Part shown: positions 1-19,200 of the stretch, piece after piece
How the letters are laid out: each line of letters starts with the position of its first letter
Numbering within the stretch: the stretch's first letter is position 1
Assembly: GCA_048938025.1 (NCBI GenBank)
Contig: JBHLMP010000059.1
Location: forward strand, 1 to 19,200
DNA: 19,200 nucleotides
Reading direction: 5' to 3'
DNA from: Promethearchaeota archaeon
Lineage (GTDB): Archaea; Asgardarchaeota; Lokiarchaeia; Sigyniarchaeales; SOKP01
The notes under the pieces: generated by a model
Told to the model about the DNA's origin: nothing
Seen by the model: the letters and a program-made list of their open reading frames with translations, nothing else
Database searches by the model: none
Made by a program: the position numbers and the translations under genes

Positions 1-350
1 CAATTGGTTGGATTAGGATCGAGATAACTATGTATATATCCCTGAGATTTTGTAGGAAATGGCAAATCTCCTTTCTTGTTTTTTTGAATATTTCTCAAAC
101 CACAGTAGCTAACATCATTCTCAGAAAGGGAACATTCATTTATACAATAATTACATTTTAATTTAATATTAGGCCTTTCTGCTTTCGGAGGTTTATCGGG
201 TAATTCTACAAGTTGTCTAACTTGTTTATGCACTGATAGAATATAGGGTTTAATTAAATTCCAATCTCCTTCTAAAATACAATTCCTACATATCTGTAGA
301 ACCTCAGAGATTAGCCTATCGGTTTTTCCACAAAAATTACAAGTTCCCAT
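1..350 (-). CDS. Radical SAM protein, archaeal PflA/pyruvate formate-lyase activating enzyme-like family; only the 5' part is in the window
   Basis: Not in the ORF track. ATG at 350 reads MGTCNFCGKTDRLISEVLQICRNCI...KCNYCINECSLSENDVSYCGLRN...YLDPNPTN(C) with no stop before the window edge. The CxxC...CxxC N-terminus, CxxCxxxC...CGLR and DPxPTNC match this family as recalled. The catalytic CxxxCxxC motif would lie outside the window. The gene starts 2 nt after the stop of the upstream methyltransferase. Confidence 0.7.
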   Translation of the reverse strand, partial: MGTCNFCGKTDRLISEVLQICRNCILEGDWNLIKPYILSVHKQVRQLVELPDKPPKAERPNIKLKCNYCINECSLSENDVSYCGLRNIQKNKKGDLPFPTKSQGYIHSYLDPNPTN

Positions 351-352
351 GT

Positions 353-1000
353 TTATTCTTTTTTCTTTAATAGTAAAAAAGTTTGACCAGTTTTCTGTTT
401 AGGTTTGCTTTTTACCATAAATCCTTCAAACCCATTATTAATGAATGATTTATTAAAAATATTTAACTCTTTATCATCTTTTGGAAAAAATTCAATAATC
501 ACTCTTCCATTCTGTCTCAAAATTTTGTATAAATATTTAGCTGTATCATTTAAGAGTTTAACCTTCTCACCATAATTACTTCTTCCATGAGTTATAAAGT
601 TATATGATGAAATAGAAATAATATGATCAATAATGTTAGTCCTTATTGGTAACAAATTAATATCTGCTAAGATCAATTCTATGCCGTTATCCTTTTCATA
701 TCTTGTTTTTTTTTCTCTCGCTCTTGTAATCATATCCCATAAAATATCCACTCCTATTACTCTAAAACCTTGTTCATTTAGAATTTCTGATGAGAATCCT
801 GTTCCGCATCCTAAATCTAGAATTAAAAAGGAGCCATTCTTTTCCCTTTTATCATTCAACATATTATCGAAAAGATATTGAATACTTAATAACGTGGATC
901 TTTTCTGATTGCGTTCCATCCATTTTGAATTATCATATTCATCAACTTTGTCATTAATATAATCATCAGGGAATTGAGGAAGACGATTTTTTCTTACCAA
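353..1000 (-). CDS. Class I SAM-dependent methyltransferase, Bud23/WBSCR22-like
   Basis: Motif I ILDLGCGTG, plus VIGVDI, LPIRTNIIDHIISISS and IEFFPKDDKE...GFEG...FLLL. These resemble Bud23 motifs along the whole length. TTG start preceded by gtgatc. Confidence 0.8.
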   Translation of the reverse strand: MVRKNRLPQFPDDYINDKVDEYDNSKWMERNQKRSTLLSIQYLFDNMLNDKREKNGSFLILDLGCGTGFSSEILNEQGFRVIGVDILWDMITRAREKKTRYEKDNGIELILADINLLPIRTNIIDHIISISSYNFITHGRSNYGEKVKLLNDTAKYLYKILRQNGRVIIEFFPKDDKELNIFNKSFINNGFEGFMVKSKPKQKTGQTFLLLKKKE

Positions 1001-1004
1001 GACT

Positions 1005-1052
1005 GATCACATATATATAAACAATTTAAATATATAAATAACCTAAAATCAA
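1005..1052. repeat. Direct repeat copy 1 (48 bp), upstream region of the methyltransferase gene
   Basis: gatcacatatatataaacaatttaaatatataaataacctaaaatcaa matches 2423-2469 at 44 of 48 positions (3 substitutions, 1 gap). Confidence 0.85.
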
Positions 1053-1103
1053 CTAAGTTGGAACTAATGTTATGTCTTGCATTAGGTTTGATGGTCTTTC
1101 TGT

Positions 1104-2273
1104 TTATACGGTTTCAATAAGTTTATAGATATTTCCATCAAAAGCACAGAAGTATAATTCACTAGAAGCATCAATTCCGAATGATGTTATTTCTAAGTCA
1201 GTATTTACTAATATAGTATTATTGGTTTTGTGTATACCATCATATTCAAGTGCCCATATTTGTCCATATTCGTAATCTCCGTATATATAGCTACCAGTTA
1301 AATTTAACAGACTTGGGCCATAATATACAAAGCCTCCTATAATTGAATGACCTACATCATGGCTATATTCAAAAATAGGCAATTCGAGGTTGGTTGTGTC
1401 ACATGCAAAAGGTAGTAAATAACAATGCGCACCTTCCATAATATTCCAACCATAATTTTTCCCTTTTTCGATAATGTCAATTTCTTCCCAGCTGCTTTGT
1501 CCATTATCTGCTGCCCAGAGCCATCCAGTCTCATTATCAAAACTGAAACGCCAAGGGTTTCTTAATCCATAAGCATAGATCTCTCTTCTATAGGTGGTAT
1601 TCATAAATGGATTATCAGGAGGAATACTATATGGATCTCCTGAATCAACATCAATTCGTAAGATCGATCCTAATAGTGTGTTTAAATTCTGAGCATTACC
1701 GTATGGATCTCCTCCACTACCTCCGTCCCCTAATCCGATATATAGGTAGTCATCTGGTCCAAAAATAATTTGACCACCATTATGATTTGTAAAAGGTTGT
1801 TCAACCGATAAAATATTTATTTCGCTGCTACTATTAGCCTTATTTGGATCGGTTGAATTTACGGTAAAGCGTGAAATTATAGTCCTACGGGGATCATCAG
1901 TGACATAATCAATATAAAAATATCCATTTATGTTATAATTAGGATGGAAAGCTAATCCTAATAAACCCATTTCTCCTTGAAAAATCACTTTTTCTTGAAT
2001 ATCAAGAAATACTTCTCTTTTGGTGACATTCACGGTATTATTAAAAACATAAATTATGCCTTTTTGTTCAAGAATAAATATTCGATTTGTTCCATCACCA
2101 GGTTCATAAATACCCACTGGATGATTAAAAGTAAGATTTGGGAAAGCTAATTTAATATTATAATTATATATTTTCTTCTTCTCCGTTGAAAGAGAATTCC
2201 AACCTATTAAAAAACCCGTAACTGATATAATAATAAATATTAAAATTAACAGCACTTTCTGATTCTTCTTCAA
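1104..2273 (-). CDS. PQQ-dependent glucose/sorbosone dehydrogenase family (beta-propeller) with N-terminal membrane anchor
   Basis: GEMGLLGLAFHPNY, NHNGGQIIFGPDDYLYIGLGDGG, EIYAYGLRNPWRFSFD and GKNYGW motifs; hydrophobic N-terminal helix; TTG start with upstream GGGGA. Confidence 0.9.
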   Translation of the reverse strand: MKKNQKVLLILIFIIISVTGFLIGWNSLSTEKKKIYNYNIKLAFPNLTFNHPVGIYEPGDGTNRIFILEQKGIIYVFNNTVNVTKREVFLDIQEKVIFQGEMGLLGLAFHPNYNINGYFYIDYVTDDPRRTIISRFTVNSTDPNKANSSSEINILSVEQPFTNHNGGQIIFGPDDYLYIGLGDGGSGGDPYGNAQNLNTLLGSILRIDVDSGDPYSIPPDNPFMNTTYRREIYAYGLRNPWRFSFDNETGWLWAADNGQSSWEEIDIIEKGKNYGWNIMEGAHCYLLPFACDTTNLELPIFEYSHDVGHSIIGGFVYYGPSLLNLTGSYIYGDYEYGQIWALEYDGIHKTNNTILVNTDLEITSFGIDASSELYFCAFDGNIYKLIETV

Positions 2274-2422
2274 AATTAAATCCCCAATAGGTTTGTTGCC
2301 ATAATAAAAAAAGCATATCAGAAATTTTAATAGTTTTTGCTTATAAAGTAAAAGGCTATTAATTAGAAAACACGTTATTTAAAGGATATATAAAAAAGCA
2401 AATATTATTTCTTGTTAATTAA

Positions 2423-2469
2423 GATCACATATATAAAAATGATTTAAATATATAAATAACTAAAATCAA
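2423..2469. repeat. Direct repeat copy 2 (47 bp)
   Basis: gatcacatatataaaaatgatttaaatatataaataactaaaatcaa; see copy 1 at 1005-1052. Confidence 0.85.
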
Positions 2470-2545
2470 TATAGGTATAGAGAAATTAATTTAAAATTAA
2501 TTGGTGAATTTTAAGACAAGAAATTTTAAAAAATAGAGGAAAAAA

Positions 2546-2950
2546 ATGTCTGAAATTCTGATTGTTGATGATGAGCCTGATATTGTGAGTTTAACGCAAA
2601 AATTTTTGGAATTGGGGGGTTTCAATACAATTACTTGTAATAACGGGAAGGAGGCATTAAAAATTGTTGAAGAAAGATATAAAGATATCTCGCTTATACT
2701 ACTTGATATTATGATGCCTGGAAAATCAGGTTATGCTGTTCTTGAAGAAATTAAAACTAATGAAAAATATAAACATATTATTGTAGTTTTATTTACAGTA
2801 AAAAGTTTTAATGAAGATGTTCAAAAAGGAAAAAAGTTAGGGGCCGATGCCTATATAACTAAACCATTTTCAGGCAAGGAACTATTAAAAAGAATAAAAG
2901 AAATCTTAGAAAAAAAAGATAAAGAAGAGGATGAAGAAAAAGAAGACTAA
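2546..2950 (+). CDS. Stand-alone response regulator receiver (CheY-like) with acidic tail
   Basis: ILIVDDE, phospho-acceptor LLDIMMP, conserved T and YITKPF; no output domain; GAGG upstream. Confidence 0.95.
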   Translation: MSEILIVDDEPDIVSLTQKFLELGGFNTITCNNGKEALKIVEERYKDISLILLDIMMPGKSGYAVLEEIKTNEKYKHIIVVLFTVKSFNEDVQKGKKLGADAYITKPFSGKELLKRIKEILEKKDKEEDEEKED

Positions 2951-3133
2951 TTTTTCATAAACTTTACAATTAAGCTTTAATGATTCTTTTTTACTTAACT
3001 TAAATTATCAATCTCGAGATCAATATCAATTTCTAGTTAATAAAATTTTAACAAAACTTATTAATATAAAGGAACGAAAAGATAGATTATTCAAATATTT
3101 AAAATTGAAAAATAACAGAGAGTATGCTCTAAA

Positions 3134-3811
3134 ATGGTGTATGAAGCAGAACCAGATAGAATCCCTTTTATAAAACAATATTTCTCTGTCATCATATTAG
3201 CCGCAAATATTATAGTATTTATTTGGCAATTAATGGATCCTGCAGGAGATATGCATATTGAAGCTGCTTTTGTTCCATCTGATTTCTTTAAAGGTAAAAA
3301 TTTATGGACCTTATTTAGCTCCATGTTTATGCATGGAGATATTGTACATATAACCATGAACATGTGGTTTTTCTTTGTAATAACTGATAATTGTGAACAT
3401 GCTATGGGGCACATCTTATATCTAATTACCTATTTCGCATCAGGGTTGTTTGGCAGTTTACTTCACGCTTTGAGCACATTAATCATTCCAATATCAGGAT
3501 TTGAAGATATCCCTTCACTAGGAGCTTCTGGAGCAATTTTTGGCCTTATGGCAGTTTATGCGATTTTATATCCTGGTAATAAATTTTATATTCCCTCTAC
3601 AACAGGCATGACAATGCGAAAAGTAGGTGCGGCAGTTTTTATCGTTACTTACTTTATAGCTGAATTAGCTTATGCTGTATATTCGATCGCTTTTCCCTTA
3701 GGTTCCCAAACTGCGCACTTTGCTCATGTAGGTGGATTTGTGGCTGGAGCAATAATAGCTGTAGTATTTAAAGGAGTAAAAGGTACATCGTATAAGAAAA
3801 AACCAAAATAA
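3134..3811 (+). CDS. Rhomboid family intramembrane serine protease
   Basis: FMHGDIVHITMNM (HxxxN), catalytic GASGA and AHFAHVGG; several transmembrane helices. Confidence 0.93.
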   Translation: MVYEAEPDRIPFIKQYFSVIILAANIIVFIWQLMDPAGDMHIEAAFVPSDFFKGKNLWTLFSSMFMHGDIVHITMNMWFFFVITDNCEHAMGHILYLITYFASGLFGSLLHALSTLIIPISGFEDIPSLGASGAIFGLMAVYAILYPGNKFYIPSTTGMTMRKVGAAVFIVTYFIAELAYAVYSIAFPLGSQTAHFAHVGGFVAGAIIAVVFKGVKGTSYKKKPK

Positions 3812-3927
3812 TCCTTTTTTTTATTATTTTTCTTTAATCTTGTTTTCTTATTTTTATCAAATTTTTTGAATAAAGGATAATTTAAAATATAATTAATGTA
3901 AAAAAATTTTGAAATATTCTTCTTAAA

Positions 3928-5286
3928 ATGTCTACAAATATAGTTGTAATTGGTATGGGATATGTTGGTATCCCAATGGCAGCTTTGTTGGCAGATGTAA
4001 ATGATTTTTATGTTACTGGAATTCAACGAAAGTCGAAAAGATCAGGATGGAAAATAGATTGGCTCAATAATGGGAAGAATCCTTTCGAGGGAGAGGAACC
4101 AGGATTAGATGAGCTGATAGATAGAGTTGTAAAGAGAGGCAAATTTAAAGTCACAGATAAATATGATGATGTTGATGATGCTGATTTTATTCTCATTGAT
4201 GTACAAACACCAGTGGATTTATACTCTAAAATTCCTCGATATGAATCATTAGAAGAAGTTTCTAAAAAAATTTCAAAACATTTAAAAAAAGGAGTCACGA
4301 TCATAATTGAATCCACGGTAGCACCAGGGACAACCGGTAATATAGTTCAACCAATATTAGAAGAAGGCAGTGGATTAAAAAGAGGAAAAGATTTTTTTCT
4401 AATATTTTCATTCGAACGAGTTATGCCAGGAAAAATGCTCGAATACATAACTGACATGGAAAAAGTAATTGGAGGAGGGTGTGATGAAGCAAATAAAAAG
4501 GCGAAATTCTTATATGAGAAAGTAATTAAGAAAAATATAAGAGTTACTGACACATTAACAGCAGAATTAACGAAATGCATCGAAAATACTTATAGGGATG
4601 TTAATATTGCTTTTGCTAATGAAATGGCGTTGTTATGTGAAGATTTTAATAGAGATATATTTGAAATTATAGAATTGATAAACCAAAGGCATGATAGAAT
4701 GATGCATTATCCTGGTTCTGGTGTAGGTGGTCACTGTCTTACGAAAGACCCTCATTTACTCGAGTATGGTCACCGTACGTATACAGAACATAAATATAAT
4801 TCTGATATCTTGTTGAAGGCAAGAGAATTGAACGATTTCATGCCTCGCCATATGGTAGAGTTGATGGAGGATACGTTTAGAGAATCACACAGATTAGTAG
4901 ATAATATTAAAGTAGTTCTTCTAGGAGTTTCTTATAAGGCAAATACAGATGACACAAGAAATACCCCCACTGAAAACATAGTTAAAGTATTAAAAAGTAG
5001 GTATCATTCTCATAATATAATTTTTATAGCACACGATCCTTACGTTAAAGAGCGAGAATACAAGGAAACTGAACTTACTGATGATTTTGATAAGGCAGTT
5101 TCCGGAGCAGATGTTCTCATTTTTGTTACCAATCACCATGAATATTATAATATTGATCTCGACGATCTTAAGAAGAAGGTTAGAACCCCGATTATTATTG
5201 ATGGTAGAAATATTTTTAATAAAAAATTAGTTGAACAAAAAGGTTTCATCTATCGTAAAGTTGGAGAAGGACCTAAGAAACCTTGA
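3928..5286 (+). CDS. Nucleotide-sugar dehydrogenase (UDP-ManNAc/UDP-GlcNAc 6-dehydrogenase, WecC/WbpA-like)
   Basis: GMGYVG Rossmann motif, ESTVAPGTT, ENTYRDVNIAFANE, catalytic GVGGHCL, YKANTDDTRNTP and IIDGRN. Confidence 0.93.
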   Translation: MSTNIVVIGMGYVGIPMAALLADVNDFYVTGIQRKSKRSGWKIDWLNNGKNPFEGEEPGLDELIDRVVKRGKFKVTDKYDDVDDADFILIDVQTPVDLYSKIPRYESLEEVSKKISKHLKKGVTIIIESTVAPGTTGNIVQPILEEGSGLKRGKDFFLIFSFERVMPGKMLEYITDMEKVIGGGCDEANKKAKFLYEKVIKKNIRVTDTLTAELTKCIENTYRDVNIAFANEMALLCEDFNRDIFEIIELINQRHDRMMHYPGSGVGGHCLTKDPHLLEYGHRTYTEHKYNSDILLKARELNDFMPRHMVELMEDTFRESHRLVDNIKVVLLGVSYKANTDDTRNTPTENIVKVLKSRYHSHNIIFIAHDPYVKEREYKETELTDDFDKAVSGADVLIFVTNHHEYYNIDLDDLKKKVRTPIIIDGRNIFNKKLVEQKGFIYRKVGEGPKKP

Positions 5287-5330
5287 AAAATATTAGAATA
5301 TCTTATAGAACTTGTAATTAAAACTTATCT

Positions 5331-5471
5331 TTATCGTTCTTTTTTCTTTAACTTTTCTTCTTGGTGTTTAAACTTTAATGCTCGTTTATGCCACATGTTA
5401 ATTAATGAACAACTAGTATAATAGCAATCATCATCAAAGCCCAAATCTAAATAATCTTCTTTTTCATCCAT
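5331..5471 (-). CDS. 46-aa microprotein, Cys-containing paralogue of 5649-5798
   Basis: Below the ORF-track cutoff. MDEKEDYLDLGFDDDCYYTSCSLINMWHKRALKFKHQEEKLKKKER, running ATG 5471 to TAA 5331. Upstream AAGGG; aligns with the neighbouring ORF. Confidence 0.65.
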   Translation of the reverse strand: MDEKEDYLDLGFDDDCYYTSCSLINMWHKRALKFKHQEEKLKKKER

Positions 5472-5584
5472 CTTATAATACCCTTTAAATTCTTATAAAT
5501 TTCAACATAAATAAGGGTTAAAAAAGTACTGTTTATAAAAAATAGAAGAAGAATGATTATTATTAATTATTAATAAATACATTC

Positions 5585-5646
5585 TCTCAAGTTCTTGCAG
5601 AACTTTAAAATTAAATCCTAACATTTGACGATTTAATTCTCTGAGA
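5585..5646 (-). promoter_or_regulatory. Structured 3' element (two hairpins closed by a short stem) directly after the TGA-containing ORF
   Basis: Minus strand: UCUCA ... AGAAUUAAAUC/GAUUUAAUUUU (11 bp, one G-U) ... AAGUUCU-GCA-AGAACUU ... UGAGA. It begins 2 nt after the TAA at 5649. Confidence 0.4.
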
Positions 5647-5648
5647 TA

Positions 5649-5798
5649 TTAATTATTTAGTTTTGATGATTTTTTGGCATGTCGTCGTTTTTTTATACTA
5701 CGAATGCAGCTTATAATTCCATCAACAATGCCTCAACCTGTACAATATTGTTCCGTTTCATATTCACTGTTGTCTAATTTATTTTTCCACTCAGACAT
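5649..5798 (-). CDS. 49-aa microprotein with an in-frame TGA in a CxxU motif: candidate selenoprotein, or a nonsense pseudogene
   Basis: MSEWKNKLDNSEYETEQYCTG(TGA at 5733-5735)GIVDGIISCIRSIKKRRHAKKSSKLNN then TAA. Alternative ATG at 5804. The TGA aligns with Cys21 of the adjacent paralogue. Confidence 0.55.
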
Positions 5799-5976
5799 AT
5801 TCATCCACAGGTTCTAATATTTTTTAATTGAAAATATTAATAAGAAAATAAATAGATTGTTGTTTTAAATAATAACAGTTCAAAAACTACTTTTACATTA
5901 ATTTTATTAAAAGACTAGCAATTGTTAAAATTAGTAGAAAATTTTGTTCTTCAAACCATTTGAAAATTGATATGAA

Positions 5977-6615
5977 ATGACCTCAAAAAATAATATTAAA
6001 ACAATAGTATTTGACCTAGGAGGGGTGTATTTCACTCGTGGTTCTCATTTAGCAATTGAAAAAATAATTGACATTTATAGCATTGAAGATCAACAATCAG
6101 TAAGAGAGTTCTTCAGAGATAGTTATAAAAAAGAAGGGCATAAGTTAAGATTAGGATTAATTAATATGGATGAGTTTGAAGAAGCATTTGTAGCAAATTT
6201 CAATATAAACATTGATAATATCCACCATATACGCAATATCTGGTTTGGATCTTACGTTCCCCATTATAAAATGAAAGATTTGGTTTTAGATTTAAAAAAT
6301 TTTAGACTAATTGTATTTAGTGGAAATATTAAGGAGAGAGTTGAATTCCTTGATACTCGATATAATTTTCTTAAATATTTTGATAGTTATTTGTTTAGTT
6401 ATGATTATAAAAAAAATAAAAATGATATTGCGTTTTATAAAGAACTCTTAAATCATCTCAACTGTAAACCGTCTGAAGCAATTATGATTGATGATGAGAA
6501 TAAAAATATTAAAATGGCTAAGTCTTTAGGTTTAAATGCAATATTGTATTATTATACCGAACAACTTGTAGAAGAATTAAAAAAATATAACATCCCAATA
6601 AGTATTAAGATATAA
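5977..6615 (+). CDS. HAD-superfamily hydrolase (YihX-like phosphatase)
   Basis: Motif I VFDLGGV, motif II FSGN, motif III K and motif IV MIDD...NI...A...G. Confidence 0.88.
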   Translation: MTSKNNIKTIVFDLGGVYFTRGSHLAIEKIIDIYSIEDQQSVREFFRDSYKKEGHKLRLGLINMDEFEEAFVANFNINIDNIHHIRNIWFGSYVPHYKMKDLVLDLKNFRLIVFSGNIKERVEFLDTRYNFLKYFDSYLFSYDYKKNKNDIAFYKELLNHLNCKPSEAIMIDDENKNIKMAKSLGLNAILYYYTEQLVEELKKYNIPISIKI

Positions 6616-6632
6616 AATCAAATTCAAAAAAA

Positions 6633-6965
6633 ATGGCTGCAATTAAAGAATTAAAAAAGGAACTTGCCGAAATAAACTCTGCTGTAAGAGAATTATCGGA
6701 CAAAGTGATTCAAGTAAGCAATAAGCTTTCAGTAAGTATGGATAAAGTCGCTACAGAATTAAATGAAACTAATTTAGCGATAAGAGAAAGTTTGAAATTG
6801 ACTTCCGAGACTATTAAAGAAATGAGTAAAGCATTTTCAAAAGCATTGGAGGATACTATGAACAACATGCAAGAAATGAAAATCCAGATGGACATTCGAG
6901 ATACTGTTCTTAAAAGTCTGGGAATTGATGGTATAATTCCAGATTTTCTTAAGAAAAAAAAATGA
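6633..6965 (+). CDS. Hypothetical coiled-coil protein
   Basis: 110 aa with periodic hydrophobic residues over about 90 aa; ends LGIDGIIPDFLKKKK; 17 nt after the HAD gene. Confidence 0.75.
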   Translation: MAAIKELKKELAEINSAVRELSDKVIQVSNKLSVSMDKVATELNETNLAIRESLKLTSETIKEMSKAFSKALEDTMNNMQEMKIQMDIRDTVLKSLGIDGIIPDFLKKKK

Positions 6966-6979
6966 TAAAATGAGTTATA

Positions 6980-7174
6980 TCAAATAGTCTCTTCTTTTTG
7001 CCAGTATTTTATGACAAAATACATTATTATAAGAGAAATAATATAGACTACGGTAATTAATGACCATATAATGACTTCATTTGTTTTTTCTAAAAAAGCG
7101 GCGTATATTGCCCTATATATGAAGAAAATACTGAGAAGTGATAATAATTGAATTCGATACCTTAATTTATCCAT
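6980..7174 (-). CDS. Small membrane protein with two transmembrane helices
   Basis: 64 aa with two hydrophobic segments; fills the gap between neighbours without overlap. Confidence 0.65.
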   Translation of the reverse strand: MDKLRYRIQLLSLLSIFFIYRAIYAAFLEKTNEVIIWSLITVVYIISLIIMYFVIKYWQKEETI

Positions 7175-7268
7175 AATTCTGAAAAATTTTTATTTAATAG
7201 TTAAAATATTATATTACTTAAAATTAAAAGTATAAAAAAGATTTAATTATATTCAATTATATTTAATT

Positions 7269-7484
7269 ATGAAGCCGACCCCAACTGAAAGGACACCTCC
7301 CTTATGTTATATATGTGGGAAAAGTTGTGAAGATTCAGTAGAGGATTTATATTATTGTATTTGTGATGTTGTTATTTGCCATAGTTGTATAAATACTGTC
7401 AAAAAGAACGATCAAACTTGGGTTTGTCCACATTGTAAGGAAGCCAATGATGTAGAAAAAAGCAAATTATTTAGATCAACTTGA
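7269..7484 (+). CDS. Stand-alone C4C4 RING-type zinc finger protein
   Basis: C-x2-C-x13-C-x-C-x4-C-x2-C-x12-C-P-x-C. Confidence 0.75.
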   Translation: MKPTPTERTPPLCYICGKSCEDSVEDLYYCICDVVICHSCINTVKKNDQTWVCPHCKEANDVEKSKLFRST

Positions 7485-7660
7485 ACTCATTTTCTTTTTT
7501 AACTAAATAGTTGCCTATGATGAAAATAATTATATTATGATTTAAAATCCTTAAAAATGAATTAATTGAGGAAGTCTGAGGCATTTATAATATATAAATT
7601 ATTAAATAGTTTCAAAATTTTAATTATTTAAAAGTCATAACTAAAAAGTTGATTTCACTA

Positions 7661-8155
7661 ATGAGTAGTAATATTATATCAAAAGTCTTAGAAATTAATA
7701 ATTGTGAAAAAGAAACTCTTATTAGAGCATTATATAAAGCAGAATTTTGGGAAACCATTAAACCTACAAAAAAATTAGAAGCTGAATTTGTAGCTCCAAA
7801 TATTTTATATACTAAAGTGTATGATGAAATTGATTTGATTAAAGTTCCTATTGAAATGGAAGGTGAATTAGTTCTCACAGATAAAGGAGAACAAGGAGAA
7901 AAAGGACGATTAATAGAATTAAACGTTCGAAATAATAAAGACGTTAGAAACTTAGAGGGGAGGATAAGAATCAAAGAAATTACTCCTAATAAAACTAAAC
8001 TTGGTATATTTATAACTACTTTTACATTAAGTAGTGATTTTTTGAATTTGATGGGGAAGAGTGTTGCAGAACTGGTTTTGAGACGCAAAATAAGTGATAT
8101 GACAAGGAATTTAGATAATTTTTGTAAAATTAACTCATTAAGTAGTCTATTATAA
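7661..8155 (+). CDS. Hypothetical protein, possible SRPBCC/START/CoxG-like fold
   Basis: Track ORF 7649-8155, with ATG 7661 preferred over TTG 7649. Pattern of beta strand, short helices, alternating beta strands and a long C-terminal helix. The fold call is inference. Confidence 0.6.
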   Translation: MSSNIISKVLEINNCEKETLIRALYKAEFWETIKPTKKLEAEFVAPNILYTKVYDEIDLIKVPIEMEGELVLTDKGEQGEKGRLIELNVRNNKDVRNLEGRIRIKEITPNKTKLGIFITTFTLSSDFLNLMGKSVAELVLRRKISDMTRNLDNFCKINSLSSLL

Positions 8156-8244
8156 AATTACTTTATATTTTCCTTTTCAAAAGTAATATATTTCTGAAAT
8201 TTTTTAATATAAATAAGAGATATTTTGATGTCAAGGGTTAATAT

Positions 8245-8277
8245 ATGAATATCTGGATTATGGAGAGGATACAATAA
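8245..8277 (+). repeat. Short ORF MNIWIMERIQ duplicating the N-terminal codons of the downstream longin-like gene
   Basis: atgaatatctggattatggag (8245-8265) matches attaatatatggataatggag (8343-8363) at 18 of 21 positions, with all differences at third codon positions. Confidence 0.6.
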
Positions 8278-8342
8278 GAATATGGAATTAGTGTAAGCTA
8301 ATTTTAATTCAATTTAATGCTTTCGCGGAATGGTGATTTGGG

Positions 8343-9188
8343 ATTAATATATGGATAATGGAGTCGGATAGTGGCATCACTTTGCTGTACAAACCGTATA
8401 TGGATTTTTCTGTGAATGAAGATTTAGTATCGGGTCTCCTTACAGCATTAAATCAATTTACAATAGTTGAGTTTAAACAAGGGATCGATTCAATAGAAAT
8501 GGGTGGATTACGATGGGTATATATCCAAGATAAAGAAGCAAATTTATTGTTTATCGCTGCTGATACTAAAGACGTAAGTGCAGATATATTAAGAGCCCGT
8601 TTGGATGTAATACATAATACTTTTATTGAACAATATATGAACGATAAAGCCCATTGGTTAAATAGATGGAATGGGAATGTTGAAATTTATAGACCATTTG
8701 AAAAGACTATTGATGAATACTATACTCAATGGAAGCAAGCAGAGCACATTACCACAGTCGCTGAATTCTTTGATATTTTAGGAATATTTCAACAAATTTT
8801 GAACTTGATCATTAATGTTATTGAAAGCCATTCCTTGCCAGAGAAGAAACAGATAATCTTTAATCGCATTGAGGAAATGTTTAAGAATTATGCAAGTCAT
8901 GAATATGTAAGGAATAATCCTGAATTAAGCAAAATCACTTTCAATAGAGAATCTGGGATTAATATAATTAACATTAATCCAACTAACTGTGATATGTTTG
9001 TTGTTGAAAAACAAATAATAAATTTAATTAGACGAATTATAGATATTATTAAAAATGAAGAAGGGTTTTATACAAGTTTGAAATACTTTATTGATGAGAA
9101 TATTTTTGATTATCTTATCTCCAATTTTTCTTTATTAAATGAATTGAATTTATTTACATTCTTACTACAACTTTTTCTAGCAAAATAA
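8343..9188 (+). CDS. Longin-like domain protein (Asgard-type) with helical C-terminal region; start uncertain (ATT 8343 or ATG 8358)
   Basis: INIWIMESDSGITLLYK...DLVSGLLTALNQF...IDSIEMGGLRWVY...LLFIAAD...LDVIHNTFIEQY fits the longin beta-beta-alpha-beta-beta-beta-alpha pattern. GGTGA at 8332-8336 lies 6 nt before ATT 8343. Confidence 0.7.
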   Translation: MNIWIMESDSGITLLYKPYMDFSVNEDLVSGLLTALNQFTIVEFKQGIDSIEMGGLRWVYIQDKEANLLFIAADTKDVSADILRARLDVIHNTFIEQYMNDKAHWLNRWNGNVEIYRPFEKTIDEYYTQWKQAEHITTVAEFFDILGIFQQILNLIINVIESHSLPEKKQIIFNRIEEMFKNYASHEYVRNNPELSKITFNRESGINIININPTNCDMFVVEKQIINLIRRIIDIIKNEEGFYTSLKYFIDENIFDYLISNFSLLNELNLFTFLLQLFLAK

Positions 9189-9273
9189 TTAATTCAATTT
9201 AAATAGAAAATTAGATTTATTAAACTCTATTTATTTAATTTATTATCTATATTAAGTATCAGATCCAACTATT

Positions 9274-10572
9274 ATGGAGCCATATTTACTTTTAATAATT
9301 TTCATATTGTTTGCTCTTATAATTTTAAGTTATTCAATATCAAAGTTGGATTTTGTTGCGATATCCCTATTATGTGGTTTTACAGCAGCAACAATTACAT
9401 TTTTAGTAGTTGGTACTACGTTTAATGATTTCATTGTTGGGATTGAGTGGCAAGCAATTATTGTAATATTATGCATGAGTTTAATTACAAAAATTGCCCA
9501 AGATTCAAACATATTGGAGTTTGTGGCTGTAAAACTCTTCAAAATTTCTAGAGGTAACCAAAGAGTATTTTTCTGGCTTCTTTGTACAATTACAACCCTT
9601 TTAGCCTCAGTTATTAGTGATGTAGTTGTTGTTTTAATATTAGCACCGATAGTGATTCGTTTATGCCATTTCTTAAAAATAAGATCGGGAACTTACCTTC
9701 TAGGCATGACCATCTGTATTAATATTGGTTCTATAATAACTCCTTTTTCAAGTGGAGAAAATATTATCATATCCACTGCATTTGAACTTAATACATTTTA
9801 TTTTATTCAAAATTTTTGGATCTTTTCATTTTTCTTGTTATTTTTAACAATTTACTTGATTGACAGATTTCTGCTATCAAAAGAACCTAAGATTGATGAA
9901 GAACAGAAAAAATTTGTTATTGACTTAGTAGATACTGATATTATGTTAAAAAATAAGAAAATGTTCTATTTTAACAGTATTGCGATAATGATTACTATTA
10001 TTTTATTCGCTATATTACCTTTATTATATTTAACAGCCGCAATGTCTGCTTTAATCTTGGTACTAGTTAATAGAAATTTTACTAAAAAACCAATGGGTGA
10101 ACTTTTAAAAGATATTGAATGGGAAATTATCTTCTTTTTCATTTCGTTATATGTCGTTATTAAATGTCTTTTAGATGCTGGATTTGAAGAAATTTTCACC
10201 TCGATCCCATTTGAAACGTTCAATCCAATTCTCTTATCTTTATTAATTTTAATAATTGTTAGCGCAGTAAGCGGATTTGTTGCTAATACTCCAACAGCAT
10301 TAATTTTTAATGTAATAATTCAAACTTTAATTACACAGTTTCATTTTGCTTCTGTGCCTCTTTTGTTTGCCTTTATCATTGCTATTAATCTTGGAGGTAA
10401 TATTATACCTCAGGGAGCCGCATGTGATATGATGACATTAAAAATAGCAAGGGATTCTGGGGTAGATAACTTAAATTATAGAAGATTGCTTACAACTGGC
10501 GCTACTTTCGCCTTCATCCATATAGGAGTTTCAGCAATATACTTAACAATATTAACAATAATATTTGGGTGA
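9274..10572 (+). CDS. Ion transporter superfamily permease (ArsB/NhaD/SLC13/CitMHS-like)
   Basis: Highly hydrophobic with internal twofold repeat motifs: IEWQAI/IEWEII, NIGSIITPFSSGENIII/NLGGNIIPQGAACDMM, and SGFVANTP. Confidence 0.88.
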   Translation: MEPYLLLIIFILFALIILSYSISKLDFVAISLLCGFTAATITFLVVGTTFNDFIVGIEWQAIIVILCMSLITKIAQDSNILEFVAVKLFKISRGNQRVFFWLLCTITTLLASVISDVVVVLILAPIVIRLCHFLKIRSGTYLLGMTICINIGSIITPFSSGENIIISTAFELNTFYFIQNFWIFSFFLLFLTIYLIDRFLLSKEPKIDEEQKKFVIDLVDTDIMLKNKKMFYFNSIAIMITIILFAILPLLYLTAAMSALILVLVNRNFTKKPMGELLKDIEWEIIFFFISLYVVIKCLLDAGFEEIFTSIPFETFNPILLSLLILIIVSAVSGFVANTPTALIFNVIIQTLITQFHFASVPLLFAFIIAINLGGNIIPQGAACDMMTLKIARDSGVDNLNYRRLLTTGATFAFIHIGVSAIYLTILTIIFG

Positions 10573-10639
10573 TTTTCTATAGAATTAGAATGAAAAAGAG
10601 AAAAATCTTATATTATATATAGCAAAAATTAAAGAAGAG

Positions 10640-10669
10640 TATCTCAATCTTCAATATCTCAACCTTCAA
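10640..10669. repeat. Tandem 15-bp duplication in a convergent intergenic region
   Basis: tatctcaatcttcaa / tatctcaaccttcaa (14 of 15 identical). Confidence 0.6.
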
Positions 10670-10703
10670 GAAATTAATGACAATAAATAGTGAGGAGATA
10701 GAC

Positions 10704-11954
10704 TCAAATCCACCCTCTGAGTCGCATTGCGTCAATAACTCTCTCAATAGAAATCATATATGCACCCATCCTATTATGGGTTTCATATTTTTTGGTTTGT
10801 TCCACAGTTGAGCGATATGCTTTAGTCATTACTTTATCTAAAGCTTCGAATACCTCTTTTTCAGTCCAAAAATATCGGTAATATCCTTGAACCATTTCAA
10901 AATACGAAACAGTGACTCCACCTGCATTGCATAAAAAATCAGGTAAAACATCTATTCCTTTCTCAAAAAGAATTCTATCTGCCTTGGGTGTTGTAGGACC
11001 ATTTGCGAGTTCAGCAACTATTTTACAATTAATATCATTAGCATTTTCTTTAGTAATAACATTTTCAAGTGCTGCTGGAACTAATACATCACATTCTAAC
11101 TCTAAAAGTTCCTCGTTAGTGATATCTTTAGTTCCATTTAAGCCGATTACGGATCCTGTTTTAGTTTTATGATCTGCTGCTTTATGGGTATCAATTTTAT
11201 CATTATTAAAAATACCTCCTTTAGAATCAGATACAGCAATAATCTTACAATTAAAATCATCTTGTAAAATTTTTGCTGCCCAAGAACCTGCATTTCCATA
11301 ACCTTGTATAGCCACTCTTGCTCCATTCAAATTCAAGCCAATATCGTTCGCAGCTTCTCGAATAGTATAAATCCCACCTTGCGCTGTAGAAATTGAGCGA
11401 CCTGCAGAACCTCCTAGGGGTAATGGCTTACCTGTAATAACAGAAGGAGCATGTCGACGTACAATTTTTTCATATTCATCCATCATCCAGGCCATAATCT
11501 GTGGATTTGTATAAACATCTGGAGCAGGAACATCAATATTAGGTCCAATAAAATCAGCTAACTGTCTAATATAACTTCTTGCTAATGTCTCAAGTTCTCG
11601 ATTACTCATATTCCTTGGATCGCAAATTATACCTCCTTTTGCGCCTCCAAGGGGGATATCTACACAAGCTGTCTTCCACGTCATCCATGCGCTTAAAGCT
11701 TTCACCAGAGAGGCACTTTCCTCAGGATGCCATCTAATTCCTCCTTTCATTGGACCTCTTGCAGAGTTGTATTGACTTCTAAAACCTTTATATGTTTTTA
11801 ATATCCCATCGTCCATCTTCATTGTTATCTTAATTTGCACAAATCTTTCAGGTTCAGAGAGTGCTTCATAAAGCTGATGGTCATAATCCTTTAGTTGACA
11901 AGCATCATAAAGCTGTTTTTGAGAAATTCTAAACGGATCTAAACTTTCACTCAT
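10704..11954 (-). CDS. gdhA: Glutamate dehydrogenase (Glu/Leu/Phe/Val dehydrogenase family)
   Basis: [54 protein letters not shown] and C-terminal RGW. Confidence 0.95.
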
Positions 11955-12362
11955 GATGTAATCTTATAATTTTAATTCGTATAAGTATTTTAAATTGTTT
12001 AAGTATTTAAACATTTTAAATTGAAAAGCATAATAGAAATAAGAATTTTATTGTGGGAATGGTTTGGGATAAAATCTTTTCTCAATCCCTCTTAACCATC
12101 ATCTTTTTAATTTATCACTTTAAATTTTTTTTAAAAAAAAATTATATTTCTGAGGACATTTTCGTAATTTTTATTGATTTTTAAAAATCCTTTAAAAAAT
12201 AAGAATATTTTTAAAAATCTTTCAAATTCCCTCTAATAATATCTGTAAAAATAAACATTGATCATAAGTACTAATATACTTTTAGTAATTATATACATAT
12301 TACAGAAAAGTTAATTTTGTAGAGTGTATTTATACTAAATAAGATTAATTTCAAATTATATC

Positions 12363-13919
12363 ATGTCTATTCTTGTCTTAGATTTTGGGGGTCAATATTG
12401 CCATTTAATTGCGAGAAGAATTAGAGAATTAGGAGTATATTCTGAGATTTTACCTTATGATATTGATTTAAATAGAATTAAAGAAGCAAATCCAAATGCG
12501 ATTATTTTATCTGGAGGACCTGGAAGTGTATATGAGAAAGACGATCCACAGTTATCAAAAGAATTTTATGATTATATAAGAGAGCATAATATTCCCGTTC
12601 TTGGAATTTGTTATGGTCATCATTTACTTATCCATCAACTTGGTGGAAAAATTGAACCACATGATCAGAAAGAATATGGCAGAGCAGAAATTGAGATTGT
12701 AAAACACAAAAGTTTGTTTAAATCATTAGAAAAAAATGAAATAGTATGGATGTCTCATGGAGACCAAGTGAAAGAAATGCCTGAAGGTTTTGAAATCTTA
12801 GCTAAAACAGACACATGTCCTATAGCAGCTTATCAAAATGAAGAACTAAAAATATTTGGGGTTCAATTTCATCCAGAAGTAGTTCATACACCAAATGGAA
12901 ATGTAATATTAGATAATTTTATAAGTAAAATTGTGAAGGCGAAAAAAGAATGGAAATTGGAAAATTGGATTGAACAGGCGATTGATGATATAAGAAACCA
13001 AGTTGGTCCTGATAAGCGGGTGATTTTAGGTTTAAGTGGAGGTGTAGATTCTTCTGTTACTGCAGTACTCATGCATCGAGCTATTGGGGATAGACTTCAT
13101 AGTATTTTTGTGAATAATGGAGTCTTGAGAAAAAATGAAGAGAAAGAGGTCCAAAAAACTTTTAGGGAGAAATTAAATTTCAAAAACTTCCATTATATAA
13201 ACGCAGAAAAATTATTTATGGATCGCCTTAAAGGAGTAGAAGATCCAGAGGAAAAACGAAAAATTATTGGGCACACATTTATTAAAGTATTTGAAACTAA
13301 GACGATTGAATTAGAACGACAATATCCAAACATTAAATATCTTGCTCAAGGGACAATTTATCCAGATCGAGTAGAAACTAGTGCTACAAGTAGTGTTTCA
13401 GCCCGAATTAAATCTCACCATAACTTGACATTGCCTAAAGATATGACTTTAGAGATTATAGAACCTCTTAAAGATCTCTATAAAGATGAGGTTAGGAAAA
13501 TAGGCATAAAATTAGGCTTGCCAAAAGAGATTATTCATAGACATCCATTCCCAGGACCAGGATTAGCTGTTAGAATTATTGGCGCTATAGACAAAGAGAA
13601 ACTTGATATTTTGAGAGAGGCAGATGAGATATTAATCGATGGATTAAAAAAAGCAGGAATATATGAAAGCTTATGGCAAGCATTTTGTGTTTTTCTACCA
13701 TTGAAAACCGTCGGAATTATGGGAGATTACCGAACTTATGAGTATATATGCGCAATAAGAGCAGTAGAATCTCTGGATGCCATGACTGCCAATTTTGCTA
13801 AATTAGATATGGATTTATTGGAAAAAATTGGTACTAAAATCATTAATGAAGTAAAAGGAATAAATCGAGTAGTATATGATATTACCAATAAACCTCCCGG
13901 TACAATTGAATATGAATAA
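12363..13919 (+). CDS. guaA: GMP synthase (glutamine-hydrolysing), fused GATase and ATP-pyrophosphatase domains
   Basis: LDFGGQY, GICYG, QFHPEV, LSGGVDS, QGTIYPD, IKSHHN, HPFPGPGL and KPPGTIEYE. Confidence 0.97.
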   Translation: MSILVLDFGGQYCHLIARRIRELGVYSEILPYDIDLNRIKEANPNAIILSGGPGSVYEKDDPQLSKEFYDYIREHNIPVLGICYGHHLLIHQLGGKIEPHDQKEYGRAEIEIVKHKSLFKSLEKNEIVWMSHGDQVKEMPEGFEILAKTDTCPIAAYQNEELKIFGVQFHPEVVHTPNGNVILDNFISKIVKAKKEWKLENWIEQAIDDIRNQVGPDKRVILGLSGGVDSSVTAVLMHRAIGDRLHSIFVNNGVLRKNEEKEVQKTFREKLNFKNFHYINAEKLFMDRLKGVEDPEEKRKIIGHTFIKVFETKTIELERQYPNIKYLAQGTIYPDRVETSATSSVSARIKSHHNLTLPKDMTLEIIEPLKDLYKDEVRKIGIKLGLPKEIIHRHPFPGPGLAVRIIGAIDKEKLDILREADEILIDGLKKAGIYESLWQAFCVFLPLKTVGIMGDYRTYEYICAIRAVESLDAMTANFAKLDMDLLEKIGTKIINEVKGINRVVYDITNKPPGTIEYE

Positions 13920-13934
13920 TTAATTACCATTAAT

Positions 13935-14106
13935 TCATGCTAGATTTGAAACTTTACACTCTTTTTCTAATTTCCAAGCCCCATATCCATGGATAAAGAG
14001 ACATACAGCAAATGTATATAATATTATATCCATAATATTTAGGATAAGTCTTTTTAAGAAAAATGGCAATAGAATATAAAAAGGATGCAAAGAATCCTAT
14101 TAGAGT
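13935..14106 (-). pseudogene. Possible frameshifted remnant of a membrane-protein 3' end, or a 32-aa peptide (13935-14033)
   Basis: Two overlapping frames give the hydrophobic stretches TLIGFFASFLYSIAIFL and RLILNIMDIILYTFAVCLFIHGYGAWKLEKECKVSNLA*, which could join near an A-run. Confidence 0.25.
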
Positions 14107-14231
14107 TCAACAAATTCTTTTTCTTAATGGAATTTTGAAAATTAAAAAACTTTAAATAATTATTACTTCTTTAGTAGTATTTAAACTTTTTTAACTTTAA
14201 TTTAAAAAAGTCGTTGAAAAAGGTAAAAAAA

Positions 14232-15206
14232 ATGACCGAACTAGCAATTGAAGCTTTAGGTCTTAAAAAGGAATTTCTTGGTCCTAGAAAGGGACCTAGG
14301 AAACGTGGGCCTTCAGTAAAAGCTCTTCAAGATGTTAATTTTAGGATAAAAGAAGGAGAAAATTATTGTTTATTAGGGCCTAATGGTTCTGGAAAAACTA
14401 CTCTTATTAGATGTATTCTTGGATTACTTAAAGCTGAAGGGTCTATAAAAGTAATGGGATATGAAATTCCTAAGGAACGCAAAAAAGTCATTCCTAAAAT
14501 CGGATATATGCCTCAAGATATTAGTTTATATCCAGATCTATCAGTTAAAGAAACAATGAATTTTTTTGGTAGACTATATGGATTAAGTAAAAAAAATGAA
14601 CTTAGTAAAGCCGTAGAAAAATCTTTAGAATTATTTTTATTTAAAGAATGGAAGAATACTATTGTTGAAAATTTATCTGGTGGAATGAAAAGACGTTTAT
14701 CTTTAGCGTGTGCTTTGATCCATGAACCAGAACTAGTATTTTTAGATGAACCCACTGTGGGTGTTGATCCTAATTTAAGACTTTCATTTTGGGACTACTT
14801 TAACAATTTGAGTAAAAATGGTGTAACCATTATAACAACAACTCATGTAATGGATGAGGCAGAAAAAAGTCGAAAAATTGGCTTTATGAGGAATGGAAAA
14901 TTAATAGCAGAAGGAACATATCAAGATCTTAAAAGAAAAGTCCCTGAAAGCCGAAAATTAATTATCAGTACTGATTTGGAAGATACAAAAAAAATTGCAG
15001 ATTTAGTTAATGAAAAATTTAAACTTAAATCACGGTCTCAAGATTATAAACTTGAAATATTTTATAATGTTGATTCAATTCTTGAAGAAATTTTATCTTT
15101 CATAAAAGATTATGTAAAAATCCTATCAATTCAAACTGTTGAGCCTAGTTTAGAAGACATTTTTATTTTCTTTTCAAAAAGGGATAATAATGGGGTGAAA
15201 AAATGA
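14232..15206 (+). CDS. ABC-2 type exporter ATP-binding protein
   Basis: Walker A GPNGSGKTT, signature LSGGMKRR, Walker B FLDEPT, H-loop TTH and C-terminal PSLEDIF. ATG 14232 preferred over TTG 14214. Confidence 0.95.
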   Translation: MTELAIEALGLKKEFLGPRKGPRKRGPSVKALQDVNFRIKEGENYCLLGPNGSGKTTLIRCILGLLKAEGSIKVMGYEIPKERKKVIPKIGYMPQDISLYPDLSVKETMNFFGRLYGLSKKNELSKAVEKSLELFLFKEWKNTIVENLSGGMKRRLSLACALIHEPELVFLDEPTVGVDPNLRLSFWDYFNNLSKNGVTIITTTHVMDEAEKSRKIGFMRNGKLIAEGTYQDLKRKVPESRKLIISTDLEDTKKIADLVNEKFKLKSRSQDYKLEIFYNVDSILEEILSFIKDYVKILSIQTVEPSLEDIFIFFSKRDNNGVKK

Positions 15207-16717
15207 TGAAATTTTCAAATATAAAAGCAATAGCTTTGAAAAATTTAACTCAAATGAAAAGAGATCCAAGAATGATAGGTTTAGCAATATTTGCTCCAAT
15301 AATAGTTACAGCTCTATTTGGCTTTACTTTTGGTGGTGATTTAACTCATCTTAAGGTATTATATTTAAATAATGATGAAAACTTCGATGTAGTGTTTGCT
15401 GATGAAATAAGTAATAATATTGGAGAAGATTCTAATATAAATTATACTATAATTACTTCTGATCAATTAACAGCAATATCAGCAGTAGAAAATAATATTA
15501 CTCAAGCAGCAATCATTTTTCTTAGCAATTTTACTAACGATCTATTACTTGGAAGAGGGTCAGAAATTGGAATATACATCAATAATATGAATCCAAACGT
15601 TTCTAACTATGTTTTAACAGTTTTTCAGAATAGTACTGATACCATCATGAATAGTTATTTTGGAGCATCTCAAGTAAATATAACAATTACTTCAATTTAC
15701 CAAGGACCTTCAACAATGCTTCCATCAATTATTAATGTTTCATTATGCAATCTTGATACTGGTTGGTCTTATAATAGATTATCAGAGGATTTAATTCATA
15801 TTTTGGATGAAAATAAGGTTATTGATCTTTATGAATGCAAAACACTTGAAGATGGCGAATCTTCAGTTAAAAATGGTAAATCAAGAGGTTTCATTATTTT
15901 TCTAAGCAATTTTACCTATGATGCTCTAATTAAAAAATATCTACATTTTGAGCTTAAATTAGATGGGGCCGAACCCCAGGCAGCGATGGCGATAAAAGCG
16001 GTTTTAAGTTCATCTTTATCGCGTCTTTTTATAAATAAATTTGGGGAATCTGTGTTTTATATAGATGAATATTATTACAATAATCCCGATGGGACTGATA
16101 AAGTAATTGATTCAATATCTTATTTTATGCCTGCAATTCTAAGTTTTGTGATCTTCTTCTTTTCTTTTCTATTAACAATGTTATCATTCATAAGAGAAAA
16201 AAAACAAGGAACAATGGAGAGAATTTTAAATTCACCAGTTAATCGTGCAGAAATAATCCTTGGTTATATCCTTTCATTCAGTATACTAGGTGTTGTTGAA
16301 GCTTCTGTAATACTTTTTACAGCAATTTTTATATTTAATGCACAAATAGATATTACACTCCTGATTCTTCTTCAAACTTACTTAGTTGTCTATATCGTTG
16401 TTTTAACAGCCCTCGGAACTGGTATTTTCCTCTCAACTCTCGCAAAAACAGAATTTCAAATTCTACAATTTATACCTTTAATAATTATACCTGTTATGTT
16501 ATTATCGGGTGTATGGGCTCCTATTGAAACGTTACCAGAGTGGTTACGCCCTGTTTCATATGTAATACCTTTAACATATGCCAATAATGCTTTGAGAAGT
16601 ATGTTACTTCATGGGGAATCTTTAATTTACATTTTAGGCGACTTTGGAATATTGACAGCTCTCGCTAGCCTAATGATTTTCTTGGGGATTATTACATTTA
16701 ATAAAAAATTGAAATAA
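15203..16717 (+). CDS. ABC-2 type exporter permease with a duplicated extracytoplasmic domain
   Basis: One N-terminal transmembrane helix, a large loop, then REKKQGTMERILNSP, LSG...P and PLTY. ATGA overlap with the ATPase stop codon. Confidence 0.92.
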   Translation: MMKFSNIKAIALKNLTQMKRDPRMIGLAIFAPIIVTALFGFTFGGDLTHLKVLYLNNDENFDVVFADEISNNIGEDSNINYTIITSDQLTAISAVENNITQAAIIFLSNFTNDLLLGRGSEIGIYINNMNPNVSNYVLTVFQNSTDTIMNSYFGASQVNITITSIYQGPSTMLPSIINVSLCNLDTGWSYNRLSEDLIHILDENKVIDLYECKTLEDGESSVKNGKSRGFIIFLSNFTYDALIKKYLHFELKLDGAEPQAAMAIKAVLSSSLSRLFINKFGESVFYIDEYYYNNPDGTDKVIDSISYFMPAILSFVIFFFSFLLTMLSFIREKKQGTMERILNSPVNRAEIILGYILSFSILGVVEASVILFTAIFIFNAQIDITLLILLQTYLVVYIVVLTALGTGIFLSTLAKTEFQILQFIPLIIIPVMLLSGVWAPIETLPEWLRPVSYVIPLTYANNALRSMLLHGESLIYILGDFGILTALASLMIFLGIITFNKKLK

Positions 16718-16799
16718 AAATACGAACAAGAACAACAATGTTATTTCCAGAAGTATGTTAATTAATAAATTATTTTTTTAATTTTTCTTTTTTATTACT

Positions 16800-18590
16800 A
16801 TGACCAAAAAAGAAATTGAATGGGATTTAACCGAAATTTTTTCTGGATCTGATGATCCTAAAATTACTGCAACTATGGACAATTTACTAAAAAAAGTTGA
16901 TGAATTCATAAATGACTGTAAAGGAAAAATCAATACGCCTAATTTTAATTCTCAAAAGTTGCTAGAACTTTTCAAAAAACAAGAAGAGTTTCAAGCAGAT
17001 CTGGGTGAATTAAACCTCTATACAAATAGATTATATAGCGGGAATATGACCATTCCAGAAAGTGAGGCTTTGAAAAATCGAGTTGAGGATTTTAGTACAA
17101 AAATATCAAAAGATTTAGCATTTTTAGAATTAGATATAGCAAAATTCGTGAATAGCAATCCTGGTCTAATTGATGATCCCATTTTATCTAATTACAAGCA
17201 TTATTTAGAGCAAATTCAAAGGGTATCTCCTCATTATTTATCTGAAGTGGAGGAGCAGCTAATCCTTGAAAAAGATCAATATGGAATTAGAGCATGGAGT
17301 AATTTACAATCTAAATGGTTGAATACAAGAAAAATCATTGTGAATGTTGAGGGTGAGGAGAAAGAATTATCATATGGCGAAGCTAATGCTTTACTTACAC
17401 ATCCAGACAGGGAGACGCGAATATCAGCAAATAAATCTATTTATGGGCTACTAGGTAAGGAAGAGTATGTGTTTTCATCAGCACTGCGGAGTGTTTGTGG
17501 AGATTGGGTAAAAAATTCTCAAAGACGAAAATATGATAGCCCAATGCACGATAGTCTCATAGTAAATGATACAAATCAAGAAATTATTGATAATTTAATG
17601 CAAGCAATAGAAGAAGGAATAGAAGTATATCGCAAATATCTAAGCTTAAAAGCTAAAATATTAGATCATCCTAAATTAAATTGTGCCGATGTGCGAGCTC
17701 CACTTCCGATGGAACCGCATAAAAAATATTCATGGGAAGAAGCAAAACAATTGGTAATTCAAGCCTATGAAAAATTTGATCCTGAGTTTGCTGAGATTGT
17801 AAAATATATTTTTAATCGAAATCATATTGATGCAAGTCCTAGAAAAGGCAAAAGAAATGGCGCAAATTGTGCTTCATGGTATAAAGGTAAATATTCTTAT
17901 ATTCTTATGACTTATACTGGAGAATTGAATGAAATTTTCACGCTTATTCATGAGCTTGGACATGCCATCCATGATTATTTGGCTATTGTTGAACAAACCT
18001 ACTTTAATATTCATCCTGGTTATACAGTAGCAGAAACCGCATCAATCTTCGGGGAATTATTATTAACCGATCTTCTTCTTGAAAAAGCAGATACAAATCA
18101 AGAAAAAATGGCGATATTAGCGCATGTATTGGATGATGCAGGACAAGCTGCTTTTCAAGTGAGTGCGAGATTCTGGTTTGAACAGGATCTCTATAAAGCA
18201 ATTGAGAACGGTGAAAATTTAGATGGAAAAACGATTTCAAAATATTGGTGTGCTGGTAGAGACAAAATTTATGGAGATTCTGTAGAATGGTTTAATGAAA
18301 TGGATTGGGAATGGACAATGAAACCACATTACTTTATGCCAAATTTTCGTTTCTATAATTATCCATATGTTTATGCTCAATCGTTTGTTTATGCTTTATA
18401 TAAAACGTATAAACAAGAGGGAAGAGAATTTGTACCTAAGTTCAAGAAACTTCTAGCCGCAGGGGGTAGTTTGTCCGCAGAAGATCTTGGTAAAATTGTA
18501 GGATTAGATGTCACAAAAAAAGATTTTTGGAAGTTAGGAATTAAACAATATGAAGATTTCGTAAACCAGTTAGAAAAACTTATGAACTAG
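16800..18590 (+). CDS. pepF: Oligoendopeptidase F (peptidase M3B)
   Basis: N-terminal WDL, RKGKRNGA, zinc motif HELGHAIH, AETASIFGE and PHYF...FYNYPY. Confidence 0.93.
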   Translation: MTKKEIEWDLTEIFSGSDDPKITATMDNLLKKVDEFINDCKGKINTPNFNSQKLLELFKKQEEFQADLGELNLYTNRLYSGNMTIPESEALKNRVEDFSTKISKDLAFLELDIAKFVNSNPGLIDDPILSNYKHYLEQIQRVSPHYLSEVEEQLILEKDQYGIRAWSNLQSKWLNTRKIIVNVEGEEKELSYGEANALLTHPDRETRISANKSIYGLLGKEEYVFSSALRSVCGDWVKNSQRRKYDSPMHDSLIVNDTNQEIIDNLMQAIEEGIEVYRKYLSLKAKILDHPKLNCADVRAPLPMEPHKKYSWEEAKQLVIQAYEKFDPEFAEIVKYIFNRNHIDASPRKGKRNGANCASWYKGKYSYILMTYTGELNEIFTLIHELGHAIHDYLAIVEQTYFNIHPGYTVAETASIFGELLLTDLLLEKADTNQEKMAILAHVLDDAGQAAFQVSARFWFEQDLYKAIENGENLDGKTISKYWCAGRDKIYGDSVEWFNEMDWEWTMKPHYFMPNFRFYNYPYVYAQSFVYALYKTYKQEGREFVPKFKKLLAAGGSLSAEDLGKIVGLDVTKKDFWKLGIKQYEDFVNQLEKLMN

Positions 18591-18671
18591 TCTATTCTGC
18601 TGAGCCTTATCAATCAAATCATATTTAATTTTTTTAATTGTTTTAAGAATAAGTGAAAATTATAAAAAATT

Positions 18672-18877
18672 GCTCTTGCCATAGCTAGGCACTTGATATA
18701 AGGTGCTTCCATGGCAAGAGCTAAACTTCATTTGTTATTCTGTCTACAAATGTCTAGGTTAGAGTGGAGGGTAGATTATTTTAAATAAGGTGTAGGAATT
18801 GATCCTTCATTCATCCTACTCACTGGACTCTTGCTTGTACTGCTGTCAGCACCATAGAAGGTCGTTCCATCCACCTT
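18672..18877 (-). ncRNA. Candidate structured non-coding RNA or element, family unknown
   Basis: About 41% GC by hand count (87 of 210 over 18671-18880) in an otherwise very AT-rich intergenic background. Perfect 11-bp inverted repeat at 18672-18682/18711-18721 plus several further stems. Confidence 0.4.
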
Positions 18878-18944
18878 TTCTTCTTACATATAAGCCAAAT
18901 TCTCTTACAACATGAAAATCTTTTTAACATCACCTCTTTATATT

Positions 18945-19199
18945 CTACATTGCCTCATATTGACGTGGTCTTCGTTCATAATATATCTTTAACTTTTCTG
19001 GTTCTTTTACTTTAATTCTTCTGATCACTTTAGAGAGAGCGTTAGGATTTGAATATCCCATCGCAGTAGACCATTCTTCTGCTGTAGATAAGCCTAATTC
19101 TTTTAATTTATCTAAACATATTTGTTCATATGTTCTTGTCTCTCTCTCTATCATCTTTAACTTCTCTTGAAATCTAAATCTAAATTGTTTCAATGACAT
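18945..19199 (-). CDS. Small hypothetical protein, probable winged helix-turn-helix DNA-binding fold
   Basis: LDKLKELGLSTAEEWSTAMGYSNPNALSKVIRRI followed by short beta segments. The start is at the window edge and may differ. Confidence 0.6.
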   Translation of the reverse strand: MSLKQFRFRFQEKLKMIERETRTYEQICLDKLKELGLSTAEEWSTAMGYSNPNALSKVIRRIKVKEPEKLKIYYERRPRQYEAM

Positions 19200-19200
19200 C

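Follow-up and report, generated by a model that had tools for sequence, protein, structure and literature searches.

A probable selenocysteine-containing microprotein family and a moderately supported Sec/Cys paralogue, both associated with a Y-shaped SECIS-like RNA, in a family of Lokiarchaeia

Gene content of the locus

The window analysed in this study is a stretch of 19,200 nucleotides at the beginning of one contig of a Lokiarchaeal genome (3.52 Mb, 29% GC, 88 contigs). The genome is part of a large clade made up of species-representative genomes. Between the gene of a UDP-glucose/GDP-mannose dehydrogenase family protein, referred to here as UDP-sugar dehydrogenase, and a HAD hydrolase gene lies a gap of 690 nt, for which a preliminary description of the sequence had reported two co-oriented open reading frames on the minus strand. 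Both frames, designated A and B, are present as described (Table 1), encoding 49 residues in the case of A if its single in-frame TGA is read through and 46 residues in the case of B; using translation table 11, A is merely a frame of 23 amino acids (5804-5733). The GC content of the gap is 24-26%, compared to about 32% in the flanking genes. Searches of the window with Rfam at the gathering threshold and with ARAGORN gave no matches. Regarding the gene neighborhood in related genomes, the convergent dehydrogenase gene adjoins A/B in 30 of 38 loci, and small open reading frames of no assigned family are located upstream of A/B in 19-23 of the 38, a context that offers no guide to function.

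Table 1. Features of the intergenic gap and its flanking genes (positions within the window).
Feature	Position	Strand	Remarks
UDP-glucose/GDP-mannose-dehydrogenase-family gene (UDP-sugar dehydrogenase)	3928-5286	+	
Spacer of 44 nt from the stop of gene B to the convergent UDP-sugar dehydrogenase gene	5287-5330	-	without RNA element (no R1 match)
Gene B, 46-residue microprotein, Cys form of a Sec/Cys family	5331-5471	-	M.E.EDYLDL.FDDDCY.TS-[U/C]-..NMW..RA.K...
TGT (Cys 21) of gene B, TGA at the same column in most orthologues	5409-5411	-	23 TGA and 2 TGT among 25 aligned
Y-shaped RNA element directly 3' of gene A, proposed SECIS	5581-5649	-	R1 70.7 bits
Gene A, 49-residue microprotein with one UGA read through	5649-5798	-	stop TAA 5651-5649; MSEWKNKLD...YCTG-U-GIVDG...basic tail
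In-frame TGA of gene A, codon 22, proposed selenocysteine codon	5733-5735	-	
HAD hydrolase gene	5977-6615	+	

Conservation of the in-frame TGA in family A

A tblastn-type search using the read-through translation of A revealed a homologue in 22 of 24 relatives of the same genus, with one in-frame TGA per match. Within the taxonomic family, which comprises 135 genomes, a profile of 22 sequences detected homologues in 103, representing 10 of its 13 genera, and exactly one TGA was present in every best match (103/103), additional TAA or TAG entries being due to matches that extend beyond the true stop; as throughout for the counts of A and B, the genomes compared are related and hence do not constitute independent samples. 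The TGA is found at a single alignment column, ...C-T-G-U-G-I-[IV]-D-G..., in all 22 same-genus sequences and is also kept in each of 15 further ones, two from the same genus and 13 originating from nine other genera. The TGA is therefore not an error of this assembly, a point which the preliminary description had left to a comparison with relatives: it recurs across the family and holds one column in 37 aligned sequences. No homologue lacking the TGA was detected, and neither Cys nor any other sense codon was observed at this column among the 103 family matches; Cys-containing homologues are the usual diagnostic of a selenoprotein, though not a requirement. Outside the family, a profile search with a threshold of E 1e-3 gave a weak match (E 7.3e-5) in one of 265 genomes of the phylum, within a frame of 575 amino acids.

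In the protein database, 18 of 18 full-length matches to A show tryptophan at the TGA column. As these entries derive from short contigs, they are considered an artefact of gene calls made with a TGA=Trp table and are not independent evidence of the residue inserted.

Coding signal downstream of the TGA

Regarding the stretch that follows the TGA, the 22 codons past the TGA/Cys column are free of stops in frame 0 in all 22 A and all 25 B sequences, while stops interrupt the +1 frame of the same codons in 21 A and 24 B sequences and the +2 frame in 20 A and 21 B sequences. Invariant downstream residues are encoded by synonymous codons, including Asp (GAT/GAC), Ile (ATA/ATT/ATC), Tyr (TAT/TAC) and Arg (AGA/CGA/AGG). 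Pooled Nei-Gojobori estimates of pN/pS, in which pS is about 0.6 and so close to saturation, were 0.43 upstream and 0.47 downstream of the TGA in A, and 0.24 upstream and 0.45 downstream of the TGA/Cys column in B. The distance from the conserved start to the TGA changes by whole codons only. Lack of conservation past the TGA, which according to the preliminary description would have spoken against the proposal, is not what the relatives show, and purifying selection downstream of the TGA of A is demonstrated at the level of sequence comparison. Of 1446 open frames in the genome with a length of 300 codons or more, 190 end in TGA; being an ordinary stop genome-wide, TGA points to local recoding at A and not to a reassigned genetic code.

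Family B and its relationship to A

The profile of B detected 66 copies in 64 of the 154 genomes of the order, all of them within the same family as A and distributed over four genera; in the phylum-wide search of 265 genomes there was one weak match outside the family. A single TGA is present in 62 of the 66 copies, and the other four, in the genomes G000, G022, G078 and G091, have Cys and no TGA. The TGA of the orthologues aligns exactly with the TGT of the window, in the context ...D-D-D-C-Y-x-T-S-[U/C]-..., and since most orthologues have TGA where this genome has TGT, B represents a Sec/Cys family of which this genome holds the Cys form. Three of the genomes with Cys-containing B (G000, G078 and G091) are closely related and have near-identical A and B proteins, while G022 is a separate case.

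The preliminary description had aligned A with B so that the TGA lay opposite the Cys codon. Within this genome, local alignment using BLOSUM62 gave a score of 31 with the TGA treated as Cys, which was reached by 3.6% of 5000 shuffles, and a score of 21 with X at the TGA column, which was reached by 42% of 3000 shuffles; at the DNA level, no repeat linking A to B was detected. As the single-genome score is not above chance, the pairwise alignment by itself proves nothing. Comparison of the profile of 22 A sequences with that of 25 B sequences using hhalign, however, gave a probability of 62% and an E value of 7.3e-5 and places the Sec column of A opposite the one occupied by Sec or Cys in B. 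The alignment thus stands when it is based on the relatives' profiles and fails for the single-genome pair, and there is moderate support from these profiles for A and B being paralogous. Of the earlier proposal that A is a Sec protein with a Cys paralogue B, the part concerning A is supported, but B has to be recast as a Cys-containing member of a second Sec/Cys family, in which TGA prevails.

A Y-shaped RNA element 3' of the TGA-bearing genes

The best-conserved DNA of the gap is the stretch just past the stop of A and not the open reading frames. An element of about 70 nt was found 3' of 22 of 22 A genes and 23 of 23 TGA-bearing B genes examined, and in 46 aligned elements it begins 0-15 nt past the stop or overlaps the stop. 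Its fold is a three-way junction, or Y, made up of a closing stem (AUCUC/GAGAU), a hairpin a of 8-10 bp with a loop of 11-12 nt and a hairpin b of 4-6 bp with the loop CGCAA or similar. In the element of the window, the closing stem pairs 5646-5643 with 5588-5585, hairpin a spans 5640-5607 with its apical loop at 5629-5618, and hairpin b spans 5605-5589 with the loop UGCAA. The unpaired bases that are invariant comprise AA past the closing stem and G-C in the loop of hairpin b; the apical loop contains AAA in 65 of 65 copies and a terminal UAG in 63-65 of 65.

A covariance model of the element (R1) finds 65 copies in 39 loci. Standard pairs fill 95% of the cells of the R1 alignment, compared to 25-60% when the partners are slid, and compensatory changes are present at 15 of 21 pairs, with none of 500 shuffles attaining any of the five measures; these values are to be read in the light of the alignment having been fitted to the model, which favors the structure. 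Hairpin a was also obtained, with covariation, in an independent MAFFT/RNAalifold run carried out before R1 was built. As its sequence hardly varies, the closing stem is without support from covariation. One copy of the A-type element, at L031:2010-2079, adjoins a masked stretch.

Searches of the window's own genome with nhmmer (using the element alignment) and with R1 found the element of the window as the only strong match. The runner-up in the R1 search reached 27.5 bits; such weak matches were dismissed as chance hits, not being located 3' of TGA-containing frames. A loose descriptor of the Y shape was also tried and discarded as too unspecific, with 316 matches genome-wide.

In five whole genomes, 11 of 11 R1 matches were located at A/B loci, and no R1 element was found behind the Cys-containing B of G000, G078 and G091. 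The coupling of element and TGA is imperfect, the Cys-containing B of G022 still having an element. Where A and B are separated by some 20 nt, as in G070 and G049, they have one element only, located 3' of B; the same arrangement was reported for HdrA-VhuD pairs, in which one lokiSECIS is common to both genes according to the relevant section of Mariotti et al. (2016; PMC4989117). Taken as a comparison of loci, these data show that a structured RNA is tied to the TGA-bearing genes.

Genes for selenocysteine synthesis and insertion

The preliminary description had made the proposal dependent on the presence of a Sec machinery, and all of the components looked for were found in this genome. There are two tandem selD genes with one in-frame TGA each, a gene for SepSecS (484 bits) and, on the same contig, a gene for EFsec (244 bits). 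A PSTK-like gene scored 48 bits, below the curated cut-off, as is to be anticipated when an archaeal PSTK is compared with a eukaryotic model. Between the SepSecS and EFsec genes lies a tRNA-Sec candidate with the anticodon UCA and an insert of 31 nt in the T-loop; it was missed by ARAGORN and its score of 34.6 bits is below the curated cut-off, as is likewise to be anticipated for an intron-containing tRNA. An intron of 31 nt in the T-arm is given for the Loki tRNA-Sec in the corresponding passage of PMC4989117, a description which the candidate matches. SepSecS is present in 130 of the 135 genomes of the family, so that its co-occurrence with A/B is not discriminating.

Comparison of the element with canonical SECIS elements

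In its definition of the element, PMC4989117 describes the lokiSECIS, an element resembling the type I eSECIS, as located in the 3' UTR, with a stem of 9 bp and an apical loop of 11 nt which starts with adenines and ends with (A)G. A scan of the genome for canonical SECIS elements (AUGA, a stem of 7-10 bp, an A-rich loop with G as its last base, and GA/AA past the stem) returned 138 sites. Of these, 10 elements were chosen by eye, on contigs C15, C26, C29, C54, C66, C72, C76, C77, C85 and C87. Nine of these are located behind a frame with an in-frame TGA, within about 100 nt, the exception being that on C54, the coding context of which is unclear; four are 3' of TGA-containing genes of the VhuD type. 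Both selD genes have a longer SECIS variant. In RNAfold predictions, a second hairpin follows the main one immediately in nine of the 10 canonical elements and an enclosing stem is present in six, and thus the Y shape with a GCAA-type side loop is normal for SECIS elements of this genome.

The A/B element resembles the canonical elements of the same genome in its location directly past the stop, its Y shape, the length of its stem, the (U/C)GCAA-type loop of the second hairpin and the closing stem. The signatures of the apical loops are also alike, AAAAAUGUUAG in a canonical element (C66) and AUAAAAUGUUAG in the A/B element. Compared to the stem and loop as defined for lokiSECIS in that part of PMC4989117, the A/B element has a stem of 8-10 bp and a loop of 11-12 nt with AAA and UAG, in agreement with the definition, and its placement near the stop likewise agrees with the 3' UTR location of lokiSECIS.

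The AUGA...GA/AA core, however, is invariant in the 10 canonical elements and is lacking from the A/B element, in which there is no AUGA 5' of hairpin a and no GA/AA directly 3' of it. The junction consists of 2-3 nt only, with AA(N) on the 5' side, and the outer pairs of hairpin a are Watson-Crick pairs with covariation; invariant flanks, UCUC-AA and GAGAU, take the place of the canonical core. A covariance model of the 10 canonical cores (R2) found no A/B element at E<1 in 136 kb, the best R2 matches overlapping A/B elements having 14.1 and 12.6 bits (E 3.4 and 7.3). For want of the core and of an R2 match, the element is not classified as a canonical lokiSECIS and is named a SECIS-like element lacking the core.

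Interpretation and alternative explanations

The explanation which appears probable, and which is held with good confidence, is that A is a selenoprotein made by recoding of UGA under the direction of the Y-shaped RNA, and that B belongs to a second, probably paralogous Sec family which in this genome has Cys and has lost the RNA. The UGA of A would be recoded to selenocysteine by the SepSecS/EFsec/tRNA-Sec system, with the Y-shaped RNA immediately 3' of the stop directing the recoding, and B would contain Sec in most species, with a switch to Cys (TGT) and loss of its own copy of the RNA in this lineage. The residue inserted at the UGA of A is inferred to be Sec, and the Y-shaped RNA is most likely a variant form of SECIS belonging to the A/B genes. 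A is very probably a new, clade-restricted and obligately Sec-containing microprotein, and A and B together most likely are Sec-carrying, undescribed families of proteins of about 50 residues.

Alternatively, the UGA might be read through without Sec, either by near-cognate Trp or Cys insertion or by a signal unrelated to SECIS, in which case the Y-shaped RNA would be an element of stability, termination or regulation. Such a reading is consistent with the lack of the AUGA/GA core and the failure of the canonical SECIS model to find the element, and with the W in the 18 database entries, though the latter reflect only gene calling on short contigs with a TGA=Trp table. It is nevertheless improbable, given that TGA in B alternates with Cys and not with Trp, that SepSecS occurs throughout most of the family, that the apical loop and the architecture of the element match those of known SECIS elements of the same genome, that the element was lost along with the change from Sec to Cys in one lineage, and that adjacent A and B genes share an element as HdrA-VhuD genes do in the account of these pairs in PMC4989117.

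Still less probable is that the UGA is a true stop and A a peptide of 21-25 residues, the conservation further downstream serving the RNA element or another non-coding role. The table 11 frame does end at the TGA, which is a normal stop in this genome, and longer A homologues reach with their 3' end into the RNA element, part of the C-terminal 'conservation' (KNLKE) hence being driven by the RNA. A non-coding role does not account for the frame-specific absence of stops over the 22 codons past the TGA (0/22 sequences interrupted, compared to 20-21 of 22 in the other frames), the synonymous codons at invariant Asp and Ile and the pN/pS of 0.47, nor for the Cys codon at the corresponding column of B in four genomes, where the frame continues.

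The locus could also be that of a non-coding RNA with both open reading frames incidental, for which the low GC content, similar to that of non-coding DNA elsewhere in the window, and the lack of a match to any protein family might be cited; this can hardly be reconciled with the third-position bias, the pN/pS of 0.24-0.47, the frame-specific lack of stops and the recovery of homologues across 10 genera by protein-level profiles. Finally, a nonsense mutation or sequencing error in a Cys codon, considered in the preliminary description because TGA is one substitution from TGT, is refuted for practical purposes by the same TGA in 103 of 135 genomes and by TGT or TGC in no homologue.

The A/B RNA retains the apical hairpin of lokiSECIS without the AUGA/GA core, which is the main argument for a transition from Loki to eukaryote SECIS, and hence these genes lend themselves to testing, in a natural setting, which features of a SECIS are required by the archaeal machinery. 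A more far-reaching version, possible but rather doubtful at this stage, would assign the A/B element to a new class of SECIS that functions in the absence of the AUGA/GA kink-turn core, and would regard A and B as clade-specific selenol/thiol microproteins, perhaps a heterodimeric redox or metal-handling pair, that arose de novo in one Lokiarchaeal family. If this is the case, the Lokiarchaeal SECIS reader would recognize the A-rich/UAG apical loop and the three-way junction and not a kink-turn, with a direct bearing on the origin of the eukaryotic, SBP2-bound SECIS. The existence of two lineage-specific families, of which A occurs in roughly three quarters of one Lokiarchaeal family's genomes and always with Sec, would also mean that the Asgard selenoproteome has been under-counted; gene callers shorten such genes or render UGA as Trp.

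Predicted structure and possible function

Scans of A and B against Pfam and NCBIfam gave no family at E values up to 10 beyond sub-threshold noise, and the ESM Atlas contained no usable match to the A/B proteins. The AlphaFold model of A (mean pLDDT 72, pTM 0.40) has a helix at residues 3-13, a loop with C19-T-G-U22 and a second helix at residues 23-47, the first half of which is predicted with pLDDT values of 84-87. A and B have a layout in common, consisting of an acidic N-terminal part, a Cys...Sec pair and a C-terminal helix that is hydrophobic and then polybasic. In B the pair is spaced as C-x4-U, and in A as C-x-x-U, a motif present in 20 of 22 sequences; the Cys of CxxU is missing in two of the 22 A sequences aligned and in that of G004.

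The position of the Cys...Sec pair in a loop capping the N-terminus of a long, amphipathic and polybasic helix in the model of A leads to the speculative proposal that A and B may be small selenol/thiol peptides with a redox function or binding soft metals. Their basic helix might dock onto an acidic partner such as a membrane surface, a nucleic acid or a protein. The basis of this proposal is the motif, the charge pattern and one model of medium confidence. The preliminary description had likewise considered that the two might be a redox, metal-binding or selenium-sensing pair.

Comparison with known selenoproteins

The Rdx group (SelW, SelT and SelH) comprises small eukaryotic CxxU selenoproteins whose thioredoxin-like fold includes beta strands. 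In A, C-x-x-U is also located at the N-terminus of a helix (CTGU before helix 23-47), but A is half the size of these proteins, is predicted to consist of two helices only and has no detected homology to them. VhuU, the selenoprotein subunit of the F420-non-reducing hydrogenase, is similar to A and B in being archaeal, about 50 amino acids in length and with a single Sec; A and B, however, have no match to hydrogenase families, including the C-terminus of the large subunit, in Pfam and NCBIfam at E values up to 10, and they do not adjoin hydrogenase genes, their conserved neighbor being the convergent UDP-sugar dehydrogenase gene.

A full-text literature search found no description of such microproteins, its scope being article text, so that supplementary tables could hold unassigned candidates. 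In its passages on selenoprotein content, Mariotti et al. (2016; PMC4989117) report HdrA, VhuD, VhuU, PrxL and SPS and no further candidate. Seven selenoprotein families are listed for Asgard archaea in the census of Huang et al. (2024; PMC11227280), which, according to its account of the search, covered homologues of already known families only, and a review of 2026 (PMC13188914) lists 11 families for archaea in its section on this subject. A and B match none of the seven Asgard or eleven archaeal families as listed in these sections (PMC11227280; PMC13188914), and their confirmation as selenoproteins would add to the few that are listed for archaea. In the organization of their genes, A and B are nonetheless like the PrxL, VhuU, HdrA-VhuD and SelD genes of Lokiarchaeota and Asgard archaea, with which they have in common an in-frame UGA, a structured RNA past the stop, and occurrence in the same lineage together with the Sec machinery.

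Gene neighbourhood and representation of family A in databases

Regarding the gene neighbourhood, comparison of 38 loci in relatives revealed three small ORFs accompanying the pair of microprotein genes A and B, and the usual neighbour in most relatives is a homologue of the ORF for the 110-aa protein, for which no confident family assignment was obtained. In the window, A has a HAD hydrolase gene immediately on its upstream side; only one of these 38 loci has that gene, which in view of the usual neighbour looks like a lineage-specific insertion. In public gene calls for family A (18 full-length matches on short metagenomic contigs, P0003-P0020) the TGA proposed as a Sec codon is rendered as W (CTGWGIIDG), which is probably the gene caller's choice of a table with TGA as Trp; entries of this kind conceal selenoproteins within protein databases.

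Type of the A/B element and duplication of the family

The element 3' of gene A in the window's own genome (5581-5649) and in its closest relatives with a Cys-form B (G078 and G091) is closer to the B-type than to the A-type element of other species, with the B-like traits of hairpin a (AAUUAAAUC) and hairpin b (AAGUUC...GAACUU). This suggests that, in the lineage where B became the Cys form, the element was replaced or underwent gene conversion. A second locus, L031, in one complete genome (G006:C1:188000-193500, region 2010-3483) has two additional B copies, both TGA-bearing and each with its own element, and thus the family can be duplicated; the A-type element of this locus adjoins a masked (N) stretch, and a rhomboid-family gene is nearby.

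Sec machinery and SECIS elements

The window's own genome holds a compact Sec-machinery cluster, with SepSecS, a tRNA-Sec candidate and EFsec spanned by ~5.5 kb of one contig, and ten canonical AUGA-type SECIS elements (L069-L078). According to RNAfold, a second small hairpin, frequently with a GCAA-type loop, lies directly 3' of the main hairpin in nine of the ten, and both hairpins are enclosed by a closing stem in six; the sections consulted in PMC4989117 (2016) and PMC11227280 (2024) make no mention of such a side hairpin.

Locations of the features (C, contigs of the window's genome)
Feature	Location	Strand	Remark
HAD hydrolase gene	window 5977-6615		
110-aa protein ORF	window 6633-6965	+	with A/B at 23/38 loci
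64-aa protein ORF	window 6980-7174	-	with A/B at 19/38 loci
71-aa RING-like zinc-finger protein ORF	window 7269-7484	+	with A/B at 13/38 loci
Two tandem selD genes	C35:31639-33734		L004, L005
SepSecS, intron-bearing tRNA-Sec candidate, EFsec	C48:21260-26818		
Canonical SECIS	C15:31194-31283		
Canonical SECIS	C26:7036-7125		
Canonical SECIS	C29:10320-10409		
Canonical SECIS	C54:16824-16913		
Canonical SECIS	C66:23660-23749		
Canonical SECIS	C72:82287-82376		
Canonical SECIS	C76:18047-18136		
Canonical SECIS	C77:4277-4366		
Canonical SECIS	C85:3040-3129		
Canonical SECIS	C87:42184-42273		

Both tandem selD genes contain one in-frame TGA and are followed 3' by a longer SECIS variant. These variants have a GAGUUC/GAAUUC-type sequence in common with the Y-shaped A/B element, the proposed SECIS of the TGA-bearing A and B genes; in the selD variants this sequence is located 3' of the main stem.
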